Notes under the pieces: model-generated
Told to the model about the DNA's origin: nothing
The model's input: only the letters and a program-made list of their open reading frames with translations
The model's database searches: none
Program-made: the position numbers and the translations under genes
Shown here: piece by piece, positions 1-64,000 of the stretch
Layout of the letters: the number at the start of each line of letters is the position of its first letter
How positions within the stretch are numbered: position 1 is the first letter of the stretch
Assembly: GCA_038245255.1 (NCBI GenBank)
Contig: JBBRSQ010000001.1
Location: 2,335 to 66,334 of the forward strand
Source: Patescibacteria group bacterium
GTDB lineage: Bacteria > Patescibacteriota > Patescibacteriia > Patescibacteriales > UBA12465
Length of the DNA: 64,000 bases
Direction: 5' to 3'

Positions 1-324
1 ATTATGGCGATTCTTTAAAATAACAGTTGTTGGAATAGCCGTTTTAGACCAATACATTTTTAAAAGTTTCTCCTGTTTTTTAGAAATGAAAACATAGCGT
101 TTAGCCATGGCTAAATCACGCACAAGAATTAAAATTGGTTTTTTAGGATCTCGTTTTTTTAAATGATAAATCTTTTTTATTGATCTGGTCTTATCAGCCA
201 GACAACTTAAACCATAAATAGTATCAGTTGGTAAAACAACCACTTGCCCGATTTGCAAAGAACCGACCACAAGATCAACGATGGCCGGTTTAATTCGAGT
301 TGGTTTTATTTCTACATGTGTCAT
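1..324 (-). CDS. tsaC: L-threonylcarbamoyladenylate synthase (YrdC/Sua5 domain), N-terminal part; the gene runs off the window edge
   Basis: Not in the ORF track because it is truncated by the window edge. Reverse-strand translation from the ATG at 324..322 gives MTHVEIKPTRIKPAIVDL...VVLPTDTIYGLSC... The PTDT(I/V)YGL motif is the YrdC/Sua5 signature. Confidence 0.6.
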   Translation of the reverse strand, partial: MTHVEIKPTRIKPAIVDLVVGSLQIGQVVVLPTDTIYGLSCLADKTRSIKKIYHLKKRDPKKPILILVRDLAMAKRYVFISKKQEKLLKMYWSKTAIPTTVILKNRHN

Positions 325-346
325 GTTTTTAAATGTTTCAGAAGAA

Positions 347-862
347 TTAAATAATCGACTTTAATAACTTAAGTGCTTCGGGCAAAATAGGTAAAATTAG
401 ATTTACTATCTTAAGTAAAAATGGAGAAATAATTGAACCAGTTAGTTGATCGCCAAAAAAGTTTCCAATAACTGCATAGCGCGATGCAACAAATAAAATT
501 AGGCCTAAACTTAAAGCTCCTTCAAAAAATCCTAAGCCAGCGCCGGCTAAATTATTAATATATTTACTCCCGGGAATAAAGGCTAATAAATTAAATATTT
601 TTTCAATTAATTTAAAGACTAGGTCCATTAAACTAGTCACGACTACAAATAAAATAATAAAAACTATAACCTTTCCAATTGCTTCATGATTACTAAAAAC
701 CTTGGCAACTAAAGTAAAAGCACTTAAATAAAAATGACTAGCAATATATGCCCCAATGATTAAACCAATCACATGACCAAGTAATCTAATTAATCCTTTA
801 AACAGACCATTTAAAGTATACGCAGCTAGAATTATAATTAAACTAATGTCGAAAATGGACAT
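347..862 (-). CDS. CvpA-family (colicin V production-like) small integral membrane protein
   Basis: 171 aa with four predicted TM helices. Length and hydrophobicity pattern are typical of the CvpA family. Confidence 0.5.
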   Translation of the reverse strand: MSIFDISLIIILAAYTLNGLFKGLIRLLGHVIGLIIGAYIASHFYLSAFTLVAKVFSNHEAIGKVIVFIILFVVVTSLMDLVFKLIEKIFNLLAFIPGSKYINNLAGAGLGFFEGALSLGLILFVASRYAVIGNFFGDQLTGSIISPFLLKIVNLILPILPEALKLLKSII

Positions 863-867
863 ATATT

Positions 868-2316
868 TTATGATAATAAACGAGGAAATAAAGACTCCTC
901 TTTTTTAATTTGCGGATTCAAAAACTGGGCTTGTATTTTTTGGGCAGTTCCAGGAAGGAAAGGCTCAAGTAGATAAGCTAAATTTAGAATTGTTTGTGCT
1001 AAGGGACGTAAAACATTTTCAATCTCTGCTTTTTCTGCCATTTTCCAAGGCGCCTTTTGACTTAAATTCTCATCGCATAGTTTTATTTGTTCCCAAATTG
1101 TTTGAAGAGCCTCATTAAAACGATAAGATTCGAAACTTTCAGTGAATTGTTTAACCACCGCGGAAATTTCAGTATTCTCTAAATCTATTTTTAAATTAGT
1201 TGCAATCTCATTTTTTTCAAGTAGATTTGAAACTCTGGCAATAAGATTGCCAATTCCATTAGCTAAATCTGAATTATAGCGTGTTCGAAATTTTTCTTCA
1301 CTATAGTCGCCGTCTTCAAAGGGAGAAATTTCAGCGAGCAAATAATAACGAACTGCGTCAGTTCCATATTTTTCCACTAAATCATAAGGATCAACGACGT
1401 TGCCTAAGCTTTTGCTCATTTTTTGACCATCAGAAGTTAGAAATCCAAAAACCAAAACTTGCTTTGAATTAGCAAGGCCGGCCGACATTAACATTGCTTG
1501 CCACATCGCCGCTTGCGGACGTAGATTATCTTTTCCACACACTTGAACACCGGGCCAATAATTCTTAAAATTATCAGTGGCCTCAGGCCAGCCTAAAGTC
1601 GAAATATAATTAACCAAAGCATCAAACCAAACATACATTACTTGGCTTTCATCGCCGGGCACGGAGACTCCGTTAGGCATTTTTTCTTTCAATCTCGAAA
1701 TACTAAAATCCTGAAGTCCAGAACCTACAAAAGAACTTATTTCTTTAAGTCGGCTAGCTGGAATAACAAAGTTTGGATTATTCTTATAAAGTTCTAACAA
1801 TTTATCCTGGTATTTTGAAAACCTAAAAAAATAATTTTCTTCATTAATAATTTCGAGCTCTTGATTCGGATGGAGGGGGCAACAGCCATTAACTAATTCC
1901 GAATCCGTTTTTTCCATCTCACAACCGACACAGTATTTCACGGCATAACTTTTCTTATAAATGTCGCCACTTGAATCGCAACGACGCCAAAATTCTTGCG
2001 CAGCCTTTTTATGATCTTCGTCAGTTGTTCTAATAAATTTATTATAGGAAAGATTAAGTTTTTCCTTTAAAGGCAAAAATTTTGCAGAATAAATATCGCA
2101 ATATTCCTTAATACTAATACCCATTTCTTGAGCTTTTTGAAAAATCTTCAAACCGTGCTCGTCGGTTCCGGTATTAAAAAAAACAATAGCGCCTCTTTGC
2201 GCTTCAAAGCGGGCAATGACGTCCGCTTTAATAATTTCAGCAGCAAAACCGATGTGCGGCGCTGAATTAATATATGGTAAAGTTGTTGTTATATAGTAGT
2301 ATTTTTTTTCTGGCAT
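868..2316 (-). CDS. metG: methionyl-tRNA synthetase
   Basis: Class I aaRS HIGH-like region ([12 protein letters not shown]), KMSKS motif ([12 protein letters not shown]) and a Cys4 zinc knuckle (CVGCEMEK...CCPLH). Confidence 0.93.
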
Positions 2317-2318
2317 AT

Positions 2319-3041
2319 TTATAATTTTTTTATCAAAACCACAAATTCTCCTTTTAAATTTGTCGGCTTCAGTTTAATTTCACTTAAAACACTTTTTGCA
2401 CTACCAACATAAAATGATTCAAACATTTTAGTAAGTTCACGGGCTACCATAACGCTCAATTCGGTTTCCCCGCGGACAATTTCTAATTCTTCAAGTAACT
2501 TAACGATTCGATGTTTAGATTCATAAAGAACAACTGGATAATTGCTACTTAAAATTTCTTTTAACATAGTTTGTCTCCCTTTTTTATTCGGTAAAAAACC
2601 TAAAAAAAGAAATCGATCGAAGCCGACGCCACTAATTGAAATCGCCGCTCCGAGAGCCGAAACCCCAGGGACACTTTCAATTAAAACTTTATCCCCGAAC
2701 TCTGCCCGAACGAGCGAAACAAGCTTCCCTCCTGGATCCGATATCCCGGGAGTGCCCGCATCGGTAACGAGTGCTAAATTTTTACCTTCGCGCAGCAATG
2801 TAATAATCTTATCAGTTTTCAATTCGCCTGAATGCTGATGGTAAGAAATAGTCGGAGTTTTTACGTCATAATGATTTAATAATTTCTGCGTAACACGTGT
2901 GTCTTCGCATAAAATAGCGTCGGATTCCTTCAAAGTTCTTAAAGCCCGGAAAGTTAAATCCTCAAGATTTCCAATTGGAGTAGCGACAATGCGTAATATA
3001 CTCATATAATTATTCCATGTTTTCTCTGCGTTCACGGACAT
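2319..3041 (-). CDS. rsmI: 16S rRNA (cytidine1402-2'-O)-methyltransferase RsmI
   Basis: Tetrapyrrole-methylase-fold N-terminus [34 protein letters not shown], typical of RsmI. Confidence 0.88.
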
Positions 3042-4737
3042 ATTTAGTCCAATCTTCAGCGATTTCGACTAAAATCTTAAATGGTGCCTCAAGAATGAAA
3101 TCAAAAATAAATATAAATACATTAATCTTTGAAACATTGTTTGATAACCACTTGCCAACTAAAATTATCGGCATGTAAAACAAATCGATAATAAAAGTAA
3201 ACAAATTCTCTCTTTTTTCGACAATTAAAAGGTCTTTAACGCCTTTGGTAACAATGATGCTAAAAAAGCTAACAAAGGCCAAGAAGAATAAGAATATCGT
3301 TATACTAACCCAATTAAAGTTAATAATTAGTAAAAGTTTAATAATTAAATAAATTGAAACTGTAAAGGAAGCCGCATAAATTAAACTAAATATCGCGCTA
3401 ATAAAGCCTTTACGCCCAACTGGCTTGCGTAAAGTAATCGGTTGTTTTTTTTCATTTCCAACAAAAGCAATTTCCTTAATTCCATTTATAATTTTGTCGG
3501 TATTATCCTCCTGTGGAGTTCTGGTTAAAAGAACGATAAAAAATAGAAGAACGGCTGGAAAAGAGATATTAATTCCTAGTGCGAATATATTTAAAGGCTC
3601 ATGAAACCAATTAATGGCCGGAAGCTCAATTGCAATTGCAAAAATAGATTTCGTTAAAAAAATATAAATAATGCTTCGAATGGCGGCGCGCCATAGTTTT
3701 CCTTTGGCCTTTTTATATTTTAAATTACATATTTTTCTAACACTAGCAATAAAATTCTTTTCGCTTTTCTGAAGCTCACCATAAACTTTCGTCGGATCAC
3801 TCTCAATTGTTTCCGCTAAGACTGTGAAATAAAGCGCATAAACCTGTACTAGTTTATCAAGTTGGCGCGTTAAAGGATGATTCAGCTGTACTTTAACTAT
3901 AGCATTAAGTTCGTGCATCTTTGCGGCAATCGCTTTTATTTTTTTATCATCATCAGCGTCTAAAACATCTTTATCACGTAAATCAATCCAATCGCTATTA
4001 TAATATTTAAATAAGACAAAACCGAGCATGTCTTCGTCTAGTTTTAAATAGGTTCGACCAATACTCAAATAAATTTGAATATCCAAATCATCGCCATAAG
4101 GCAAATCAGCTGGCAATTTAATATCTCTAACTAGGGTATCAAAAAGGTTATTTACAATTATCTGTTTAACGCGGTTAGGCGCAAGATTCTCTTCAATTTC
4201 GCAAGCTGCTAAAGTTAAAAGCCAAGTGACTAAATGATTTTTTTCATTAATTAAATCTTTCGCCCTATTAATATCAGTCTTCAGACTGAGTGAGGCATTA
4301 ATTTTCAAAACCATCTGATCCTTCAGGCGAATGTATTTTTCCAGTAAAACTGCAATTTCCCGTAGCTTTGTTTCTGGTATTTTATTGTTCGGCAAATAAC
4401 TAGCTCTAATAAGCTCAACCAGCAAGTGGTTGGCGATACCAACACTGTCAGTTTCTCTAACGACGCCTTCAATCATTACCTGCCGACGCAGAATCCGAGC
4501 TATCGCATTTTTACGAAGCAGATGTTCTTCTTCATAGTCAACAGCATTACGAACCTTTTCATAAAAAAAAGCCACCCGTGAAATTATCGTCGAAACTTTA
4601 ATTTTCGTGATATCATCAAAGAGTTGTTCTTTAATATTTTGTTCGCTGTAGATTACTTGAAAAAGTTTTTTTGTGTTCTCATTAATCTCCACCGGTTGCA
4701 AATCTTCGGCTCTTTTAATTAGATTTGGGCTAACCAT
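3010..4737 (-). CDS. hypothetical membrane protein with a soluble N-terminal domain and a C-terminal multi-TM region
   Basis: 575-aa ORF. The C-terminal third is strongly hydrophobic. No motif was recognised. Confidence 0.5.
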   Translation of the reverse strand: MVSPNLIKRAEDLQPVEINENTKKLFQVIYSEQNIKEQLFDDITKIKVSTIISRVAFFYEKVRNAVDYEEEHLLRKNAIARILRRQVMIEGVVRETDSVGIANHLLVELIRASYLPNNKIPETKLREIAVLLEKYIRLKDQMVLKINASLSLKTDINRAKDLINEKNHLVTWLLTLAACEIEENLAPNRVKQIIVNNLFDTLVRDIKLPADLPYGDDLDIQIYLSIGRTYLKLDEDMLGFVLFKYYNSDWIDLRDKDVLDADDDKKIKAIAAKMHELNAIVKVQLNHPLTRQLDKLVQVYALYFTVLAETIESDPTKVYGELQKSEKNFIASVRKICNLKYKKAKGKLWRAAIRSIIYIFLTKSIFAIAIELPAINWFHEPLNIFALGINISFPAVLLFFIVLLTRTPQEDNTDKIINGIKEIAFVGNEKKQPITLRKPVGRKGFISAIFSLIYAASFTVSIYLIIKLLLIINFNWVSITIFLFFLAFVSFFSIIVTKGVKDLLIVEKRENLFTFIIDLFYMPIILVGKWLSNNVSKINVFIFIFDFILEAPFKILVEIAEDWTKYVRERRENME

Positions 4738-4808
4738 ATAAAAAATCTGCTAATTTCTTAACAATATTATTGTATCGTGTTTATGGTCAAAAGGCAACTG
4801 ACTAGAAC

Positions 4809-4837
4809 TTGACATCTTGCTCCTTATTTTGTATTAT
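4809..4837 (+). promoter_or_regulatory. sigma70-like promoter for the secE-nusG-rplK-rplA operon
   Basis: TTGACA (4809-4814), 17-nt spacer, TATTAT (4832-4837). Lies 55 nt upstream of the secE ATG. Confidence 0.55.
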
Positions 4838-4892
4838 TATTATAGTTAAATGAGATGACCGACGAGGTCATTTTTAAATACCAATCAAGAAT

Positions 4893-5078
4893 ATGAACAA
4901 ATTAAGTAATTACATTAGAGAGTCGATTATCGAGATGAAAAAAGTCACCTGGCCGACTCAAAAAGAAACTCGAAACTATACTATTTTAGTAATCGGAATC
5001 AGTATTGGCGTCGCTTTATTCTTAGGCCTTTTAGATTTTATCTTCACGACTGCCTTTCAATATTTTCTTACTAGATAA
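4893..5078 (+). CDS. secE: preprotein translocase subunit SecE
   Basis: 61-aa single-TM protein with KVTWPTQKETRNYTILVIGISIGVALFLGLLDFIF. Sits in the conserved position upstream of nusG. Confidence 0.85.
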   Translation: MNKLSNYIRESIIEMKKVTWPTQKETRNYTILVIGISIGVALFLGLLDFIFTTAFQYFLTR

Positions 5079-5122
5079 TAAAAAATTAATCGTTCTTAAA
5101 TTCACAAATTTATTACAAATTT

Positions 5123-5668
5123 ATGGCCAAGCAATTATTAAATCAAGGCCGACGTTGGTACGTTATCCACACTTATTCTGGATACGAAGAGAATGTCGCA
5201 CAAAACCTAAAACAGAGAGTAGAATCTCTGGATATGGAAGACAAAATTTTTAACATTCTGATTCCAACTGAAAAGAAAATTAAAATCAAAAATGGCAAAC
5301 GTAAAGTAGTTGAAGAAAAAATCTTTCCGGGCTATATTCTCGTAGAAATGATGGTTACTGATGAGTCCTGGTATATTGTAAGAAACACCCCTAATGTTAC
5401 GGGTTTTATTGGAACAGGCACTATCCCGACGCCAATTGGCGAGGCCGAAGTTAAAGCCTTGCAAAAAAGAATGGGCGTTGAGGATCCGAAGTTCCAAATC
5501 GATGTCGTTATTGGTAGTCCCGTCCGCATTAATGAAGGTCCATTTAAAAACATGGAAGGTAAAGTTACTTCAGTTGATGAAGCTAAGGGCAAGGTTAAGG
5601 TTTCTGTTTCCCTTTTCGGTCGAGAAACACCAGTCGAATTAGATTTTCTCCAAATTAAAAAAGTTTAA
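5123..5668 (+). CDS. nusG: transcription termination/antitermination factor NusG
   Basis: NGN domain ([14 protein letters not shown]...[10 protein letters not shown]) plus a KOW C-terminus. Conserved secE-nusG-rplK-rplA order. Confidence 0.95.
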
Positions 5669-5709
5669 CAAATAGCGAACGATGCTTCTGCGCTCGCACA
5701 AATTATTAT

Positions 5710-6132
5710 ATGGCAAAAAAAATAAAGACAAAAATTAAATTGCAAATCGCTGGCGGCCAAGCTAACCCAGCTCCTCCAGTCGGTCCAGCTTTAGGACAGC
5801 ACGGCCTTAATATTGCTGAATTCTGTAAGAGTTTCAATGATAAAACTAAGGACAAAATGGGTGATATTATTCCTGTTGAAATCACTGTTTATGAAGACAG
5901 AACTTATGATTTTATCCTTAAAACTTCCCCTGCTTCAGAATTGATTAAAAAAGCGGCCGGAATTAAAAAAGGATCAGGTAAGCCTCTAACCGAAAAAGTC
6001 GGTTCAATTACTAAAGCCCAGCTAGAAGAAATCGCAAAAACTAAAATGCCTGATTTAAGCGCTAATGACCTCGAAGCTGCTAAAAGCATCATTGCGGGCA
6101 CGGCTCGACAAATGGGTGTTGATATTAAATAA
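5710..6132 (+). CDS. rplK: 50S ribosomal protein L11
   Basis: [36 protein letters not shown] is the L11 signature. Confidence 0.96.
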
Positions 6133-6195
6133 TAAAATAATTGTGGGAGTTGGCTCTGCTTAAGCAGTCAGCGAACGTTAAACCACGACAACATT

Positions 6196-6939
6196 ATGGC
6201 CAAGAAAGAAATAGTTGCTAAGGTGGCAAAAAAAACTTCAAAAAAAGATGAAAAAAAGATTGTAAAAGTTATAAAAAAAGTTGATAACTCGACAGTTTAT
6301 GATCGCTTAAAAAGCTACACGATTGATGAAGCCTTAGAAATAGTAAAAAAACTAACAAAGACTAAATTTGACGCCTCAGTCGAGGTGCATTTCCGTCTTG
6401 GAATAAATACTAAAAAAGGTGATCAACAGGTTCGTGGAGCTGTTAGCTTGCCTAACGGAACCGGTAAAACCGTTAAAGTCGCCGCTTTTGTTTCCCCGGA
6501 AAATGAAAAAGCAGCTAAGGCGGCTGGAGCTGATTTTGTTGGTGGGGATGATTTAATCGCTGAAATTAAAAAAAGTGAAAAAACTGACTTTCAAGTCGCA
6601 ATTGCCGAACCATTAATGATGAAAAATTTAGCCGTTATCGCTAAAATCCTTGGTACACGCGGATTAATGCCTTCACCAAAAAATGATACTGTAACGACTA
6701 ACCCAGCAAAAGCGATTGAGGAGTTAAAGAAAGGAAAAATTAGCTTTAAAAATGATGATACCGCTAATGTTCATACCGTTATCGGCAAAGTTAGCTTTGA
6801 TACAAAAAAATTAATTGAAAATTACCAAACTCTACTTGATACAATTAAAAAATCAAAACCGGCTTCTTCAAAAGGAACATTTATTAAAAACATCAGTATT
6901 GCCTCATCAATGAGCGCGGGTGTAAAAGTTCTCTTGTAA
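6196..6939 (+). CDS. rplA: 50S ribosomal protein L1
   Basis: VEVHFRLGINTKKGDQQVRGAVSLPNGTGKTVKVAAF is the L1 signature. Has a Lys-rich N-terminal extension. Confidence 0.95.
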   Translation: MAKKEIVAKVAKKTSKKDEKKIVKVIKKVDNSTVYDRLKSYTIDEALEIVKKLTKTKFDASVEVHFRLGINTKKGDQQVRGAVSLPNGTGKTVKVAAFVSPENEKAAKAAGADFVGGDDLIAEIKKSEKTDFQVAIAEPLMMKNLAVIAKILGTRGLMPSPKNDTVTTNPAKAIEELKKGKISFKNDDTANVHTVIGKVSFDTKKLIENYQTLLDTIKKSKPASSKGTFIKNISIASSMSAGVKVLL

Positions 6940-6954
6940 TCTTCTATATTTATC

Positions 6955-6988
6955 TAAAAACAGGGCTCTTGGGCCCTGTTTTTTTTGG
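6955..6988 (+). terminator. Rho-independent terminator after rplA
   Basis: GC stem cagggc/gccctg (6961-6966 and 6973-6978) followed by a T9 run. Confidence 0.7.
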
Positions 6989-7039
6989 AAAATACTGAAA
7001 TTTTCTGATAAATAACTTAGGTATTGAAAGCCAAAACTA

Positions 7040-7068
7040 TTGACTTTAGGCTTAAAATCCGATATAAT
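7040..7068 (+). promoter_or_regulatory. consensus sigma70 promoter for the RRM-protein gene
   Basis: Perfect TTGACT (7040-7045), 17-nt spacer, TATAAT (7063-7068). Lies about 60 nt upstream of the ATG at 7128. Confidence 0.65.
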
Positions 7069-7127
7069 CTTTTCTAGGTAAGCTAGGTCGGCTTACGTTT
7101 AATAAAATAAGTAAAAAAGCAAACAAA

Positions 7128-7385
7128 ATGAAAAAGTTATTTATCGGCGGCTTGTCATTCAAGACGACCGAACAAGGATTAGCGGATGCATTCGCTAAAG
7201 CAGGAACAGTTTTATCTGCCGTTATTATTTCTGATCGTATGACTCATCGCTCAAAAGGCTTTGGCTTCGTCGAAATGGAAAATGACGATGATGCTGAAAA
7301 TGCAATCGCCATGTATAACAACAAGGAATTAGATGGACGCAATGTCGTTGTTAACGAAGCTCGTCCTCTAGAAAAGAGATTCTAA
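7128..7385 (+). CDS. RRM-type (RNP-1/RNP-2) RNA-binding protein
   Basis: RNP-2 LFIGGL and RNP-1 KGFGFVEM motifs in an 85-aa single-RRM protein. Confidence 0.85.
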   Translation: MKKLFIGGLSFKTTEQGLADAFAKAGTVLSAVIISDRMTHRSKGFGFVEMENDDDAENAIAMYNNKELDGRNVVVNEARPLEKRF

Positions 7386-7408
7386 TCAACTCTATTCAAA
7401 TTGAAAAT

Positions 7409-7445
7409 AAAAAAAATACTCCTATTTGGAGTATTTTTTTGTTTT
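7409..7445. terminator. bidirectional Rho-independent terminator
   Basis: A7 run, then stem tactcc/ggagta (7417-7422 and 7428-7433), then T8 run. Serves the + strand RRM gene and the - strand iscU gene. Confidence 0.7.
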
Positions 7446-7958
7446 TTATTTCTTAGTAACTGTTTCTCTTTTTTTTACTGGCACGGTTTTTGCTTTTGTC
7501 GGAGTTTTTTTTACACTTTTCACGGCCTTTTTCGCTTTTATCCCTGTCTTTTTTGTTTTTACAGGATTACTTAAATAAACCGGCACTAGCCTGCTTTCAT
7601 AATCAGCGATGGCTTTTTGAAGTCCCTGGACGGCCATTACAGAACAATGGACTTTTTGTTGTGGTAAACCACCAAGCTCAGATACAACTTTTTGCCATTT
7701 ATATTTCTTTGCTTGATCAATGGTCATCCCTTTGACTTTTTCAGTCATAATTGAAGCAGTCGCAATATTTGAAGCACAACCAAATGATAAAAATTTTACA
7801 TCTTTAATTCTCCCCTTTTCAACTTTCAAGAAAAAATCAAGCTGGTCACCGCAAACCATATTCCCAATTTGTGCATAACCATCCGGTTTTTTCATTTCTC
7901 CGATATTCTGAGGCTTCAGAAAATGATTAATTGTTTTTTTTGTATAATTTAACGCCAT
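7446..7958 (-). CDS. iscU: IscU/NifU-like Fe-S cluster scaffold with a Lys/Ala/Thr-rich basic C-terminal tail
   Basis: N-terminal U-type scaffold with three conserved Cys (MVCGDQL, FGCAS, HCSVM). The last ~40 aa (KTKKTGIKAKKAVKSVKKTPTKAKTVPVKKRETVTKK) form a histone-H1-like tail. Confidence 0.85.
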   Translation of the reverse strand: MALNYTKKTINHFLKPQNIGEMKKPDGYAQIGNMVCGDQLDFFLKVEKGRIKDVKFLSFGCASNIATASIMTEKVKGMTIDQAKKYKWQKVVSELGGLPQQKVHCSVMAVQGLQKAIADYESRLVPVYLSNPVKTKKTGIKAKKAVKSVKKTPTKAKTVPVKKRETVTKK

Positions 7959-7992
7959 ATATTTTATTTATGTTTTTTAAATTTTATCTAAT

Positions 7993-9144
7993 TTATTTAA
8001 TCGGACTAAAACTTCGCAGTCTTTTAACGGTATCCTTTAAACATTTAATAGTATAGTCTATTTCTTTCTTAGTGTTATATCTGCCAAGTGAAAAACGGAT
8101 ATTACTATTTAAGAAATTTTTATTTAGACCAATCGCTGATAAAACAGTTGAAGCGCGTAAATTTGTTGCTGAACATGCTGAACCGGTTGAAACACAAATC
8201 CCTTTATATGATAAGTCCATTAATATCGCTTCCCCTTCAATTGAGCCAAACATCACATTTAAATTTGCCGGAACTCTTTTAATAGCCGAACCATTTAATT
8301 TAACTCCGGAAATTTCCTTTTGCATTTGTTTCCAAAAATAATCCTTCAAAATTTTTATTTTTTTTAAATATGTAGTTCTTTCTTTATAAGCTAACTCAAG
8401 CGCACTAACGGCGCCAATAATTCCGGGCATGTTATACGTTCCGGCTCTGACCCCGTTTTCTTGTCCACCGCCAATTATAAGCGGCTTAATTTTGATTCCT
8501 TTACCGATATAAGCAATCCCAACCCCCTTTGGACCATAAAATTTATGAGCCGAAAGACTCAGCAAATCAATGCCCATTTTCTTGATATCGATTTGTAAAT
8601 ACGGAATAGCTTGGACGGCATCAGTATGAAAATAGGCGCCGAATTTATGAGCAATTTTAGCCAGTGCGCTAATATCTTGAATAGTACCAATTTCATTATT
8701 AACCATCATAACCGAAACCAAAACGGTTTCTTTATCGATTATTTTCTCGAGCGCTTCGGGGCTCACAATCCCTTCCGCATTAACAGGCGCAAATTCAACC
8801 GTAAAACCGGCGCGAGTAAGTTCATTGGCCGACTCTTTAACACAAGGATGTTCAATATTTGAAATAATTATCTTTTTACCCTTATTTTGATTAGCCAGCG
8901 CTACACCTTTAACTATTAAGTTATTTGATTCGGTTGCACTTGATGTAAATATTACGCTTTCAGACTCGCCACCTAAAAGCTTAGCGACTCGTTCTTTTGC
9001 GTCCTGAAGGGCTATAAAGGCCTCCTGTCCTAAAGAATGAATAGAAGAGGCGTTTCCATACTTTTCAAGGAAATAAGGCTTCATTTTTGCCAATATTCTC
9101 TCGTCGAGACGAGTGGTCGCCGCATTATCTAAATATACTTTCAT
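7993..9144 (-). CDS. iscS: cysteine desulfurase (class V aminotransferase, IscS/NifS)
   Basis: PLP-binding lysine region SLSAHKFYGPKGVGIAY, the active-site cysteine loop (STGSACS) and a NifS-like N-terminus. Confidence 0.9.
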   Translation of the reverse strand: MKVYLDNAATTRLDERILAKMKPYFLEKYGNASSIHSLGQEAFIALQDAKERVAKLLGGESESVIFTSSATESNNLIVKGVALANQNKGKKIIISNIEHPCVKESANELTRAGFTVEFAPVNAEGIVSPEALEKIIDKETVLVSVMMVNNEIGTIQDISALAKIAHKFGAYFHTDAVQAIPYLQIDIKKMGIDLLSLSAHKFYGPKGVGIAYIGKGIKIKPLIIGGGQENGVRAGTYNMPGIIGAVSALELAYKERTTYLKKIKILKDYFWKQMQKEISGVKLNGSAIKRVPANLNVMFGSIEGEAILMDLSYKGICVSTGSACSATNLRASTVLSAIGLNKNFLNSNIRFSLGRYNTKKEIDYTIKCLKDTVKRLRSFSPIK

Positions 9145-9263
9145 ATCTTAAATTATATAATTTTTAGTGATTTAAACTATAACAAATTTATCACTATGTG
9201 TCCATTATATACGCAAAGATATAAAATTAAAATATTGAAAAATAAAATTATCTGAGTCCAAAC

Positions 9264-9290
9264 AAAAACCCGCTATAAACGGGTTTTTGT
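9264..9290. terminator. bidirectional terminator downstream of the cyclophilin gene
   Basis: A-run, stem acccg/cgggt around loop ctataaa, then T5 run. Confidence 0.6.
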
Positions 9291-9311
9291 GTGGAAAACA
9301 TTTTAATTTTT

Positions 9312-10037
9312 TTACTTGAGAAGTTCAATACTATTAATTACAATATCAGTTGTCGGCCGATCATTGACGCCCGTTTCTTCCGCTTCAATTTTTTTAACAA
9401 CATCTAGTCCTGCGATAACTTGCCCAAAGTTTGTGTGCTTGCCATCAAGCCACGGGGTTTCCGGAATAGTAACTATAAAGAATTGGGAACCATTAGTATT
9501 TGAACCGGAGTTAGCCATTGCTAAACTACCAAGAACGAGTTTATGGGCATTAAATTCATCCTTAAACTGATAACCAGGACCGCCAGTTCCCCAGGCAGCT
9601 GAATTAGATTCTTTACTTAACGGATCACCACCTTGAATCATAAAATCTTTAATAATTCTATGAAATTTAGTTCCATTATAAAATCCTGATTTAGCTAAAT
9701 TTAAAAAATTATTAACTGTTACTGGCGATTCATTTGCATAAAACTTGACCGTTATATTTCCATCAGTGGTTTTTATAATTGCTTGTGAATAAGTTTTTAA
9801 TAAATCTTCTTGTTTGTCAGGGCTTAACATAATAGTATTATTTTGAACCGGAGCCTCAGTTGCAATTGTTTGACTAACTTCATTCGTCGCAACGCTCATA
9901 TCCGGTACGGAAATTGTGTTTTCCGCTAAATTAGAATTAATAGTGTTTTGATCTTTAATGGTCGCAGTCTGGCTTGTACAAGCTGAGACGCTAAAGGCAA
10001 TTAATAATATTGCGCTAAATAACAGAATTTTCTTCAT
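9312..10037 (-). CDS. cyclophilin-type peptidyl-prolyl cis-trans isomerase, lipoprotein
   Basis: Signal peptide with lipobox (LIAFSVSAC). Cyclophilin motifs FHRIIKDFMIQGGDP and GSQFFI. Confidence 0.9.
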   Translation of the reverse strand: MKKILLFSAILLIAFSVSACTSQTATIKDQNTINSNLAENTISVPDMSVATNEVSQTIATEAPVQNNTIMLSPDKQEDLLKTYSQAIIKTTDGNITVKFYANESPVTVNNFLNLAKSGFYNGTKFHRIIKDFMIQGGDPLSKESNSAAWGTGGPGYQFKDEFNAHKLVLGSLAMANSGSNTNGSQFFIVTIPETPWLDGKHTNFGQVIAGLDVVKKIEAEETGVNDRPTTDIVINSIELLK

Positions 10038-10043
10038 AGTTTT

Positions 10044-11498
10044 TTAAACTTTATATTGTTTTTTAATTAATTTATCATCTTCAACTCTTTTTTCCTCAAT
10101 TACTTCTTTAGCTTTTAATCTTAATTCATCAAGATCAAATTCATTTAACTGCTTTACGCGCTCCTTTAGCCAGACTAAGTTGTTTAGTTCTGGATCTTCT
10201 AAGACATCGCTCAGTAGTACGTCAAGAATGGCGCCAATCTTCGGGCTCGGGGCTATCTTTAAGATTTTAATTATATCATTACCATTAAGTTTTAACATTT
10301 TTACTGATATCGGATCATTTTGTACTTTCTCCATCATGTAGCGAAGATGTCTTAATTTATATGGCATTGCCTTCGGGGTTCCCGACCCTAATCGATCAGC
10401 CACTCTTAAATCAATCAGATCACTCAAATTATCTTTTCCAACTTTTACAATTAAGCGTCTGACCGAAGCTGCCGTTACTTCCCCAACATTATAATAAAAC
10501 ATGTGGTTCTTTACAAGATTGACGACTCTGGTTTGGTCAGCAACGGAAAACTTTAAACGCGTCATTATTTTATCGGTCATTCTCGCACCTAAATGTTCGT
10601 GGTTATAAAATGTAGCAATGTCATTAATAATCTTGCGAGTCTTTGGCTTTCCAACATCATGAAGAAGAGCGGCTAAGCGAACTTGCCAATCTTTATTGGG
10701 ACAACATTTCAAAGCTAATAAGTTGTGTTTAAAAACCGGGTAAACATGGTGTCTATCCTGATTGACACCGACTCCCTGCTCGAGCTCGGGCAAAATATAT
10801 TGTAATAATTTCGTCTCGTGTAAAAGCATTATGCCTTCATAAGCCTCATTAGAAGCTAAAATTTTAATAAGCTCATCACGAATTCTCTCTTTTGAAACAA
10901 ATTTTATACTACCGGCTAACTTTAAAATTGCGCGCTGAGTTTTTGGTTCTAATTCAAAATCAAGTTGGGAGCGAAAACGAATTGCTCGCAACATCCTTAA
11001 GGCATCCTCCTTAAAGCGATCACTAGGTTCACCGACAGCGCGAATAATTTTAGCCTTAATATCTTTCTGACCACCAAATAAATCAATAATTTTTTCAGGC
11101 GCGGTTGGGTCAAGTGCTAGGGCATTAATAGTGAAATCGCGTCGTTCTAGATCCTTATCAAGCTGGGTTTCAAACTGAACAACATCGGGGTGACGGCGGT
11201 CGGAATATCCTTGTTCACTTCGATAAGTAGTAATTTCAACTACATCCTCTAGTTGTCCTTTAATTTCTTTTTCAGTTACCTCAGAACGAACTGGCACTAA
11301 AACTGTTCCAAAAGTATTCTCATATTTTGAGTCAGGAAAAATCTTAGAAATTTGTTCCGGTAAAGCATTGGTAGTAATATCCCAATCTTTTGGTACTTTT
11401 TTCATTAAAATGTCACGCACGCACCCACCAACAATATAGGCCTCGTAGCCCGAGGCCTTAATATCGTTAATAATTTTTTCAATATATTCTGGAATCAT
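10044..11498 (-). CDS. cca: CCA tRNA nucleotidyltransferase (pol-beta head plus HD domain)
   Basis: GGCVRD...DWD nucleotidyltransferase motif and HD motif (LHDVGKP). Confidence 0.85.
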   Translation of the reverse strand: MIPEYIEKIINDIKASGYEAYIVGGCVRDILMKKVPKDWDITTNALPEQISKIFPDSKYENTFGTVLVPVRSEVTEKEIKGQLEDVVEITTYRSEQGYSDRRHPDVVQFETQLDKDLERRDFTINALALDPTAPEKIIDLFGGQKDIKAKIIRAVGEPSDRFKEDALRMLRAIRFRSQLDFELEPKTQRAILKLAGSIKFVSKERIRDELIKILASNEAYEGIMLLHETKLLQYILPELEQGVGVNQDRHHVYPVFKHNLLALKCCPNKDWQVRLAALLHDVGKPKTRKIINDIATFYNHEHLGARMTDKIMTRLKFSVADQTRVVNLVKNHMFYYNVGEVTAASVRRLIVKVGKDNLSDLIDLRVADRLGSGTPKAMPYKLRHLRYMMEKVQNDPISVKMLKLNGNDIIKILKIAPSPKIGAILDVLLSDVLEDPELNNLVWLKERVKQLNEFDLDELRLKAKEVIEEKRVEDDKLIKKQYKV

Positions 11499-11645
11499 TT
11501 TATTCTTGCTCTTTCATTACGCTCATTTTAACATCAAAATAAGCGTTTTTTTAAATTTTTTTCTAGTTCTATAACTTTAGAAGTTTCACCTTTAACTGCC
11601 AATATAATTAAACCTAAACAATGTTCAAGACAATTACGTTGTACA

Positions 11646-13409
11646 TTAACACCTAAACGAGACATAATCAAGTATCGGATTTTTTGAGTTTTTCTTTACT
11701 GATAAGATTGACGACTTAGTAGCTTTATACTTGGTATGTAAAACTTGAGCCGATAAATTATTATTTTTTGCCCAGTTGTAATATTCCATCATTTCGATAT
11801 TTTCATGGGCGCGCCTAGTTGTTCGTGTTTTATCAATTGCATATAGTCCTTCTAACCGTTTCTGACGAATGGCTTTAGTAGTCGGAATTGGTTGTCCGCC
11901 ACCACCAAGACAACCGCCCGGGCAAGCCATAACTTCAATGTAATGATATTTATGAATTGTAGGAAGGACTTTAGAAATATTTCCAATTCCATTAACAACC
12001 CCAACTTTTATTTTCTTGCCATCTAAATTTACAACTGCCTCTTTAAATCCGGCCAGTCCTCTAACTTCTTTAAATTCAAGATGACTGTCGCAAGTTTTAT
12101 TTTTGCTGCTCTTGCAAATTAAAGCATTGGCTGATCTTAAAGCTGATTCCATAACGCCGCCCGAAGCACCGTAAATAGCCGCCGCCCCCGAACCATTATT
12201 AAATAATTTCTCAAGTGGCGAATCAGGAAGTTGATTAAAATTTATATTATTTTTCTTTATTAGAAAAGCTAATTCCCTGGTGGTTAAAACGAAGTCAACT
12301 AAAGGTTGACCATTTAATTTCAGTTCACTACGAGCGGCTTCATATTTTTTTGCAGTACAAGGGACTATCGAGACGACAATTATATTCTTGGCCTTAATTT
12401 TTTGTTTTTTGGCCCAATAGGTTTTAATCGCTCCCGCTAAGTGAGTTTGCGGAGAACGCGCCGAAGTTAAATTTGGAATTAATTCCGGATGATAAAATTC
12501 AACATACGCGACCCAAGCAGGACAGCAAGATGTCATCAAGGGAAAAACAGATTTCTTATTCTTTAGTCGTTCAAGCAACTCCTCGGCCTCGGTGATGGTA
12601 GTTATGTCGGCGCCGAAATTTACATCAAAAACATGATTAAAACCGATTTTTTTTAAAGCTGTCACTATTTTCCCTTCACAATTAGTTCCATATGGCATAG
12701 AAAATTCTTCCCCGAGTGAAACTCTTACCGAAGGAGCAAATTGCGCAACAACTACTTTATTTTTATTTTTTAATAATAACTCAACTTGCGCCCAAGCCAT
12801 TTGTTCTTGCGCCGCCGCGACTGGGCAATGAAGTGTGCATTGGCCGCAGTAAATGCAAGCCGTATCTTTATCTAAAACTGGAACTACTTCTTGATTTATG
12901 CCGACCCCATCCATTTTTAAATAGTTTATTTTCTGCACTTCGCTGCATGCGTTGATACAATTTTTACAATCAATACACTGCGACCCGTCAATCTCAACCG
13001 CATTGGCAAATTTATATGTCTTTCGTTTAACTTTTCGATTTTTAAAATGTTTAATATCAACTTTATATTTAGCGGCCAATTTTAATAGCTCGCAATTATA
13101 ACGTAGAGTGCAAGTCGCACATTTTAGTACATGCTGGCCAAATAATAATTCTAGATTAACCTTTCGAGCTTTTTTAACTCGAGGGCTTTCAGTTAAAATA
13201 TCCATCCCGTTTTCAGCTATAGTTGAACAAGCCGTAAATAAATTATCGCGCCCTATTATTTCCACTACACAAATACGACAATTTGCTTGCACGCTTAAGT
13301 CGGGATGATGACAAAGGGCTGGCACCTCAAATCCACTTTGAGTAGCCACGTCTAAAATAGATTGCCCTTGCTTAAAATTTATTTTTTTGCCGTTAATTTT
13401 CAGACTCAT
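11646..13409 (-). CDS. hydA: [FeFe]-hydrogenase catalytic subunit (HydA-like) with an N-terminal 2Fe-2S domain and 4Fe-4S ferredoxin domains
   Basis: H-cluster motifs L1 TSCCPAW, L2 VPCTAKKYE and L3 MACPGGCLGGGGQP. N-terminal NuoG-like Cys cluster and two CxxCxxCxxxCP ferredoxin motifs. Confidence 0.85.
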   Translation of the reverse strand: MSLKINGKKINFKQGQSILDVATQSGFEVPALCHHPDLSVQANCRICVVEIIGRDNLFTACSTIAENGMDILTESPRVKKARKVNLELLFGQHVLKCATCTLRYNCELLKLAAKYKVDIKHFKNRKVKRKTYKFANAVEIDGSQCIDCKNCINACSEVQKINYLKMDGVGINQEVVPVLDKDTACIYCGQCTLHCPVAAAQEQMAWAQVELLLKNKNKVVVAQFAPSVRVSLGEEFSMPYGTNCEGKIVTALKKIGFNHVFDVNFGADITTITEAEELLERLKNKKSVFPLMTSCCPAWVAYVEFYHPELIPNLTSARSPQTHLAGAIKTYWAKKQKIKAKNIIVVSIVPCTAKKYEAARSELKLNGQPLVDFVLTTRELAFLIKKNNINFNQLPDSPLEKLFNNGSGAAAIYGASGGVMESALRSANALICKSSKNKTCDSHLEFKEVRGLAGFKEAVVNLDGKKIKVGVVNGIGNISKVLPTIHKYHYIEVMACPGGCLGGGGQPIPTTKAIRQKRLEGLYAIDKTRTTRRAHENIEMMEYYNWAKNNNLSAQVLHTKYKATKSSILSVKKNSKNPILDYVSFRC

Positions 13410-13448
13410 GATTTCGTTTTTACTTAATTTAACTTAATTTTAATTAAT

Positions 13449-14486
13449 CTATTTTTTCAAAATCGACAAGATATTTAGATAATAGCTTCTTATTGGAACA
13501 GGCAAGGAGCGTCCTAGCCCACAAAAACTAGCTTCCTCTAACACTGAAATTAAATCCCAAAAAGTTTCAAAATCTATTTCTTTTTGATTACTTAATTCCC
13601 AGAGGCGGTGAGTTCCCTCACGACAGCTAGTACAATTTCCACAACTCTCATTACGATAAAAATTAAGCCAGTATTTGATTAATTTATTCTTGTCGGTTTT
13701 TTTTAAATCATATACCATAATCGACCCTGCGCCCTCAACGGGACGATCGAGTTGGTCAGAGCGCAAAACTTCGCCGGCGGCCTCACCGCCAATTTGAACA
13801 AAATATTCAAAGCTAGGAATATTATTTGTTTTCTTTAAAACTTCACTAATCGTCATTTCATCTGAATATAAATAGACGCCCCGATGTTTTACATCACCAT
13901 TAACTGTATAGAAACGTTCACCATTGAATTTATTCCTCTCAACTCGGCTAACATTATAAAATGTTTCAGTGTTATTAATGAGGGTGGGCATATTAAATAA
14001 GCCTGAGCTGGCTGGATACGGCGGTTTTAAACGGGGCTCGACTTTCTTACCTTCAATTAAATTTATTAAGGCGGATTCTTCGCCGGAAATGTAGGATAAT
14101 TTTTCTGATTTAATCGTGAAAATTATTTTGCTTTCAATTCTTGAATATTTTTTTAAACTTAATATGCTCTTTAAACCGGCAGCATATTTTTTATAATATT
14201 CATGATTTAGAAAAAAATATATATTTTTAATTTTCTTATCTCCTAAAAATTCATTAGCTAAAAAAACTCCATTTATCAATTCTTCTCCGTAGTGGCTCAA
14301 AATAAAACCATCCTTTTTTACGCCAGGCTCGCCTTCGGCACCATTAATGATAATATAAGCGAACTTTTTTTCTTTTAGGGAATCTTTGACAGCCTGCCAT
14401 TTTTTAGCAACCGAAAAGCCGCCACCACCGCGACCTACTAAACCTGCGTTTTCAATTTTGTTTATAAGACTGATATTTTTTGACAT
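13449..14486 (-). CDS. NuoF-like flavoprotein (NADH-binding 51-kDa subunit homolog); likely the hydrogenase partner HydB
   Basis: FMN-site motif GRGGGGFSVAKKW, NADH motif GAEGEPG and a C-terminal 4Fe-4S motif CGNCTSCREG. Confidence 0.75.
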   Translation of the reverse strand: MSKNISLINKIENAGLVGRGGGGFSVAKKWQAVKDSLKEKKFAYIIINGAEGEPGVKKDGFILSHYGEELINGVFLANEFLGDKKIKNIYFFLNHEYYKKYAAGLKSILSLKKYSRIESKIIFTIKSEKLSYISGEESALINLIEGKKVEPRLKPPYPASSGLFNMPTLINNTETFYNVSRVERNKFNGERFYTVNGDVKHRGVYLYSDEMTISEVLKKTNNIPSFEYFVQIGGEAAGEVLRSDQLDRPVEGAGSIMVYDLKKTDKNKLIKYWLNFYRNESCGNCTSCREGTHRLWELSNQKEIDFETFWDLISVLEEASFCGLGRSLPVPIRSYYLNILSILKK

Positions 14487-14495
14487 CTAGACGAA

Positions 14496-14930
14496 CTAAT
14501 ATATTTTTTTAGCAAGAAAATTATTAATCATTAACTCAGTTCCTTCAAATAATGGACTTGGTAAATTGTTCAATGAAAAATAAGTCCACTCCAGGCATTT
14601 ATCCGGTTCCATTAATTCTAAAATTCCGGAGACAGTATTTGCTTTTACCCCGATATTCAAGTAGTGCTTTCCGTCTGTTTTAATATATCTCATTTCATCG
14701 GCCACGGAAATAAGTTCAAGATCGGAAATATCTAAGTTAGTTTCTTCCTTAACTTCGCGAATGGCAGTTTCAAGTATCGTTTCCCCAAATTCTAAATGAC
14801 CTCCCGGAAAACTCCACTCACCACTACCATGAGAGCCCTGGCGCAGACCTAAAAGGAGTTCTTTATTTTTATTAAGAACCATGACGCCAATTCCTATTTT
14901 TGGATATTTTTTTTCAATTTTAGTTTCCAT
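14496..14930 (-). CDS. NUDIX hydrolase
   Basis: Nudix box GGHLEFGETILETAIREVKEETNL. Confidence 0.85.
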   Translation of the reverse strand: METKIEKKYPKIGIGVMVLNKNKELLLGLRQGSHGSGEWSFPGGHLEFGETILETAIREVKEETNLDISDLELISVADEMRYIKTDGKHYLNIGVKANTVSGILELMEPDKCLEWTYFSLNNLPSPLFEGTELMINNFLAKKIY

Positions 14931-14939
14931 TTCTTTTTT

Positions 14940-15671
14940 TTATCTCGCTGTCCAGCCACCATCAACGTGCAAAACCGTGCCGGTAATGTATTTTGAATCA
15001 TCACTGGCTAAATATAAAGCCGCATTTGCGATGTCGAGGGCTTCACCAGCATAACCAAGAGGGGTACTTGTTTCAACCATTGATTTAAAATTCGGGTCAT
15101 TTAAAATATCCTTAGTCATGTTTGTTTTAATAAAAGCGGGCGCGATTGCGTTTACTCTTATTCCCGCGGCAGCCAAATCAAGAGCAGAAGCATGAGTTAA
15201 TTGAACGACTCCACCTTTACTCGCGCAATACGCCAGCGCTCCTTGTAATCCAACTGTACCTAAAATAGAACTCATATTAATTATGGCTCCCTTTATGTTT
15301 TCTTTTTTCATTTCCTTGGCAGCCGCACGGACGCCATAAAATACACCCGATAAATTAACACCAATTGTTTTATCCCAGGATTCATCGGTAACATCAGTAA
15401 TGCCACCCAGCGAGCCGATACCGGCATTGTTTATCATAATGTCTAGTCTACCAAATTTATCAACGGCCGATTTAACGAGCATATCTACTTCACTAGATTT
15501 AGAAACATCACATTTTACAAACATCGCTTTAGCTGAATCAAGTTTTAGCTCCCCTTCACTTAAATCCGCATAAATTACCTTTGCCCCTTCAGACACAAAT
15601 AAATCAGCAATTGCTAAGCCAAGGCCAGAAGCTGCACCAGTTACAACCGCAACCTTATTTTCTAATTTCAT
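14940..15671 (-). CDS. short-chain dehydrogenase/reductase (FabG-like)
   Basis: TGAASGLG Rossmann motif, NNAG motif and catalytic YxxxK (YCASKGG). Confidence 0.85.
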   Translation of the reverse strand: MKLENKVAVVTGAASGLGLAIADLFVSEGAKVIYADLSEGELKLDSAKAMFVKCDVSKSSEVDMLVKSAVDKFGRLDIMINNAGIGSLGGITDVTDESWDKTIGVNLSGVFYGVRAAAKEMKKENIKGAIINMSSILGTVGLQGALAYCASKGGVVQLTHASALDLAAAGIRVNAIAPAFIKTNMTKDILNDPNFKSMVETSTPLGYAGEALDIANAALYLASDDSKYITGTVLHVDGGWTAR

Positions 15672-15682
15672 ATATTATATAA

Positions 15683-16696
15683 TTAATTAATAAACTTTTT
15701 TAAATGATCAGCTAACTCAACAAAACGATTTGAGTATCCCCATTCATTGTCATACCAAGCAACGACTTTTAGTAAGTCGCCATCAACTAGTTTAGTTGTT
15801 AAAAGATCAACCACTGAACTATAAGGACTACCGACAATGTCGGTTGAAACTAGCTCTTCATTTGATGCTTCAATAATTCCTTTCATTTTTCCTTTGGCCG
15901 CTTTAATAAAAGCATTATTAACATCGGTAACGGTTGTCTTTTTACCCAAAAGATAAACAGTATCGCAAAGCGAGGCGACTGGGGTAGGAACTCGGACCGC
16001 TAAGCCATCAAATTTATTTTTTAGAGATGGAATTGTTTCCGTTACTGAAATCGCCGCGCCTGTCGTTGTTGGTATTATATTGAGAGCGGCCGCGCGCGCA
16101 CGACGTAAGTCTTTATGCGGCCCGTCAACTAAGTTTTGATCGGCAGTATAGGAATGAATTGTCGTCATTATTGCTTTTTTAATGCCAAAATTCTCTTTAA
16201 TGACAGCTGTTGTTGGCGCTAAGCAATTTGTTGTACACGAGGCACACGAAATAATATTATCTGATTTTAATAATTTATTTTCGTTCACTCCTAAAACGAT
16301 TGTTTTTACACCACCTTTTTTAGCTGGCGCCGAGAGAATAACCTTTTTAGCTCCCGCTTTAAGATGTAAATTTAGATCTTCCTTGTTTGTGAATCTGCCC
16401 GTGCATTCTAGCACAACGTCAACTTTTAAGGCTCCCCAGGGCAATAAGCTCGGATCCTTAAGGGCGAGAACGGGTATTTTATGTCCATCAACCAAAATTG
16501 CATCTTTAGTTGAACTTATTTTTTTGCTATATTTACCATAACAAGAATCATATTGCATTAAGTGAGCCAGGGTTCCTGGATCAGTTAAATCATTGATGGC
16601 AACAATTTCCATGTTTGGAAAACGATTTAGTATAATCTTCGCGGCTGCTCGGCCAATACGACCAAAACCATTGATCGCAATCTTCATTTTTTTCAT
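15683..16696 (-). CDS. gap: glyceraldehyde-3-phosphate dehydrogenase
   Basis: INGFGRIGR NAD-binding motif and ASCTTNCLAP active-site motif. Confidence 0.95.
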   Translation of the reverse strand: MKKMKIAINGFGRIGRAAAKIILNRFPNMEIVAINDLTDPGTLAHLMQYDSCYGKYSKKISSTKDAILVDGHKIPVLALKDPSLLPWGALKVDVVLECTGRFTNKEDLNLHLKAGAKKVILSAPAKKGGVKTIVLGVNENKLLKSDNIISCASCTTNCLAPTTAVIKENFGIKKAIMTTIHSYTADQNLVDGPHKDLRRARAAALNIIPTTTGAAISVTETIPSLKNKFDGLAVRVPTPVASLCDTVYLLGKKTTVTDVNNAFIKAAKGKMKGIIEASNEELVSTDIVGSPYSSVVDLLTTKLVDGDLLKVVAWYDNEWGYSNRFVELADHLKKFIN

Positions 16697-16756
16697 ATTT
16701 ATGACGATAAATTATTTTTTAGACATATATATTATAACATATTTTTAAAAATATTA

Positions 16757-16795
16757 AAAAAACACGCCTTGGTTAAAAGCGTGTTTTAGGTGAAG
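16757..16795. terminator. bidirectional Rho-independent terminator
   Basis: A7 run, stem aacacgc/gcgtgtt (7 bp), then a T-run. Downstream of the - strand PSP1-like gene. Confidence 0.65.
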
Positions 16796-16827
16796 ATTTT
16801 TTTATTAGTATTTTTAATTATCTATGG

Positions 16828-17640
16828 CTATTTCTTCTGATGACGATTAATATCAACTTGGATTATTACATCGCGCTCCCCTTCTTTATTGGCATTTATC
16901 TTAACATCAACTGTTTGCTTTAAAATATGATGTGCGGTGACGACGCCCCTAGTGCCGTCAACATTAACTTTAGTGCCAATCGGAGGTAATTTTCCGGCCA
17001 TATCTTTATAGCCTTCATATTCATATGACAGGCAGCACATTAAACGCCCACACATTCCTGAAATTCTTTCTGAGCCACGATGAACAACTTGTTGCGCTTC
17101 GGCCATCTCCGAAGTAATGGACGAAAATTCTTTCAAAAATCCGCGACAACATAAAGTTCGTCCGCAGGGACCACAATCGCCGGTTATTTTAGCTTCATCG
17201 CGAGTACCGATTTGTGTCAGTCTAATATTTACACCAAAATGCGCCGCCAAGTCTTTAACAAGCTCACGAAAATCTACTCTTCCGTCAGAAATAAAAGCGA
17301 AATTAATACGATTTCCTTCAAATGAAAAATGCATATCTACTAATTTCATCGGCAACTTATATTTCAAAATCATTTGTCGACAAAATTCCATCGCTTCTTC
17401 TTTTTTTTCGGCAGTCGGTAGTTTCGCAATGTCGTCGTATTCAGCCTTACGAATAATCGGTTTTAATTCGCGTTTGTCATCTTTAATATTAATCTCGTCA
17501 ACTAAAGATAGGAGCTTTCCTAATTCAAGGCCAAGCTCCGTATCAACAATGACAAAATCGCCAACGGCTACATCTGCTTTGCCTAAGGAAAAATTATAAA
17601 TTTTATCCCAAGGAGCAAATTGTACTTGAGCGTATATCAT
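16828..17640 (-). CDS. PSP1 C-terminal-domain protein (RicT/YaaT-like) with a C-terminal TRAM-like extension
   Basis: Cys-rich PSP1 core DCGPCGRTLCCRGFL...MCGRLMCCLSYE. Confidence 0.75.
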   Translation of the reverse strand: MIYAQVQFAPWDKIYNFSLGKADVAVGDFVIVDTELGLELGKLLSLVDEINIKDDKRELKPIIRKAEYDDIAKLPTAEKKEEAMEFCRQMILKYKLPMKLVDMHFSFEGNRINFAFISDGRVDFRELVKDLAAHFGVNIRLTQIGTRDEAKITGDCGPCGRTLCCRGFLKEFSSITSEMAEAQQVVHRGSERISGMCGRLMCCLSYEYEGYKDMAGKLPPIGTKVNVDGTRGVVTAHHILKQTVDVKINANKEGERDVIIQVDINRHQKK

Positions 17641-17684
17641 GAAAATAATTAACCAAACTGTAAATTTGGTTTATATTAATTTAT

Positions 17685-18479
17685 TTATAATGAGAAGCGA
17701 AAAAATTTAATGACATTAACACCACTTAAAATATCTTTAATTTTTTTCTTATCATCTTTGATGAACTCCTGTTCAACTAAACAAACTTCAGAATAGTATT
17801 TCCCTGATTTTCCTTCTACTATTTTATCAACCATCGCTTCCGGCTTTCCTTCTTTGATTAATTGAGCCTTATATATTTCTCTTTCTTTTTCCATTTCAGT
17901 CGGGTCAACTTCTGAAGATAAAATATATTTTGGATTAGCTGCGGCTACTTGCATCGCTAAATCCATTGCTAATTCTTCTTTTTCCGCTTGATCAAGCGCA
18001 ATCAAAACACCCATTTTTCCGCCTAAATGAGAATATGCAGCTACGGTTGGACCACTTAAAATCTCATATCTTGAAATGCTTAACTTTTCACCGATCGTTC
18101 CACTTAAGCTATCAAGGTCCTCTTGAACGGTTCCACTAACAAGTTTTGCGCTCAAAAGGGCTTCCAGACTTGCTGGTTTAGTGGATTTGATTAATTCCAT
18201 TACAGAATCTGCAAAAGCTTGAAATTTTTCATTTCGGGAAACAAAATCTGTTTCAGAATTAAGTTCTAATATATAGCCTTCATTTTTAGCCTCATTAACG
18301 GCTACTTTAACTATGCCTTCATTAGTATCACGATCTGTTCTCTTAGCAGCTTTAGCAATTCCTTTTTTACGTAAAATCTCGACTGCTTTTTCAAGGTTAT
18401 TGTCAGCTTCTTTAAGAGCCTTTTGACAATCAACCATACCTGCACCTGTCATTTCACGGAGCTTTTTAATTAATTCCAT
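17685..18479 (-). CDS. tsf: elongation factor Ts
   Basis: UBA-like N-terminus LIKKLREMTGAGMVDCQKAL. Conserved position downstream of rpsB. Confidence 0.95.
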   Translation of the reverse strand: MELIKKLREMTGAGMVDCQKALKEADNNLEKAVEILRKKGIAKAAKRTDRDTNEGIVKVAVNEAKNEGYILELNSETDFVSRNEKFQAFADSVMELIKSTKPASLEALLSAKLVSGTVQEDLDSLSGTIGEKLSISRYEILSGPTVAAYSHLGGKMGVLIALDQAEKEELAMDLAMQVAAANPKYILSSEVDPTEMEKEREIYKAQLIKEGKPEAMVDKIVEGKSGKYYSEVCLVEQEFIKDDKKKIKDILSGVNVIKFFRFSL

Positions 18480-18508
18480 ATTTTTAAGGATTAAATTTAA
18501 ATTAACAC

Positions 18509-19234
18509 TTACGCTTTAACACTTTTTTTTGCTTCAAGCAGTGCCTCCTTGATTGTATCTAAAAGAATTTTAATTGTTTTTGTAGAATCATCATTCGCAG
18601 GAATAGCGTAAGTTACTTCTTCTGGATTAACATTAGTATCACAAATTCCAATAATTGGGATGTTTTTTTGTTGAGCTTCTTTAATTGCGGTTTCTTCTTC
18701 TTTAATATCCCAAACAAAAAGAGCGTCTGGCATTTTGTTTAAACTGGTTAAACCACCAACGCGCATTTCTAATTTTTTAATATCGCGATCAAAGTTTAAG
18801 CGTTCTTTCTTTGTATATTTTTCAAGTTTGCCTGTTTCTCTTTTTTCAATTAAGTCTAAATATTTTTTAACTGATTTTTTTACAACTAAAAAATTGGTTA
18901 AATATCCGCCCAACCATTTTCCAACGATATAAGGCTGCGCAACTTCAACGGCCATTTTCTTCAAGGGCTCTGAAACTTGATTTTTAGTGCCCACAAAAAG
19001 AATACTCTTACCTTCGGCAACAAGCTTAACCATAAAGCCTAGCGCTTCTTGAAGTTGATCTTGAGTCTTTTTTAAATCAATAATATAAATGCCGTTTTTT
19101 GAAGTAAAGATAAATTGCTTCATCTTCGGGTGCCAACGATTTGTTCGATGACCAAAGTGCATACCGGCTTTTAACATGTCTTCTAGTTTTGGAACTTTTA
19201 CCATATTTTTTTCTTTTAACGTCTGCCTACTCAA
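18509..19234 (-). CDS. rpsB: 30S ribosomal protein S2
   Basis: MLKAGMHFGHRTNRWHPKMKQFIF signature. Confidence 0.95.
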   Translation of the reverse strand: MSRQTLKEKNMVKVPKLEDMLKAGMHFGHRTNRWHPKMKQFIFTSKNGIYIIDLKKTQDQLQEALGFMVKLVAEGKSILFVGTKNQVSEPLKKMAVEVAQPYIVGKWLGGYLTNFLVVKKSVKKYLDLIEKRETGKLEKYTKKERLNFDRDIKKLEMRVGGLTSLNKMPDALFVWDIKEEETAIKEAQQKNIPIIGICDTNVNPEEVTYAIPANDDSTKTIKILLDTIKEALLEAKKSVKA

Positions 19235-19435
19235 ATATAATATTTATTATTATACAAGAAAATGATTGTAAGCATGATAATTTATTAAATAAAAAGAGGT
19301 AGCTTCTAGAGGCTAATCTCTGTTACTAAGATATATTAAAATAGCTGAGTTGTCAAGCAGAAATGGCTTTAAAAGCAATAAATATTGACATTATACTTTA
19401 AAAATGGCGAGCTTCATAAAAAAACCGGCTTGAGC

Positions 19436-20947
19436 CTATTGCTGATAAAATGCCCGCACATCAGCATTAAATTTAGCCACTTTTAAATTATAGCTATTTA
19501 CCGCTGTTTGATACGTAGCGAGATCAGCATTATATTTAGTAATCTTAGAATTATAACTCGAAATCAAATTATTATACTCTTTTATTTGCCCGTTTGTGTA
19601 ATACGCCTCCATTTGATTCTTTAAAGTGGTTACGCTTCCCTCCTCAGTTTTTATATCATTACCCATTGCGATTACTTCAAGCTGTTGCGTGTCAATATCT
19701 TTCTTGGTTTGACGCAGCGTCTCAACTCGCAAGTGAAGTGCCGGCATTCCCTGATATATTTTTCCGGGACTCGTTTGGTAAATTTCAATTTTTCCAAGAT
19801 TTGTTGAATTAAATAAATTGGTAAAGTCTTCGGCGGTTTGCGCCTGACCACCAGCAATACTTTGCGGAATAACACCGAGAGGAAAATAGTTTGTTGTTTC
19901 CCCGTAACAATATCCGGAATTATTTAGTGAATACTCTTTCGGACAAGCAATTCCAAGAGCAGTATGGTTTCTATCGGGAAAATCTAATATCGCCGCCCCA
20001 TAGCCGAGTTTACGTAGTAAGGCAACCGCTAAAAAAGTTTTATCCGAACAAACTCCTTTATCTAAATACAGAGTCTCATAAGGAAAATAAGGATTATTAT
20101 TTGTAGCGAGGTCGGCGCTTAGTTTTGATTGGTCATAAGGGATATACTGGACAAAAGTAAGTGTTAGCTCCACTAACTGATCATCTGACCATTTATTTTC
20201 AGATGCAATTTTTTTTAATTTAACTATTATTTCATCCAAAGAAGAGTCAGTATTTTTTATTTGTAAAAATAAACCATAAAAAACGTCTCGCAAGTTAGCT
20301 GGCTCATGGCCTTCTAAATAGCTATAGGTCTTTGGAGAATTTTTATAAGAATTATAAATACTAGCTGATAGTCCTTGAAGTAATTCAAAATTTGTATTTT
20401 GATATTTGAACGAAAAAATTCGACCCTCAGGAGTTATAACATTCAAGCCTGGCGTCGTTGTCCCAGCTGTCAGTGATGAGCTAGTGTTCGCGACACTTAT
20501 CTTATCTAAATCTTTATTACTAATTCCCAGCCCCTTAAGCCGCATAACACTAAACGCGTCACTGGGACGACCAAGATAGAATAATTTTAGACTTATTGGG
20601 TCAACATAATACGCTTGGCCCTTGTCCTCAACTTTAAGAAGAATACGTCCCGATAAACGACTCGGGGCCACCATCAAAAAAGAATTTAAATCAGCATTTG
20701 CTACACCGAGACCAAGCGATCGCATAATTTGAAAGGCGTCATCTGGCCTGCCTAGGTAATAACGTTTACTGTTTAATGGATTAATATACCAAGCTTGTCC
20801 TTTATCTTGAACTTGTAACAAAATACGACCATTAAGGTTCAAGGCTGCTTGCGCTGATTTTAGTTTTAAAAAAGAAGAGCCAGATCCGAAGAATCCGACT
20901 CCAATAAAAGCAAACACCAGTGAAATTTTTATTATTCTTTTAAACAT
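19436..20947 (-). CDS. secreted transglutaminase-like cysteine peptidase-fold protein with N-terminal tandem ~50-aa repeats and a C-terminal repetitive YN..K/ADL segment
   Basis: Signal peptide. Two tandem repeats (GRILLQVQDKGQAWYINP... and GRILLKVEDKGQAYYVDP...). Transglutaminase-like core GVCSDKTFLAVALLRKLGYGAAILDF...NHTALGIA. Confidence 0.6.
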   Translation of the reverse strand: MFKRIIKISLVFAFIGVGFFGSGSSFLKLKSAQAALNLNGRILLQVQDKGQAWYINPLNSKRYYLGRPDDAFQIMRSLGLGVANADLNSFLMVAPSRLSGRILLKVEDKGQAYYVDPISLKLFYLGRPSDAFSVMRLKGLGISNKDLDKISVANTSSSLTAGTTTPGLNVITPEGRIFSFKYQNTNFELLQGLSASIYNSYKNSPKTYSYLEGHEPANLRDVFYGLFLQIKNTDSSLDEIIVKLKKIASENKWSDDQLVELTLTFVQYIPYDQSKLSADLATNNNPYFPYETLYLDKGVCSDKTFLAVALLRKLGYGAAILDFPDRNHTALGIACPKEYSLNNSGYCYGETTNYFPLGVIPQSIAGGQAQTAEDFTNLFNSTNLGKIEIYQTSPGKIYQGMPALHLRVETLRQTKKDIDTQQLEVIAMGNDIKTEEGSVTTLKNQMEAYYTNGQIKEYNNLISSYNSKITKYNADLATYQTAVNSYNLKVAKFNADVRAFYQQ

Positions 20948-20964
20948 TAAATCTTTCTTGAATG

Positions 20965-21642
20965 TTAATCAATTAAAGTTAAAAATAAATCTTCATCAGG
21001 TGGAGACGGTAAATGACTAACATCATTTATATAATTAATTTTAACAAAACCATCGCGATCGATAACAAGCTTCGTAATTGAAGATTGGAAAATTTCAAGT
21101 GACAAAAACCCTATAACATCGGCATTTAATATTCCTGTCACCAGTGCTTTAATAAAGTTCCCGTGAGAGAATAAGGCAATACTTTTACCTTTATTATTTT
21201 TATATATATCAGCTAGAGCCCGACGAGCATTGGTCTGCATTTTATCAAGCTGAAGATCAAGCAGGCGGTGGTGTTTTAATTTTTTTTGACGATTTTTTTC
21301 TGATACATTAAAATATTTAATTCTAAACCAATGAGTCCAGTCAATTTCATTTAAACGACTATCGAGAACTAATTCTTTCTTTTGTTTTTGTGCATACACA
21401 AAAGCTGTTTCTTGAGCACGGACCAGTTCACTAGCATAAATTTTATCAAATTTCATCGACAATAACTTCTTGGTGAGAAATTTTCTTTGCTCAAGACCAT
21501 TCTTTGACAAGGGCATATTGTGCTCGCCAACTTTAGTTTCGGTTGTATAGTCCGGATGGCAATGACGTATTAAATAGATCTCTGTATAAGGATTACTTGT
21601 CTTTGGTTTAATCTTAATATACGGGTTTTGGTATTTTTTCAT
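20965..21642 (-). CDS. histidine phosphatase superfamily (phosphoglycerate-mutase-like) protein
   Basis: N-terminal LIRHCHPDY (an RHG-type variant) and a second His motif LFSHGNFIKAL. Confidence 0.65.
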   Translation of the reverse strand: MKKYQNPYIKIKPKTSNPYTEIYLIRHCHPDYTTETKVGEHNMPLSKNGLEQRKFLTKKLLSMKFDKIYASELVRAQETAFVYAQKQKKELVLDSRLNEIDWTHWFRIKYFNVSEKNRQKKLKHHRLLDLQLDKMQTNARRALADIYKNNKGKSIALFSHGNFIKALVTGILNADVIGFLSLEIFQSSITKLVIDRDGFVKINYINDVSHLPSPPDEDLFLTLID

Positions 21643-21648
21643 AATATC

Positions 21649-22251
21649 TTACAAGTTGTTCTGGGCAAATTCCCAATTTAATAAATTTCTCAATATTCCT
21701 TCAACAAAATCAGCTCGACGGTTTTGATAATCAAGGTAATAAGCATGTTCCCAAACATCAATTGTTAGTAAAGGTTTCAAGCCGTGCGCAATTGGCGTGT
21801 CAGCATTTGTTGTCTTAATGATTTTTAGAGTTTCATTTTCAATTACCAGCCAGGCCCAACCACTGCCAAACTGGCTAAGAGCAGCCGTTTTAAATTCTGA
21901 TAAAAAAGAATCTAAGCTTCCAAACGATTTATTTATTAATTCTAATATTTTTTCACTCGGACTAGACTGATTCGAAGCTGGTCTTAAACTGTTCCAAAAA
22001 AAATCGTGATTAAATATCTGGGCGGCGTTATTGAAAATAGCTGTCTGATCTTGATTGGCAAAAGTATGCTTAATAATATTTTCAAGACTTTCAGCTTCAT
22101 ATTCAGTACCGGCAATTAATTTATTTAAGTTATCAACATAAGCCTGGTGGTGTTTTCCGTAATGGAAATCAAGAGTATTCGCCGAAATATGTGGTTCCAG
22201 CGCTGATTTTTCAAATGGCAATAAAGATAATGTAAACATAAATTTATTCAT
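21649..22251 (-). CDS. sodA: Fe/Mn superoxide dismutase
   Basis: HYGKHHQAYVDNLN and DVWEHAYYLDYQNRR motifs. Confidence 0.92.
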   Translation of the reverse strand: MNKFMFTLSLLPFEKSALEPHISANTLDFHYGKHHQAYVDNLNKLIAGTEYEAESLENIIKHTFANQDQTAIFNNAAQIFNHDFFWNSLRPASNQSSPSEKILELINKSFGSLDSFLSEFKTAALSQFGSGWAWLVIENETLKIIKTTNADTPIAHGLKPLLTIDVWEHAYYLDYQNRRADFVEGILRNLLNWEFAQNNL

Positions 22252-22328
22252 TTAAATAATTAAAATATTATTGAATAATTATATCAAAAATATCGTAAAC
22301 GCGCCATAAATGCCATTTTTTTCAAAAA

Positions 22329-22913
22329 TTAACACTCACTCCCGCCTTTCTTGAGCTTAGCTCGTAATTCTCGGAAGTTTGGCACTTCACGAGCAACTAA
22401 GCCCCAGAATGCACGTGAGTGATTAAATTCTTTTAAATGACAGAGCTCATGAACAACAACGTAATCACGTGACTCAGACGATAAATATAATAAGCGAAAA
22501 TTAAAATTCAAATTACCACTTCGCGAACAACTTCCCCATCTGGTTTTTTGATCACGAATATTAATCTGTTTATATTTGAAATTATAAATTTCAGAAAAAA
22601 ATTTTGCTCTGGCCGTAATAATTTCGCGAGCCTTTTCGCGGTTATTTAAATAATCTCGTCGTGTAAGCAAATTAAGAGGATCAATTTTAGTATTTTTAAA
22701 ACTAGTGATTCGACTTATAAGCCAATTCTCTTTTTCATGAAGAAATTTTTCTACGATTTCAATACTTAATAAACGAGGCTTAGTGACAACTAAGCTGCCA
22801 TCAGGGTAAACTGCCAACCGAAGACGTTTGGCGCGAAGACTAAGCTTAAGAGTATAATTAATAATCTTATTTCTTAATTTAATTTCTTTTACTATTTCGC
22901 TCTGTATCTTCAT
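22329..22913 (-). CDS. YgjP-like (DUF45/WLM-type) zinc metallohydrolase
   Basis: HExxH motif VVVHELCHLKEFNHS near the C-terminus. Family size matches. Confidence 0.7.
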   Translation of the reverse strand: MKIQSEIVKEIKLRNKIINYTLKLSLRAKRLRLAVYPDGSLVVTKPRLLSIEIVEKFLHEKENWLISRITSFKNTKIDPLNLLTRRDYLNNREKAREIITARAKFFSEIYNFKYKQINIRDQKTRWGSCSRSGNLNFNFRLLYLSSESRDYVVVHELCHLKEFNHSRAFWGLVAREVPNFRELRAKLKKGGSEC

Positions 22914-23547
22914 TGTTTATAAATAAAATTCCACTTAACTTTTCCTCGATTTCTTTGATTAATTTTGTGAAATCTTCTGGTTTTTTAAAATCAAGCGCAC
23001 TTCGGTCAAAATATAAAACGTTACTATTAAAAGTTTTCAAATATTTATCATGCACCTCATGAATGGCGGCATATCTTTCCAAAAAATTATTATTTAATTC
23101 GAAGCTTCTACCTCGCGCCACGACAAATTCTTTTATTTTTTCTGGGCTAGCTTTTAAACTAATAATTAAATCGGGCCAAGGAAAAATATCTCTATCCATA
23201 CTTGAAGTTTCCATCATTAAATCCCTTTCAAAGGGATCACTCAAAAATTCCTGACAACAAACTTCATTTACGAACCAAAAGTTATCCAATAAAACGATAA
23301 AACCTTCTTTCTTTAATCTTAACGCTTCTAAGTATTGAGAAAAGGTTTTATTTCGAAAATACATACGTGTCGCCAGCTGATTTTTACCGGTTTTTATACT
23401 TTCTCGTACTGTCTCGGGAAAATCTTTCTCTTCGCCTTCATAAAGTGCTTCAGCTTCGTAATACTTTGCTAAACGCCTGACTAAAGCTGATTTACCAGTT
23501 CCGGGTCCTCCGGAAACGGCAATAATGATTCCTTTTTTAGTATTCAT
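22879..23547 (-). CDS. deoxynucleoside kinase (dAK/dGK/dCK family)
   Basis: P-loop GGPGTGKS, ERY/DRS-like motifs and the dNK fold length. Overlaps the downstream gene by 35 nt. Confidence 0.8.
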   Translation of the reverse strand: MNTKKGIIIAVSGGPGTGKSALVRRLAKYYEAEALYEGEEKDFPETVRESIKTGKNQLATRMYFRNKTFSQYLEALRLKKEGFIVLLDNFWFVNEVCCQEFLSDPFERDLMMETSSMDRDIFPWPDLIISLKASPEKIKEFVVARGRSFELNNNFLERYAAIHEVHDKYLKTFNSNVLYFDRSALDFKKPEDFTKLIKEIEEKLSGILFINNEDTERNSKRN

Positions 23548-23549
23548 GT

Positions 23550-24602
23550 TTATTTTTTTCGACCTCGCAATTGCCCGCAGGCCGCGCTAATTTCCGAACC
23601 AAAACTTAAACGAACAGTTACGGCAACGCTGGCTTCTTCGAGAATTTTTTTAAATTTCTCAATCCGTTCACGCCCAGAGGCTTGAAAACGACCAGTTTGG
23701 TTATACGGTATTAAGTTAACCATATATAAGGGTTTTTTCATTAGCTTGATTAGATCGTGTGCGTCCTTATCGCTATCGTTAACATTTTTAATCATTAAAT
23801 ACTCGAACATTACGCGGCGACCAGTCTTAGTGATATAATTATCAACGGCTTTAAATATTTCATGCAAGCTATATTTATTAGCGATTGGCATCAAATCTTT
23901 ACGTAAATTATCATTAGCGGCATGAAGAGAAACGGCGAGGTTAATTTGCATTTTTTCACCGGCTAATTTTTTTATTCCTTCAGTTATGCCCGAGGTTGAA
24001 ACAGACATACGGCGCGAACCAATATTTAAAGTCTCCGGATTATTTAAAAATTTAGCTGCTTTAATAAATTCGGCATAATTAAGAAATGATTCCCCCATTC
24101 CCATAAACACAATATTATCAACTTTTTGGTCTTTGTTTTCATTTTTAAGATATCTTGACCAAAAAACTACTTGTTCAACAATTTCTTCTGACTTCAAATT
24201 GCGACGAAAACCAAAATTTCCCGTAGCACAGAATTCGCAGCCCAAAGCACAGCCAACTTGGGATGAAACACAAACAGTATTGCGCTTATCCTTTTGACGA
24301 ATTAAAACAGTTTCAATTGCCTCACCGTCTAAAAGTGTAATCAAAGCTTTAATGCTTTTATTTTTTCCTGAATTTTTTTCAATTTCAGCCTTAATCTCTA
24401 GGGGACATTCTTCGTTTAATTTTTCCCTTAATTCTTTTGGTAAGCTGGAAACTTCTTGCCAAGCAGAAACAAAATCTTGCCAAAGTGCTTTATTTACTTG
24501 AACAAAACGATATTTTGGCTGTGTTTGCAGAATTCCAGATAATTTAGATAAGTTCATTTTATTTTTTCTTAAGAATAATTTTAACAATTTCACTTTGCCC
24601 AC
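23550..24602 (-). CDS. rlmN: 23S rRNA/tRNA adenine-C2 methyltransferase RlmN (radical SAM)
   Basis: Radical-SAM CALGCEFCATG and the conserved RlmN C-terminal Cys (ISAACGQL). Confidence 0.9.
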   Translation of the reverse strand: MGKVKLLKLFLRKNKMNLSKLSGILQTQPKYRFVQVNKALWQDFVSAWQEVSSLPKELREKLNEECPLEIKAEIEKNSGKNKSIKALITLLDGEAIETVLIRQKDKRNTVCVSSQVGCALGCEFCATGNFGFRRNLKSEEIVEQVVFWSRYLKNENKDQKVDNIVFMGMGESFLNYAEFIKAAKFLNNPETLNIGSRRMSVSTSGITEGIKKLAGEKMQINLAVSLHAANDNLRKDLMPIANKYSLHEIFKAVDNYITKTGRRVMFEYLMIKNVNDSDKDAHDLIKLMKKPLYMVNLIPYNQTGRFQASGRERIEKFKKILEEASVAVTVRLSFGSEISAACGQLRGRKK

Positions 24603-25668
24603 TAGTTCTCATTGGTGGCCCCCAAGTACCAGCCCCTCGACTAACGATTAATGAGAAATCTCCGTCATTAAACAATCCCTGCGCGTAGCCTTTATAGGCC
24701 AGCTTAGAAATGTAATTAAACGGAAATAATTGACCATTATGCGTATGACCGGATAATTGTAGGTCAATTTCAGCATGTTTAGCAAGAGCAATGTTTTTAG
24801 GTTCATGAAATAAGAGAATGCTCGCCTTGGCTTTACTGTAACCAACTTGCTTTAAAATAGCCGCCTCTAAGTCGAAATCCTTATTAAAAGAATAATTAAT
24901 GCCAATAATTTGCAGGCCATCAATTTCTACCATCTTATTATCTAAAACTTCCACTGGCCTATCTTTAAGAAGTTCTATAACGCGATTAAAGCCGAGATAC
25001 AAATCATGATTTCCAAAAGAATAATAAATTCCTCGTGGAACTTTAAGTTTTGAAAATGGATGATTTAGCCACGTAAAATCCGATTCCATTCCATCGAATA
25101 AATCTCCAGTAATAAAAATGGCCTCCGGGTTTAATTTCTGTGCCTTGCTTAATAAGCGACCAAAAAATTTTTCGCGATAAACAGGGCCAAGATGAACATC
25201 GGAAATCTGAACAACAACTTTATTATTCCAAGTCTCTGGTAAATCTTTTATCACCACTTCATACGATGTAACTTTCGGGATCCACGCCTTATAAAGACCG
25301 AAGAAAGAAATAATCATTGCCCCCAAGAAGTAAAATAAACGTAAAAAATGTAGCGAAACTTCAAAGTCAAAGGACCAAGATGCTAATTTAATAAGTAGAA
25401 CTAGAACCATCATTAGGCTAAGATTTGCAAGTAGTCCAATCCAAAAACCAGTAATAATATAATACCAACGAGTAAAAACATTATCCCATTTATGAATCAA
25501 GTATGACGCGCAAACAGTGCTGACAAATAAAAAAAGGATTATTAAAGCGGCTACCAAACGGCCCTCTAAAGCACTTATGCTCAGTATGTTTATTGAAAAA
25601 AACCAAACTAAAATATGTCCTGCTAAAAGCATTAAAACGGAAACAGCGAAATAAATTAATTGCATCAT
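24559..25668 (-). CDS. membrane-anchored metallophosphoesterase
   Basis: N-terminal TM helices, then calcineurin-like motifs GDLFDG, GNHD and GHTH. Confidence 0.8.
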   Translation of the reverse strand: MMQLIYFAVSVLMLLAGHILVWFFSINILSISALEGRLVAALIILFLFVSTVCASYLIHKWDNVFTRWYYIITGFWIGLLANLSLMMVLVLLIKLASWSFDFEVSLHFLRLFYFLGAMIISFFGLYKAWIPKVTSYEVVIKDLPETWNNKVVVQISDVHLGPVYREKFFGRLLSKAQKLNPEAIFITGDLFDGMESDFTWLNHPFSKLKVPRGIYYSFGNHDLYLGFNRVIELLKDRPVEVLDNKMVEIDGLQIIGINYSFNKDFDLEAAILKQVGYSKAKASILLFHEPKNIALAKHAEIDLQLSGHTHNGQLFPFNYISKLAYKGYAQGLFNDGDFSLIVSRGAGTWGPPMRTSGQSEIVKIILKKK

Positions 25669-25672
25669 AAAT

Positions 25673-26716
25673 TTATAAATTTACATTATCCCGACGCAAA
25701 CTGCGCTCAATACGGCTTATTACCTTTTGTAAAATTTTAACTGCTTCAAGGGGGTGGGCCCCAATAGTTGTTTCATCCGAAAGCATAATCATATCGGCCC
25801 CCTCAAAAACGGCATTAGCAATATCTGATACTTCGGCACGCGTTGGATGAGAATTAAGAATCATTGACGTCATAACTTGGGTAGCAATGATGGCTGGTTT
25901 GTCGTGCCAATGGGCGTGACGCACTAAATTTTTTTGAACAATTGGCAAATCCTCTATTGGAATCTCAATTCCTAAATCACCTCGAGCAATCATAATCAAA
26001 TCAGAAGCAGTAATGATTGCATCAATGTTTTTTAAAGCGATTGCTCTTTCGATCTTAGAAATAATTTTGACTTTTTTGTTTTTTCCAAATAGCTGCCTTA
26101 GTTTTTTAACGTCATTAGCTGTTTGAACAAATGAAAGTGCGATGTAATCGACTCCAGCCTTTAAAACAAATTTAACGTCTTTGATATCTTTCGGTGTTAA
26201 ACCGCCTTTTTTTAAATTAGTATAGGGAACATTTACTCCCTTATGAGAAGTAAGAAGGCCTCCCGTAATTACAGTTCCGGAGATAATTTTGTCTTTGATT
26301 CCAGAAACAGCAATTTCTATCTCACCATTACATAAAAATAATGGATCACCCTTTTTTATATCTAAATGGAGTTCTGAGTTATCAATCGGAATAATACCCG
26401 TTTCCGGGCTCGGTTTTTTTCCATTATATGAAAACCTAAGCGCCTCGCCATCATGAAGTATTAATTCATTTTCGGCTAGCTTGCCGACGCGGATACGAGG
26501 TCCTTGCAGATCGGCAATAATAGAAACTTTATTTTCAGAATTTAAATTAAAATCATCAACAATTTTTTTTATGCGCAAGTATTGCTCATAACTTGCATGT
26601 GAAAAGTTTACTCTCACATAACTAACCCCGGCCCGCAAAAGTGTTTGTAAATTTTCAGCTGATTCGGAATTAGGCCCAACCGTAATTATTATTTTGGTAT
26701 TCATAATTTCTAACAA
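25673..26716 (-). CDS. pyk: pyruvate kinase, short form lacking the C-terminal allosteric domain
   Basis: KIIITVGPNSES...VRVNFSHASYEQY N-terminus and the MIARGDLGIEIP active site. At 347 aa it ends at the end of the A domain. Confidence 0.85.
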   Translation of the reverse strand: MLEIMNTKIIITVGPNSESAENLQTLLRAGVSYVRVNFSHASYEQYLRIKKIVDDFNLNSENKVSIIADLQGPRIRVGKLAENELILHDGEALRFSYNGKKPSPETGIIPIDNSELHLDIKKGDPLFLCNGEIEIAVSGIKDKIISGTVITGGLLTSHKGVNVPYTNLKKGGLTPKDIKDVKFVLKAGVDYIALSFVQTANDVKKLRQLFGKNKKVKIISKIERAIALKNIDAIITASDLIMIARGDLGIEIPIEDLPIVQKNLVRHAHWHDKPAIIATQVMTSMILNSHPTRAEVSDIANAVFEGADMIMLSDETTIGAHPLEAVKILQKVISRIERSLRRDNVNL

Positions 26717-27811
26717 TTATTTTCTAAGTTTATTGAGAAGATTCTGGTAAAATTCTAAATTATTCAAACTTGCTAATTTTTGTCCTAAGGCTTCATTCAT
26801 TTTAAATAGATGATGAAGATAAGATCGCGTCAGTTTTTTCAAATCATAAATTTTGCTTTTCGAATTGATGGCGGAAAAATCTTGAGAATATTTTGCATTA
26901 TTAATGTTTATATTTGTAAAATTAAATGACTGAGAATTAAGAAACAATTTTCCATGTCGGCCTTCCCTGGTCGGTATTACACAATCGAACATATCCCAAC
27001 CCATTTTTGCGCAGCGAATTATATCCTCCGGTGTGCCGACGCCAAGTGCGAAGCGGATGGCCGATTCTGGAATATATTCGGCTGTTTTTCGTAGCACTTC
27101 TTCTAAAAAATTTCCCTTTTCATCAACTGGTCTCGCCCCAAAGCCATAGCCATCAAAGCCAATTTTAACCAGCTCTTTAGCGCAATATTCGCGTAAGTCA
27201 AGCTCGGCGCCTCCTTGAATTACTGCAAATAAAAGCGGCCGCTTTAAACCACTTAACTTTCGTTTATTGATTTGGCGTAAATATTCTTTTTTACATCGCT
27301 TTGCCCAACTAATAGTACGCTTCACGGCTAACTCTAAATCTAAACGAGAAAATTCATTAGGTGGACAATCATCGAAACAGACCATCATGTCGACTCCTAA
27401 AGCAAATTGAATCTGAATAGACTTTTCTGGAGTCAGCTCGTGGCTAGATCCATCAATGGGAGATTTAAATGTTACCTTATCATCCTCGATTTTCCCCAGC
27501 CGTGGATTTTTATGAATTAAAGAAAATACTTGAAAGCCACCTGAGTCTGAAAGTAGCGGTCCAGACCAGTTCATAAACTTATGAAGGCCGCCAGCGGCTT
27601 CGATAATTTTTAATCCCGGTTGAAGATATAAATGAAAGGTATTAACAACCAGAGCTTTCGTACCTGTTTGTTGAATTTCATTATTAGAAGTAAGTTTAAT
27701 ATAGGCACGAGTTGCGTCGGGCATATAAAAGGGCGTCTCTAAAACGCCGTGAGCAGTTTTTAAAATGCCACGGCGAATTCCTGACTTAGAGACTTCCTTT
27801 ATTTTAAACAT
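26717..27811 (-). CDS. tgt: queuine tRNA-ribosyltransferase with a degenerate zinc site
   Basis: DSGGFQV and GWDMFDCV catalytic motifs. The C-terminal RSYLHHL is present, but the CxCxxC zinc triad is replaced by SKSKIYDL. Confidence 0.88.
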   Translation of the reverse strand: MFKIKEVSKSGIRRGILKTAHGVLETPFYMPDATRAYIKLTSNNEIQQTGTKALVVNTFHLYLQPGLKIIEAAGGLHKFMNWSGPLLSDSGGFQVFSLIHKNPRLGKIEDDKVTFKSPIDGSSHELTPEKSIQIQFALGVDMMVCFDDCPPNEFSRLDLELAVKRTISWAKRCKKEYLRQINKRKLSGLKRPLLFAVIQGGAELDLREYCAKELVKIGFDGYGFGARPVDEKGNFLEEVLRKTAEYIPESAIRFALGVGTPEDIIRCAKMGWDMFDCVIPTREGRHGKLFLNSQSFNFTNININNAKYSQDFSAINSKSKIYDLKKLTRSYLHHLFKMNEALGQKLASLNNLEFYQNLLNKLRK

Positions 27812-27844
27812 AATCTAAAAAACTTTGTAAAAAATTATTAGCTC

Positions 27845-29833
27845 TTATTGAACCCGCCCTGAACTACTCATGCCCGCGATTTCGTCATCTTCGAGCTTAG
27901 TGGTTTTTGGTCCGGTCTTCGAGTTTATTAAATCTTTCGTTTCGGTGTCGAGCGCGCTAACGCTTGATCCTGTTGAAAGGATTAAAATTTTATTCTGATC
28001 TGCTTCTGAGGGCGTAATGCTGATACCGAATTCAGCCTTGGCTTCATAAACTGACACTGGAAGTCTACCAATGTCCCAAATAACCTGTCTAGTGTTAGCA
28101 TCGTAACGAATACTGCCAACGCCCGTAGAACTTTTTTGATCAAATGATACATTAAGAGGTAGATCATAAACAACCTGGGTATCACTTAGCTCATGTAAAT
28201 TGTTTTTAACAACCCAATAAACTTTAAAGCCTGTTGTTTCACCTACTTTTGGAGGCAACGGACCAGAACCGACTGGTTGATTATCATTATTAAAATATAA
28301 AATTTGCTCATCTAAACTTAAATCACTATTTAGACGAGAAACGATCGTGTTGCTTTTATTGTCTCCACTTTTGGCTGTTTGATTATTTACACCGTATTGT
28401 CCATAAGAAGTGATGCTCAATTTTTTCCCTAAGTCGCTTTCTTTAAAATTTAATAAATTAATTGAGAAACTAATCTCGCCTTCTTCATTTGGTTTTATTT
28501 GAGCTAACGCCGGAATTTCGTTCTTTGTCCAAATAATCATATTATCACGAACTTCGCCTCTTTTTGGCATTTTTAAAGAATTAAAGTCTAAAAAATCTCC
28601 CGTTAAAGCCGCCATAATAACCAAATCTTTAAAAGTGTTTTCACCCTTGTTGCTGAATTTTAGGCTATAATTTAATGTTTGACCAAAACTAACAGCCTTA
28701 TCATTTTTATCTCCATTAATTGTCATTGCTAAATTTAGATCGGTTTTTACGAGCTCGGGCATAAAACTTTGTTCCCAAAATACAAACGATTGCCCGTCAT
28801 CTAATCTTTTTTCTAAGCGCACACTGATTTCAGGATTACTTAGTTTAGAAACTATTTTATAACTTAAAGGAATTTCTTGCCTACTTGATTCTTTATTAAG
28901 TCCATTTATTGACCAGTTTGTACCAGAGTTCTTAGTAACTCTAACATTGCCGCTACTAGTTGAGGTGCCCTGCTTTGAATCTGGCAAAGATACAACTTGT
29001 GGATTTGTTTCATCAGGCAGAGAAAAACTTAAATTAAAATCGCCCAAGTAATTATCTTTAACATCAGATAAAATTAAAGTCATTATATTATCTTGATCAA
29101 GAAAGGCGGTGTTACTATAATCAAGGCTAATATCAAAGCCTGGTCCGCTAACTATCGTAGAAGCCGAAGCTTCCTTTTTAAATTGACTCGAATAATTTAA
29201 AGGCACATAACTTAAACGCCCGGAAATAATATTAACCGATTGCGGTTTATTAATTAATTTTCCAGTAATTGTAAGGGATCCGCTAGAATTCGCCGTTAAG
29301 TCCGGCAAGGTCCAGCCATAATTTCCATTTTGGGGCGCAATCGAACTCGTTATAAGAATAAAATTCTCAGGATATTGTATCTCTAAGTGTATTTTTGTCA
29401 ATGTAAATTTACTAGGATTAGAATACTGAACTTGATAGGAAAATTCCTCACCGGCAATAACCTTATCGGGCGCATTAATTGTTATTTCCAGCGAACTGGA
29501 GTCACTACCATTATCGAAAAAATATAAATAGGCAAAATATGCCATCCCGGCCAGAAGAGTAATTAATAGAATATTTTTAAAGAATCTGACAATCAAAAGT
29601 TGACGATGTCTAATCTTCATTTTACGAACATCGACAAATTCCCCTTTTTTATCTTTATAAATTTCATTTAAATTCGTTTCTATTTCTTGATTTCTGGCTT
29701 CACGACCAATTACTCTTTCAAAACTGGCAACTTCTTTATCGCTCGGCATCGGTCGTTCAACAAAGGCTGATAAACTTGACGAAGCTTCTTTATCAACCCT
29801 TAACATTTTTTTAATTTTTTTTTCTTCTGCCAT
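27845..29833 (-). CDS. hypothetical large single-pass membrane-anchored extracellular protein
   Basis: 662 aa with one TM near residue 90 and a long beta-rich extracytoplasmic region. No motif recognised. Confidence 0.5.
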   Translation of the reverse strand: MAEEKKIKKMLRVDKEASSSLSAFVERPMPSDKEVASFERVIGREARNQEIETNLNEIYKDKKGEFVDVRKMKIRHRQLLIVRFFKNILLITLLAGMAYFAYLYFFDNGSDSSSLEITINAPDKVIAGEEFSYQVQYSNPSKFTLTKIHLEIQYPENFILITSSIAPQNGNYGWTLPDLTANSSGSLTITGKLINKPQSVNIISGRLSYVPLNYSSQFKKEASASTIVSGPGFDISLDYSNTAFLDQDNIMTLILSDVKDNYLGDFNLSFSLPDETNPQVVSLPDSKQGTSTSSGNVRVTKNSGTNWSINGLNKESSRQEIPLSYKIVSKLSNPEISVRLEKRLDDGQSFVFWEQSFMPELVKTDLNLAMTINGDKNDKAVSFGQTLNYSLKFSNKGENTFKDLVIMAALTGDFLDFNSLKMPKRGEVRDNMIIWTKNEIPALAQIKPNEEGEISFSINLLNFKESDLGKKLSITSYGQYGVNNQTAKSGDNKSNTIVSRLNSDLSLDEQILYFNNDNQPVGSGPLPPKVGETTGFKVYWVVKNNLHELSDTQVVYDLPLNVSFDQKSSTGVGSIRYDANTRQVIWDIGRLPVSVYEAKAEFGISITPSEADQNKILILSTGSSVSALDTETKDLINSKTGPKTTKLEDDEIAGMSSSGRVQ

Positions 29834-29842
29834 ATAAATAAA

Positions 29843-32413
29843 TTATTTTTTTTCTATAAGAACTGACCAATATTTATCGGAATTAATCCGATCCCTAATA
29901 TTCCAGCCGTTTTCAGTTTTCATGCTTTCCGGAAAATGCCAAAATATTTTTAAAGACTCAGGTAAATCTAAGTTACTGACAAAATCACTAGCCTTAGCTC
30001 CGGGTTGTTTTTGCACCATCAAGCTATAGGGAGTTAAATCTGCTTGACCAGGATTTAAAAAATTATTCAATTTAGTAATCCAGTCATTTGATTTTACTTG
30101 ATCAAAAAAATTAAAAGGCAAACGATATTTAATCGTTAAAGTAACGCTCTCGCCGGGATCAACCATAACCCAATTAGCAAAAACTGTTTTATTATTTTCT
30201 TCATAGACTTTAGTTCCACTTCCCTCATCAACCAGTGCTCGATTTTCTTTTTCTAAAAATTTATTATTTTCCCAACTCGGATCAGGTTTTTCATCAAAAT
30301 ATTTCTCGTCAGGTATTCTAAAACCTTCAGCCATAAGAAGTTCAGAGCCTTTTGGAACATATACCCTCAACCAATCTACATTTCGAACTCCAGTCATGGC
30401 TTCATTTTTTAATCCAGTATGTGTCCGAGTAATTTTGACTGTATCAATAATTGAACCGTCCATGCTAACTTCTGAATCATGCTCAATTTTTTCCTCCATT
30501 TTTCGATCTGATTTTTGACCAGCGATATTTGTATTTACAACCGAAAGATAATCTCGACTAGTATCCTTTATTTCACCTGCCCAGTTAAGTTTAACGACTT
30601 CAGCTTCAAGATTGGCATCACTAAAATAAAATAAAATCTGTTTTTCCGACATGCTTCTTTCAAACAGGGATAAAATCTTAACTAAACTTTCCTTATTTAA
30701 TTTTTGCGGAAGCGTCTCTATTATCTTGGCCATCAAATCACCAATAATCTTCTTCGGTTTATTTTCAGCATTCACCTCTAATCCTTGCTTAATCGGTAAA
30801 TCTGACTTCACCTCGCTTGAACTTGAGGGAACGCCAATGACTGCCTCGGGATTAGTTAGCGCCAGATTCTTTTGCTCAACAACTTTTTGAACGACATCCC
30901 AAAAATTATTAGAATCGATAACTAATCCATATTCCTTGCTCAAGTCAATCGGGCCAGTAATCTCTAGTAAACCTTCAACGACAGTAGGAGTTAAACTAAT
31001 AACGCCATCAACAGTTGGCCCATCACTTTTTTCGTAAAACCACATCAAATTTTGGGCGGTTGTTGGCCAATCAGGCCACCAATTAGCATCCCAAAAATGC
31101 CACAAGGGATTAACAAGCCAAAGCGGTTTAGGAGCAACTACACGAACGTTCATTCCCCCCTCGGTATCGTACGAGCCGCCACCAGGAACTTCTAAATTAC
31201 GAATTTTTCCGTCGCGAATGTCAACTAATGCATAACTACCCAAAAAGCCACCACTTGCTCGAAGTTCAGAATTATTTTGAAAAACTAAAAGATAACGCTT
31301 ATCCTGCGTAGCGCCGAGTATGTCTTTAAATTTTGAACCGGCGCTAACAAAAGTTTCTAAGTTGTTGCTAAGTAAACCGGTCTGTTTTGAAATAGCCAGA
31401 AATTTTTCTTTATATTCATTTGGTAAGTTTTCAGGATTAATAGAATCGAGCTCCTTTTTTAAATTCTTAGAATCTTGAACAGCGAGCCCACCAAAATACG
31501 TAAAGCTATCAAGTGCCTTAGAAAAACTCTCTTTATTCTCCGCAAATAAACTATCAGTTGCTAAAACTAAATTTCTCCCTAAAGATGAGGCAATTTCACC
31601 GGCTCGTAGAAATTTTTTACTTTCAGCCGCTAATTTTAATTTAGGATTATTTGAGAATGACGCTAATACTAAGATTGAATCACTAATTTTATTTAAATCT
31701 TCCTGAGCCGCTAAAAAATTAGTACCCGCATTTTGAAATTGAGTATCAGCCGATTTAAGATCCATTTTCGAAACGGAATCAGTCGCTGCCAATAAGTTAT
31801 TAACGGCCAACTGCGAATTACCGAGAATCTTATTTTCCAGTCCACCAAAATCAACAAATTCAAAATAAGATAATAATTTAAGCGGAACAATAATTAGCAA
31901 TAATACCAAAACAAATGAAAAAATTGATCGATACCAGATAACTTTTACTTCTGCTAGCTCCCGCTTTTTATCAATTTCTTGATATTTTTTAGCTCGACTT
32001 ATGTTTATCTTCGTTTGCTTTTTAAAAATTTCAAATTGCTGCAAATTAACCTTCGACCAAAGACTCTTGTCTCTAAAAAAGGAATTTTTAAACGCGAGCT
32101 TTTGAAAAAATCCTCCAAAATTATTTTTCTTGCGAACTTTAATCTTAAAAGTTTTCTGGCTAAACTTTAGTAAATTTGGTTTAAATCTTTTTGTTTTATT
32201 TTCTAAAATTCTTAACTCTTTATTCAACTTTTTTGAAACAACTTCTTTTTGATCAACTAACTTATTTTTAGTTAGAGTGAACTTATTTTCAATCTGTTCA
32301 ATATCCTCTGTCGCAAAAGTTTTTAGTCTAGTTCTCAAATCAACAACAAAACCAGAACGATCATTTAGACTTTCAGAATTATTGATATTCAGATTTGTTT
32401 TTTTGTTAGACAT
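29843..32413 (-). CDS. hypothetical giant membrane-anchored extracellular protein
   Basis: 856 aa with one TM around residue 165. Trp-rich segment WHFWDANWWPDWP. Confidence 0.5.
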   Translation of the reverse strand: MSNKKTNLNINNSESLNDRSGFVVDLRTRLKTFATEDIEQIENKFTLTKNKLVDQKEVVSKKLNKELRILENKTKRFKPNLLKFSQKTFKIKVRKKNNFGGFFQKLAFKNSFFRDKSLWSKVNLQQFEIFKKQTKINISRAKKYQEIDKKRELAEVKVIWYRSIFSFVLVLLLIIVPLKLLSYFEFVDFGGLENKILGNSQLAVNNLLAATDSVSKMDLKSADTQFQNAGTNFLAAQEDLNKISDSILVLASFSNNPKLKLAAESKKFLRAGEIASSLGRNLVLATDSLFAENKESFSKALDSFTYFGGLAVQDSKNLKKELDSINPENLPNEYKEKFLAISKQTGLLSNNLETFVSAGSKFKDILGATQDKRYLLVFQNNSELRASGGFLGSYALVDIRDGKIRNLEVPGGGSYDTEGGMNVRVVAPKPLWLVNPLWHFWDANWWPDWPTTAQNLMWFYEKSDGPTVDGVISLTPTVVEGLLEITGPIDLSKEYGLVIDSNNFWDVVQKVVEQKNLALTNPEAVIGVPSSSSEVKSDLPIKQGLEVNAENKPKKIIGDLMAKIIETLPQKLNKESLVKILSLFERSMSEKQILFYFSDANLEAEVVKLNWAGEIKDTSRDYLSVVNTNIAGQKSDRKMEEKIEHDSEVSMDGSIIDTVKITRTHTGLKNEAMTGVRNVDWLRVYVPKGSELLMAEGFRIPDEKYFDEKPDPSWENNKFLEKENRALVDEGSGTKVYEENNKTVFANWVMVDPGESVTLTIKYRLPFNFFDQVKSNDWITKLNNFLNPGQADLTPYSLMVQKQPGAKASDFVSNLDLPESLKIFWHFPESMKTENGWNIRDRINSDKYWSVLIEKK

Positions 32414-33677
32414 GTAAAATCTGATGATAAACGGCTAGTGTTTGATTAGCGCACTGCCACCAACTATATTTTTTAACTTGTTCGAGCCCACTTAAAATTA
32501 AATTCTTTCGAAGATCTTCTTCATCTAAAATCCTGAGAATTTTCTCTAGCATTTCCACTTCATTTTCTGGGTCAAAATACAAAGCCGCTGTGCCTAGTAT
32601 TTCTGGAAGTGACGTGCGATTTGAACTCAGAACCGGGCAAGATCTCGCCATCGCTTCAAGTGGCGGCAAGCCAAAGCCTTCATACAATGAGGGAAAAATA
32701 TAAGCTCTTGCTTCCGAATATAGAACTTCAAGTTGAGCATCGGAGATATAACCAGGGAAAACCACTGGACTATTAATGTTTTCTTTTTGCCAAAGATTTA
32801 AGGCACGCGCGCTTTCATGAACGCGCTTATAAAAATAATCTTCTTTGCCAATTAGCACTAAACGTAATTCCGGTTTTAAATGTAATAATTTTGCAAACAC
32901 TTTTAAGAGCATCTCTAAATTTTTATGGGGATAGGCATTACCAACATATAATAAAAAATTATTATCAATATGATATTGATGCAAGGTTTCCTGATTATCT
33001 AATTTTGCCACAAACAAGGAATCTCTTCCCTTTGCTAAATTTGCAACCCCTTCATAAGTGACGGCAATTTTCTCAGCTTTGACTTTAAACTGCGAAATTA
33101 AATCTTCTTTGGTAAATTCAGAAACAGTTATTATTCTCTTCGAGCGATTAATCGCTGAAAAAATAACGACACGATATGCTAAATTTTTTAAAAGATAAAT
33201 CGTTGGATTAAGCGTCGTTGCTCGGATAGTTGGAAAATGAGTCAAAATTAAATCATGGATAGTGACAACAAATTTACAAGGCGTTAGTAGGGGAACATTA
33301 AAATGCGGAAAGTGAATTAAATCTAGTTTTTCTTTCCAAATATAAAAAGGCATTTTAAGCTGTTCCTGCCAAGAGTACCAAGGAATATCAAGACATACTT
33401 TTTTTACATTTTTTTGCTCGCAAACAAACTCATCAAAATTTTCTGCACTTAAAAAAATAACAAAATCAAAAACCCCATCCGAGCCTGCATCATTATTTTC
33501 AGATGCATCTGTGAGATTATTAGCACTGCTAATTTTAATAATGTTATCGACCACTTCTTGTGTATAGCGACCCAATCCTTTTCCGATTGGACCATAGAAA
33601 CGGGCGTCAATTCCAATACGCATTTTAATAAATTTAAGCAAACGGTAAATTAGGCGGTGGCCCTGACGATTTATCAT
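32406..33677 (-). CDS. glycosyltransferase family 4 (GT-B)
   Basis: E-x7-E-like motif SLYEGFGLPPLEAMARSCPVL. Confidence 0.8.
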   Translation of the reverse strand: MINRQGHRLIYRLLKFIKMRIGIDARFYGPIGKGLGRYTQEVVDNIIKISSANNLTDASENNDAGSDGVFDFVIFLSAENFDEFVCEQKNVKKVCLDIPWYSWQEQLKMPFYIWKEKLDLIHFPHFNVPLLTPCKFVVTIHDLILTHFPTIRATTLNPTIYLLKNLAYRVVIFSAINRSKRIITVSEFTKEDLISQFKVKAEKIAVTYEGVANLAKGRDSLFVAKLDNQETLHQYHIDNNFLLYVGNAYPHKNLEMLLKVFAKLLHLKPELRLVLIGKEDYFYKRVHESARALNLWQKENINSPVVFPGYISDAQLEVLYSEARAYIFPSLYEGFGLPPLEAMARSCPVLSSNRTSLPEILGTAALYFDPENEVEMLEKILRILDEEDLRKNLILSGLEQVKKYSWWQCANQTLAVYHQILHV

Positions 33678-35067
33678 TTACTTCTGAATTAATTAACTGG
33701 GACTCTTGATCATTTTTAGTATTAAAGCCTCGGAAAATATCAGCCGGTAAAGGTTGATCTTCGTCGGCCATTGGTAAAGACGACGGCGCATCTGCTTTAC
33801 GACCGGGAGCTTTTTGAATTAACGGCGATTTAACGTTAGCTTCAATTGGAAAATGCCATAAGGTCGCAAGTTCTGCCGTATTAAGTAAAAATGGTTTTCG
33901 CCCATAGCCAGATCGATTAACGTAATTTCGAAATAATTTTTTCTTTTTCTTAATTAAGCGTGGCTCTTTCATGAAATAAACAGTTTTTGTAAATGTTACC
34001 GACAAATCTGGCTTAAAACTATTTAAATCATTAGCCATAAACTGTTTAATATAACCAACAAAACCACTAAAGACTTTGGCTTTATTCATGACATCCTTTT
34101 TGGCAATATATACTACTCTAACTTTAGTTAGAAAGCCCTGTTTAATCGATTTGAGATGCATAGCTTCAACCTGCCTTTGTTCCTTTGGTGTTAAATCCAT
34201 CATTGTCCTCTTGTCGTCTTTATCTTTTGGTTTACCATCTTCAACATCTTGCCAAATTGGAAAAATAACCTCACTCGCATCTCCGAGTAATTCTAAACCT
34301 TTATTAAATAAACTCGGTTTAGACTTTTTCTTACGTCCTAATATTTTATCTAACTGATCCTCAACCGTTTTTACCCAATCAAAGCCAGTTGGCATGACTA
34401 TCATCTGAAACCATAGCTGTTCGCCTTCACGAAGCGATCCGCAAAGGTCCATTAATGAGGCCATTGGATCTTTAAACTGTGTCTCTAGCGGCCCAGTTTT
34501 AGTTTCAAACTCTTCGTAGGTTTTAATAGGAAGATACCATGGATTTTGCAAAATAAATTCTGAACCAAAAATATCCCATTCTTCGTCCGGATATTTCTGC
34601 GGAACGGTTTCGGTATAATCATCTACTTCCGAAATCTCGGCATCAGGGTATTGTGAATAAACCGAAGATTCAACTAAATTACGAAACTCAAGCGGGGTTC
34701 TAATTAAAAACTGAGTATAGCCTTCAAGGCTGACAATTTCATAACTAAAAGATTTTTGAAAGATTCCTTGAAACCATTTTTCGTAAAAATTTTGCGACCC
34801 ATGAGCGCCACCTAAATATGTAAACATATTTTCAACCGCTTTTGGCGACTGTTCATTTCCTTTTGGAATATCAATTGCTAATAAAATTGATTTATGGGTT
34901 TTACTCCATTTCATTTGCACATAATACAACCAAACATCGCGGGCCCCAATTAAAAAGATGATCCCTAAAATCAGCCAGCCGAAATTAAAGAAAAACGCCC
35001 AAAACATCTGCTCTGGAGGCAGGTTAAAAAACCGTTCAAAGCCGGCCGTGTTAATAACTATATCCAT
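33634..35067 (-). CDS. hypothetical membrane protein in the glycosylation locus
   Basis: N-terminal TM hairpin and a large soluble domain. No motif recognised. Confidence 0.45.
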   Translation of the reverse strand: MDIVINTAGFERFFNLPPEQMFWAFFFNFGWLILGIIFLIGARDVWLYYVQMKWSKTHKSILLAIDIPKGNEQSPKAVENMFTYLGGAHGSQNFYEKWFQGIFQKSFSYEIVSLEGYTQFLIRTPLEFRNLVESSVYSQYPDAEISEVDDYTETVPQKYPDEEWDIFGSEFILQNPWYLPIKTYEEFETKTGPLETQFKDPMASLMDLCGSLREGEQLWFQMIVMPTGFDWVKTVEDQLDKILGRKKKSKPSLFNKGLELLGDASEVIFPIWQDVEDGKPKDKDDKRTMMDLTPKEQRQVEAMHLKSIKQGFLTKVRVVYIAKKDVMNKAKVFSGFVGYIKQFMANDLNSFKPDLSVTFTKTVYFMKEPRLIKKKKKLFRNYVNRSGYGRKPFLLNTAELATLWHFPIEANVKSPLIQKAPGRKADAPSSLPMADEDQPLPADIFRGFNTKNDQESQLINSEVNDKSSGPPPNLPFA

Positions 35068-35116
35068 AATTTTTCATTATATTAACATCTATATTTTAGC
35101 ATATTTTTAAGATAAA

Positions 35117-35155
35117 ACAAAAAATCCGACTTCATTTAGTCGGATTTTTTAATAT
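35117..35155. terminator. bidirectional Rho-independent terminator
   Basis: A6 run, stem aatccgac/gtcggatt (8 bp), then T6 run. Confidence 0.7.
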
Positions 35156-35179
35156 GTTTCAAATTTCTTCAGTTTTCTA

Positions 35180-36220
35180 TTACTTAGACCACTCTTTTAA
35201 TCCATAAGTACCACGATTAACAAGCTCGTAGCGGTCATCAAGAATTAGCTCATTATGGACAGTGGCGGCATTAGCTGTTTTCTTGTCAAATTTCATTTCA
35301 TTGATCCTTTTAGCAATTTCAGTAAAATGAAGTGGTTTTGCCTCATGTTTCAAAATTAAATAGATTTTATCATTAACGGTTTTTGGTTTAATTTCTTCCC
35401 AATTAGCTATTCCCCATTCGCCATATTTATTTTGTTCAAGATTTTTAACAGCTTGCATTAAAGAGTATAGGATTTTGTTGTTATTTATAAGTGCCGCTTT
35501 GTCTGGAAAAACCTTACTTTTGAAAATAGGCGAAATATCAGTTTCGCTTGGTAAACCAGCAACTAATAAATGTTTATTATAGGAATCCAACTTCTTTAAC
35601 AAATCGAGCAATTCTTCAGTAGTATAAGTTTTTTGCAAAGTTTCAACTTTAGCAAGTAAATCATCGGCTAATACTTCCAAGTGTTTATATTCTTCATCTT
35701 TTGATTTAAAAGATGGATTAAACTTACCATGATCTTCTATTAACTCTAAGTCGTCGCCCATTAGTTTAGAAATCAAAAAATTAAAATGATTTCGATAAGA
35801 AGCGCGGCTTTTTTCATAATCTGGTTTTTCGGCACTACCCTCATTATTAAGTTCAAGTGATAGAACGGTCAAAATATCCAAAAGATAGTCTCGTCGAATT
35901 AAACCACCATGCTCAGTTAAAAGACTCTGAACAGTTTCTTTTAAAACAGCCAGCGAGCTCTCAAGTGACTCGAGCTTCTTTATCTTTTTAATACTAGCCG
36001 ATTCAATTTGACGAACTCTCTCACGAGTTAGTTTATGAAGACCACCGATCTTTTCGAGAGTTTCACCTTTATCACCTTTCAAACCGAAGCGACGAGATAA
36101 AATGTCCTTTTCTCGATCAAGTAACTCAGAAAATAAGGAATTAACAATATTAATGGCGTCAAGACGAGCCAATTCCTCAGATTTCTCCTCCTTAATCATT
36201 TTCTCTAATAAATTTTCCAT
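35180..36220 (-). CDS. protein with an N-terminal sigma-70 region-4-like HTH and a ~250-aa C-terminal domain of unknown function
   Basis: Residues ~35-90 (ILSRRFGL...ETLEKIGGLHKLTRERVRQIESASIKKIKKL) match sigma70 region 4.2. There are no region 2/3 motifs. Confidence 0.6.
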   Translation of the reverse strand: MENLLEKMIKEEKSEELARLDAINIVNSLFSELLDREKDILSRRFGLKGDKGETLEKIGGLHKLTRERVRQIESASIKKIKKLESLESSLAVLKETVQSLLTEHGGLIRRDYLLDILTVLSLELNNEGSAEKPDYEKSRASYRNHFNFLISKLMGDDLELIEDHGKFNPSFKSKDEEYKHLEVLADDLLAKVETLQKTYTTEELLDLLKKLDSYNKHLLVAGLPSETDISPIFKSKVFPDKAALINNNKILYSLMQAVKNLEQNKYGEWGIANWEEIKPKTVNDKIYLILKHEAKPLHFTEIAKRINEMKFDKKTANAATVHNELILDDRYELVNRGTYGLKEWSK

Positions 36221-36269
36221 ATAAAAAAATAGAATGTAAGTTCTTTTTAATTACCCTTAATCTATCATA

Positions 36270-37265
36270 TTATTTTATATTAGTCAATACCTTTCTATTC
36301 TCATTAATCCAAGTGTACTCTTTTAAAAGAAATTGTTCTAATATTAGTGAAAAAGTCGCAAATACAATAACTTGTCCAACAATAAGGAGCTTGCTTAAAA
36401 AATCCTGACGCGCCCAATGTTTGACAAATATTAGATGTTGGTTTCTAAATGACCAAGCTCGAACTTGACGACTTTTTTTAAAACGACCGAGTAATTGTTT
36501 GACTATTCCGCCTCTGGCAGCCGCAGCTGTCCGGTCATGATACACTATCGCGGTCGGCACTAGAGTCGATTTTGCTTTTATTAGCCATAGGCGATAAGCG
36601 AGGTCACAATCCTCTTTATACATAAAAAAGCGTTCATCAAAATACTGATCATTTTCCTTTATTTTTTCTAAATAGCTAAGACGGAATAAGCCGGCTGCGC
36701 CTGAAGGACAAATAATGAAAGAGCGATCGAATCGTTTATCGTCCACTTGGCCCTGACCCAAATCACGAAAACGAAGTCCTGTTTTTAAAATAAGTCCACA
36801 GGTATCGATAATACGAGTTTTAGTGTTGGTGACAAAATCCCAACGCCTAACTTTTGGACTAGCAGAAGCAAATTCCTGATTTTTATCAAGCGCTTTGACC
36901 AGTTCTGAAATAGTTTCTTTTTCCAAAATAGTATCAGGATTGATGACCAAAAAATACTCTGCTTGGAGACGAACAGCCGAGCGAATTAGAATATTATAAG
37001 CGCGGCTAAAACCGAGATTGCCGGCTGCCTGTAAATATTCCAGGAAGTCTTCATTTTTAAAATTAAATGCCTCAAGTAAATCGCGATTGAGTTTATTGCC
37101 TTGGTCACTATTATCAAAGGCTAAAACTCGATAATCAAGGGCGGGTAAAAAAGATAGAGCCAATTTTAAACTTGGCAAAAAATCTTTTAGATACTTCGCG
37201 CTTGAATCATTGTAAGTTATGAACCCAACTACTAATTTCATAATATATATTGACAAATGTAACAA
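36270..37265 (-). CDS. glycosyltransferase family 2
   Basis: N-terminal GT-A motif VVGFITYND with DxD-like segments. Sits within the sugar locus. Confidence 0.7.
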   Translation of the reverse strand: MLHLSIYIMKLVVGFITYNDSSAKYLKDFLPSLKLALSFLPALDYRVLAFDNSDQGNKLNRDLLEAFNFKNEDFLEYLQAAGNLGFSRAYNILIRSAVRLQAEYFLVINPDTILEKETISELVKALDKNQEFASASPKVRRWDFVTNTKTRIIDTCGLILKTGLRFRDLGQGQVDDKRFDRSFIICPSGAAGLFRLSYLEKIKENDQYFDERFFMYKEDCDLAYRLWLIKAKSTLVPTAIVYHDRTAAAARGGIVKQLLGRFKKSRQVRAWSFRNQHLIFVKHWARQDFLSKLLIVGQVIVFATFSLILEQFLLKEYTWINENRKVLTNIK

Positions 37266-37333
37266 AAGGGCTTATATTTTTTTTAAGAGAAAAATTTTGT
37301 TCTTTTTATCTAAAATAAACTAATTTTTTTGTC

Positions 37334-37579
37334 ATGACCTGTTCGCTAACCAAGACTGAAGAAGAATTCTATGTCGATGCCGAAAGTAAAATTAAGAATA
37401 TTATCGATTGCTCAGAAAATGAAAACGATGCAATTCGTAATATAAACTTAAGCGGCCAAGGCACTTATTACAATCTAGATTGTAATGCCAGAACTGGTGC
37501 CTTTTCATTTTTTGTTAAATTGATTTTTTCGGAAGATAAATACCGAAAAATAAAAATAATGAAAAATTTCAAAAAATGA
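37334..37579 (+). CDS. hypothetical small protein
   Basis: 81-aa ORF alone on the + strand between - strand genes. No motif recognised. Confidence 0.3.
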   Translation: MTCSLTKTEEEFYVDAESKIKNIIDCSENENDAIRNINLSGQGTYYNLDCNARTGAFSFFVKLIFSEDKYRKIKIMKNFKK

Positions 37580-37629
37580 CTGAGAACCAAAAGAGGAAAT
37601 AGATTTATTCTAGTGCCTCTTTTTTATTT

Positions 37630-38355
37630 TTAAATAAGCATTTTATCAGCCATTTTTTCCTTAGCAAAATTTTGTGCTTTCAGTAAACTATCGAAAGTGC
37701 CGGCATCAAGCCATTCCCCTTTTACTTCGGCTACCTCAAGTTCATTCTTTCCTAAAAACCAATTATTAACATCAGTAATTTCTAACTCTCCGCGATCGCT
37801 CGCTTTCATTTGGCGAGCGACATCAATTACGCGCTTATCATAAATATAAAGCCCCGTAACCGCATAGTTACTCAAGTATTCCTTTGGTTTCTCAACTATT
37901 TTTTCAGCTTTCATTTGGCTATCGAACTTTACGACTCCAAATCTTTCTGGATCACTTACTTTTTTAGCAAAAATCTTGGCACCACTTTTAAAATTTTTAA
38001 TTTCTTCACTAAAATCATCTTCAAAAATATTATCCCCCAAAATCATAACCACATCTTCTTTGTCAATAAAATTTTCACCAATTAAAAAAGCTTGAGCCAG
38101 TCCTTCTGGTTTATCTTGAATTTCATAAGTGAACTTAACGCCGAATTCCTTTCCCGAACCGAGCAAATTTAAGTAATCACCGGCTCTTTCTGGAGCGACA
38201 ATTATTAAAATCTCTTTAATACCTGCTTTTATTAAAGTATTAAGAGGATAATAAATCATGGGCCGATGATAAATTGGCAGTAATTGTTTGCTAGTAATTT
38301 TCGTTAAGGGGCGCAAGCGTGTGCCAGAGCCACCAGATAAAATAATTCCTCTCAT
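37630..38355 (-). CDS. rmlA: sugar-1-phosphate nucleotidyltransferase (RmlA / glucose-1-phosphate thymidylyltransferase-like)
   Basis: MRGIILSGGSGTRLRPLT signature. Confidence 0.85.
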   Translation of the reverse strand: MRGIILSGGSGTRLRPLTKITSKQLLPIYHRPMIYYPLNTLIKAGIKEILIIVAPERAGDYLNLLGSGKEFGVKFTYEIQDKPEGLAQAFLIGENFIDKEDVVMILGDNIFEDDFSEEIKNFKSGAKIFAKKVSDPERFGVVKFDSQMKAEKIVEKPKEYLSNYAVTGLYIYDKRVIDVARQMKASDRGELEITDVNNWFLGKNELEVAEVKGEWLDAGTFDSLLKAQNFAKEKMADKMLI

Positions 38356-38356
38356 A

Positions 38357-39214
38357 TTAATTATTTAAATATTCACGTAAAGCTTCTTCGAAGTTACGCA
38401 TTTTTTTTATTTTTAAATTTTTCAAAATTGAATACTTAGGTCGTCTAGCAGCCCGAAGTAGATTTTCGCTCCTAACAGCGCGCATCTCTACCTCAATCTT
38501 CTTATGTTGAAATAACATTTTAGCGCCGTCAAACCAGTTGCAAGGACCTTCATTTACTAAATGATAAACTCCAAAGGGTGCTTCAAGTTCCCAGAGGCGC
38601 TTTGTGGCCGCCGCTAAATCTGGAGTATAAGTAAAACAGCTAAGTTCCTCATTTACCACTGTGATATCTTTTTTTGTCTGAGCTAAATCAAACATGATAT
38701 CAAAAAAACTTGGTTTAGCGGCGGTGCTACTTCCTTTAGGACCAAACAGCTTCGAGGTTCTGATTAAGTAATAGTTCAATCCTCTTTCAGCTTGTTTTAA
38801 AATTTCTCGTTCACCCGCAAATTTGCTCTCGCCGTACTTATTAATTGGGTTGGGCGTATCATTTTCGGTAAATTCTTGTTTTTCATCTGTGCCATTAAAG
38901 ACATAATCAGTAGAATAGTGAATTAGAACTGCGCCTAAGTGTAAAGCAATATCGGCTAAAATAGCTGGTAAATCAGCATTTAATTTCAAAGCTAATTCGT
39001 ATTCTTTTTTGTCCTCACATTTATCAACGGCATTATAAGCGACCGTGTTGACTATTAGATCAGGATGGATCTCATTAATCTTCTCGGTCAAAACCGGAAA
39101 ATCTAAAACATCAAAATCTGAGCGATCCCAGGAAACCACGTTAAAATCTTCAGAAAAAGCTTTATTAAGTTGTGTGCCAAGGTTTCCTTGACCACCAAGT
39201 ATTAAAATCAGCAT
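38357..39214 (-). CDS. rmlD: dTDP-4-dehydrorhamnose reductase
   Basis: MLILILGGQGNLGTQL Rossmann motif and YxxxK motif (YGESKFAGE). Confidence 0.85.
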   Translation of the reverse strand: MLILILGGQGNLGTQLNKAFSEDFNVVSWDRSDFDVLDFPVLTEKINEIHPDLIVNTVAYNAVDKCEDKKEYELALKLNADLPAILADIALHLGAVLIHYSTDYVFNGTDEKQEFTENDTPNPINKYGESKFAGEREILKQAERGLNYYLIRTSKLFGPKGSSTAAKPSFFDIMFDLAQTKKDITVVNEELSCFTYTPDLAAATKRLWELEAPFGVYHLVNEGPCNWFDGAKMLFQHKKIEVEMRAVRSENLLRAARRPKYSILKNLKIKKMRNFEEALREYLNN

Positions 39215-39314
39215 ATTAAGTAAGTATAATTAGAAAACGAAAAATTTACAATCAATACAAAAAAAATCTTCATTCAATAAAGATTTTTTTATTTTGAAAA
39301 ACTTTTATCAATTA

Positions 39315-40604
39315 CTATTTATTAGCCCAGTCTTCTCCTTGACGAACAATTAGCTCCTTGACTCTTTCTGGTTCAGCCATTAGCTCTTTCACTATTTTTT
39401 CCATTCGCGCCCCCTGAGAACCTTTAACTAAAAGAACGTCCCCTGCCTTAATTCTGTTTTGCAAAAATTTACCCGCTTCCTCCGGTTTATCAAAGTAGAA
39501 AATATAATCATCTTCCATTCCCGCTGTCTTAGCGCCTCTAATAAAATCACGTGATTTTTCGCCAACCGCAATCAATTGATTAATTTTACTTTCAGCAATT
39601 TTACGTCCAACTAACTGATGCCCTTCCTCAGTATAACTTCCAATTTCAAGCATATCACCCATAACCGCATATTTTTGCGAATTTAGATCAACTCGGATTC
39701 GATGCAAGATATCTACGGCGGCGAGAGCGGCCTCAGGAGATGAATTATAAGTATCATCGATTATAAATGTATGTTTAATTCCCGGGAGTAAATTCATTCT
39801 CCCTTTAGGGAGACTAAAATCACTTAACGCTTTAGCAACCTCAACTAAATTAAAATCGAAATAAATCGCGACCGCGGCCGCAGCGAGAGCGGCGTAAATC
39901 GCAGTTTCCGGCATTACATTCTTCATTATTACTGGAACGATGGAATTTTTATAATTAAGTTTAAAATTAATGCCCGATAATTCGTAGCCTTCTTTAGTAA
40001 AGTTATAAATAATATCTTGAGCTTGTAAATCAGCCCCGTCTCTTAAGCCGTAAGTTAAAATTTTTGCTTGACTAACCTCACTCATTTCACGTGTATATTC
40101 ATTATCAAAATTTAAAATTGCCAAGCCTTTAGTATTAAGCTTTTCAATTAAAACTTGTTTTTCTTTCTTTATATTAACGATGCTACCAAAATATTCTAAA
40201 TGTGAATAACTTATAGCCGTCACAACGCCAACGTCTACTGGAGTAATACTCGTCAAATATTCCATATCGCCGGGCCGATCAACGCCCATCTCTAAAACTA
40301 AAACCTCGGGAAAGTTTTTATCCTTAATAATAAGTAACCCGAGGGCCCGAAAAAATATTATTAACCAACCAAAGATACTTCTGCCTGCCGACTCCGATCC
40401 AATTATAGTAAGCGGCAAACCAATTTCATTATTGTAATTCTTGATACTAGTGCGGACTCTTAACTTTTCACTCAAAACCTTAAAAATTGCTTCTTTCGCA
40501 CTACTTTTGCCGATTGAGCCCGTAATACCAATAACAATCGGCTGGTATTTTTTTAGAATCAACTTTGATAAAATTTTCAGTTTTAATTGCAATATATTTC
40601 TCAT
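39315..40604 (-). CDS. murF: UDP-N-acetylmuramoyl-tripeptide--D-alanyl-D-alanine ligase
   Basis: Mur ligase P-loop GITGSIGKSS. Sits in the dcw cluster next to ftsI. Confidence 0.85.
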   Translation of the reverse strand: MRNILQLKLKILSKLILKKYQPIVIGITGSIGKSSAKEAIFKVLSEKLRVRTSIKNYNNEIGLPLTIIGSESAGRSIFGWLIIFFRALGLLIIKDKNFPEVLVLEMGVDRPGDMEYLTSITPVDVGVVTAISYSHLEYFGSIVNIKKEKQVLIEKLNTKGLAILNFDNEYTREMSEVSQAKILTYGLRDGADLQAQDIIYNFTKEGYELSGINFKLNYKNSIVPVIMKNVMPETAIYAALAAAAVAIYFDFNLVEVAKALSDFSLPKGRMNLLPGIKHTFIIDDTYNSSPEAALAAVDILHRIRVDLNSQKYAVMGDMLEIGSYTEEGHQLVGRKIAESKINQLIAVGEKSRDFIRGAKTAGMEDDYIFYFDKPEEAGKFLQNRIKAGDVLLVKGSQGARMEKIVKELMAEPERVKELIVRQGEDWANK

Positions 40605-40605
40605 A

Positions 40606-42555
40606 CTATTTTCTTGTTTTGGGTACTTGATAATACTTCAACATAAAATCGGCAATGTCTTTCCAGAGAGGAACAACCGAACCTTCGGCATAAGTAACGT
40701 CTTTCGGACTGTCCATTTTAGTAAGCATCACAAAAACTGGATCTTCAATCGGGGCAATCCCAATAAATGTATGGATATACTCATTTTTTAAATAGCCACC
40801 ACTACTAGCAATTTGCGCCGTTCCTGTTTTTCCGCCGATGTAATAACCAGCAATATAGGCTTTACTAGAATGACCTTTTTCAACGACATTTACAAGCATG
40901 GCCGACATAGTATCCGCCGTTTTTGTCGTAATGACACGTCTAACTTGTTTTGGAACAATCTCTTCGCGACTACCATCATTTTTCACAATTGTCTTCACAA
41001 TATATGGTTTCATTAATATTCCTTTATTTGCAATCGCTTGATAAGGCATAATCATTTGCAGTGGCGTAACCGCAATGCCTTGACCGAAAGAGGCCGTGGC
41101 CGCATCTATTTCCCGAATTTTTGGTGTTAATAAATTATTCATATTTCCTGGACTCTCGGAACCAATTTCTATTCCTGACCTCTCACCGAAACCATAATTT
41201 TTAACATAGTCAGCAAAAACTTTAGGCCCGACTTGACGCATCGCGAAAATCGCCCCAGTGTTTAAGGAGTTCTGCAAAACTGTATTCATGTCGACGATTC
41301 CATGTCCACCTTTAGTGTCATAATCGGAATTGCTAATCGGCTTTGGCCAACCATTTATCATTATTCGTCCTTCGTCTTTATAAGTAGTTGCTGGACTTAC
41401 TTTATTTTGATCAATTGCAATCGACATCGTAACTATTTTAAAAACTGAACCGGGTTCATACTGATCAAAAGTCGCCGGGTTATTAAAAACCCGAATATCA
41501 CTTACATCTTTATAATTATTAGGATCAAAATCTGGCACAGAACACATGGCAATAATCGCGCCGGTTTTTGGATTTAAAATTATTACGCTGCCGCCGGTTG
41601 CGCCATGCTTTTTTACGTCTTCTTTTAATTTTTCACAAGCGACAAATTCAACATTTCGGTCAACCGTTAGAATTAAGTCAGAGCCATTTTCGGGCTTAAT
41701 ATATTCACGATCATTTACAATGACAGTATTGCTTTGCGCAGCCTTCTCAGATTTTAGAGAACCATATTTACCAAATAATTCGTCATTAAAAAATTCTTCA
41801 AGACCGTAACGCCCCTGGCCTTCTTCATCAGCATAACTAACAAAACCTAAAAGGTGCGAGCCGATTTCTTTTTCCGGATAATAACGATATGATTGAACAT
41901 CAAATCCAAAACCGGGCAATTTAAAAACTGAGCTTGAGCTAGCACTTTGTTTATAGACAATTTTCGCATCTCTGAGCTCTAAATCTTGTGGTAAAATTTG
42001 TTGAGTACTGCTTGAGGCTAAATAAGCAAATAACTTAAGCAGTCCTTCAGTATCCAATTTTTTATCTAGTGATTCATAAGGATCGCCTGGTTTATCAAGC
42101 TTCTTTAAATAATTATTAATAATTTTTTCTTTTGTACTGGTAGCGATATCGGCGACAGTTATCGCCTGAGAGCTTGAAGCTATTTCTTTGAGTAAACCTG
42201 GAGCATCAAAATACTGAAATAATTTTTCGGCGAGCTCGCTAGGATTAGTAATATCTTTAGGGACCGCATATACGGTTGCAAAATCTTTATTTGTCGCTAA
42301 GGGATAAAGCTTTTCCTGACCGTTAATTGTTTCACTTAAAAATATTTTGCCTCGCTCCGGCTTCAACTCGTTATAAACATCATGTTGAGAAGAAGCGATA
42401 GCCGTATATAAGTCAAATTGACCAATTTGAACTGAGAATAGTTTATATATCAGAGACCCAATTAATAAAAAAATAATCGCCACTACCAAACGGAGGCGAT
42501 TAACGCTGATTTTATTTACTTCCGGACGAGATTTGTTTTTTGATTCACGCCACAT
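40606..42555 (-). CDS. ftsI: class B penicillin-binding protein (FtsI/PBP2 transpeptidase)
   Basis: SxxK (SVFKIV), SxN (SNS) and KTGT motifs. Has an N-terminal TM anchor. Confidence 0.9.
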   Translation of the reverse strand: MWRESKNKSRPEVNKISVNRLRLVVAIIFLLIGSLIYKLFSVQIGQFDLYTAIASSQHDVYNELKPERGKIFLSETINGQEKLYPLATNKDFATVYAVPKDITNPSELAEKLFQYFDAPGLLKEIASSSQAITVADIATSTKEKIINNYLKKLDKPGDPYESLDKKLDTEGLLKLFAYLASSSTQQILPQDLELRDAKIVYKQSASSSSVFKLPGFGFDVQSYRYYPEKEIGSHLLGFVSYADEEGQGRYGLEEFFNDELFGKYGSLKSEKAAQSNTVIVNDREYIKPENGSDLILTVDRNVEFVACEKLKEDVKKHGATGGSVIILNPKTGAIIAMCSVPDFDPNNYKDVSDIRVFNNPATFDQYEPGSVFKIVTMSIAIDQNKVSPATTYKDEGRIMINGWPKPISNSDYDTKGGHGIVDMNTVLQNSLNTGAIFAMRQVGPKVFADYVKNYGFGERSGIEIGSESPGNMNNLLTPKIREIDAATASFGQGIAVTPLQMIMPYQAIANKGILMKPYIVKTIVKNDGSREEIVPKQVRRVITTKTADTMSAMLVNVVEKGHSSKAYIAGYYIGGKTGTAQIASSGGYLKNEYIHTFIGIAPIEDPVFVMLTKMDSPKDVTYAEGSVVPLWKDIADFMLKYYQVPKTRK

Positions 42556-42607
42556 ACAGCCTTATTAATTCAATTAACCACTGAGCCAAACCATCCGCTA
42601 GTAGTGC

Positions 42608-42949
42608 TTATTTTCGAGCGACTAGAGTTGGTGGAATACTTAAATAGTCAATTTCGCCAATAGCAACCATATTCAATTTTCCAGTTCGAGAATTCAATGA
42701 ATAATATGATTGTAAATTATTTATTGTTTCCTCACTATCAAGTTTCTCGCTCGCCAAATAATTAACTTGCGTTTTTAGTTTCTTTAATGCAAAACCTTTA
42801 ACAGTCAAATCACTAATTGTAAGCATGTAAAAAACACCAAGGACAATAACTAAAGTCGCTAAACCAAAATTTAAAAATCTTAAATTCAAACGCTTCGCTT
42901 TGCTTTCGCGACTCATCGGCGCTTGATAACAATTTATTATCTTGGTCAT
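42608..42949 (-). CDS. ftsL: FtsL-like small bitopic cell-division protein
   Basis: 113 aa with a single TM. Positioned between rsmH and ftsI. Confidence 0.5.
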   Translation of the reverse strand: MTKIINCYQAPMSRESKAKRLNLRFLNFGLATLVIVLGVFYMLTISDLTVKGFALKKLKTQVNYLASEKLDSEETINNLQSYYSLNSRTGKLNMVAIGEIDYLSIPPTLVARK

Positions 42950-42983
42950 ACTGAATTAAAAATTATCTTAATTTAAAAATTAT

Positions 42984-43871
42984 CTATATTTTTTCCGCGA
43001 CTCGGAGCTTAGCGCTACGAGCACGTGGATTTTCATTCGTTTCTTTTTCAGTCGGAATTAATGGTCTTTTTGTCAGTATTTTTATATTTATTTCTGATTT
43101 AAAGTATCTTTTTACAATTCTGTCTTCGCCACTGTGAAATGACACTACGACTAGCCTTCCCTCCGGTTTTAATAAACTAACAGCTAGTGGCAAAACTTCG
43201 CTTAAACTTATTAATTCCTCGTTTGTTTCCATTCTTAAAGCTTGGAAGACCCTCGTTGCGACGTGTATTTTAGAACCATATTTAAATGGAACTGCCTGCT
43301 CAATTACAGCTACTAAATCCCTCGTTGTTTTTATCCTCTTTATCCGTCTCTCACTAACTATCATTTTTGCAATTCGATAAGCATGTTTTTCTTCTCCGTA
43401 TTCTCTAAATATTCTGGTTAACTCGAGAAGATCATAATTGTTTACAATTTCTTCAGTTGATCTCTCATTAACGGGGCCAAAGGACATATCTAGAGGTCTT
43501 TCGCCTTTAAAAGAAAACCCGCGAACCTCATCATCAAGCTGAGCTGACGATAAGCCTAAATCAAATACAATTCCGTCAAACTTCGCTTCACTGGAGATAT
43601 TTTCGGTTATTACTGTCTGTAAATTTTTAAAGTTATCGTTAATTAAGGTAATATTTTGCAGTTTCTGTTCATTAATTAATGTCTGGGCATTTTTAATTGC
43701 GAGTTCATCTAAATCAATACCAATCACTTGCCCTGTTTTTCCTACTAAATTCGCAATTGCCAGCGTGTAGCCAGCGCCACCGAGCGTACAATCAATATAT
43801 TTATTTCCTTGTTTTGGTTTTAAATATTCTAGAACTTCATCTAACATGACCGGCGTATGCTGATAAATCAT
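42984..43871 (-). CDS. rsmH: 16S rRNA (cytosine1402-N4)-methyltransferase RsmH
   Basis: HTPVMLDEVLEYL...YIDCTLGGAGY N-terminus and SFHSGEDRIVK motif. Confidence 0.95.
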   Translation of the reverse strand: MIYQHTPVMLDEVLEYLKPKQGNKYIDCTLGGAGYTLAIANLVGKTGQVIGIDLDELAIKNAQTLINEQKLQNITLINDNFKNLQTVITENISSEAKFDGIVFDLGLSSAQLDDEVRGFSFKGERPLDMSFGPVNERSTEEIVNNYDLLELTRIFREYGEEKHAYRIAKMIVSERRIKRIKTTRDLVAVIEQAVPFKYGSKIHVATRVFQALRMETNEELISLSEVLPLAVSLLKPEGRLVVVSFHSGEDRIVKRYFKSEINIKILTKRPLIPTEKETNENPRARSAKLRVAEKI

Positions 43872-43875
43872 AGAG

Positions 43876-44340
43876 TTAAATTCCTAAATCACCCATTTCT
43901 TCGGCAATCGCATTACTATTTTTTTCACTTTCCTTTTTATATTTATTCCAAGCCGCTTCATCCCAAATCTCTAAATGATTATATAAGCCAGCAACAATTA
44001 TTTTTTTCTTAAGCCCGGAAAAATTTCGTAAATATTCCGGTAGTGTTATTCTGCCTTGGTTATCAAACTCAAGGTCCATGGCTCCAGCTAACATGTGGCG
44101 ACTAAAAGCCCGCGCCTTAGCAGAACCAATAGGTAAACTTGCAAACTTTTTAGCAATGGTTTCAAATTGATCTTTCGAATATAAAAATAAGCAATCGTCC
44201 AAACCTTTGGTAACGACTGCTCCTTTTTTTAAAATCGCTCGAAATTTAGCCGGTATAGCTAAGCGGCCTTTTTCGTCTAAGTTGTGATTGTATTCTCCAA
44301 TAAACATATATTCTTGGGAAAATATTGGTGGTGAAGACAA
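43876..44340 (-). CDS. mraZ: transcriptional regulator MraZ
   Basis: MFIGEYNHNLDEKGRLAIPAKFR and a second DxxGR repeat (EFDNQGRITLP). The true start is probably the ATG at 44307; the track start is a TTG. Confidence 0.9.
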   Translation of the reverse strand: MSSPPIFSQEYMFIGEYNHNLDEKGRLAIPAKFRAILKKGAVVTKGLDDCLFLYSKDQFETIAKKFASLPIGSAKARAFSRHMLAGAMDLEFDNQGRITLPEYLRNFSGLKKKIIVAGLYNHLEIWDEAAWNKYKKESEKNSNAIAEEMGDLGI

Positions 44341-44343
44341 GCA

Positions 44344-44373
44344 TATTCACCACCATTCCCCACAATTCACCTT
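44344..44373 (-). promoter_or_regulatory. putative MraZ operator: three 10-bp-phased GTGG(G/T) repeats between the -10 and the mraZ start
   Basis: Minus strand reads aaGGTGaatt GTGGGgaatg GTGGTgaata. Confidence 0.55.
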
Positions 44374-44382
44374 ACAAGTATT

Positions 44383-44411
44383 ATTATACACCACTTGCCC
44401 CCTCTGGTCAA
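44383..44411 (-). promoter_or_regulatory. sigma70 promoter of the mraZ (dcw) operon
   Basis: On the minus strand TTGACC (44411-44406), 17-nt spacer, TATAAT (44388-44383). Confidence 0.6.
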
Positions 44412-44446
44412 CACTATTCTTTATCCTAATGTAAGGCAAAAAATAC

Positions 44447-44478
44447 AAAAAAAGAGCACTTTTCAACAAGTGTTCTTT
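44447..44478. terminator. bidirectional Rho-independent terminator between the tsaB and mraZ operons
   Basis: A-run, 9-bp stem agagcactt/aagtgttct with loop ttcaac, then T5 run. On the minus strand it is followed by tttttttgtatttttt. Confidence 0.65.
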
Positions 44479-44534
44479 TTAAATAAAATTATTTGTCAAA
44501 AATTTCTAAAAGTTTTCAACAAGTAACGCACAGC

Positions 44535-44918
44535 CTATAATTTTGGCTTTTTTGAGATTCCAATATTCGGTTCGCGGTCATAAATCGGCTCTACGATAGA
44601 ATAACCCGAAAATTCCTTATTCTTTTTAGATGTTTTTGGCTCAGATTCAACTGGTATTTTTAAAGCATAAGCCAGGGCATTGGCTGTAATCACGCCAATT
44701 CGCAGCGAAGTAAAGCTACCTCCCTGATTAGCAACGATAATTTTTTTCAGGTCCGTCAATTTAACTTTGTTTTTAATTAATAAATTATTAATTAGTGGTA
44801 GGAGCTTTTCCGCCTGCTGGCGAACGGCCTTTATTTTTTTACTCGCTATTATTTCGCCGCCTTGCTTAAGACTAATATTAATTTCGTCTTGAAGAACTGT
44901 ATTTATGTATAATGTCAT
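44535..44918 (-). CDS. tsaB: TsaB/YeaZ-like protein, N-terminal half only (127 aa)
   Basis: MTLYINTVLQDEINISL...GGSFTSLRIGVITANALAY matches the TsaB N-terminal ASKHA-fold segment. Confidence 0.7.
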   Translation of the reverse strand: MTLYINTVLQDEINISLKQGGEIIASKKIKAVRQQAEKLLPLINNLLIKNKVKLTDLKKIIVANQGGSFTSLRIGVITANALAYALKIPVESEPKTSKKNKEFSGYSIVEPIYDREPNIGISKKPKL

Positions 44919-44919
44919 A

Positions 44920-45870
44920 TTATTTAAGAATTTTTTTTATTTGCGCTAAACTCTCAACTCTAACTAATTGCTCACGCAGTTTAGCGGCGCCGGCCATGCC
45001 TTGAGTATACCAAACTAAATGCTTACGAAATTCTATAAGTCCCCGCTTCCCTTTTTCTATTTTTTCAAGTTCGGCGTGGCGAAGAGCTATTTTAAAAATA
45101 GCCTTGGTGTTTAAATTTATCAGCCTATTTTCTTTTATTTCTTTAAACATCCACGGTCTTCCTAGAACTCCGCGGGCAAGACCAAGGCCGTCAGCGCCAG
45201 TTTCACTTAATGTTTTCTTGGCAGCTTTTAAATCATTAATTCCGCCATTAGCTAATATAACACCTTTAAAAAGAGGTCGCAGAGATTTTATAGTTTTCCA
45301 ATCCGCTGCTCCGGCAAAGCCCTGACTTAAACTCCTCCCATGGATCATAACGGCAGCCACCGGGAGATCAGAAATATTTTGTAAAAATTGCTTGGCGCTG
45401 ACAGCACCAGCTTGCGTTCTTATTTTTACTGAAACTGGTAAATCGGTATTAGCCAGAACAGCCTCAATAACCGCTCGTGAATTTTTCAAATTTTTCATTA
45501 AACCAGACCCCGCTCCTTGTTTAATTATTTTAGGAACCGGGCAGCCAAAATTAATATCAATTCCGTCTGGTTTTATTTCTCGAGTAATTATTTCCGCGGC
45601 TACAGCAAAATGTTCAGGGCAAGATCCAAATAATTGCACAACATAATATTTCTCACTCTTACGTTCATATTTTAATAAATCCAAAGTCGTGTTCTTCTTA
45701 ATGTTTTGATTATAAAAAAGAGCGGTCGCTGACGCCATCTCACTATAGACGACATCGGCTCCATACTTCTTACAAATTCGTCTAAAAGCCGAATCTGTAA
45801 ATCCAGCTAAAGGAGCAAGAGCTAGAATCGGTTTTTTTTTATTCTTAAGTTTTATCCAAAAGTTTTTCAC
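44920..45870 (-). CDS. dus: tRNA-dihydrouridine synthase
   Basis: LAPLAGFTDSAFRRICKKYGADVVYSEM and the conserved Cys in NFGCP. Confidence 0.9.
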   Translation of the reverse strand: MKNFWIKLKNKKKPILALAPLAGFTDSAFRRICKKYGADVVYSEMASATALFYNQNIKKNTTLDLLKYERKSEKYYVVQLFGSCPEHFAVAAEIITREIKPDGIDINFGCPVPKIIKQGAGSGLMKNLKNSRAVIEAVLANTDLPVSVKIRTQAGAVSAKQFLQNISDLPVAAVMIHGRSLSQGFAGAADWKTIKSLRPLFKGVILANGGINDLKAAKKTLSETGADGLGLARGVLGRPWMFKEIKENRLINLNTKAIFKIALRHAELEKIEKGKRGLIEFRKHLVWYTQGMAGAAKLREQLVRVESLAQIKKILK

Positions 45871-47285
45871 AATTTTGAAACTTTATATCCGTTTTTTATA
45901 TCTTCAATCAAATAGCCTTTTTTCTTTAACTCTTCACGAAGCCTGTCAGACTCATCCCAGTTTTTACTAGCTCTAGCCTCCTGACGGCCTTTAATTAGAG
46001 CACGAACATCTTCAGCTAATTCTTCAAACTTCAATTCTGGTAAAACTATATTTTCAGCTAATTCTAGTTTTAATCCTAGAACTTTATCAAAATCTAAAAT
46101 TGTTCTTAATTTATCAGAATTATTTATCTTCGATTTTAAAACGGCGGATACAACGGCCAAAGCTTTAGGTAAATTCAAATCATCATTAATAGCCGCGAAA
46201 AAATCTTCTTTAAATTTTAAGTCTACTTCTCCGACTTCCTTCCCTAAAGCCGCAACTTGAGAAACAAGACTATTTAAACCAGCATAAGCCTGAGCAAAAC
46301 CATCCTCACTATATTCCATTGGTTTGCGGTAATGAACTTGCAGGGCAGCAAAACGATAAGCTAAAGGGTTTATACCCTTAGCGATTAAGGCTTTATCAAG
46401 AGTTAGAAAATTATCTTCACTCTTAGCCATTTTCTTGCCCCCTTTTATATTTAAGAAAGCACCATGTAGCCAATAATTAAAAAATTTCTTCCCAGTGGCT
46501 GCCTCTGATTGGGCGATTTCATTAGTATGATGAATGTTTATATGATCAATTCCACCACAATGGATATCCAATTCTTCACCAAGATATTTCAAACTCATTG
46601 CCGAGCATTCAATATGCCAGCCCGGAAAACCGATTCCCCAAGGTGAATCCCATTCCATTTGTCTTTTAGCGACCCCTTCACTCAGCGAAGGAGAAAACTT
46701 CCATAAAGCAAAGTCAGTCGGATTTTTCTTTTCTGGATTTTTCTCAACTCGCGCCCCCTCTCTTAACTCTTCAAGGGGTAAGTGACTTAGTTTATTATAT
46801 TCTTTAACTTTTGAGGTATCAAAATATATTCCATCACTTGTTTTATAAGTATAAGCCTTAGACTCAAGCACTCTTATTAAATCAATCTGCTCAGGAATAT
46901 TTTCGCTTGCCCGGCAATACAGATTTGGCGACTCAATATTTAAAAGCTCAAGGTCTTTCTTAAACGCTACTTCATAATAAGCCGCGATTTCGAGCGCGCT
47001 CTTACCTTCTCTTTTAGCTCCAATTTCTAGTTTATCTTCGCCCATGTCCATGTCACCAGTTAAGTGACCAACGTCGGTAATATTCATGACATGAAAAACT
47101 TCATAATTATTATATTCAAGAATCCTTTTTAAGAGGTCCTCAAATAAATACGAGCGCAGATTTCCGATATGAGCATAATTATAAACTGTCGGTCCGCAGG
47201 TATAAAGTCCGACTTCCCCGGATTTAATCGGCTTGAACTCTTCCTTTTTTCTACTAAGAGTATTGTATAAAAATAGTTTATTCAT
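45867..47285 (-). CDS. cysS: cysteinyl-tRNA synthetase
   Basis: TCGPTVYNYAHIGN (HIGH motif), KMAKS (KMSKS motif) and zinc-binding Cys residues. Confidence 0.95.
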   Translation of the reverse strand: MNKLFLYNTLSRKKEEFKPIKSGEVGLYTCGPTVYNYAHIGNLRSYLFEDLLKRILEYNNYEVFHVMNITDVGHLTGDMDMGEDKLEIGAKREGKSALEIAAYYEVAFKKDLELLNIESPNLYCRASENIPEQIDLIRVLESKAYTYKTSDGIYFDTSKVKEYNKLSHLPLEELREGARVEKNPEKKNPTDFALWKFSPSLSEGVAKRQMEWDSPWGIGFPGWHIECSAMSLKYLGEELDIHCGGIDHINIHHTNEIAQSEAATGKKFFNYWLHGAFLNIKGGKKMAKSEDNFLTLDKALIAKGINPLAYRFAALQVHYRKPMEYSEDGFAQAYAGLNSLVSQVAALGKEVGEVDLKFKEDFFAAINDDLNLPKALAVVSAVLKSKINNSDKLRTILDFDKVLGLKLELAENIVLPELKFEELAEDVRALIKGRQEARASKNWDESDRLREELKKKGYLIEDIKNGYKVSKL

Positions 47286-47451
47286 ATATTTATTATCTAA
47301 TATAAGTATAAAAGAAATCCCCCTTTTTCACAAATAATACTCAAAAATAATTAATTGACAAAACTCAATAAATATTATAAATTAAAGTGTCAATTCATTT
47401 GGCAAAAATAGAACCTTAACAATTAAATTAATAACAAACAAAAACCTTAAG

Positions 47452-48123
47452 ATGAAAAAACATTTAATTTTCCTAGCAACGATTCTGCTGGCAAGTATTA
47501 ATTTGACTCTGCTAGCAAATGAATCTGTAAAATCAGATAATCTGAAAATTATTCAAAACCAAAACGGAAAATATTACATTATCCGAAGTTCTCAAGCATT
47601 TGAATCCGTAAATGGTTTTCTGCGCGTACCGATTGTTGATTCGCTCAACTACATTGACCCAGCGATTCCTCAAAATATTTGGGTTAAAGCTTATCTGGAC
47701 AAAAATATCATGTTCGAGATGCGTCATACTGCACGTAGTTTAATAATAATCGAGGACTGGCGTCTCAAGATTTTTAATCGTTTGGATTACCATTACGCCT
47801 CCTTAAATAATGACAGCCTCAAACTGCATACCGACTACAACATTTCGGGCGTAAACGATTCTCAGGCGACTAGCGGAGGCACAATTTTGCTAATCTGTAT
47901 ATTTATCGCCGGTCTAATATTTGGATCAATAATCAGTAGCCCTAGGGGTTTTAAATTAATGCTATTATTACTCGCCGGTTTAATCACAATGCTATTTTTC
48001 TACTTCTTTTTCGTCGGGACAATCTACGCTCGCTTATTCCCCCTCGTTCCGTTTATCGTCGGAAATTTAGTAATGCTCAGTATCTTAAAATTATTTCGAA
48101 CTCTAAAGAAAAACAGGTCATGA
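47452..48123 (+). CDS. hypothetical signal-peptide protein with a C-terminal TM anchor (paralog 1)
   Basis: Shares the motif VDSLNYIDPAIPQNIWVKAYL with the next gene. Has a C-terminal hydrophobic pair. Confidence 0.55.
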   Translation: MKKHLIFLATILLASINLTLLANESVKSDNLKIIQNQNGKYYIIRSSQAFESVNGFLRVPIVDSLNYIDPAIPQNIWVKAYLDKNIMFEMRHTARSLIIIEDWRLKIFNRLDYHYASLNNDSLKLHTDYNISGVNDSQATSGGTILLICIFIAGLIFGSIISSPRGFKLMLLLLAGLITMLFFYFFFVGTIYARLFPLVPFIVGNLVMLSILKLFRTLKKNRS

Positions 48124-48857
48124 AAAAGAAAATTATTTTCGGAATTATTCTCGGGTTAGTAATGTTTAGCTTCAATTGCTTTGCTCAAAAATTTGAGCAA
48201 GAAGATCCCCTGTCACCAATGATTGATGATACAATTATGTTGGCTTCAGATAGTCTGGAAATTGTTCAGATTAAGGAAAATAAATTCTTCGTTGTTTGCA
48301 CTACTTGCGAAGTGCTAAGTAGCCACGGATATATGCGGCGAATAATTGTTGATTCACTCTCATACATTTCACCTGACATACCAAGAGATTATTGGCTAGA
48401 AGCCTACAGCACCAAGCAGGTAACTTATAAACATAAGTTATTGTTGAGCCGACTCGAACTAAAAAATTGGAAGCCAATTATGACTTACGTCTGGCAGGAC
48501 TCTGAAGCTATCTACGCAAGCGATAGTCTTAAGTCAATAAGCACATCCTACATATCCTCAGAAAACTACAACAGCCTATTAAGCTCTAAGTTTTCGGCCA
48601 ACTACTTTTTACTGTTTGTAGTAATAGTCGGATTCATCTGGTTTATAATGTCACTTGATACGGGGATAAAAAAAAGCCTCCATGCTTACGGAGAGCTGGC
48701 AACTGGATTAGGTATAGCGATTATTTTCTATTTTACTTTTGGAAAAACTTTAGCCGCTTTTATCTTGCCTCTGATAGCCTTTGTATTAGGGGCATTTATA
48801 CCATTAATAATTACTAGACTGATTAAAATACTCATTAGATCCGTTAGTAAAAATTAA
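48120..48857 (+). CDS. hypothetical signal-peptide protein with a C-terminal TM anchor (paralog 2)
   Basis: VDSLSYISPDIPRDYWLEAYS, with the same architecture as the previous gene. Its start overlaps the previous gene's stop (ATGA). Confidence 0.55.
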   Translation: MKKKIIFGIILGLVMFSFNCFAQKFEQEDPLSPMIDDTIMLASDSLEIVQIKENKFFVVCTTCEVLSSHGYMRRIIVDSLSYISPDIPRDYWLEAYSTKQVTYKHKLLLSRLELKNWKPIMTYVWQDSEAIYASDSLKSISTSYISSENYNSLLSSKFSANYFLLFVVIVGFIWFIMSLDTGIKKSLHAYGELATGLGIAIIFYFTFGKTLAAFILPLIAFVLGAFIPLIITRLIKILIRSVSKN

Positions 48858-48952
48858 GTTCTTAAAAATTGAAACAACAAAACCTGGAAAGCATTTATGC
48901 CCCAGGTTTTTTTATTTTTTTTATTTGCAATTTTTCCAAGGCTTTTCTATAC

Positions 48953-49804
48953 TTAAGCAACTAATTTTTCTTCATTAAAACAAGCTCTCATCTTTTCAAT
49001 CGCTGACTGGGTCTTCAATTTTAAATCAGAATTTAAATTTTGGCCGCTAGCCTGAGATTCTAAAGAAGACAGGAGCTTGAGAAATATTTTTTCTTCAACC
49101 GCATTTTTACTGGCTGGATTATTTTTTAAACTTTCTAGTAGCTCCCTCAACTCACCCTTGCTAAGAGACATATAGAAAGCTGGAATATTTTTAATCTCGG
49201 CTCTGACTAACTTTCCGTCCTGCATTTTAGCTCCATATTTTATTCTCGCTCCCCCCTTAGCCATTATGCTTTCTAATTTAGAGGATTTTTTTAAGCCACC
49301 ATCATCTCCCCTATTTCCTAAAACCTCATCAAAACCACAGAGAACTTCACCGGTCGATTTATAGATCAGAACCTGATCAACCCCGTGATTATAATCATCG
49401 TAATCAGAAGCACGCGCAACTATAAAATACTCTTTAAGAAATTTATGGAGCAAAACCGTTAAAGCCATTTCGGTCAAAGTTGAGGGATTTTTTTCCGTGT
49501 CGCTTCGCCACTGCTCTCGACTCTTGCCTGCCCCAGAGCTAAAGCCTTCTTCTTGAGCGTCTACGAGCGCCCTATCACTAGCAGATTCACTACCCTCGAG
49601 CAATATCCGCCCGTCATTAGTTAAAAAATTAGCAAATTCAGAATTAACGTCCCTAGCCAAATCGATCAAAGCTTTATCTTTTAGGAAAGGCAGATATGTC
49701 TCAAGACTAATTTCTTTTTTTGTCTTATCAAACTGACTAAGATCAATTTTTCCAAGTATCTTTAAACCTGGTAATTTATTGGCCTCAAAATTTTCTAAAC
49801 TCAT
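48953..49804 (-). CDS. hypothetical protein
   Basis: 283-aa ORF. No motif recognised. Confidence 0.4.
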   Translation of the reverse strand: MSLENFEANKLPGLKILGKIDLSQFDKTKKEISLETYLPFLKDKALIDLARDVNSEFANFLTNDGRILLEGSESASDRALVDAQEEGFSSGAGKSREQWRSDTEKNPSTLTEMALTVLLHKFLKEYFIVARASDYDDYNHGVDQVLIYKSTGEVLCGFDEVLGNRGDDGGLKKSSKLESIMAKGGARIKYGAKMQDGKLVRAEIKNIPAFYMSLSKGELRELLESLKNNPASKNAVEEKIFLKLLSSLESQASGQNLNSDLKLKTQSAIEKMRACFNEEKLVA

Positions 49805-49814
49805 ATAATTTTAT

Positions 49815-50489
49815 TTATTTAAATAAAACTGGTACTTTTACTGAAGCATCATTTTCTGGCAAACCGGAAGGATTATCTTTAGAAATTACTAAATAACCAC
49901 TAGTCGCCATTGTCAAATATGTTAACTCAGAAGTAAATCTAACCGGCTTTTCAGTCATCCAGTCATCTTGAGCGGTACCGTAATGAGCGACAATTAAATT
50001 ATTATTATTGTCATATAATTTAACTGGCAAAGTCGCTTCAAAAAACCAATTACCAATAGCCGTGCCTTCAATTTTTAAAGGTGAGCTAACAAGTTCGTTT
50101 TGTTTTGGACTAACAACGACTACTTCATTAGAGAAGCTCGCTTGAGGTTCATCTCCTGCCTGAGTGCTAGTCACAATATCCATTTCACATTTTTCCTCCC
50201 AAACACGTAAACACTTCTCTTTTAAATCACACCAAGAATAACCAGCCGAGGCAATACAACCATGTTCGTCTCGGTCATTTCCGACTAAAGATTCTCCCTG
50301 ACTACCAGGGCAAAGTGTTGTTGGCCTGGCTGCCTTTGGATTTCCGTGCTTAGCCCATTGACTATCAGTACAGACCCAATTGTCTTCCTGACTAGTGGCT
50401 CGTAAAACAATTGCACTAAAGATAATAACACCAACTACTCCTAACAATAAATAAGATTTTTTCATAAAATTATTTTTATTAATTACCAA
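49815..50489 (-). CDS. hypothetical secreted Cys-rich protein
   Basis: Signal peptide MKKSYLLLGVVGVIIFSAIV and 8 Cys in the mature part. The start is likely the ATG at 50465; the track start is a TTG. Lies immediately downstream of the promoter at the left inverted-repeat terminus. Confidence 0.55.
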   Translation of the reverse strand: MVINKNNFMKKSYLLLGVVGVIIFSAIVLRATSQEDNWVCTDSQWAKHGNPKAARPTTLCPGSQGESLVGNDRDEHGCIASAGYSWCDLKEKCLRVWEEKCEMDIVTSTQAGDEPQASFSNEVVVVSPKQNELVSSPLKIEGTAIGNWFFEATLPVKLYDNNNNLIVAHYGTAQDDWMTEKPVRFTSELTYLTMATSGYLVISKDNPSGLPENDASVKVPVLFK

Positions 50490-50494
50490 CTTAT

Positions 50495-50849
50495 GGTGTC
50501 TCTATTGTACCAAGTTAGAACCTATTTTCAAAACAAATGATGTCGCACGCGCGAAGCGCGTGGTGAAGCGAAACTAAATCGTACGCTCGGAGAATCGCCC
50601 TGCCACCGCCTCGCTTCGCTCGGCAACTCCGAAAGAAAAAACACTCCTTGCATTTCTGATTTGGCGGGGGTGAAATTTCTTTTGAAAAAGGAAAGGGTGT
50701 TTTTCTTTCGGGGTTCTGCCCGAAAAGATATTCGGACAGGCGGAGTGCAAATGCAAATGTGGAACGCGAGCGGAAAATTTTGCGGAGGACTGGGGGTTTG
50801 GGCGAAAGGACTCCGCAAAATTCTGTTTCGCGTATTTGATTTTGTGGGG
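50495..50849. repeat. left copy of a 355-bp GC-rich inverted repeat (IR-L), likely a structured non-coding element
   Basis: Reverse-complement match to 53816..54170 with only 2 mismatches. About 55-60% GC in a ~35% GC context. Contains internal hairpins (cacgcgc-gaa-gcgcgtg; ttttgcggag...ctccgcaaaa) and a long-range 15-nt complementary pair (ccgaaagaaaaaaca / tgtttttctttcgg). Confidence 0.9.
50504..50537 (-). promoter_or_regulatory. outward-facing extended -10 promoter at the IR-L outer terminus, reading into the Cys-rich secreted protein gene
   Basis: On the minus strand TTGAAA, 16-nt spacer, TGgTACAAT (-10 hexamer at 50509-50504). The predicted transcription start near 50497 is ~32 nt upstream of the ATG at 50465. 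Confidence 0.5.
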
Positions 50850-50906
50850 TGCAGGCAACTAAGAAAAGAAGATACTATCATATCAAAAAACAAGGATTTA
50901 TTTATT

Positions 50907-51536
50907 TTATGATAATTTTATTTTTCCAAAGCTATTTTCTTTAATTTCACTTGATAAATTTAATCTTTCTCTAACTTTATTATTTATTTCTTGAATTGTT
51001 TCTTTTAAATCTCCATTGTTATTGATAAAATCGATAGAAATACCAAGTTCTTTAGCCTGTTTAATGGCTTCATTTTTTTCTAATTCTAATTGCTCTTGTA
51101 TATAATTAAAATCTATAACTCTATCATTTCTTTCAGAAATATCTTTTATTCTTCTATTGAGAATATTCTCTGGAGTTGAATTAACAACGAAAATCGCTTT
51201 CATTTGCTCATAATCTTCATTACGAATATTCCTCACAGAAAAATCTTTACCTTCTACTTCAAAATAAATAAAATGACCATCTAAAATTCTAATTGTATAA
51301 GGATCATTTTTATCTTCCTCATAAATTATTCTAAACATTTCTGGTCTATATTTTCCACGAACATCATCTGGTAGTTTTCTAAATTCTTCTGGAGAAATAT
51401 CACCAGCAAGATGGCACAGAATTGGTAAACCGCGAATTCTAAGAGCCTTATGACTTTCATCATTCAATCTCTCTACAAGTCCTTTAATTACAGAAGTTTT
51501 TCCAGTACCAGGTATTCCAGCAACGTAAATAAACAT
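50907..51536 (-). CDS. P-loop NTPase, predicted (deoxy)nucleotide/nucleoside kinase-like (AAA/adenylate-kinase-like fold)
   Basis: Walker A GIPGTGKTS at the extreme N-terminus. Small 209-aa kinase-like size. Confidence 0.65.
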   Translation of the reverse strand: MFIYVAGIPGTGKTSVIKGLVERLNDESHKALRIRGLPILCHLAGDISPEEFRKLPDDVRGKYRPEMFRIIYEEDKNDPYTIRILDGHFIYFEVEGKDFSVRNIRNEDYEQMKAIFVVNSTPENILNRRIKDISERNDRVIDFNYIQEQLELEKNEAIKQAKELGISIDFINNNGDLKETIQEINNKVRERLNLSSEIKENSFGKIKLS

Positions 51537-51539
51537 AAA

Positions 51540-52112
51540 TTATTGTGTATTAAAAATACATTCCCCTGTTAAATTATTCTGAGTTTTATATTCATCCCAA
51601 AGTTTTAAATACGCTTTATTTATTCTTTCATTTTTTTCTAAACCTAATTCTAAAATAGATTTTTCTATATTATCTTCTTCTCCTTCTATTTCAATAAAAT
51701 AACCAAAAGGTAATTCATCAACAACAAAATCACAATTATTTATATTTTCCAGTCTGTATCTTCTCTTCTCAAAAATATGTTCGATTGGGTATTCTAAAGC
51801 AAAGAACATGCCTCTTATACTATTTATTTTTTCATCATCAACATTCTCTAACAAAAACTCATGCTCATCTCTTATAAATAAGTTCCCCAGATTTTCTTCT
51901 TTCTTATTTTTAACCTTTACTGTTACATAAGCTTTTCTACTATCTTTTTCTATTACTTCTTTTATTCTAGGGAAAATTCCCTTTTCCATATTCTTATATT
52001 CATTCGTAAAAAAACCATATGTTTTTTCAAACTGAAACTTACTTTTATCTTTTACAAATTTGTCAAAAATTTCTTTATTTATTTTTAATTTAATTTCTAT
52101 TTCTTTTTTCAT
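51540..52112 (-). CDS. CYTH-domain (triphosphate tunnel metalloenzyme / class IV adenylate cyclase-like) protein
   Basis: N-terminal EIEIKLKI matches the ExExK CYTH signature. The ~190-aa length fits a single CYTH domain. Confidence 0.55.
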   Translation of the reverse strand: MKKEIEIKLKINKEIFDKFVKDKSKFQFEKTYGFFTNEYKNMEKGIFPRIKEVIEKDSRKAYVTVKVKNKKEENLGNLFIRDEHEFLLENVDDEKINSIRGMFFALEYPIEHIFEKRRYRLENINNCDFVVDELPFGYFIEIEGEEDNIEKSILELGLEKNERINKAYLKLWDEYKTQNNLTGECIFNTQ

Positions 52113-52132
52113 ATTTTAAAAATTAAAAAATA

Positions 52133-52996
52133 TTAATAATAACCTCCAGATTTTTTAGGATAGGGTTTTAAATACTCAGTTCTATCTTTTATTTTTGCTT
52201 CCAAAAAACACCTTCTTCTGTCCCAACAACAAGGACAAGTTCCACAATGAATTTTACTTGATTTTATACAACTTCTTGTTTTTGAAAGATCTAGACCATT
52301 TTCTTCACAATAAGTGATTAAAACATCCTTGTCGTAATAATTACCCAATTCTACTTCAATAGGTAAAGATATATATTGAAAGTTATAATCGTTTAAAATA
52401 TGGCAAGTTTCTAGATTAAGCATTCTCTGCCAAGTAAGAGAACAATGAAAAGAAGTATCGCTAGCAACATGTGCAATAAAAACAGTGTTAACATTCATTC
52501 CTTTATTTTTTAAAGAAATTGCATACTCCATACCCGTAAGAAATATAATAGAGTTTCTAGCTGGATAAGATACATGGGCTGAATGTTCTTTTTTATAAAA
52601 TTTCTTTTTTACTTCTCTTAAATCATCTTTGTATTCCAAGGCGGGTGTATTAACTTTAATTTCTTTTGTTTTGTGGTAAAGTTTTGGAAATTTTTTAGCA
52701 AAAAGTTTATCATAATAATTAATTGATTTTTTTTCCCATTTATAACAATTTTGACCTCTATTTATAAAAAATGGAAACACTTGATAACCAAACTCATTCA
52801 TCAAAATAAAAATATTTGACACCGCATCTGCTCCACCAGACATACAACACACAACAGCACTACCCTTTGGAGGCATTTTTACAACATAATTTCTTTTATC
52901 TATAAAAATTTTATTTAGGACTTTTACAACTTTTAAATCTTCGTTTATTTTATCCTCAATTTTTATTTTGCCTTTATTCTTGATTATTTTGATCAT
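52133..52996 (-). CDS. PP-loop ATPase (adenine-nucleotide alpha-hydrolase), QueC-like with a C-terminal Cys cluster
   Basis: SGGADAVS PP-loop after a ~45-aa N-terminal extension. C-terminal CIKSSKIHCGTCPCCWDRRRC resembles the QueC zinc-binding motif. Confidence 0.6.
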   Translation of the reverse strand: MIKIIKNKGKIKIEDKINEDLKVVKVLNKIFIDKRNYVVKMPPKGSAVVCCMSGGADAVSNIFILMNEFGYQVFPFFINRGQNCYKWEKKSINYYDKLFAKKFPKLYHKTKEIKVNTPALEYKDDLREVKKKFYKKEHSAHVSYPARNSIIFLTGMEYAISLKNKGMNVNTVFIAHVASDTSFHCSLTWQRMLNLETCHILNDYNFQYISLPIEVELGNYYDKDVLITYCEENGLDLSKTRSCIKSSKIHCGTCPCCWDRRRCFLEAKIKDRTEYLKPYPKKSGGYY

Positions 52997-53720
52997 ATTT
53001 TTTATAACTATTAATTATTTTTTTAGCATCCTCAATTGTTTCTTGATAAATATGAGCATCAGTAATCATTCCATCCAAAGAACCGATCCAAATTTTTGTG
53101 TTTAGTTTAGTTTCTAATCTCTTTGCTACCTCTTCAGATAGTAATGCAATCGCAGCAAAATTACCTCCAGCTTTCTGGTAGGCATCTATTGATCGTGCAT
53201 TAAAAATTGTATTTAAATGATAGCCATTCTGATTATCAATTTTAATTAATCTGAATTGAATAGTTGTAATACAGGGCAGATAATCATCTTTGGGTCTTTC
53301 AAGAGTTCTTTCATAATCTTCTTTTCTGACAAAGCTCATTATAGCTTTTTTGCTTTCTGGTATTTCTGCAAGCCTATCCACCACAAAATCAAGCATTTTC
53401 CATTCTTTGATTCTTGCATAATAGCTTTGACTTCCATCTGAGAATGATGGAACAATATCAAAGTCATGCATAATTTCTTTATTAAAAGTTAAATCAATAA
53501 TTGCATCTATGTTTTCTTTATCCCCATATCGACTAAGCAATTGATCTGGATAAATTTGGGAGTTTGATCTAACTCTAATATTTTGAAGACATAATCTATT
53601 TCTGCCTTCATCAGAAGTTATGTTCCCATTTTTTAAAATTACTTCTACTAAACTTAACCAGGTACTCCCCAATACTTCACCATAAATCAAAAGGCCAAAA
53701 GGCTCTATTTTTATGTACAT
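52974..53720 (-). CDS. thymidylate-synthase-fold enzyme (ThyA-like pyrimidine C5 methylase/hydroxymethylase homolog)
   Basis: SKKAIMSFV, YLPCITTIQFRL and ARSIDAYQKAGGNFAAIALL align to the ThyA SRRIIVSAW, LAPCHAFFQFYV and [20 protein letters not shown] motifs. The catalytic Cys and the uracil-specifying Asn are retained. Confidence 0.7.
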   Translation of the reverse strand: MYIKIEPFGLLIYGEVLGSTWLSLVEVILKNGNITSDEGRNRLCLQNIRVRSNSQIYPDQLLSRYGDKENIDAIIDLTFNKEIMHDFDIVPSFSDGSQSYYARIKEWKMLDFVVDRLAEIPESKKAIMSFVRKEDYERTLERPKDDYLPCITTIQFRLIKIDNQNGYHLNTIFNARSIDAYQKAGGNFAAIALLSEEVAKRLETKLNTKIWIGSLDGMITDAHIYQETIEDAKKIINSYKKYDQNNQE

Positions 53721-53764
53721 ACAATGTTTTTATGTTAAAAATTTTAATAATTTAAACTAACTTC

Positions 53765-53791
53765 AATATACCATATTTTTAAAAAATCCAA
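53765..53791 (-). promoter_or_regulatory. extended -10 promoter for the four-gene cassette operon
   Basis: On the minus strand TTGGAT, then TGgTATATT (53773-53765). Lies ~45 nt upstream of the ATG at 53720, just inside IR-R. Confidence 0.45.
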
Positions 53792-53815
53792 AAATATAAT
53801 TTGAAATCCTATTCG

Positions 53816-54170
53816 CCCCACAAAATCAAATACGCGAAACAGAATTTTGCGGAGTCCTTTCGCCCAAACCCCCAGTCCTCCGCAAAATTTTCCGCTCGCG
53901 TTCCACATTTGCATTTGCACTCCGCCTGTCCGAATATCTATTCGGGCAGAACCCCGAAAGAAAAACACCCTTTCCTTTTTCAAAAGAAATTTCACCCCCG
54001 CCAAATCAGAAATGCAAGGAGTGTTTTTTCTTTCGGGGTTGCCGAGCGAAGCGAGGCGGTGGCAGGGCGATTCTCCGAGCGTACGATTTAGTTTCGCTTC
54101 ACCACGCGCTTCGCGCGTGCGACATCATTTGTTTTGAAAATAGGTTCTAACTTGGTACAATAGAGACACC
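53816..54170. repeat. right copy of the 355-bp GC-rich inverted repeat (IR-R)
   Basis: Reverse complement of 50495..50849 with 2 mismatches. An outward-facing TTGAAA-N16-TGgTACAAT promoter sits at 54134..54161 on the + strand. Confidence 0.9.
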
Positions 54171-54215
54171 AGAAACGAACTAGACGGCTTTTTCAAAGCC
54201 GTCTAGTTCGTTTCT
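54171..54215. repeat. 45-bp perfect palindrome (21-bp arms, 3-nt loop) between IR-R and the tRNA-Leu 3' end; likely a bidirectional terminator or recombination site
   Basis: agaaacgaactagacggcttt-ttc-aaagccgtctagttcgtttct. Exact complementarity over 21 bp. Shares its last nucleotide with the tRNA 3' end. Confidence 0.85.
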
Positions 54216-54300
54216 GGTGCCCGAGGGGGGATTTGAACCCCCATGGGATTTCTCCCGCAGCGTTCTGAACACTGCGTGTCTACCGTTTCACCACCCGTGC
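54215..54300 (-). tRNA. tRNA-Leu (anticodon CAG), type II with a long variable arm, CCA encoded
   Basis: Minus strand reads GCACGGGTGGTGAAACGGTAGACACGCAGTGTTCAGAACGCTGCGGGAGAAATCCCATGGGGGTTCAAATCCCCCCTCGGGCACCA. Folds into a cloverleaf with a D-arm, anticodon loop TTCAGAA, variable stem CGGGA/TCCC, T-arm GGGGGTTCAAATCCCCC and a 7-bp acceptor stem with one A-G mismatch. Confidence 0.85.
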
Positions 54301-54311
54301 CTATCAACTAA

Positions 54312-54340
54312 ATTTAACCACAAAATTAACGGCTTGACAA
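54312..54340 (-). promoter_or_regulatory. sigma70-like promoter for tRNA-Leu
   Basis: On the minus strand TTGTCA (54340-54335), 17-nt spacer, TTAAAT (54317-54312). The predicted start is ~5 nt before the mature tRNA 5' end. Confidence 0.5.
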
Positions 54341-54455
54341 GTTAAAATAAAAGCGTCATATTATATATTCAAGCAAATTTTTGACATCAAAATCATATTC
54401 GAACATTAATAACAAACAAATATTCACCTAAACATTAACCTAAAAACAATTTAAC

Positions 54456-55061
54456 ATGAATGAAGGAAATGCTTGCCCATCCGCTTCGGTGGGAATTTTA
54501 GTACCAAAAACTCCCAGTGGTTTTTTTGCGGGCGTTAGTATTAAAAATTATCTGTCGACATATTTGAAGATTGTCGAACCCCAAATCATTGAGGTAATGC
54601 CCTGTCAATTAAAGCAGCTTAAAATTAATCAGAAAATTGATAAACTGTATGTGCTTGGACTAGGGATTAAGAATACTCCGCCATCTGCCCTCAAGGATTT
54701 TATCGGGACCTACGAAGAAAGAATTGCTCTCTGGGTAGATCATCACCCGGGATCTAGACTGATTTCCGAATTGAAAGGAAAATATAACTATCTTCATGGT
54801 AGCGATAAAGATAGTGCGTCGACCACCGCTTTAATGGGCATCAAGCTCGGAAAATGTATAAAGCAAGAATGGATAGACGCCACTAATCATTTCGAAAATC
54901 CCTTCTTCTTTCTTCCAAACCATTTAGTTAAGCATTACAAAAAAATTATAGTACCCGCAAACGGGCAAACGAAAGAAGCTAAAAAGCTTTTTTCTGAATA
55001 CCTACTAACGGGAAAACCAAGTATCGATGAAATTCATCTCCTCCTAAGCAAGCAAGCGTAG
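54456..55061 (+). CDS. hypothetical protein (possible degenerate DHH-phosphoesterase-like)
   Basis: 201 aa with a DHH tripeptide in LWVDHHPGS. No other motif secure. Confidence 0.35.
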   Translation: MNEGNACPSASVGILVPKTPSGFFAGVSIKNYLSTYLKIVEPQIIEVMPCQLKQLKINQKIDKLYVLGLGIKNTPPSALKDFIGTYEERIALWVDHHPGSRLISELKGKYNYLHGSDKDSASTTALMGIKLGKCIKQEWIDATNHFENPFFFLPNHLVKHYKKIIVPANGQTKEAKKLFSEYLLTGKPSIDEIHLLLSKQA

Positions 55062-55084
55062 TAGGCTTCCTTCAAAAAAACATC

Positions 55085-55115
55085 AAGCCCGACCAAAGAT
55101 CGGGCTTTTTTATTT
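55085..55115 (+). terminator. Rho-independent terminator
   Basis: Stem agcccga/tcgggct (7 bp) with loop ccaaaga, then T6 run. Confidence 0.7.
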
Positions 55116-55794
55116 GTGTTTATGTTATAATATTAAAATGCTAGATTTAATGACAGAACAAAAATATTTTAAGCTCGGTTATAAGTTAATCGGTGGCGTT
55201 GATGAAGCTGGTCGAGGACCACTCGCCGGACCAGTCGTGGCCGCTTGTGTTGTCATTGATAAAAATTTTCGAATTGATTCTGAAGATTTAGCCCTGGTAG
55301 CTGATTCAAAAAAACTAAGCGCCAAAAAGAGAGAAAAACTATTTGGCATAATTAAAGAAAATGTTTTAGCAGTTGAAATCGGCGTTGTCGATAATTTAAC
55401 AATCGATAAAATTAATATTTTACAGGCCAGTTTTTTAGCCATGCGTCGAGCTATTAAAAAACTTAAAATAGAACCTGACTATATTTTAACTGATGGTAAA
55501 TTTAAAATTCCCAAAATAAATCAAGCGCAAACGGCAATTATTGGCGGAGACGGAAAAGTCTTCTGTATCGCGGCGGCTTCTATTATTGCTAAAGTAAGCC
55601 GGGATTGGATGATGACTGAAATTGATAAACAGTATCCCCAATATGACTTTATACAACACAAAGGCTACGGCACTAAGGCTCATTTTGCAAAAATTGCCGA
55701 ACTTGGGCCCTGCCCGCTTCACCGTTTTAGTTTTAGTCCAATCAAAGAGATGATCGCATCTCAATCGGGAATTGACAAAAAAATAATAAAATAA
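55114..55794 (+). CDS. rnhB: ribonuclease HII
   Basis: GVDEAGRGPLAGPVVAACVV signature. The start may be the ATG at 55138. Confidence 0.9.
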   Translation: MCLCYNIKMLDLMTEQKYFKLGYKLIGGVDEAGRGPLAGPVVAACVVIDKNFRIDSEDLALVADSKKLSAKKREKLFGIIKENVLAVEIGVVDNLTIDKINILQASFLAMRRAIKKLKIEPDYILTDGKFKIPKINQAQTAIIGGDGKVFCIAAASIIAKVSRDWMMTEIDKQYPQYDFIQHKGYGTKAHFAKIAELGPCPLHRFSFSPIKEMIASQSGIDKKIIK

Positions 55795-55853
55795 TAAAAT
55801 AAAAAATTAAACCTTTCCTTAACAATTAAATAAATACAAAAAACGAAAAAATC

Positions 55854-56327
55854 ATGAAAGAAAAAATCCCCTTAGCGGTTGCGAAAGTTTGTATTAGTAT
55901 TTTTTTAATCTTTTGTTTTTCCTCCTATTTAGCTGATTTTATTCAGCCTAAATCCATGGTCATTCTCAATTTTTGGACATATTTCTTATGTCTAATAATT
56001 ATCGCCGGAGCTACATTCTATCGACTAACAGATTGGGAAGTGTCCACTGGACGTGTTGAGCGTTCAACAGCTGGTCCAAAAAAAATTAAGTATCTTTATT
56101 CGGGTTTAATGTTGCAAATATCAGGAATTATCTCCCTATCTCTGCTGATATTAACCCTGCTATCTTTATTCCCGGCTTTTGACAATTGGCTAGGAACAAT
56201 CTGGGAACCTCTAAAAATATTTGCTGGCTGGACTTCAATTCTAACGGCACTCTTCCTTTTATTTACCACATTAATATTTCACTTCGTGCGTGAAGAGCAA
56301 ATTTATCGACCAGATGTAAAAAAATAA
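55854..56327 (+). CDS. hypothetical membrane protein with 4 TM helices
   Basis: Hydrophobic 157-aa ORF. Confidence 0.45.
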   Translation: MKEKIPLAVAKVCISIFLIFCFSSYLADFIQPKSMVILNFWTYFLCLIIIAGATFYRLTDWEVSTGRVERSTAGPKKIKYLYSGLMLQISGIISLSLLILTLLSLFPAFDNWLGTIWEPLKIFAGWTSILTALFLLFTTLIFHFVREEQIYRPDVKK

Positions 56328-56354
56328 ATCGTCAAAAAAAGGACAAAAAAAATC

Positions 56355-56387
56355 CCTCATTTAAAAGGGATTTTTTCATATGTATTT
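56355..56387. terminator. bidirectional terminator between the membrane protein gene and typA
   Basis: A8 run, stem atccct/agggat, then T6 run. Confidence 0.65.
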
Positions 56388-56394
56388 TTAGAAT

Positions 56395-58200
56395 TTATCT
56401 TTTATTTTTTACTCGATCATTTTCCGTTAAAGATTTCTTACGCAATCTAACACTTTTAGGAGTAACTTCTAAATATTCATCCTCATTGATAATGCTTAAG
56501 CCACGTTCCAGTGATAAATCCCAAGGCGGGGTCAAGGTAATTGCGTCATCATTTCCAGATGAACGAACATTGGTTAACTTTTTACCTTTAATCGGATTAA
56601 CCGCCATATCATTTCCCTTAGCAACATTACCGATTACTTGACCTTCATAAACATCCACATTCGGAACAATATATAAAACACCGCGATCCTGTAAGTTCCA
56701 AAGAGCAAAAGCCAAGGCTTTGCCGGTTATCATTGAAACCATAGAACCAAGTTGATTTTTTTCAATTTCCCCCGCCCAAGAGCGGAAACCAATAAAATGA
56801 GAACATAAAATTCCTTCACCTCTAGTATCCACTACAAACTCATCGCGATATCCTAAAATCCCGCGAGTCGGTATAGCAAAAACGATTCGGGTTTGACCGT
56901 TGTGAGTTTTCAAATCATTCATTAAACCTTTGCGTCGTGACATTTTATCAATTACCACGCCCGCACAAGCCTCCGGAATATCAATGGTAATTTCTTCGTA
57001 CGGTTCTAATTTTTCACCATTCTCTTCTTTAATAATTACTTGCGGTTGAGAAACTTGAACTTCATAACCCTCACGACGCATATTTTCTAGTAAAACCGCA
57101 ATATGAAGTTCGCCACGACCAAAAACTTTATAAAAATTTGTATCGGAAAAATCAATTTTTAAACCAACATTAACTTCGAGTTCTTTTTCTAAGCGCTCTC
57201 TTAATTGACGATTAGTAACATACTTTCCTTCACGTCCCGCAAATGGTGAATTATTAATTAAGAAATTTAAACAAATAGTCGGCTCATCGATTGAAATAGC
57301 TGGTAAGGCTTTTTGATCGGCCGATTCAGAAATTGTTTCACCAATATAAATATCAGATAATCCAGCAATTAGAACAATGTCACCGGCAATCGCTTCTTGA
57401 ATTTCTTTACGAGCCAGTCCATGAAAAGTATATAATTTTGTAACCTTGCCAGGACGAGTATCGCCATTCAAATTTTCTACAAATACCGCCTGACCAGATT
57501 TAACTTTTCCCTGATATATACGAGCAATAGCACAACGACCTAAGAAATTATCATAAGCTAAATTAAAAGGTTGAGCGGCCAGGGGCATATCGATCATGTC
57601 CTGAGCGGCTGCCGGAGCGACGTGTTCGAGAATTAAATTTAAAAGAGGATCAAGATTGTCAGCCAATTTATCTGCTTCTAAGCCTGCCTTTCCAGTTTTA
57701 CTAATGGTATAAATAACCGGAAAATCCAATTGTTCGTCAGTTGCACCAAGATCCAAAAATAATTCATAAACTAATTCCGAGACTATAGCTGGTCGAGCGG
57801 CTGGTTTATCAACTTTATTAATAACCACAATTGGCTTTAGGCCTAATTCTAAAGATTTTTTTAAAACAAATTTAGTTTGTGGCATTGGTCCCTCTTGAGC
57901 GTCAACGACCAAAAGCACGGAATCAATCGAGCGCAAAACACGCTCTACTTCAGAACTAAAATCGGCATGACCAGGAGTGTCGACGATATTAATTTTAGTG
58001 TCTCTATAAAAAAGACTGCAATTTTTTGCATAAATTGTAATCCCTCTTTCCTGTTCGATTGAATTACTGTCCATTGTGACATTATCCAAAACCATTCCCG
58101 TTTGACGGAGTAAAGAGTCGGTTAAAGTTGTTTTACCATGATCAACGTGGGCGATAATGGCAATGTTTCTAATTTCCATATATTTTTTAATTTTAAACAA
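56395..58200 (-). CDS. typA: translational GTPase TypA/BipA
   Basis: G1 AIIAHVDHGKTTL, DTPGHADF and NKVD motifs in an EF-G-like domain arrangement. 601 aa. Confidence 0.95.
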   Translation of the reverse strand: MFKIKKYMEIRNIAIIAHVDHGKTTLTDSLLRQTGMVLDNVTMDSNSIEQERGITIYAKNCSLFYRDTKINIVDTPGHADFSSEVERVLRSIDSVLLVVDAQEGPMPQTKFVLKKSLELGLKPIVVINKVDKPAARPAIVSELVYELFLDLGATDEQLDFPVIYTISKTGKAGLEADKLADNLDPLLNLILEHVAPAAAQDMIDMPLAAQPFNLAYDNFLGRCAIARIYQGKVKSGQAVFVENLNGDTRPGKVTKLYTFHGLARKEIQEAIAGDIVLIAGLSDIYIGETISESADQKALPAISIDEPTICLNFLINNSPFAGREGKYVTNRQLRERLEKELEVNVGLKIDFSDTNFYKVFGRGELHIAVLLENMRREGYEVQVSQPQVIIKEENGEKLEPYEEITIDIPEACAGVVIDKMSRRKGLMNDLKTHNGQTRIVFAIPTRGILGYRDEFVVDTRGEGILCSHFIGFRSWAGEIEKNQLGSMVSMITGKALAFALWNLQDRGVLYIVPNVDVYEGQVIGNVAKGNDMAVNPIKGKKLTNVRSSGNDDAITLTPPWDLSLERGLSIINEDEYLEVTPKSVRLRKKSLTENDRVKNKR

Positions 58201-58307
58201 AACAAAACGCGACGTATTATGTCGCGCGGGCGAAGCAAAAACTGCTTATATATTACTAGATATCCTAATTAATGTCAAATGTCACCAAAGCAGAGAAAAA
58301 TGCATTT

Positions 58308-59591
58308 TTACAATTTATAAATCTTCTCGTCTCCGCTCAGCATATCTTTAATTTTATAGCTTTTTTTAGTCTCTTCATCGCTACCTAAAATTATAACTTT
58401 AGTGATCTTCTTTTTGTTCGCCAATTCCAAAGCTTTACCCATTTTCTGTGAATCAAGTCCAAGAAGAATATTAAAGCCTTCACCCCGTAATTTCTGCGCC
58501 AATTTATTTTGCTGCATCTGAAGCGAAATATCTAGAAGTGGTAAATAATATTTTTCAGTTTGTAAATCAGTAATTTTAGAAATCAGATTCCAACTCTCTA
58601 AAAATAATCTAGTCGTTTCATCTCCCGGCGCAAAACCGACTGCCGGAAAATTCTTTTCACCAAAAATTTCAGCGAGACCATTGTAGCGTCCGCCGCCAAA
58701 CATGGCTCGCTTATTTTCCGGATTTTTATCAAAAACCTCGAAAACCATGCCGTCATAATAATCAAAACCACGAATTACTGCCGGATTAAATTCAATTAAG
58801 TCAGCATAACCTAATTCTGTAAGTGAATTAATAATTTCCATTAGCTCTAAGTATGGCTCCTTCAACTCCGGCGTATCAATTATTAAATCTTTCAAACCGG
58901 CATAACTAGTGCCGGACATAAAGAAAATAATTTTCTCAAGTTCTCCTTCTTTTACTCCCAAACCGATTAAACGCTCCTTAAACTCTTCTTTACTTAATTT
59001 ATTATATTTATCTAAAATACGAATAAACTCGACTTTATTTTTAATATCTATTTTCATCATTTTAAAAACGCCTTCAAGTAGACTTCGACTATTTAAACCT
59101 AAGATAAAAGAATTTTTCGGTGGCTTAAATTCCAACATTAAATCAAGCGCCAATTGTAATATTTCGATATCAGAGGCACTAGTGTTGCTGCCAAAAATAT
59201 CACAATTAAGTTGCCAAAATTCACGATTACGGCCTCGCTGTGGTTTTTCATTGCGCATAAAATTGGCAATCGAAAAATATTTCAGGGGCTTTGGGCTTGA
59301 TGCATAAACCTTGGTAACCATACGTGTAACAGATGGCGTCATTTCTGGGCGTATCGATAATTCTCTTCCTCCTAAATCCGTAAAAGTCACCAGCTCTTTC
59401 CCGCCGATATCTTCACCCGATTTTGCTCGATATATATCTGCACTTTCAACGAGCGGGGTTAAGTATTCTTCGAAGCCGTAACGTAAACAAACTCGACGCC
59501 AGGTATCAAATATATACTTTCTTATTAAAAACTCTTCCGGAAGCCAGTCCCGGGTACCTTTTGGCTCTTGGTTGGATAATTTTTTATTCAT
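58308..59591 (-). CDS. hisS: histidyl-tRNA synthetase
   Basis: Class II aaRS motifs (TRDWLPEE, FRYE-like, GGRYNGL) and a C-terminal anticodon-binding domain. Confidence 0.9.
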   Translation of the reverse strand: MNKKLSNQEPKGTRDWLPEEFLIRKYIFDTWRRVCLRYGFEEYLTPLVESADIYRAKSGEDIGGKELVTFTDLGGRELSIRPEMTPSVTRMVTKVYASSPKPLKYFSIANFMRNEKPQRGRNREFWQLNCDIFGSNTSASDIEILQLALDLMLEFKPPKNSFILGLNSRSLLEGVFKMMKIDIKNKVEFIRILDKYNKLSKEEFKERLIGLGVKEGELEKIIFFMSGTSYAGLKDLIIDTPELKEPYLELMEIINSLTELGYADLIEFNPAVIRGFDYYDGMVFEVFDKNPENKRAMFGGGRYNGLAEIFGEKNFPAVGFAPGDETTRLFLESWNLISKITDLQTEKYYLPLLDISLQMQQNKLAQKLRGEGFNILLGLDSQKMGKALELANKKKITKVIILGSDEETKKSYKIKDMLSGDEKIYKL

Positions 59592-59749
59592 GTTTATATT
59601 TTACTATTTCCTATTTTTTTTGGCAAATAAGAGAATAAATACAATTAATTGATTTGCCAATAAATATAATTATTTTTTAGATTTTATTTAGATTTTTTTC
59701 ATCTGTTAAATAATATAATATAGCTATAAATTAACTAACATTAAAATTT

Positions 59750-60430
59750 ATGAAAATTTTGATTATTGATGACGAAACTTCAATCGTCGAATTCCTTAAA
59801 CAGGGTCTTGAGGCAAAATTATTTAGCGTTGAGACGGCTGCCGATGGCGAACGAGGAGCATTTTTAGGTCGTACGGGAAATTATGACTTAATTATTCTCG
59901 ACTATGTTCTGCCAAAATTAAATGGGCCAGAAGTCTTAAAAGAGATACGCAGTGAAAAGAAACATATTCCCGTTATTATGTTAACTGTTAAATCTGAAAT
60001 TCAAACAAAAGCTGAGGCTTTTAATTTAGGGGCTGACGATTACTTAACTAAACCATTCTTATTTGATGAACTATTAATGCGTATTAATGCGATTTTAAAA
60101 AGACCAATTAAATCAGAAGGTGAATTATTTAAAATTGATAATCTAACTTTTAGTACCAGAACGAAACTTATTAAACGCAACAGCAAAGAGATTTACTTAA
60201 CGAGGCGTGAATTTAGCCTGCTTGAATACCTTCTTAAAAATCGCGGACAAATAGTTTCTCGCCAACAACTTCTTGAACATGTCTGGGACTATAACGCCGA
60301 TCCCTTTTCAAACTCTATCGAATCACATATCGCTAGCTTGCGCCGTAAACTTAATCAAAATAAAAACCGCAACCTTATTCATACTTTTAACGGTCGCGGT
60401 TATAAATTAGCCTTGAATAAATTAGGTTAA
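59750..60430 (+). CDS. OmpR-family two-component response regulator (orphan; no adjacent histidine kinase)
   Basis: Receiver domain with the phospho-acceptor Asp in LIILDY and a winged-helix C-terminal domain (LTRREFSLLEYLLKNRGQIVSRQQL). Confidence 0.9.
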   Translation: MKILIIDDETSIVEFLKQGLEAKLFSVETAADGERGAFLGRTGNYDLIILDYVLPKLNGPEVLKEIRSEKKHIPVIMLTVKSEIQTKAEAFNLGADDYLTKPFLFDELLMRINAILKRPIKSEGELFKIDNLTFSTRTKLIKRNSKEIYLTRREFSLLEYLLKNRGQIVSRQQLLEHVWDYNADPFSNSIESHIASLRRKLNQNKNRNLIHTFNGRGYKLALNKLG

Positions 60431-60440
60431 AGAAGTTAGC

Positions 60441-61613
60441 TTAAAGAAATTTTCGGCCCTTCAGTTTTTCCGGTAAATACTCTTGGCCACTGTCGTCTTC
60501 TAGGGGTGTGTACTTATAGTCTTTACCATAACCAATTTCCTTCATAAATTTTGTGGGCGCGTTACGCAACCAGAGCGGAACCGGTAAATTGCCAGAACTG
60601 GCAACTTCAGCTTTGGCTTTTTCATATGCTTGATAAGCGCTAATACTTTTGGGCGACTTAGCTAAATATATTACACAATGCGCTAAATTCACGCCGCATT
60701 CCGGCAGACCTATTTTTTGACAGGCATCGTAAGTAGCCGTCGCTAACATTAGGGCGCTGTTATTAGCCAGACCAATATCTTCACTAGCAAATCTGATTAA
60801 GCGACGCGAAATATATAAAGGGTCTTCCCCGGCTTCAAGCATTCGACTTAAATAATAAACAGCGGCGTCGGCCTTACCGCCACGCATGGACTTATGGAGA
60901 GCGGAAATTATATTATAATGTTCCTCACCTTTTTTGTCATAGAGTAAATTTGGCTTACTGATTATTTCTTTAATCAAATCAACACTAAGCTTACGTTGAC
61001 TTTCAATTGCGCTTTCAAGAATATTTAAAGCTTTGCGCGCATCTCCGTTTGCTAGCGTTGAAATTAAGCCACTGACTTCAGTGCTAATTTTAGTTTTTAA
61101 ATCTTTGGCAGCATGATTAATGATCAGTTCTAAGTCAGCAATACTTAAAGCTTCAAGAATTATAACTTTAACACGCGAAAGTAAAGCGCCATTAACAGCA
61201 AAGCTGGGATTTTCGGTTGTCGCTCCAATTAAAGTTATGGTTCCATTTTCAACCTGAGGCAAAAGTGCGTCTTGCTGGGCCTTGTTCCAGCGATGAATTT
61301 CATCTATAAATAAAATAGTTTTTGTTCCCAGGCGCTTACTTTCTTTAGCGCGTTCAACTATTATTTTTAAATCTTTAATTCCACTTGAAGTCGCGCTAAG
61401 TTCATGAAACTCAGATTTAGTTTCTTTGGCAATTATAAAAGCCAGAGTTGTTTTTCCAGTCCCTGGCGGACCCCAAAAAACTAAGGACGGAACTTTATCA
61501 TTTTTTATTGCCTGATAAAGCCAAGTCTTTTCACCAATGCTTTTATTTTGTCCAACGAATTCGTTAAGGTTTTTAGGCCGAAAATAAGTCGCTAAAGGAA
61601 TATCTTTTAACAT
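60441..61613 (-). CDS. rarA: replication-associated recombination protein A (AAA+ ATPase)
   Basis: Walker A GPPGTGKTTLA, Walker B LFIDEIHRWNK and a MgsA C-terminal domain. Confidence 0.9.
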   Translation of the reverse strand: MLKDIPLATYFRPKNLNEFVGQNKSIGEKTWLYQAIKNDKVPSLVFWGPPGTGKTTLAFIIAKETKSEFHELSATSSGIKDLKIIVERAKESKRLGTKTILFIDEIHRWNKAQQDALLPQVENGTITLIGATTENPSFAVNGALLSRVKVIILEALSIADLELIINHAAKDLKTKISTEVSGLISTLANGDARKALNILESAIESQRKLSVDLIKEIISKPNLLYDKKGEEHYNIISALHKSMRGGKADAAVYYLSRMLEAGEDPLYISRRLIRFASEDIGLANNSALMLATATYDACQKIGLPECGVNLAHCVIYLAKSPKSISAYQAYEKAKAEVASSGNLPVPLWLRNAPTKFMKEIGYGKDYKYTPLEDDSGQEYLPEKLKGRKFL

Positions 61614-61746
61614 AATATCAATATTTTACACTATTTAGAGCTTAAATAGTACGTTGACTAATTATAAAAAATATGGTATAATAATATTAGATACGATTTT
61701 TAAGAATTTAAAAATAATATATAAACGAACCTTAAAAAAATAAATC

Positions 61747-61950
61747 ATGAGCGAAAATAAAATTTGGCTTCTAATTGGACTAATCTTTTTTGCCGCGGCA
61801 GCAGTTACTTGCGCAATCATTCTCTATAAATTTCTGCGCGACCCAAAAAAGCCAGAAGAAGAAAAAATAGAAGAAGAGCCATCCGAAGAAGATAAAAAAA
61901 TCCAGGCAATTCATCTTGCCCTAACAACCCCCGGCTTCTGGCCACTTTAA
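61747..61950 (+). CDS. hypothetical small membrane protein
   Basis: 67 aa with an N-terminal TM helix and a charged EEK-rich tail. Followed by terminator-like aaagccccaaaaaaatcggggcttttttatt (61971-61999). Confidence 0.35.
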   Translation: MSENKIWLLIGLIFFAAAAVTCAIILYKFLRDPKKPEEEKIEEEPSEEDKKIQAIHLALTTPGFWPL

Positions 61951-62018
61951 AAACAATTAGAAAAAAATAAAGCCCCAAAAAAATCGGGGCTTTTTTATTA
62001 GTAAAATCATTGTTTCTT

Positions 62019-62687
62019 TTATTTCTTTTTTTTCTTTTCTTCCATAAATAAATAATAAGAATAGAAAGACAAAACGAGCGCTATTAATGCGATGGCTATA
62101 ACAAATAAAATAATTTTAAATTTTTCCGTTACTAAAACTGTCGCCGCTATTAATAAGCCGGCTAGAGGCATAATGAAACCACCTAATTTATGGGTCTTAT
62201 TCCAAACAGCCTCCGAAGACAAAGTCCACGGAGTTCGTATTCCTAAAAACCAATTCATTTTTACTTTTCGAAGTAGTAATCCTAAAAAAATAAACAAGGC
62301 GCCGAGCATTAGGGCAATATAAAAACCAATATCAATCTTATTACCCAAGCTACTCAGACTAGTTAAAAGAAAAATGGCAAATAAAAAAGTGATAAGCAAA
62401 TCTCTAAGTTTATGATACACGCTAGAAAAACTAGCGTACTGATCTTTTTTAGGATCAAAGTAAGGTAAAAAGTAAAAAAGAATATACATCCCCAGCAGCA
62501 AAAAAGGAATTAAAAAGGCCGCGGCGAAGGGGCTGCTGTAACCATTAACCTCGCCATTAAGACCCCAATGCGTCGCTACCTGGGCAGGAAAAACTTGGTA
62601 AAGATAGAAGGCTGCAAGAAAACTCAGAATTAGTAAACTCAGAGAAAACCATTCCGTTTTAAAGCTTATTTTAATAGGATTAGACAT
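62019..62687 (-). CDS. SdpI/YhfL-family (DUF1648) membrane protein
   Basis: HWGLNGEVNGY and NWFLGIRTPWTLSSEAVWNKTH motifs with multiple TM helices. Confidence 0.65.
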   Translation of the reverse strand: MSNPIKISFKTEWFSLSLLILSFLAAFYLYQVFPAQVATHWGLNGEVNGYSSPFAAAFLIPFLLLGMYILFYFLPYFDPKKDQYASFSSVYHKLRDLLITFLFAIFLLTSLSSLGNKIDIGFYIALMLGALFIFLGLLLRKVKMNWFLGIRTPWTLSSEAVWNKTHKLGGFIMPLAGLLIAATVLVTEKFKIILFVIAIALIALVLSFYSYYLFMEEKKKKK

Positions 62688-62791
62688 GAATTTATCATTA
62701 GATATTTACTATTATATCATATTTTTCGATAAAAGTCAATGTTTTAGTCAATAAAAAAGGCGTCCCTGAGGTCGCCTTAATACATTTACTT

Positions 62792-63106
62792 TTAAACTTC
62801 TTCAAGAATACATTTGGTTGGAGCCTCTTTAACGGCGATTAAAATGTCGTTAAGATTTTTCCAGTTAAAAAGAAGGTCATCGTCGATGCTAATGCTTAAC
62901 TCTTCTTCAATGCTAAGCACTGCGTCGGCTAATCTAATTTCATTAAAACACAAATGACCTTGTTTTTCATCAGCTAGGCCGATGTCGGTTAATTTAGTTT
63001 CTGGATTTAATTTTTTTTTCAAAAAATCATCATGTAGTTGCGCCTTTATTTCGCGATAAATAAGCGCCAGTAGTTCATTGTCGTTCAATTTCATTCTTTT
63101 AGGCAT
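62792..63106 (-). CDS. hypothetical acidic protein
   Basis: 104-aa ORF. No motif recognised. Confidence 0.35.
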   Translation of the reverse strand: MPKRMKLNDNELLALIYREIKAQLHDDFLKKKLNPETKLTDIGLADEKQGHLCFNEIRLADAVLSIEEELSISIDDDLLFNWKNLNDILIAVKEAPTKCILEEV

Positions 63107-63241
63107 CGTGCTCTTTAGTTTTTGGTTTTCAGTAAATTATTTTAAAAGATCTATTATAGGTTATTTTACTACTTTTAGATATATTTGTCAATATAACCGC
63201 ATTTCACGCTTATAAAAATTTTTAGGTAGTTACTATTAAAT

Positions 63242-63727
63242 TTAGATATTCAAATACCAAATTGCATAGTTTAAAATAGCAGCAAATGTCACCCAAACAA
63301 TATAAGGAATTAATAAATAAGCAGCCGTTTTCTTAATCTGATAAAAGTAATATATATTAACAAAAATCATTGACCATAAAGATACTATTGCATAAAAAGC
63401 CAGTGATGGTTCTTTGCTGTAGAAAAAAAGAAAAGACCAATACATGTTCAAGAAAAGCTGAGAACCAAAGCTTATACAGGCCGCTCGATAATTTTTGCTA
63501 TCTTTCCCCTCTTTTAGAATCAGGAAAAAAGCGACTCCCATTAGTATAAAAAGCAAAGTCCAAACCGGCGCAAATAGCCAATTCGGCGGATTAAAAGATG
63601 GCTTAATTAAAGACGGATACCAGGTCTTTAAGGCGGGAGTAGTTAGCAGTGATCCCAAGTAACCAATAATAAGCGGGATAGTCACGGAAAAAATTAAAAG
63701 CCAAAATCTCTTTATTTTTATGTTCAT
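63242..63727 (-). CDS. tspO: TspO/MBR family tryptophan-rich sensory protein
   Basis: SLIKPSFNPPNWLFAPVWTLLFILMG matches the TspO signature. Five TM helices. Confidence 0.8.
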   Translation of the reverse strand: MNIKIKRFWLLIFSVTIPLIIGYLGSLLTTPALKTWYPSLIKPSFNPPNWLFAPVWTLLFILMGVAFFLILKEGKDSKNYRAACISFGSQLFLNMYWSFLFFYSKEPSLAFYAIVSLWSMIFVNIYYFYQIKKTAAYLLIPYIVWVTFAAILNYAIWYLNI

Positions 63728-63883
63728 AGTTTTCTACTATAAATAAGTATTTTAATTTTAGCATAAAACTAAAAAAATGTTAAAAAAAGCAGCCCTAGAG
63801 TTTAGAGCTGCCTTAAGAGAGTGTTACGAAAAAAAATATATTGTTATAACCTTAATTAATCTTGTTTATTATTTTCTTAGTCA

Positions 63884-64000
63884 ACATCGACATGTCCCTT
63901 GCCTTTGTCAAATCCTAGTTCCGTCATTATAGTATTTGCCTGCATTCTTAATTGATAAGCTTGAACATACTTAGCAAAGTTGCCACTATTTATTTTTTTA
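63884..64000 (-). CDS. C-terminal end of an unidentified gene running off the window
   Basis: Open frame on the minus strand ending ...TELGFDKGKGHVDVD with a stop at 63886..63884. Confidence 0.3.

Follow-up and report, generated by a model that had tools for sequence, protein, structure and literature searches.

In phages P1 (C segment, recombinase Cin) and Mu (G segment, recombinase Gin), inverted repeats, which measure 0.6 kb in P1, bound a unique segment of about 3 kb; recombination takes place at sites in their outer ends, and the gene for the serine recombinase lies directly beyond them. Cin and Gin are small invertases, work with an enhancer and Fis, and switch tail-fibre reading frames. 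The SSV-type archaeal integrases are tyrosine recombinases; when the element integrates into a tRNA gene, the integrase gene is cut into two parts. Integron attC sites and rolling-circle single-strand origins are non-coding and act as folded single strands, their structure being kept while the sequence drifts. Among the tycheposons, 474 of 501 have a tRNA-associated tyrosine recombinase, and partial tRNA copies flank the elements (Hackl et al., bioRxiv 10.1101/2020.12.28.424599).

The window analysed here, a stretch of 64,000 nucleotides from a Patescibacteria group bacterium, carries a block at 50491-54219 that abuts the gene for tRNA-Leu(CAG). This block probably belongs, as a degenerate member that lacks a recombinase, to a widespread family of CPR/Patescibacteria integrative elements encoding a large serine recombinase (LSR), apparently an undescribed variant of such elements; it would have been inserted at the CACCA that ends the tRNA gene. 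As the window holds no LSR, membership of this family is deduced from a scar, from the junctions and from a repeated module, R.

The block beside tRNA-Leu(CAG)

Two inverted arms of 359 nt each (50491-50849 and 53816-54174), 99% complementary, enclose 2,966 nt and form the only long repeat of the 64-kb window. The original prediction had described the same repeat as 355 bp with two mismatches; the near-identity stands, but the ends had been trimmed by 4 nt, and the full 359 nt contain three mismatches (50493, 50628 and 50725). Family alignments identify the left arm (50491..50849, plus strand, R+ orientation, 5'-TTATGGTGTCTCTATTGTACC...GTGGGG-3') as a copy of R, with its outer end toward a Gmad2-like gene and its inner end toward the cargo. 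The right arm (53816..54174, minus strand, R+ on that strand) is a second copy, scoring 155 bits with the covariance model.

As first read, four co-directional genes lie between the arms, all on the minus strand. The first (52974-53720, 248 aa) encodes a thymidylate-synthase-fold (TS-like) protein with a profile score far under the ThyA equivalog cut-offs and with homologues across Patescibacteria at 62-78% identity. The second (52133-52996, 287 aa) is by profile match a QueC-like PP-loop ATPase only, a canonical QueC identity having been rejected. The third (51540-52112, 190 aa) is CYTH-like (triphosphate tunnel fold) by a weak match below the Pfam cut-off, and the homologues of this ORF in L006 and L011 are likewise listed as CYTH. 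The fourth (50907-51536, 209 aa) is P-loop NMP-kinase-like and resembles archaeal-type adenylate kinase. Upstream of the TS-like gene, an extended -10-like sequence, TGGTATATT (53765..53773, minus strand), read by eye and not reported by the consensus scan, is a possible promoter of the cargo's own.

The suspected AT-richness of the block is confirmed by measurement. The interior has 26.9% GC against a mean of 35.4% (sd 1.0, minimum 32.9) in 110 other 3-kb windows, which places the cargo more than 8 sd under the window mean, and GC3 is 12-20% in the cargo and 26-38% in neighbouring genes. The arms have 48% GC and are GC-rich in an AT-rich genome. The cargo is probably a nucleotide-modifying operon from a CPR donor of lower GC.

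An empty site, which the original prediction had proposed to look for, is found in the syntenic relatives L138/L139 and L136, where tRNA-Leu, tRNA-Val and the Gmad2-like gene lie within about 100 nt and the element is absent. These relatives and the deviant composition uphold the view of the block as foreign DNA acquired at a tRNA 3' end. The relatives are distant, their Gmad2-like protein being 66% identical. Their empty site has tRNA-Val(CAC) between tRNA-Leu and the Gmad2-like gene; because the window lacks it, tRNA-Leu(CAG) being the sole tRNA there, a one-step insertion at tRNA-Leu fails to reproduce the relatives' sequence.

Between the right arm and the tRNA gene lies a perfect palindrome (54167-54219), which reads on the plus strand CACCA + GAAACGAACTAGACGGCTTT, TTC, AAAGCCGTCTAGTTCGTTTC + TGGTG. 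It had been recognized as perfect at 45 bp and measures 25 + 3 + 25 nt; these 53 nt take in the final 8 nt of the right arm on one side and, on the other, the terminal CACCA (5 nt) of tRNA-Leu(CAG) (54215-54300, minus strand), the proposed integration target, whose 3' CACCA is the junction core. The core recurs at the left outer junction (50494..50498, minus strand), where R-, CACCA and the flank TAAGTTGG... follow one another in an attR-type junction. The block thus has a short junction identity, CACCA at its two outer junctions, such as a serine-integrase core would give. We do not count it as a target-site duplication, and the window has none, as had been observed.

Module R and its family

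A 26-mer of R matches two CPR genomes, of Berkelbacteria and Vogelbacteria, at 79-87% identity over 119-200 nt. With a fixed degenerate sequence pattern, the R family was collected from at least 120 metagenome contigs; other copies of the repeat, for which a search had been suggested, therefore exist, while the breadth of the family and its invariant positions are biased by this way of gathering. The pattern had no match in IMG/VR, INPHARED phages or PLSDB plasmids, and Rfam had no match to R. Nor was a description of the R/LSR element layout found in the literature searched. R is apparently an undescribed, widespread, folded non-coding module of ultra-small (CPR) bacteria.

Among the matches listed, contigs with two R copies nearly always have them in convergent orientation: such R+...R- pairs, spaced by 2.1-10.9 kb, occur on 14 contigs including the window, and direct pairs on none. 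In 13 of these 14, the two arms share 99-100% identity over 206-487 nt, against about 80% between R copies of different elements; the identity within pairs may be maintained by gene conversion or reflect recent formation. The cargo varies by pair and comprises ABC transporters, CsoR with a Cu-ATPase, C5 and N4/N6 methyltransferases, or type III restriction genes. A simple form is found in L092, which has a tRNA, an LSR, cargo and a single R.

Near its outer end, the left arm carries a putative outward sigma70-like promoter (50504..50531, minus strand; TTGAAA-16-(TGg)TACAAT, 10/12 consensus matches, extended -10), which faces the Gmad2-like gene, with its ATG at 50468. The consensus scan places the counterpart in the right arm at 54134..54161 on the plus strand, facing the palindrome and the tRNA antisense; in complete elements, the LSR gene occupies this place. 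The -35/-10 pattern is retained across R subfamilies despite sequence change. Judged from sequence, this predicted promoter may now drive the Gmad2-like gene in the window and would point at the LSR in complete elements.

Further inward, a GC palindrome, P0 (CACGCGC-GAA-GCGCGTG, 50546..50562, plus strand), served as search anchor, so that its invariance among the matches holds by construction. The core of R (50580..50759, plus strand; covariance model R1 156 bits) has four helices, a closing helix P1 around hairpins P2, P3 and P4. P1 is partly degraded in the window, and single-sequence MFE folds of divergent R copies give the same P1-P4 layout. The strongest covariation figures come from an alignment of 50 distinct copies that was itself fitted to the structure: pairing holds in 92.8% of cells, both partners vary in 27 of 39 pairs, none of 500 shuffles attains the observed values, and slid controls reach 0.05-0.09 against 0.24. 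In a MAFFT-only alignment, the percentage paired and the covariation score likewise lie beyond 500 shuffles. The four-helix junction shows strong covariation, being conserved through compensatory changes. Wobble pairs are without strand asymmetry (53 G-U versus 47 A-C), so the data do not tell RNA from DNA or one folding strand from the other; the folded core may work as a single-stranded nucleic acid, either RNA or DNA, in the life cycle of the element.

Recombinase genes and the origin of the block

An LSR gene is present in 34 R loci, about a quarter of the loci by tblastn among the matches listed, and mostly lies flush with the outer end of R. The protein has Resolvase, Recombinase and Zn_ribbon_recom domains, and among NCBIfam models it comes nearest to CcrB and XisF, with scores below cut-off for both. 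In complete relatives the gene stands at one element end. If it faces away from R, and where a tRNA can be seen, its final codons cross the junction into the tRNA 3' end antisense; the ORF of L088 ends within tRNA-Gly antisense, and the overlap recurs in L068, L086, L110 and L092. In the other orientation, as in L034 and L114, the ORF runs into R and stops at about R position 1, which gives an attP-type junction S-core-R, where S is the LSR ORF 3' end. Many members have a second S-core-R junction, inverted and situated on the cargo side of the LSR start; the LSR body then has its own 3' end on both sides, in inverted copies, and the cargo lies between two near-identical inverted copies of R. 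L086 and L110 have in common a 2-kb LSR segment (94% identity), and their homology sets in precisely behind the CACCA of two different tRNAs, Leu-CAA and Val-GAC, which points to mobility. Many different tRNA 3' ends serve as junctions in the family.

The palindrome near the tRNA is more than an incidental feature. It matches real LSR 3' ends at 20/21 (L118/L069) to 23/25 (L083) positions, and for this reason looks like a scar left by the deletion of an LSR gene. On this reading, the terminal 20 nt of an LSR ORF, together with the core, stand here twice in inverted orientation, one half being an attP-type junction beside R and the other an attL-type junction beside the tRNA. The minus-strand order would then be tRNA-Leu, CACCA, S (antisense, 20 nt), loop, S (20 nt), TGGTG, R+, the TS-like, QueC-like, CYTH-like and kinase-like genes, R-, CACCA, flank and the Gmad2-like gene. 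A full-length counterpart is L088, in which an inverted copy of the terminal 149 nt of the LSR stands beside R at 98% identity. The scar is short, with 20 nt and the core in each arm. Other tRNA-adjacent palindromes (L018, L028, L030, L098 and L135) have no match to the LSR ends in hand and could be ordinary terminators.

With two family LSRs as tblastn queries, the family LSR is absent from the window even at E<=10; the earlier remark that integrases and transposases are missing is thereby borne out for this LSR family, the one that the search covered. In the proposed mechanism, the LSR would invert each arc through the two core-containing junctions flanking it, and excision would proceed through the two outermost junctions; neither a circular form nor an excision product was observed. 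Loss of the LSR body, with only the flanking S copies kept, would leave a perfect palindrome. The acquisition, once tentatively attributed to an unknown mechanism, has here a strong candidate, with the arms as the family-specific non-coding module of an LSR integrative element. As proposed, the block cannot be classed with standard IS or composite transposons, nor with textbook islands.

Another explanation, which we regard as improbable, is that the 359-nt repeats exist for the flipping of the four-gene block as a switch, by RecA or an invertase. Repeats of this length at 99% identity are good RecA substrates, and RecA-driven inversion of the 2.97-kb segment, as first suggested, is possible; the arm identity in 13 of 14 pairs also fits ongoing recombination or conversion, and the layout is like that of the phage P1 C segment. 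Flipping would however alter little, because the outward promoter is the same in either arm and the cargo perhaps has one of its own. Inversion accounts for neither the tRNA junction, the foreign composition nor the empty site, and RecA inversion would leave the origin of the structure unexplained. A single orientation is seen, short-read assemblies being unable to show the other.

Somewhat less probable again is a reading of R as mainly a host gene for a structured non-coding RNA, or a cis-regulatory leader or terminator, duplicated by chance round an acquired operon and linked to the LSR only incidentally. The strong fold with covariation and the high GC of R in an AT-rich genome would suit this reading, and R would be a new RNA given the lack of an Rfam match. 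Yet the only two window copies both lie in the foreign block, the syntenic relatives have no R at the locus, and R moves between CPR phyla at about 80-87% identity. It is also physically fused to LSR ends and tRNA junctions, and its wobble pairs lack strand asymmetry.

We give slightly less credit still to a composite or non-autonomous DDE-type transposon, in which R would be a long MITE-like terminal inverted repeat, which an unseen transposase would mobilise in trans, two such ends having taken up the cargo between them. Near-identical terminal inverted repeats, cargo that differs among R pairs, the absence of a recombinase inside the pair and the many contigs that break within R, as a multi-copy element would cause, agree with such a transposon. 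Against it, the window has no target-site duplication, no transposase was seen beside R, where the LSR is the only recurring recombinase, and the outer end of R coincides with an LSR stop codon or a tRNA CACCA. Arm length moreover varies by pair (206-487 nt), unlike defined transposon ends, and L092 has a single R.

The Logan contig L001 (SRR19962014) contains the interior and the same 30-mer inverted at both ends, L140 (SRR19962012) joins 77 nt of R to the cargo as in the window, and L141 (SRR15443081) stops exactly at the R/cargo junction. An assembly artefact, named at the outset as a possible refutation, whether a collapsed or chimeric repeat or an assembler-made palindromic contig, is very improbable: an arm does reach the contig end in several metagenome contigs and L130 is exactly arm, cargo and arm, but the window arms differ at three positions and have unique, different outer flanks, these three other assemblies back the junction, and L088, L118 and L021 have internal pairs with unique flanks.

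Comparison with known systems

The likeness of R pairs to the P1 C and Mu G segments would consist in a segment between inverted repeats with an adjacent serine recombinase. The R family differs by a large serine recombinase tied to tRNA integration, by arbitrary cargo and by the single orientation seen. With the SSV-type integrases it shares an att site inside the integrase ORF and a tRNA gene target, but its serine recombinase exchanges only the last few codons. The possible analogy with attC sites and single-strand origins concerns the folded module alone; IntI, Rep and a tandem direct array of cassettes are all missing from R elements.

Like tycheposons, R elements carry cargo and integrate at tRNA genes, there of a streamlined-genome bacterium, and degenerate integrase-less remnants gather beside the tRNA (bioRxiv 10.1101/2020.12.28.424599). 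They differ from tycheposons by their LSR, a core of about 5 nt and long inverted repeats with a folded module round the cargo.

Known LSR elements (phage serine integrases, SCC/Ccr and the XisF element) resemble the family in the three recombinase domains, in site-specific insertion with a short identical core at both junctions, in accessory-gene cargo and in the empty site of relatives. In contrast to them, the integrase ORF of the R family crosses the att core, so that its last codons vary with the junction, and the family uses the 3' ends of many different tRNAs. In many members, a further attP-type junction stands in inverted orientation, so that the integrase body and the cargo each lie between long inverted repeats. 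The P' side holds a conserved folded module of about 260 nt.

Inverted repeat, cargo block and probable target site

The element in the window is a decayed member of a wider family, and it is this family that holds the main interest. The arms of its inverted repeat lie at 50491–50849 (left) and 53816–54174 (right), each of 359 nt, 99% complementary and separated by 2,966 nt. The repeat described in the original prediction exists and is slightly longer than reported, with three differing positions (50493, 50628 and 50725), and no second long repeat occurs in the 64-kb window. The arms have distinct unique outer flanks and internal differences, and three other assemblies support this junction: L001 (Logan, SRR19962014) consists of the interior with the same 30-mer inverted at either end, L140 (SRR19962012) joins 77 nt of arm to the cargo at a junction identical to that of the window, and L141 (SRR15443081) ends exactly at the window's repeat–cargo junction. 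The inverted repeat is not an assembly artefact, a possibility that the original prediction had raised. Short-read assemblies break at the arms; near-identical inverted arms fragment such assemblies and hide cargo genes on orphan contigs of 2–7 kb, which affects the reading of metagenome-assembled genomes from the CPR/Patescibacteria, which are ultra-small bacteria.

Between the arms lie four minus-strand genes, encoding a thymidylate-synthase-fold protein (TS-like, 52974–53720), a QueC-like PP-loop ATPase (52133–52996), a CYTH-like protein of weak assignment (51540–52112) and an adenylate-kinase-like P-loop kinase (50907–51536). As had been claimed, this block is more AT-rich than its surroundings, its GC content being 26.9% against a mean of 35.4% (sd 1.0, minimum 32.9) in 110 other 3-kb windows, and GC3 is 12–20% in the cargo versus 26–38% in neighbouring genes. 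The GC content of the arms is 48%. The composition of the cargo is foreign. Outside the element, two adjacent, overlapping genes (47452–48123 and 48120–48857) encode look-alike membrane proteins (223 and 245 aa), probably a product of tandem duplication; both have a signal peptide and the 'Q/ENxKFY/FV' motif, and the C-terminal region is multi-pass.

On the right, the element abuts tRNA-Leu(CAG) (54215–54300, minus strand). The palindrome announced beside this tRNA is present, its size being 25 + 3 + 25 nt (54167–54219) and not 45 bp, and extends into the end of the right arm on one side and into the terminal CACCA of the tRNA on the other. This CACCA, hereafter the core, stands at both outer junctions, at the tRNA-Leu 3' end (54215–54219) and at the left junction (50494–50498). 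In related contigs (L138/L139 and L136) the element is absent and synteny is kept, with the order TypA, RNase HII, x, tRNA-Leu(CAG), tRNA-Val(CAC), Gmad2-like gene, 285-aa protein ... CysS, Dus; the Gmad2-like gene is the left-side neighbour of the element in the window. The empty-site comparison proposed originally could be made in part: the tRNA-Leu end lies about 100 nt from the Gmad2-like ATG in L138, but tRNA-Val(CAC) stands between them, 5 nt past tRNA-Leu and with 22 nt separating it from the Gmad2-like gene (L138 5815–6002, L139 1986–2172). These relatives are themselves distant, their Gmad2-like protein being only 66% identical to that of the window; a 94%-identical homologue (P0121) could not be placed on a contig, and the empty site is therefore judged from these relatives. 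The absence of the element from these contigs would favour acquisition. A loose end is tRNA-Val(CAC), absent from window positions 50468–54300, the whole 64 kb holding no second tRNA. The arrival of the element may have removed it, or integration may have taken place at tRNA-Val and been followed by fusion to tRNA-Leu.

The R family and its conserved fold

The arm is a copy of a non-coding module, R, found in two orientations, R+ and R-. A 26-mer of R is present in one Berkelbacteria and one Vogelbacteria genome, and R is 79–87% identical to these copies over 119–200 nt, an identity that would be far above what housekeeping genes share between these lineages. The search of metagenomes suggested earlier did yield other copies: with an anchoring sequence pattern, from which the R family was gathered, a single short degenerate search matched at least 120 metagenome contigs of one element family, many of them ending inside R. 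The same pattern had no match in IMG/VR, and neither INPHARED phages nor PLSDB plasmids gave one. A reading of GTCGCACGCGCGAAGCGCGTGGTGAAGCGAAAC as a CRISPR type I repeat was dropped after a genome scan returned further R copies and no arrays.

Among the matches listed, two R copies on one contig are convergent (R+ ... R-), in 14 pairs (the window, L014, L021, L051, L053, L088, L116, L118, L130, L133, L122, L098, L078 and L081) spaced by 2.1–10.9 kb, and none is in direct orientation. Within pairs the arms are 99–100% identical over 206–487 nt, with the exception of L014, where they have diverged. The contig L098 also carries two copies of a terminator-like palindrome of about 50 nt (98–151 and 12726–12779), one between tRNA-Arg and R-, the second lying some 1.5 kb beyond the R+ arm.

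From its outer end inward, R comprises the core, an outward promoter, a GC palindrome, a folding core of about 180 nt and a variable tail. The sigma70-like promoter (TTGAAA-16-TGgTACAAT) lies on the opposite strand of R, at 50531–50504 and 54134–54161 in the window, and its -35/-10 pattern is kept across subfamilies despite sequence change. In the folding core a closing helix, P1, encloses hairpins P2–P4, and single-sequence minimum free energy folds of divergent copies give this same layout. In a covariance-model alignment of 50 distinct copies, fitted to the structure, 92.8% of cells are paired and both sides have changed in 27 of 39 pairs; none of 500 shuffles reaches the observed values, and slid controls give 0.05–0.09 versus 0.24. 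Percent paired and covariation score also exceed all 500 shuffles when the alignment is made with MAFFT only. Default RNAalifold on that alignment recovered two hairpins only, so that a hand-seeded covariance model was needed. Clean long-range swaps are seen in P1, with GCCCCGCCAC/GTGGCGGGGC replaced by GTTCCGCCAC/GTGGCGGAAC and CCCCACGCAC/GTGCGTGGGG. The fold of R is conserved and its promoters, as predicted from sequence, point outward. Strand assignment from wobble pairs was abandoned, the near-equal counts of G-U (53) and A-C (47) telling apart neither the folding strand nor RNA from DNA. The copies in the window score 155–156 bits, with P1 partly eroded, and the best copies reach 209. No Rfam 15 family matched the window arms at gathering score, E<=10 giving only chance-level microRNA matches, and the better-preserved L088 copy was likewise without match.

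Cargo differs among R elements and includes ABC transporters, CsoR with a copper ATPase, C5 and N4/N6 DNA methyltransferases and type III restriction genes. Homologues of the TS-like protein number in the hundreds across Patescibacteria, at 62–78% identity, and the TS/QueC(/CYTH/kinase) cluster occurs on contigs L002, L006, L008 and L012 in very different neighbourhoods, without inverted repeat and without match to the R covariance model. Conversely, none of 120 R loci among the matches listed holds the four-gene set. We therefore rejected a link between R and this cassette, which is widespread in CPR, and its four genes are merely the cargo of this element; in the cases checked, the numerous contigs of about 3 kb with TS homologues are not explained by R. 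L006 and L007 break instead at 242-nt direct repeats. In L006 (GCA_036681025.1), another CPR genome, the cluster sits between rpoD and pheS, flanked by these repeats (5672–5913 and 8793–9034, 86% identity), which duplicate the rpoD 3' end, with a GyrB C-terminal-like fragment immediately before the second; this cassette apparently moves in a different way, taking gene ends with it. In L012 (GCA_054038795.1), GC-rich intergenic direct repeats of several families, 79–90% identical (2690–2911, 3826–3969, 4336–4632 and 7782–8043), surround a TS/Thymidylate_kin/QueC/CYTH cluster and adjoining genes; they were rejected as relatives of R, the similarity not being significant.

The TS-like and QueC-like proteins share only a fold family with canonical ThyA and QueC, scoring 39.7 bits (cut-off 174.55) and 16.9 bits (cut-off 150.3) against the NCBIfam equivalogs. 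Sequence searches against the PDB left the cargo no clearer: the QueC-like protein weakly matched Cap9 alone (9nto_B, E 6e-4, last 44 residues), and the kinase weakly matched adenylate kinases, with a weak resemblance to archaeal ones. Faint QatC matches of the QueC-like protein were also seen in PADLOC and NCBIfam, and its tie to defence-type QueC-like enzymes is weak but recurrent. Our best guess is that the cargo encodes a pathway making or salvaging a modified nucleotide, which would fit the accessory or defence-type cargo of sister elements.

Linkage of R to large serine recombinases and tRNA ends

Among the R loci listed, a large serine recombinase (LSR) was found in 34 by tblastn with two family proteins, mostly directly outside the outer end of R. 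These enzymes of 517–522 aa carry Resolvase, Recombinase and Zn_ribbon_recom domains; their nearest NCBIfam models, CcrB and XisF, are both below cut-off. In the majority arrangement the LSR points away from R, and its last 45 or so codons recur in inverted form in the stretch that separates the LSR start from R. Such is L088, in which the LSR-end copies (4191–4339 and 5909–6057) are inverted and 98% identical, and the LSR reading frame enters the antisense of tRNA-Gly. Overlap of the LSR with a tRNA 3' end is also seen in L068 (Leu-GAG), L086 (Leu-CAA), L110 (Val-GAC) and L092 (Glu). The last seems to represent the simple form of the element: a tRNA, an LSR and about 5 kb of cargo, closed at the far end by one R. 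In the minority arrangement (L034 and L114), the LSR reads directly into R and the alignment stops at about R position 1. Junctions joining the LSR 3' end (S), core and R are found in L034 and L114, and as internal copies in L088 and L053; no circular molecule was observed. R belongs to a family, and its physical linkage to LSR ends and tRNA CACCA junctions is shown.

Between L086 and L110, a 2-kb LSR segment is 94% identical, and homology begins exactly past the CACCA of two different tRNAs; this is direct evidence of mobility and locates the crossover at the tRNA 3' end. In the same two contigs (L086 5050–5220, L110 6490–6660), the tRNA-side LSR-end copy of one and the R-side inverted copy of the other share 99.4% identity, against only 94% for collinear copies, a pattern that hints at exchange between inverted LSR-end copies. 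On the Amesbacteria-like contig L003 a TS/QueC pair is followed, about 4.5 kb downstream, by a family-type LSR (12171–12744) that is 56% identical to that of L053; R is not detectable at this locus.

The 64-kb window has no match to either family LSR even at E<=10, in agreement with the earlier statement that it holds no integrase. Read on the minus strand from the tRNA side, tRNA-Leu ends in GGGCACCA and is followed by GAAACGAACTAGACGGCTTT, gaa, AAAGCCGTCTAGTTCGTTTC, TGGTG and R+, then by a promoter-like site, the four genes, R-, CACCA and TAAGTTGG, leading to the ATG of the Gmad2-like gene. Compared with genuine R-adjacent LSR 3' ends, the 25-nt palindrome arm agrees at 20 of 21 positions (L118/L069) and 23 of 25 (L083), which makes the palindrome a miniature of the L088 arrangement minus the LSR body. 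It would be the scar of an LSR, with 2 x 20 nt kept, in which a tRNA–core–S junction of attL type meets an S–core–R junction of attP type in inverted orientation, and the left outer end (R–CACCA–flank) would be an attR-type junction. For the tRNA-adjacent palindromes of other loci no connection to LSR ends could be made, and the scar reading is proposed for the window only. L014 and L035 carry an S-to-R hybrid at a GC palindrome common to S and R, and have lost their LSR by another route than the element of the window.

CPR bacteria have tiny genomes with few recognised mobile elements. The R family carries restriction-modification, metal-resistance, transporter and nucleotide-modifying genes across CPR phyla via tRNA 3' ends. 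Its recombinases appear to use the near-universal CACCA end of tRNAs and have an unusually large non-coding partner, conserved in structure rather than in sequence. This is relevant both to the biology of mobile elements and to serine integrases in genome engineering, where att-site logic, directionality and cassette exchange are important.

Possible mechanism and known systems

We propose that the LSR would integrate a circle carrying the S–core–R junction into tRNA 3' ends. In members with the double-inverted layout, inverted LSR 3'-end copies bracket an LSR arc, and inverted copies of R a cargo arc. In such two-arc members with three core-containing junctions, the outer pair, in direct orientation, would allow excision, and adjacent pairs, in inverted orientation, the inversion of either arc. 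Inversion of the LSR arc would place the recombinase under the promoter of R or cut it off from that promoter. The identity of the arms could stem from gene conversion or youth. The element of the window would now be fixed unless an LSR acts in trans, and its predicted left-arm promoter may have taken over transcription of the Gmad2-like gene. S and R share no extended dyad symmetry, and the idea of a long palindromic attP built on it was dropped, the z-score being only 0.5–1.6.

It seems to us rather unlikely that R is a functional folded module defining an unrecognised class of serine-recombinase elements, with the double-inverted layout as a natural platform for inversion and cassette exchange. 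In this reading R, a four-helix junction kept by compensatory change, would sit directly at the recombination core. If so, inverted sites would shield the cargo from deletion yet let it be swapped, and both orientations of R would provide one functional copy per DNA strand, a feature of consequence should the element move as single-stranded DNA in naturally competent CPR cells. Literature searches turned up no account of LSR elements arranged in this double-inverted way, nor of a folded module beside att sites in CPR.

LSR integrative elements encode an LSR with Resolvase, Recombinase and Zn ribbon domains, which the element of the window lacks and 34 related R loci have, and show a short identical core at both host junctions, as CACCA is in the window. 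Tycheposons target tRNAs and carry cargo, with partial tRNA copies as flanks and mostly a tyrosine recombinase (bioRxiv 10.1101/2020.12.28.424599); the far end of the window's element has only the 5-nt core and no partial tRNA copy, and the associated recombinase is an LSR. In a Hin/Gin/Cin switch a small invertase adjoins the repeats, whereas the adjoining enzyme in R relatives is the LSR of 517–522 aa, and the window has no match at E<=10 to the two family LSRs, which share the N-terminal Resolvase domain with such invertases (tblastn). An IS or composite transposon, already disfavoured in the original prediction, is unlikely, since the flanks (ACCAAC before TTATGGTG, ACGAAC after CACCAGAA) lack the direct repeat expected of a target-site duplication and no transposase lies between the window arms, whose four ORFs are otherwise assigned, or among the sampled cargo and flanking ORFs of other R loci. 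Among known systems, those nearest to the R elements are serine-integrase integrative elements generally, tycheposons and, by layout, the C segment of P1 with its invertase Cin.

Follow-up and report, generated by a model that had tools for sequence, protein, structure and literature searches.

The window analysed here is a 64,000-nucleotide stretch of contig JBBRSQ010000001.1 from a Patescibacteria group bacterium (GenBank assembly GCA_038245255.1). At the 3' end of its tRNA-Leu(CAG) gene lies an island of about 3.7 kb, positions 50491 to 54214, in which two long repeats, here called arms, face each other across four co-directional cargo genes (minus strand, 50907 to 53720). In order along the window, the features are:

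50491-50849, plus strand: arm 1, tRNA-distal, with the G-rich putative sense strand on plus; its 5' end borders the host DNA that precedes a Gmad2-like gene
50907-51536, minus strand: P-loop kinase-like cargo gene
51540-52112, minus strand: CYTH-like cargo gene, its match below the Pfam cut-off
52133-52996, minus strand: QueC-like cargo gene
52974-53720, minus strand: ThyA-like cargo gene
53816-54174, minus strand: arm 2, tRNA-proximal, with the putative sense strand on minus; the first cargo gene begins 95 nt beyond its 3' end
54167-54219, no strand: palindromic scar reaching from the 3' end of the tRNA to where the element starts: CACCA and 20 nt, then a 4-nt centre, then those 20 nt inverted and TGGTG
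54215-54300, minus strand: tRNA-Leu(CAG), the integration target, oriented like arm 2 and found by both Rfam and ARAGORN

The arms form an inverted pair of 359 nt each, 99% complementary and spaced 2966 nt apart, with three mismatches, at 50493, 50628 and 50725. The original prediction, made from the letters of this DNA and its open reading frames, had described a repeat in two copies, which is real, but had not stated that the copies are inverted. The 55-60% GC that it gave for the repeat is too high, the arm having 48.2% GC (51% in its core), the flanks 36% and the cargo 26.9%; the window average is 35.1%. That prediction was silent on the tRNA gene that adjoins the repeat and on the mobile-island context. 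The arm is very unlikely to be an assembly artefact: an independent Logan assembly is interrupted in both arms at a depth of exactly 30 nt, which is what a true repeat would produce, and the arm-cargo junction is present in independent assemblies from other samples. PADLOC, run on the cargo, returned no known defence system.

Syntenic relatives that share BipA, RNase HII, tRNA-Leu(CAG), Gmad2 and CysRS have tRNA-Leu, tRNA-Val and Gmad2 within 190 nt and carry no island; at loci L255 and L256 synteny is kept while the 3.7-kb block is absent. Because these relatives are without the whole block, it is an insertion. For the closest relative by Gmad2 protein, at 94% identity, no contig is on record. 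The two junctions of the island, attL and attR in form, share a core, with sequence ending in GGGCACCA followed by GAAAC at the tRNA and sequence ending in GAGACACCA followed by TAAGTT at the distal end.

In the half of the palindromic scar that adjoins the element, the sequence corresponds to the last codons (KKPLSSVLV) of genes for large serine recombinases (LSRs) at other loci, and the 64-kb window itself contains no LSR gene. The window copy is thus best read as an LSR-less relic, from which the LSR gene appears to have been deleted, leaving the palindromic scar; the arms are relics on account of that deletion. We class the copy as a relic of an LSR-type tRNA island because, with the empty site established here, an LSR gene at the island end is seen only in the homologous loci described below.

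Modules and conserved helices within the arm

Several modules can be distinguished within the arm, with coordinates as follows:

50494-50534, minus strand: 5' module of arm 1, core TGGTG plus outward promoter-like site, kept across sub-families
50531-50526 (-35) and 50509-50504 (-10), minus strand: promoter-like site of arm 1, TTGAAA-16 nt-TGgTACAAT, aimed at the Gmad2-like gene (ATG at 50468)
54131-54171, plus strand: 5' module of arm 2, with the same promoter-like site at 54134-54161, aimed into the palindromic scar and, in antisense, tRNA-Leu
50546-50562, plus strand: hairpin P0, CACGCGC-GAA-GCGCGTG, which most homologues have, with variants
50627-50713, plus strand: long helix P1, in which 50627-50646 pairs with 50695-50713
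50647-50694, plus strand: apical block within P1, the most conserved block, containing TTGGCGGGGGTGAAATTT
50716-50739, plus strand: hairpin P3, CUGCCCGAA...UUCGGACAG, with compensatory changes in five pairs, in few sequences
50774-50822, plus strand: hairpin H1, with a G-rich loop and a U-rich tail at 50823-50849; terminator-like

To judge from its sequence, the 5' portion of the arm, some 45 nt, is a recombination core with an outward promoter-like site and not folded RNA. The site is among the top scorers in both arms, with 10 of 12 matches plus the TG extension, and is conserved in the family: TATAAT or TACAAT occurs in 64 of 97 homologous contexts, the best site is TG-extended in 59 of the 97, and the -10 box lies 6-10 nt inside the element end. 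In the window, the site of arm 1 now points into the host's Gmad2-like gene. No convincing sense-strand promoter was found at the 5' end of the element.

Most of what had been predicted of the fold can be placed. Hairpin P0 and the 10-bp stem ttttgcggag...ctccgcaaaa are both present, the latter at 50778-50787 and 50811-50820 within H1. The predicted long-range pair, ccgaaagaaaaaaca with tgtttttctttcgg, also exists (50629-50643 with 50698-50711, within P1), but its sides are 15 and 14 nt long with a 1-nt bulge, not an even 15, and the gap is 54 nt. The H1 region is flanked by A and T tracts on both sides; a second hairpin, H2, is carried by many homologues and is missing from the window copy. 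Both strands of the arm fold better than dinucleotide shuffles, with z = -4.0 for the sense and -6.2 for the antisense strand, and the better antisense score counts against a sense-RNA reading.

Homologues show compensatory changes in these helices. In P1, 94% of cells are paired, and three adjacent pairs switch from CAC/GUG to UGU/ACA in 16 of 69 sequences, changes that may nonetheless stem from only a few evolutionary events. H1 shows compensatory double changes in 10 of its 11 pairs around a conserved loop. Taken over P1 and the remaining helices tested, covariation scores 0.162; shuffles give 0.111 (none of 500 reaches the observed value) and slid partners 0.058-0.078, in a set of related sequences all gathered by one exact 18-mer. 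Part of the apical block's invariance is built in, since the exact 18-mer used to fetch every locus comes from it. Some sequences that break the P1 covariation (L015 and L240) look like recombinants. Both internal differences between the two arms of the window are structure-neutral: at 50628 one arm has U.G in P1 where the other has C-G, and the mismatch at 50725 falls in the loop of P3.

The RNAalifold consensus of the core ignores the long helix and instead pairs CACUCCU with the invariant GGGGGUG. We set that pairing aside in favor of the long helix because true double changes are seen in the latter, although the two may alternate. On the sequence evidence, then, helices appear to be kept by compensatory substitutions above both the shuffled and the slid controls, a generic feature of structured RNAs. 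The conserved U.G pairs favor the G-rich strand as the putative sense strand of a predicted transcript.

Searches against known families

Rfam 15, run over the whole window at gathering thresholds, finds tRNA-Leu only, and the arm alone, searched at E<=10, returns only chance-level matches to miRNA-type hairpins far below threshold. Across 16 full-length homologous loci the element is likewise unmatched, while tRNAs and one group I intron are found outside it, so that the search of these loci can be said to have worked. The models without a match at gathering score in the element include RNase P, tmRNA, SRP, 6S, group I and II introns, GOLLD, ROOL and HEARO, and ARAGORN, applied to the window for tmRNA, also reports tRNA-Leu only. 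A TTCGAA motif in the 5' module was considered as tRNA-like and rejected, its spacing being unlike that of a T-arm. A group I intron was rejected as well: the Intron_gpI model picks up the intron in the L121 tRNA and leaves the neighbouring element unmatched, and elements lie downstream of complete tRNAs and not inside them. Group I introns described from Patescibacteria tRNAs are located in the anticodon loop and recognised by standard models (PMC13011429), and for both reasons are unrelated to the element.

All six frames of the arm are almost free of stop codons, and the ORF list bears out the report of ORFs of 83-121 aa on both strands of both copies. These internal ORFs have no Pfam match, and none was found as an exact sequence in the protein collection. 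A six-frame translation search did give E-values down to 7e-9, but only against the C-terminal tails of three LSRs, whose ORFs run stop-free into homologous DNA in different frames and with frameshifts. Single-nucleotide indels occur inside the most conserved block of homologues, so that neither a single frame nor indels in threes mark the arm as coding. We read the LSR-tail matches as read-through of non-coding DNA, with no conserved protein behind them. It was through these tails, reached by the six-frame query, that the homologous loci came to light.

Searches for the element in viruses and plasmids returned nothing, either from IMG/VR with four conserved words or by blastn against GenBank phages and PLSDB plasmids. 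The unit begins with TGGTGTCTC and finishes with TTTTGTGGGG, and neither end is an inverted copy of the other, so the unit has no terminal inverted repeats of its own of the MITE or transposon kind, and in place of a fixed-length target duplication the flanks in the window share only the CACCA core. The Rfam, ORF and compensatory-change results together support what the original prediction had proposed: a structured RNA or DNA element of unknown family, with spurious internal ORFs. The compensatory changes fall in the long helix and the 3' hairpin.

A family of elements in CPR genomes

Homologues occur at more than 200 loci, itself a lower bound, the 18-mer from the core being present at no fewer than 120 metagenome loci and at least 119 genome loci. 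Among the latter, as listed, about 80 show extended homology, and these bear the label CPR/Patescibacteria or just "bacterium", apart from two contigs binned elsewhere. The 39 remaining genome matches, almost all non-CPR and without extended homology, were treated as chance 18-mer matches. Elements in the family are 360-450 nt long (360-500 nt where the figure is given for the repeat), and core identity between loci is 75-97%.

Flanking genes are almost never common to different loci, and clustering of 1309 flanking ORFs yielded no shared family besides ORFs that overlap the element and LSRs. Convergent pairs of arms occur in 15 loci, the window and 14 others, with arm identity within a locus of 75-100% where measured, mostly 93-100%. 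The cargo between them includes HinP1I, EcoRV and type I restriction-modification, AAA+/VWA proteins and peptidases. Fifteen copies have at least 6 kb of downstream sequence with no partner arm, and 75 of the 97 copies with at least 2.3 kb upstream lack both an LSR and an adjacent tRNA; many copies are for that reason outside the tRNA/LSR context, and are distal arms, solo copies or contexts outside the model proposed below.

LSR islands and the recombination core

The order of a complete island is tRNA, LSR, element pointing inward, cargo, second element pointing inward, host. About 22 loci read as a tRNA, an LSR directed back toward it, and an element directed away; in about seven distinct loci the LSR reads into the element, and an LSR stands beside the att junction in about 29 homologous loci. 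The matched LSR domains are Resolvase, Recombinase and Zn_ribbon_recom. An IS110-family transposase stands beside the element only in L010 and L011.

Tails of the LSR genes enter either the antisense of a tRNA or the element, diverging right after a common core. In its first 3-9 nt the element is the reverse complement of the 3' end of the tRNA, the pairs being TGGTG/CACCA, TGGCGG/CCGCCA, GTGG/CCAC and AGCTCC/GGAGCT. Element ends co-vary with the 3' end of the adjacent tRNA, which points to site-specific recombination and not to transposition. L245 displays the complete arrangement: after a tRNA-Ala ending in CAC comes the LSR, enclosed by a 133-nt inverted repeat of its own 3' end whose copies are 100% identical, then the cargo between 369-nt arms that are 99.7% identical, and finally CAC and host DNA, so that CAC stands at both ends of the island. 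At L190, where the target is tRNA-Leu(CAG), the tRNA-proximal part of that layout is present, with a like inverted repeat flanking the LSR.

A proposed model and its alternatives

The element is a new family within a known kind of mobile island. We consider it probable that what remains in the window is a decayed integrative island, one of a CPR-wide family moved by LSRs, with the two copies as its inverted arms, and that each arm is modular, combining att core, outward promoter and structured sense transcript. Its first 3-9 nt would be the recombination core and the next 40 nt or so an outward promoter, predicted to be of the sigma-70 type, that in intact islands would face the LSR gene. The remaining 300-400 nt or so would fold into P0, P1 with its conserved apex, P3, and terminator-like hairpins, one or two in number, whose G-rich loops are conserved, and the folded region would read the G-rich strand toward the cargo. 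In an intact island, one arm would lie upstream of the LSR gene and supply its promoter. In the excised circle that this layout implies, and at loci where the LSR reads into the element, the other arm would follow the LSR directly, on the far side of the att core, and could serve as its structured 3' UTR and terminator. By analogy with lambda sib and int, the folded region may regulate the LSR according to integration state, and the hairpins may insulate the variable cargo. The model gives no account of the inverted duplication of the arm. It also has to reckon with LSRs not being known to require long accessory sequences.

A possible though unlikely alternative is that the arm forms a gene in its own right and encodes a structured RNA acting in trans, a passenger or helper comparable to GOLLD and ROOL, its position at the island end being secondary. 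The multi-domain fold of 300-400 nt with compensated helices and conserved loops would suit such a gene, as would terminator-like 3' hairpins with U-rich tails and a core that remains 75-97% identical across very distant CPR lineages. The element, moreover, often follows closely behind a tRNA and shares its orientation, so that the two could be co-transcribed. However, it has no recognisable sense-strand promoter of its own, its 5' end coincides to the nucleotide with the recombination core and the outward promoter-like site, a trans-acting gene has no need of inverted pairs around cargo, and the GOLLD and ROOL models of Rfam give no match.

We judge distinctly unlikely a new class of dual-purpose module, in which folded RNA or single-stranded DNA is fused to the att core and outward promoter. 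Such a module would sense or set the island's integration state, for instance through state-dependent control of the LSR by way of its 3' UTR, or its arms would anneal on an incoming strand to rebuild the att site and promoter after natural transformation, and the whole could then serve CPR bacteria as an exchange chassis for restriction-modification and other accessory cassettes.

That the structure acts purely as single-stranded DNA seems quite improbable. It would then be a single-strand origin or single-strand promoter, such as rolling-circle plasmids and the leading regions of conjugative plasmids have, or a panhandle of annealed arms that rebuilds a duplex att site and promoter after uptake. 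CPR bacteria commonly encode DNA-uptake machinery, a point in favor of this reading, and inverted copies mean that each strand bears one "sense" copy. No conserved partner protein was found besides the LSR, and P1 encloses promoter-like hexamers, TTGCAT-17 nt-TGAAAT, in a reading made by eye that fails the criteria of our scan. On the other side, the helices use G.U pairs, with a conserved U.G in P1 and four G.U in the apical stem, which would be weak as G.T; no Rep, relaxase or primase is consistently nearby, and there is no direct sign of a single-stranded stage.

Very little probability attaches to the view that the arms are transposon terminal inverted repeats, or two MITE-like elements, served by a transposase elsewhere and folding only incidentally. 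Long, near-identical inverted repeats around varying cargo would fit it, as would the frequent breaking of contigs at the element, typical of multi-copy repeats, and the IS110-family neighbours at two loci. It founders on the single unit, which lacks terminal inverted repeats, on flanks in the window that show no target-site duplication beyond CACCA, on the consistent presence of LSRs and not of transposases, on the co-variation of element ends with tRNA 3' ends, and on compensatory changes that indicate selection on folding. A protein-coding fragment or an assembly artefact is scarcely credible: the ORFs through the repeat and the six-frame protein matches invite that view, but those matches are confined to LSR read-through in different frames, the ORFs have no Pfam match and no exact counterpart in the protein collection, 1-nt indels interrupt the core, independent assemblies hold the arm-cargo junction, and the paired layout recurs in 14 other loci.

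Comparison with known systems

For the decayed LSR island that we favor, a functional parallel may be sib of phage lambda, a structured RNA site just beyond attP and downstream of int. In both, a folded element lies just downstream of the recombinase across the att core, so that it would belong to the recombinase transcript in one state and be cut off from it by integration in the other, and P1, at about 20 bp or more, would present an RNase III-type duplex; the comparison draws on established knowledge of lambda and on the architecture of our loci. The element differs in that its recombinase is an LSR and not a tyrosine integrase, in having 300-450 nt and several domains where sib is one hairpin, and in its inverted duplication and outward promoter-like site; cleavage and regulation are attributed to it by analogy only.

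Junction promoters are familiar from other elements. The circular form of Tn4451 creates the tnpX promoter, and insertion sequences have outward Pout promoters. Like these, the arm places a near-consensus, TG-extended -10 facing across the junction, at the LSR or, in the window, at a host gene. The promoter of Tn4451 is assembled by circularisation, whereas the putative promoter here is complete within a 360-500-nt arm that also contains a folded domain.

With classical tRNA islands and tycheposons, the present islands share insertion at tRNA 3' ends, accessory or defence cargo, recombinase-less versions and hot-spot tRNAs. Such islands, among them the tycheposons of Prochlorococcus, have direct repeats of the tRNA end as boundaries and are not known to carry conserved long inverted structured arms, and the host range here is CPR. 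GOLLD and ROOL are generally known as large structured RNAs on mobile elements, often beside tRNA genes, a resemblance tempered by the lack of any Rfam match and by the smaller size, island-boundary position and inverted pairing of our element. The yeast 2-micron plasmid, in which large inverted repeats bearing the recombinase site part two unique segments, offers a parallel of layout: in the circle that we infer, two segments (LSR and cargo) would be split by inverted copies of about 500 nt that hold the core, each consisting of the LSR 3' end plus the element, although the recombinase family, the host and perhaps the presence of a replication origin differ. The bridge (seek) RNAs of IS110/IS1111 are likewise structured RNAs at an element end beside a recombinase. 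Here, however, that recombinase is an LSR, IS110 adjoins the element at L010 and L011 alone, and no loop complementary to the target co-varies with the tRNA.

Meaning for CPR mobile elements

The genomes of CPR/Patescibacteria are very small, and descriptions of their mobile elements are poor. The loci examined here define a recurrent island layout, with tRNA, LSR and a structured arm on either side of cargo, together with a non-coding family, conserved and 360-450 nt long, that Rfam lacks. The 18-mer of its core is a handle for finding hundreds of islands with restriction-modification and other accessory genes. Were the folded body to control the recombinase or the cargo, it would add a new RNA-level layer to serine-recombinase elements, whose enzymes have practical appeal for genome engineering. 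Should the body be no more than a terminator or insulator, the arms are still useful markers of horizontal transfer across the whole CPR radiation.

Inverted repeat arms beside a tRNA-Leu gene

The repeat forms two arms of an island inserted between a tRNA gene and a Gmad2-domain gene, and brackets four genes.

Features of the island and its borders
50491-50849, + strand: arm 1 of the inverted repeat, 359 nt, 99% complementary to arm 2
50907-53720, - strand: four co-directional inter-arm genes (ThyA-like; QueC-like; CYTH-like; P-loop kinase-like/adenylate-kinase-like), 27% GC
53816-54174, - strand: arm 2 of the inverted repeat, 359 nt, 2966 nt from arm 1
54215-54300, - strand: tRNA-Leu(CAG), directly outside arm 2
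Directly outside arm 1: start of the Gmad2-domain gene

The three mismatches between the arms fall at 50493, the extreme edge of the repeat, at 50628, where U.G becomes C-G within a long helix (P1), and at 50725, within a hairpin loop. Because the second is a U.G/C-G swap and the third a loop position, the fold is the same in both arms. GC content is 48% in the arm (51% without the 5' ~50 nt), below the 55-60% of the original prediction, against 35% for the window, 36% for the flanks and 27% for the inter-arm DNA. The hairpins listed in that prediction were all located, and both strands of the arm fold better than shuffled controls.

The cargo genes give weak matches to their respective families, the Pfam match of the CYTH-like gene lying under the curated cut-off, and none of the PADLOC defence systems fits the operon, which has the look of a cassette for nucleotide or base modification.

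A non-coding element outside known RNA families

A search of Rfam 15 returned nothing for the arm, in line with the original prediction, which also held the internal open reading frames to be spurious. These frames have no Pfam match and are not present in the protein collection. When the six-frame translation was used as a protein query, the sole matches were the C-terminal tails of three large serine recombinases (LSRs; P0004, P0005 and P0006), whose frames are stop-free before the junction and continue into arm-homologous DNA; these matches yielded the first homologous loci. Read-through occurs in different frames, with a frameshift in one case, and 1-nt indels are present within the most conserved block of the element, which together exclude a conserved protein. 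Each of the six frames (50491-50900) contains merely one to three stop codons, more open than we expected at 48% GC; this openness may simply aid recombinase read-through.

Family size and host range

The core 18-mer TTGGCGGGGGTGAAATTT occurs in at least 120 metagenome stretches, chiefly of groundwater, sediment and lake origin, and in at least 119 stretches of species-representative genomes. Of the genome loci listed, about 80 show homology beyond the 18-mer (blastn, whole arm), nearly all of them in Patescibacteria MAGs, with hosts spanning Levybacteria and Gottesmanbacteria through Parcubacteria/Paceibacterota to Saccharibacteria; two come from short or partial contigs that were assigned to Nitrospirota and Flavobacteriales bins. 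For the remaining 39 loci, which belong almost entirely to other phyla, that search detected no homology beyond the 18-mer, and their number is about the chance expectation for an 18-mer in 596 Gb. Searches for the element in IMG/VR, GenBank phages and PLSDB plasmids returned nothing. Between loci, window-arm positions ~1-253 are recognisable, with core identity of 75-97%; in the 3' part the hairpins are kept and the stem sequences are not.

Mobility and insertion at tRNA-Leu

Flanking genes are almost never common to different loci. Convergent pairs of elements, 1.7-11 kb apart, occur at fifteen loci including the window, and another fifteen copies lack a partner although 6 kb or more of downstream sequence follows them. 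Arms of measured pairs span 270-510 nt (those cut by contig ends are shorter), with within-locus identity mostly 93-100% and lower values of 87% at L083 and 76% at L127. Cargo varies by locus: HinP1I restriction-modification (L036), EcoRV restriction-modification (L114), a type I restriction-modification system with a PIN protein (L121), giant AAA+/VWA proteins (L048) or peptidases (L077), among others. For seven of the nine evaluable pairs, cargo transcription is directed away from the tRNA-proximal arm.

Relatives of the window share the gene order BipA, RNase HII, tRNA-Leu(CAG), Gmad2, CysRS. In these relatives (Gmad2 66% identical), tRNA-Leu, tRNA-Val(CAC) and Gmad2 fall inside 190 nt, and both arms and cargo are absent. 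An independent Logan assembly from another run contains a 3026-nt contig that consists of the unique cargo with exactly 30 nt from each arm, the break expected at a true repeat.

Several further observations concern these sites. Compared with window positions 50469-54214, L255:5815-6000 and L256:1986-2171 place tRNA-Val(CAC) 5 nt past tRNA-Leu(CAG) and directly before Gmad2. No tRNA-Val occurs anywhere in the 64-kb window, so the gene was lost or displaced at the island site. At L253, other small insertions lie between the two tRNA genes, suggesting that this locus is an insertion hot spot. An IS110-family transposase (DEDD_Tnp_IS110 plus Transposase_20) abuts the 3' end of the element on the opposite strand at L010:11820-12893 and L011:2713-3786, and L013 diverges from L010 at about this junction; the adjacency could mark the element as an IS110 target or could be chance. 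At L121:2018-2267, a group I intron scoring 73 bits in Rfam directly precedes the 3'-end sequence of the tRNA that stands before the element, and apparently interrupts that tRNA gene. Pairs of truncated element cores that overlap head to head in short fold-back palindromes (L233:24-119, L020:3-135, L064:3009-3182, L100:148-331, L168:2347-2550) suggest rearrangement at the long helix.

Linkage to large serine recombinases and tRNA 3' ends

The element has a sharply defined 5' end in over 60 contexts. Three types of sequence lie upstream: a tRNA 3' end with a palindromic hairpin after it; the 3' end of an LSR coding sequence, as an entire gene reading in or as a 30-160-nt fragment; and unrelated DNA. 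Most copies with long upstream sequence adjoin neither an LSR nor a tRNA. About 22 loci on the tRNA/LSR/element map have a tRNA gene, an LSR gene pointing back toward it and an element pointing away; at about seven distinct loci the LSR is co-oriented with the element and reads into it.

In each sub-family, the first 3-9 nt of the element are the reverse complement of the adjoining tRNA 3' end (TGGTG with CACCA, TGGCGG with CCGCCA, GTGG with CCAC, AGCTCC with GGAGCT). The homologous LSRs of L033 and L066 share their sequence through KKPLSSVLV and then diverge, one into tRNA antisense and the other into the element. Stop codons are missing before the recombination (att) core in P0004, P0005, P0006 and the reading frames of L033, L056, L037, L055 and L066. 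The C-terminal 11-80 residues of these LSRs are therefore encoded by the joined DNA, antisense tRNA or element, and vary with integration state.

The complete island L245 starts at tRNA-Ala (...CAC) and ends with CAC plus host DNA; its LSR gene is flanked by a 100% identical 133-nt inverted repeat of the LSR 3' end (577-709 / 2195-2327), and its cargo by 369-nt element arms that are 99.7% identical. L190, at tRNA-Leu(CAG), preserves the tRNA-proximal part of this layout with the same kind of LSR-flanking repeat. A perfect inverted copy of the LSR's own 3' end thus brackets the gene in L245, L190 and L085 (1-159 / 1737-1895), so a transcript from an outward promoter would have the reverse complement of the mRNA 3' end in its 5' UTR.

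No LSR gene occurs in the window. A 53-nt palindrome with a 4-nt centre runs from the tRNA CACCA to the element TGGTG, and its element-side half, AAGCCGTCTAGTTCGTTTC, resembles the final LSR codons in L066. Most simply, the LSR gene would have been lost through a deletion between the two inverted copies of its 3' end.

An outward promoter-like site and a conserved folded body

Both window arms carry TTGAAA-16 nt-TGgTACAAT on the antisense strand, among the top-scoring sigma-70-type matches and ending 7 nt from the core. TATAAT or TACAAT occupies this position in 64 of 97 contexts, the best site has a TG extension in 59 of 97, and the site persists in sub-families whose surrounding sequence differs. 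Within intact islands it faces the LSR gene, 120-335 nt away; in the window it points from arm 1 to the Gmad2 gene and from arm 2 to the scar and antisense tRNA. No clear promoter was found on the sense strand of the element.

Helix P1 (50627-50646 with 50695-50713) is 94% paired across 69 sequences. Three neighbouring pairs swap jointly from CAC/GUG to UGU/ACA in 16 of these and a fourth changes from C-G to A-U in seven, counts of related sequences rather than of events. The covariation score is 0.162, compared with 0.111 for shuffles and at most 0.078 for slid partners; RNAalifold gives an alternative pairing for part of P1. A U.G pair within the helix, retained in 54 of 69 sequences, favours the G-rich strand, provided the molecule is RNA. 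In hairpin H1, ten of eleven predicted pairs have undergone double changes, such as U-A to A-U or C-G in 13 of 28 sequences, around the constant loop UUUUYUGGGG.AAAGGA. Many homologues have a second hairpin, H2, with stems unrelated between loci and the constant loop AGGAGGGGUYUGGGGAGGAAU. The invariance of the apical block arises partly because it was the search word. U-rich tails follow both H1 and H2, giving the hairpins the appearance of terminators whose conserved loops are unusually large.

Proposed working of the element

The analysis places the arms in an inserted island of a family associated with LSRs, and shows in them a recombination core as well as a promoter-like site and helices, both conserved. 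That they are the arms of a mobile LSR-type island is very probable. Once excised, the island would form a circle whose LSR and cargo segments are kept apart by two inverted copies of LSR 3' end, core and element. Integration through one copy would yield tRNA, inward-facing LSR, element, cargo, convergent element and host DNA; integration through the other, or inversion, would yield the class with the LSR reading into the element.

Each arm might then have two jobs. Its outward promoter would drive the LSR from one side, and on the other its folded body, across the att core from the LSR 3' end, would serve as LSR 3' UTR and terminator; the terminator-like hairpins could also insulate the cargo. 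Whether the folded part works as a sense RNA we regard as evenly balanced. Its position relative to the LSR is that of lambda sib relative to int, and RNase III could plausibly cut the long P1 duplex, which leads us to propose state-dependent control of the recombinase; a specifically sib-like mechanism is rather unlikely.

Islands that target tRNA genes, with a recombinase at one end, variable defence cargo and recombinase-less relics, are a known type. A full-text literature search found no description of a conserved structured arm of 360-450 nt fused to the att core, with an outward promoter and often in an inverted pair, and Rfam contains no such arm. The island is a known kind of mobile element, here holding a new non-coding family.

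Follow-up and report, generated by a model that had tools for sequence, protein, structure and literature searches.

The question raised by this locus is whether the outward-facing, promoter-like motif found at each end of a pair of long inverted repeats serves as a promoter for the neighbouring host gene, or whether the DNA that carries it has other functions. The two 359-bp repeats, which differ from each other at 3 positions, lie within the window, i.e., the whole 64,000-nucleotide stretch of DNA analysed here, and the DNA between them has a GC content of 25%, compared with ~37% for the genome. The initial annotation had interpreted the motif as a dedicated outward promoter of a mobile element. 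Its observation of the motif was confirmed, and its promoter interpretation is supported in part. The termini are probably the ends of a non-autonomous cargo module, which belongs to an abundant family of mobile elements of CPR (Patescibacteria) bacteria run by a large serine recombinase (LSR), and this element family is a more interesting result than the promoter reading. The features discussed below are collected in Table 1.

Table 1. Coordinates of the features in the window and in related loci (t, tip; A, hairpin-rich region; b, 20-nt arm of the palindrome)
Feature	Locus	Position	Strand	Remarks
Gmad2 host gene	window	49815-50465	-	signal peptide, 6 Cys; junction would be attR
Left inverted repeat, 359 bp	window	50491-50849		outer ~249 nt (50491-50739) are the family-conserved A+t
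Left repeat, inner 110 nt	window	50740-50849		duplicated in this window only
Left tip, t	window	50495-50540	-	-35 TTGAAA 50531-50526; TGG 50512-50510; -10 TACAAT 50509-50504
Left tip, predicted transcription start	window	~50497	-	from motif position
Left tip, plus-strand reading	window	50493-50540	+	M-VSLLYQVRTYFQNK-stop, relic of LSR C-terminus
att core TGGTG, left tip	window	50495-50499		
Cargo operon	window	50907-53720	-	four genes, 25% GC
P-loop kinase	window	50907-51536	-	
CYTH-like	window	51540-52112	-	
QueC-like	window	52133-52996	-	
ThyA-like (thymidylate-synthase-like)	window	52974-53720	-	
Extended -10 of cargo operon, TGGTATATT	window	53772-53764	-	in unique DNA
Right inverted repeat, 359 bp	window	53816-54174		family-conserved portion 53926-54174
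Right tip, t	window	54125-54171	+	TTGAAA 54134-54139; TACAAT 54156-54161
Right tip, minus-strand reading	window		-	L-VSLLYQVRTYFQNK-stop; stop is the reverse complement of 54125-54127
CACCA, right tip	window	54167-54171		
Putative collapsed LSR module	window	54172-54214		b (54172-54191), TTC, reverse complement of b (54195-54214)
tRNA-Leu(CAG), integration target	window	54215-54300	-	3′ CACCA is plus-strand TGGTG 54215-54219
tRNA-Leu(CAG) promoter	window	54340-54311	-	TTGTCA-18-TAAATT
A-t (counterpart of right end)	L142	107-126		intact counterpart of the right end of the window
Module (counterpart of right end)	L142	122-1877		
tRNA-Leu(CAG) (counterpart of right end)	L142	1873-1959		
tRNA-Leu (tag, taa, caa, gag, cag)	L041, L092, L097, L118, L142			5-nt overlap with module
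tRNA-Phe	L070, L105			5-nt overlap with module
tRNA-Lys	L119			5-nt overlap with module
tRNA-Val	L075			5-nt overlap with module
IS110-like interruption or truncation	L070	6629-8081		
IS110-like interruption or truncation	L105			
IS110-like interruption or truncation	L043	116-370		
Unrelated operon-flanking repeats	L009	1377-1578 / 4162-4363		
Unrelated operon-flanking repeats	L024	6558-6598 / 10117-10157		
Unrelated operon-flanking repeats	L011	upstream of 7277		

The promoter-like motif at the repeat termini

At both repeat ends, TTGAAA is followed by a 16-nt spacer (13 nt plus TGG) and TACAAT, oriented outward. The motif stands as initially annotated (TTGAAA-N16-TGgTACAAT), except that TGg had been counted separately from N16, whereas the 16 nt include it. 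Both copies match the consensus at 10 of 12 positions and carry the TG of an extended -10, and they are the sole sites of this quality between 49000 and 55500. The window holds two exact copies of the 37-mer of the motif where 0 are expected; the copies are not independent of each other, since they belong to the two arms of the 359-bp inverted repeat. Loose consensus matches are frequent (29 seen vs. 22.9 ± 4.8 in shuffles). The extended -10 TGNTANAAT is the usual promoter form in this genome; 10 of its 30 copies in the window are intergenic, with intergenic DNA making up 8.6% of the window, and 8 of these 10 end 6-38 nt 5′ of a same-strand start codon.

By these statistics the terminal motif is a good one, and it is correctly placed for the host gene at the left end, which encodes a signal-peptide protein with a Gmad2 domain (6 Cys rather than the 8 originally counted). 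The ATG of this gene, hereafter Gmad2, lies 29 nt beyond the left-tip CACCA. The left motif ends 38 nt before the ATG at 50465, giving a predicted 5′ UTR of ~32 nt, and a promoter scan listed no other minus-strand promoter-like site in the 29 nt between CACCA and the ATG, as had also been claimed. As in the outward promoters of IS elements and transposons, the -35/-10 pair is found in the terminal ~50 bp and points out.

The cargo segment

The element in the window is a four-gene nucleotide-modification cassette between inverted repeats, whose operon may serve in nucleotide or base modification. A comparison of the operon with defence systems gave generic QueC and kinase matches alone, and a literature search found no paper joining the three domains of the operon. 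The operon is kept across many CPR lineages, including variants with Ham1 replacing CYTH or with a fused QueC-Ham1 (L005-L030). Contigs with exact copies of the window proteins exist, and their assemblies break at the repeat; these proteins are present in the runs SRR19962014, SRR19962012 and SRR15443081. An exact look-up of the ORFs inside the repeat itself found no further copies on record.

Two other functions of the repeat were considered and rejected. The repeat is not a regulatory region of the cassette, since the close relatives L028 and L030 carry the operon without repeats, and the inverted repeats that flank this operon in L009, L024 and L006 are unrelated in sequence. An inverton, or promoter switch, was rejected because the promoters sit within the repeats, and inversion would therefore alter nothing.

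In another CPR clade, the same operon lies between different, unrelated inverted repeats adjoining tRNA-Gln (Table 1), each of which contains a promoter facing inward, AGATTTACAAAA...TGTATAAT; on one side this could serve the operon and on the other a convergent kinase gene. Unrelated inverted-repeat pairs are also found at small cargo in L014 (11685-11762 and 13149-13226) and L015 (1449-1564 and 2245-2360), with the hairpin GCGCGGCG-CCCCCACC-CGCCGCGC common to both, and those of L006 (53-374 and 9155-9505) enclose 9 kb including an IS30-like transposase. Repeat-bounded cargo may be common among CPR genomes.

Insertion between tRNA-Leu and Gmad2

The orthologous site is empty in L040, where the promoter, tRNA-Leu(CAG), tRNA-Val(CAC), 35 nt and the Gmad2 ATG are followed by the same downstream genes. 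The gene order in L038 is TypA, RNase HII, tRNA-Leu, an HD-domain gene, tRNA-Val, a 77-aa ORF and Gmad2. The empty site, together with the gene order common to L038, shows that 3.7 kb was inserted between tRNA-Leu and Gmad2, which upholds the original view of the repeat-bounded segment as a mobile element. The nearest Gmad2 relative, P0070, is 94% identical. Nowhere in the 64-kb window is there a tRNA-Val(CAC), the gene that L040 has between tRNA-Leu and Gmad2 and that L038 has 5′ of Gmad2, and its absence counts against the cargo-module reading. The tRNA-Leu(CAG) of the window has an A3:G70 mismatch in the acceptor stem vs. C3:G70 in L040, and its CCA end is encoded in the window, not in L040.

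tRNA-Leu(CAG), the cargo operon and Gmad2 are co-directional. The junctions and the target have a short core in common, i.e., the 5-bp direct repeat TGGTG at 50495-50499 and 54215-54219, and the target is intact in the relative L040. CACCA alone is repeated, rather than the displaced tRNA fragment of tens of nt of a tyrosine-integrase island; no integrase is found in the element, and its relatives carry a serine recombinase. There is also no duplication outside the inverted repeats and no transposase in the element, in contrast to a DDE composite transposon. Based on the comparison with other genomes, we infer that the element has probably been mobile in this genome.

The tip as the C-terminus of a recombinase

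The 20-mer TTGGTACAATAGAGACACCA from the tip gave >120 exact matches among the matches listed (metagenome contigs), in unrelated contexts, where it adjoins a ~1.9-kb LSR module, terminators or antisense tRNAs, or host start codons; this, along with the empty L040 site, assigns the terminus to a mobile element. The cassette and Gmad2 are found in none of the 120 loci fetched for TTGGTACAATAGAGACACCA among the matches listed, and viral contigs contain no copy of the 20-mer. Similarity between the window and metagenomes covers positions ~111-359 of the repeat at 75-90% identity and in many cases extends past the right tip into the palindrome. The element family does not include the inner 110 nt of the repeat, a point against the cargo-module reading.

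As judged from the sequence, the 45 bp of the tip is the antisense of the last 15 codons and stop of a CPR LSR family: the reverse complement of the motif reads ...(L/M)VSLLYQVRTYFQNK-stop, and the tail codons across the family are VSLLYQxRTYFQN[KR]-stop. LSR ORFs of 537-552 aa, with the domains Resolvase + Recombinase + Zn_ribbon_recom, traverse the tip and end in ...KKPLSSVLVSLLYQARTYFQNK-stop (L060, L146, L104), the general form of their tails being ...KKPLSSVLVSLLYQ(A/V/T)RTYFQN(K/R)-stop. TACAAT is thus the reverse complement of the Leu-Tyr codons and TTGAAA that of the Phe-Gln codons, and the interval initially annotated as the promoter region, 50495-50540, has the TGGTG core and the stop codon as its exact limits. 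The same 45 bp probably forms the element-side arm of the LSR attachment site.

The variation of the tip was analysed in 72 distinct sequences. The Arg codon is CGC in 39, AGA in 20 and CGA in 13, and the Phe codon is TTT in 37 and TTC in 35; because of this synonymous Phe change, the -35 alternates between TTGAAA (32) and TTGGAA (35). The variability by codon position is 0.13, 0.08 and 0.26, and the stop codon is fixed. That the variation tracks codon positions indicates that the conservation derives from coding and recombination. The family was collected by an exact 20-mer search, and the conservation of the -10 cannot be judged from this set. Among 9 non-exact tips, TTGGTACAAT is unchanged in 7, and the differences fall in the 3′ half.

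The LSR module and its tRNA targets

The LSR gene is found in a ~1.9-kb module, the inverted repeats of which (~147 bp) start at CACCA; in L125, L076, L118 and L142 they are 147 bp long, 99-100% identical and separated by ~1.46-1.59 kb. A promoter of the module's own precedes the LSR start codon. The module adjoins the tip in both orientations, and at its other end it shares exactly 5 nt with the 3′ terminus of a tRNA gene (Table 1). Among the best 120 homologues, the LSR C-terminus is a translated antisense tRNA in 68 (...LV-x-x-x-G[FLIV]EP...) and the tip peptide in 25. The family comprises at least 7913 clusters at 90% identity (E ≤ 1e-20), with sources named Patescibacteria or Parcubacteria, and many homologues lie on contigs of ~1.9-2.0 kb, the size of the LSR module. 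A 355-aa IS110-like transposase gene splits one recombinase gene directly behind ...AWHPLC, and another copy is truncated at the same residue (Table 1), which suggests site-specific insertion of an IS110-type element into the recombinase gene.

A tblastn search of the 64-kb window found no LSR gene (best match E = 0.66), i.e., the window copy does not encode the Resolvase + Recombinase + Zn_ribbon_recom recombinase, and the remnants comprise 16 tail codons and a 43-bp collapsed module; the window element is thus a non-autonomous derivative. The collapsed module is our reading of the palindrome beyond the right tip, which spans 53 bp (25+3+25, 54167-54219) instead of the 45 bp initially reported, and consists of CACCA, b (20 nt), TTC, the reverse complement of b and TGGTG. 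The right motif does point into this palindrome, as had been described, but the palindrome is probably not an unrelated structure; it appears to be what is left of a recombinase module at the 3′ end of tRNA-Leu. The sequence of b with GGCTTT-TTC-AAAGCC corresponds to the first ~29 nt of intact module repeats, both of which carry a GGCTTT-N3-AAAGCC mini-hairpin, and a deletion between the two mini-hairpin copies would leave exactly the window palindrome. Similar imperfect collapsed palindromes were observed at tRNA-Met (L144, L078), at tRNA-Gly (L066) and at an antisense tRNA-like 3′ end (L098).

Twelve further loci show cargo modules of the same architecture, i.e., inverted t-A units with outward tips on either side of a segment of 1.2-4.7 kb. 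Their cargo is unrelated, and among it are a symporter, an Mrr-like nuclease together with a NUDIX domain protein, an Eco57I-like methylase and membrane proteins. Each A+t unit is the 3′ end of the LSR gene with its hairpin-rich 3′ flank. The order in L072 and L111 is LSR module, t-A, cargo, A-t, host gene. In L118 (7620-7730), two tips stand back to back with almost nothing between them, beside an LSR module and tRNA-Leu(gag), and this arrangement looks like an "empty" cargo module.

Proposed origin of the termini

In the proposed mechanism, the LSR module would enter tRNA genes precisely at their CACCA 3′ end. The t-A unit, i.e., ...TTGGTACAATAGAGACACCA followed by the hairpin-rich region of ~200-300 nt, would lie on the other side of the module; where the LSR gene faces t-A, t would provide the last 15 codons and A the 3′ flank. 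Cargo genes would be enclosed by two inverted t-A units whose tips face outward. The minus strand of the window would accordingly be read as tRNA-Leu(CAG)-CACCA / collapsed LSR module (43 bp) / TGGTG-t-A / cassette / A-t-CACCA / Gmad2, i.e., attL, element and attR with CACCA as the common core, and the motif at attR would face whichever host gene came after the tRNA. The motif would owe its conservation to being both the antisense of the tail codons of the LSR and part of the element-side att arm. The LSR presumably catalyses these joints, with a crossover that could fall within CACCA or in the middle of the mini-hairpin. To our knowledge, a 5-bp core with near-identical half-sites is unusual for serine integrases, which counts against this mechanism.

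Two other origins of the termini appear very unlikely. In one, the locus is a degenerate composite transposon, in which inverted IS-like LSR copies once flanked the cassette, deletions removed what lay beyond the tips, and the adjacency to the tRNA is coincidental. LSR modules do lie outside both tips in L138 and L048. However, both breakpoints coincide exactly with CACCA, which gives the 5-bp direct repeat, the right junction repeats the standard tRNA-module-tip layout of L142, L041, L092 and L097, and the repeat runs 110 nt past the family-conserved unit on the cargo side. The other, no better placed, takes the 359-bp repeat for a two-copy structured non-coding RNA gene with the "promoter" as part of the RNA. 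The repeat indeed folds strongly, forming a number of strong hairpins (z = -6.2 for the outward strand, and -3.9), and the hairpins of the A region are kept, with 5-6 compensatory pairs among 23 representatives. However, the repeat gave no Rfam match except tRNA, either at gathering thresholds or at E ≤ 5, and therefore no covariance-model match to a known RNA family; the hairpins are palindromes that fit DNA-level sites equally well, and the tip is coding in intact family members.

Does the tip drive Gmad2?

Given that the termini are probably the ends of a cargo module, the tip may still act as a promoter. Since the 3.7-kb insertion cut Gmad2 off from the tRNA promoter of the L040 type, the tip would be the best candidate for a Gmad2 promoter, and a role as driver of the neighbouring secreted-protein gene is plausible. 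Whether the tip has promoter activity at all we would put at about even.

Among 97 distinct tip contexts, 52 face a repeat of the LSR module and 45 face other sequence. In 12 of the latter, a sense ATG-ORF begins within 40 nt, and 9 of these 12 begin at -1 to +12 nt, a distance which leaves no room for another promoter; the genes concerned encode TsaD, RluA-like, MscL, HD-domain, signal-peptide and LAGLIDADG proteins with normal N-termini. To these 9 junctions L072 is added, in which the ATG of a PduO-like gene directly follows the tip, and in L111 the ATG, that of TsaD, is found at +5; the MscL gene is that of L117. The "tRNA" class is empty in this sorting because ARAGORN missed the downstream antisense tRNAs, which were rechecked otherwise, including by eye. 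LAGLIDADG homing-endonuclease-like ORFs in L065 (277) and L055 (2365) start 0 or -1 nt after the tip. The short distances from tip to ATG could reflect the location of attB (tRNA plus abutting gene), not promoter selection.

The dedicated promoter of the initial annotation, under which the 45 bp was selected as a promoter and the coding on the opposite strand is incidental, is unlikely. It would account for the good extended -10 match, typical of this genome, for the recurrence of host start codons right at the tip, and for the unchanged TTGGTACAAT in most non-exact tips. However, upstream of the 20-mer the sequence varies by codon position, exchanging synonymous codons for Arg and for Phe and keeping its stop, TTGGAA and TTGAAA are equally frequent as the -35, full-length LSR ORFs use the tip codons, and about half of the contexts point into the LSR module, antisense or through its 147-bp repeat, while the LSR has a promoter of its own. 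It is possible, though we would not favour it, that there is no promoter function, the motif being an att arm and coding relic and Gmad2 being expressed by read-through from TGGTATATT (53772-53764). The cassette and Gmad2 are co-directional, no outward intrinsic-terminator-like site was found within the repeat, where the terminator-like hairpins all face inward, and the constraints of coding and att function suffice to explain the conservation. However, the strong hairpins of the repeat on its outward strand would impede read-through, and in L072, L111, L117, L065 and L086 a host ATG stands 0-5 nt from the tip, where expression would require either a tip promoter or read-through of the whole element.

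Implications

A single 45-bp sequence can at once encode a protein tail, serve in recombination as an arm and act as a promoter, and a promoter call from the sequence alone would miss the first two functions. A broader proposal, which we advance tentatively, is that of an abundant two-module CPR system, composed of an LSR module at tRNA-CACCA and cargo modules with target-mimicking ends, in which each end would have three roles: it would be a recombination arm, it would supply the recombinase with an alternative C-terminal exon, and its outward extended -10 promoter would re-express the host gene cut off by the insertion, often as a near-leaderless mRNA. If this proposal is true, an expression platform is built into the att site.

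The element family would offer a concrete route for the exchange of accessory genes among reduced-genome CPR bacteria, with nucleotide-modification, restriction and transport cargo. The homologue contigs of ~1.9-2.0 kb fit a repeat that fragments CPR metagenome assemblies, and recombinases recognising a short universal motif could interest genome engineers. The family would also extend serine-recombinase targeting to tRNA 3′ ends, which is treated as a speciality of tyrosine integrases in the island literature (PMC4383910). In the literature searched on serine recombinases with CPR/Patescibacteria or tRNA, no description of the family was found, which is not proof of novelty.

Comparison with known systems

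Outward promoters of IS elements include pOUT of IS10, the activation of neighbouring genes by IS1, IS2 and IS5, and ISAba1. The window motif resembles these in that a -35 and a -10 within the last tens of bp of a mobile element face outward and are placed for an adjacent host gene. However, it is the antisense of the last codons of a recombinase and part of a site-specific att arm, it is known here from sequence, and its family is presumably moved to tRNA 3′ ends by a serine recombinase rather than by a DDE transposase. The motif is thus like an IS outward promoter in a loose sense only, whereas the movement is like that of a large-serine-recombinase element.

Large-serine-recombinase transposons and integrases include TnpX of Tn4451, TndX of Tn5397, phiC31 and Bxb1. 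The CPR family has in common with LSR elements the Resolvase + Recombinase + Zn-ribbon set, the position of the recombinase gene at the element edge, a short common core at the junctions and many targets for closely related enzymes. It differs from known LSR systems in targeting the CACCA 3′ end of many tRNA genes, in housing recombinase and cargo apart, the former in a ~1.9-kb module flanked by 147-bp inverted repeats and the latter in other modules that are likewise bounded by inverted repeats, and in a recombinase C-terminus that changes with the joint, the att arm doubling as the recombinase tail. Multi-targeting LSRs have been described, with no mention of tRNA (PMC10083194), and serine-family integrases are not known to target tRNA genes (PMC4383910).

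The tyrosine-integrase tRNA islands of the Islander type (PMC4383910) also integrate in tRNA genes, regenerate the 3′ end, carry cargo and have a direct repeat at their ends. In contrast, the CPR elements depend on a serine recombinase, repeat 5 nt of the tRNA and have long terminal inverted repeats, and the window copy has lost the recombinase. MITE-like, mobilisable cassettes moved in trans resemble the window element in having no recombinase on board and ends in common with autonomous relatives; unlike them, the window element carries a four-gene operon, lacks a target-site duplication and is bounded by ends that are site-specific att arms.
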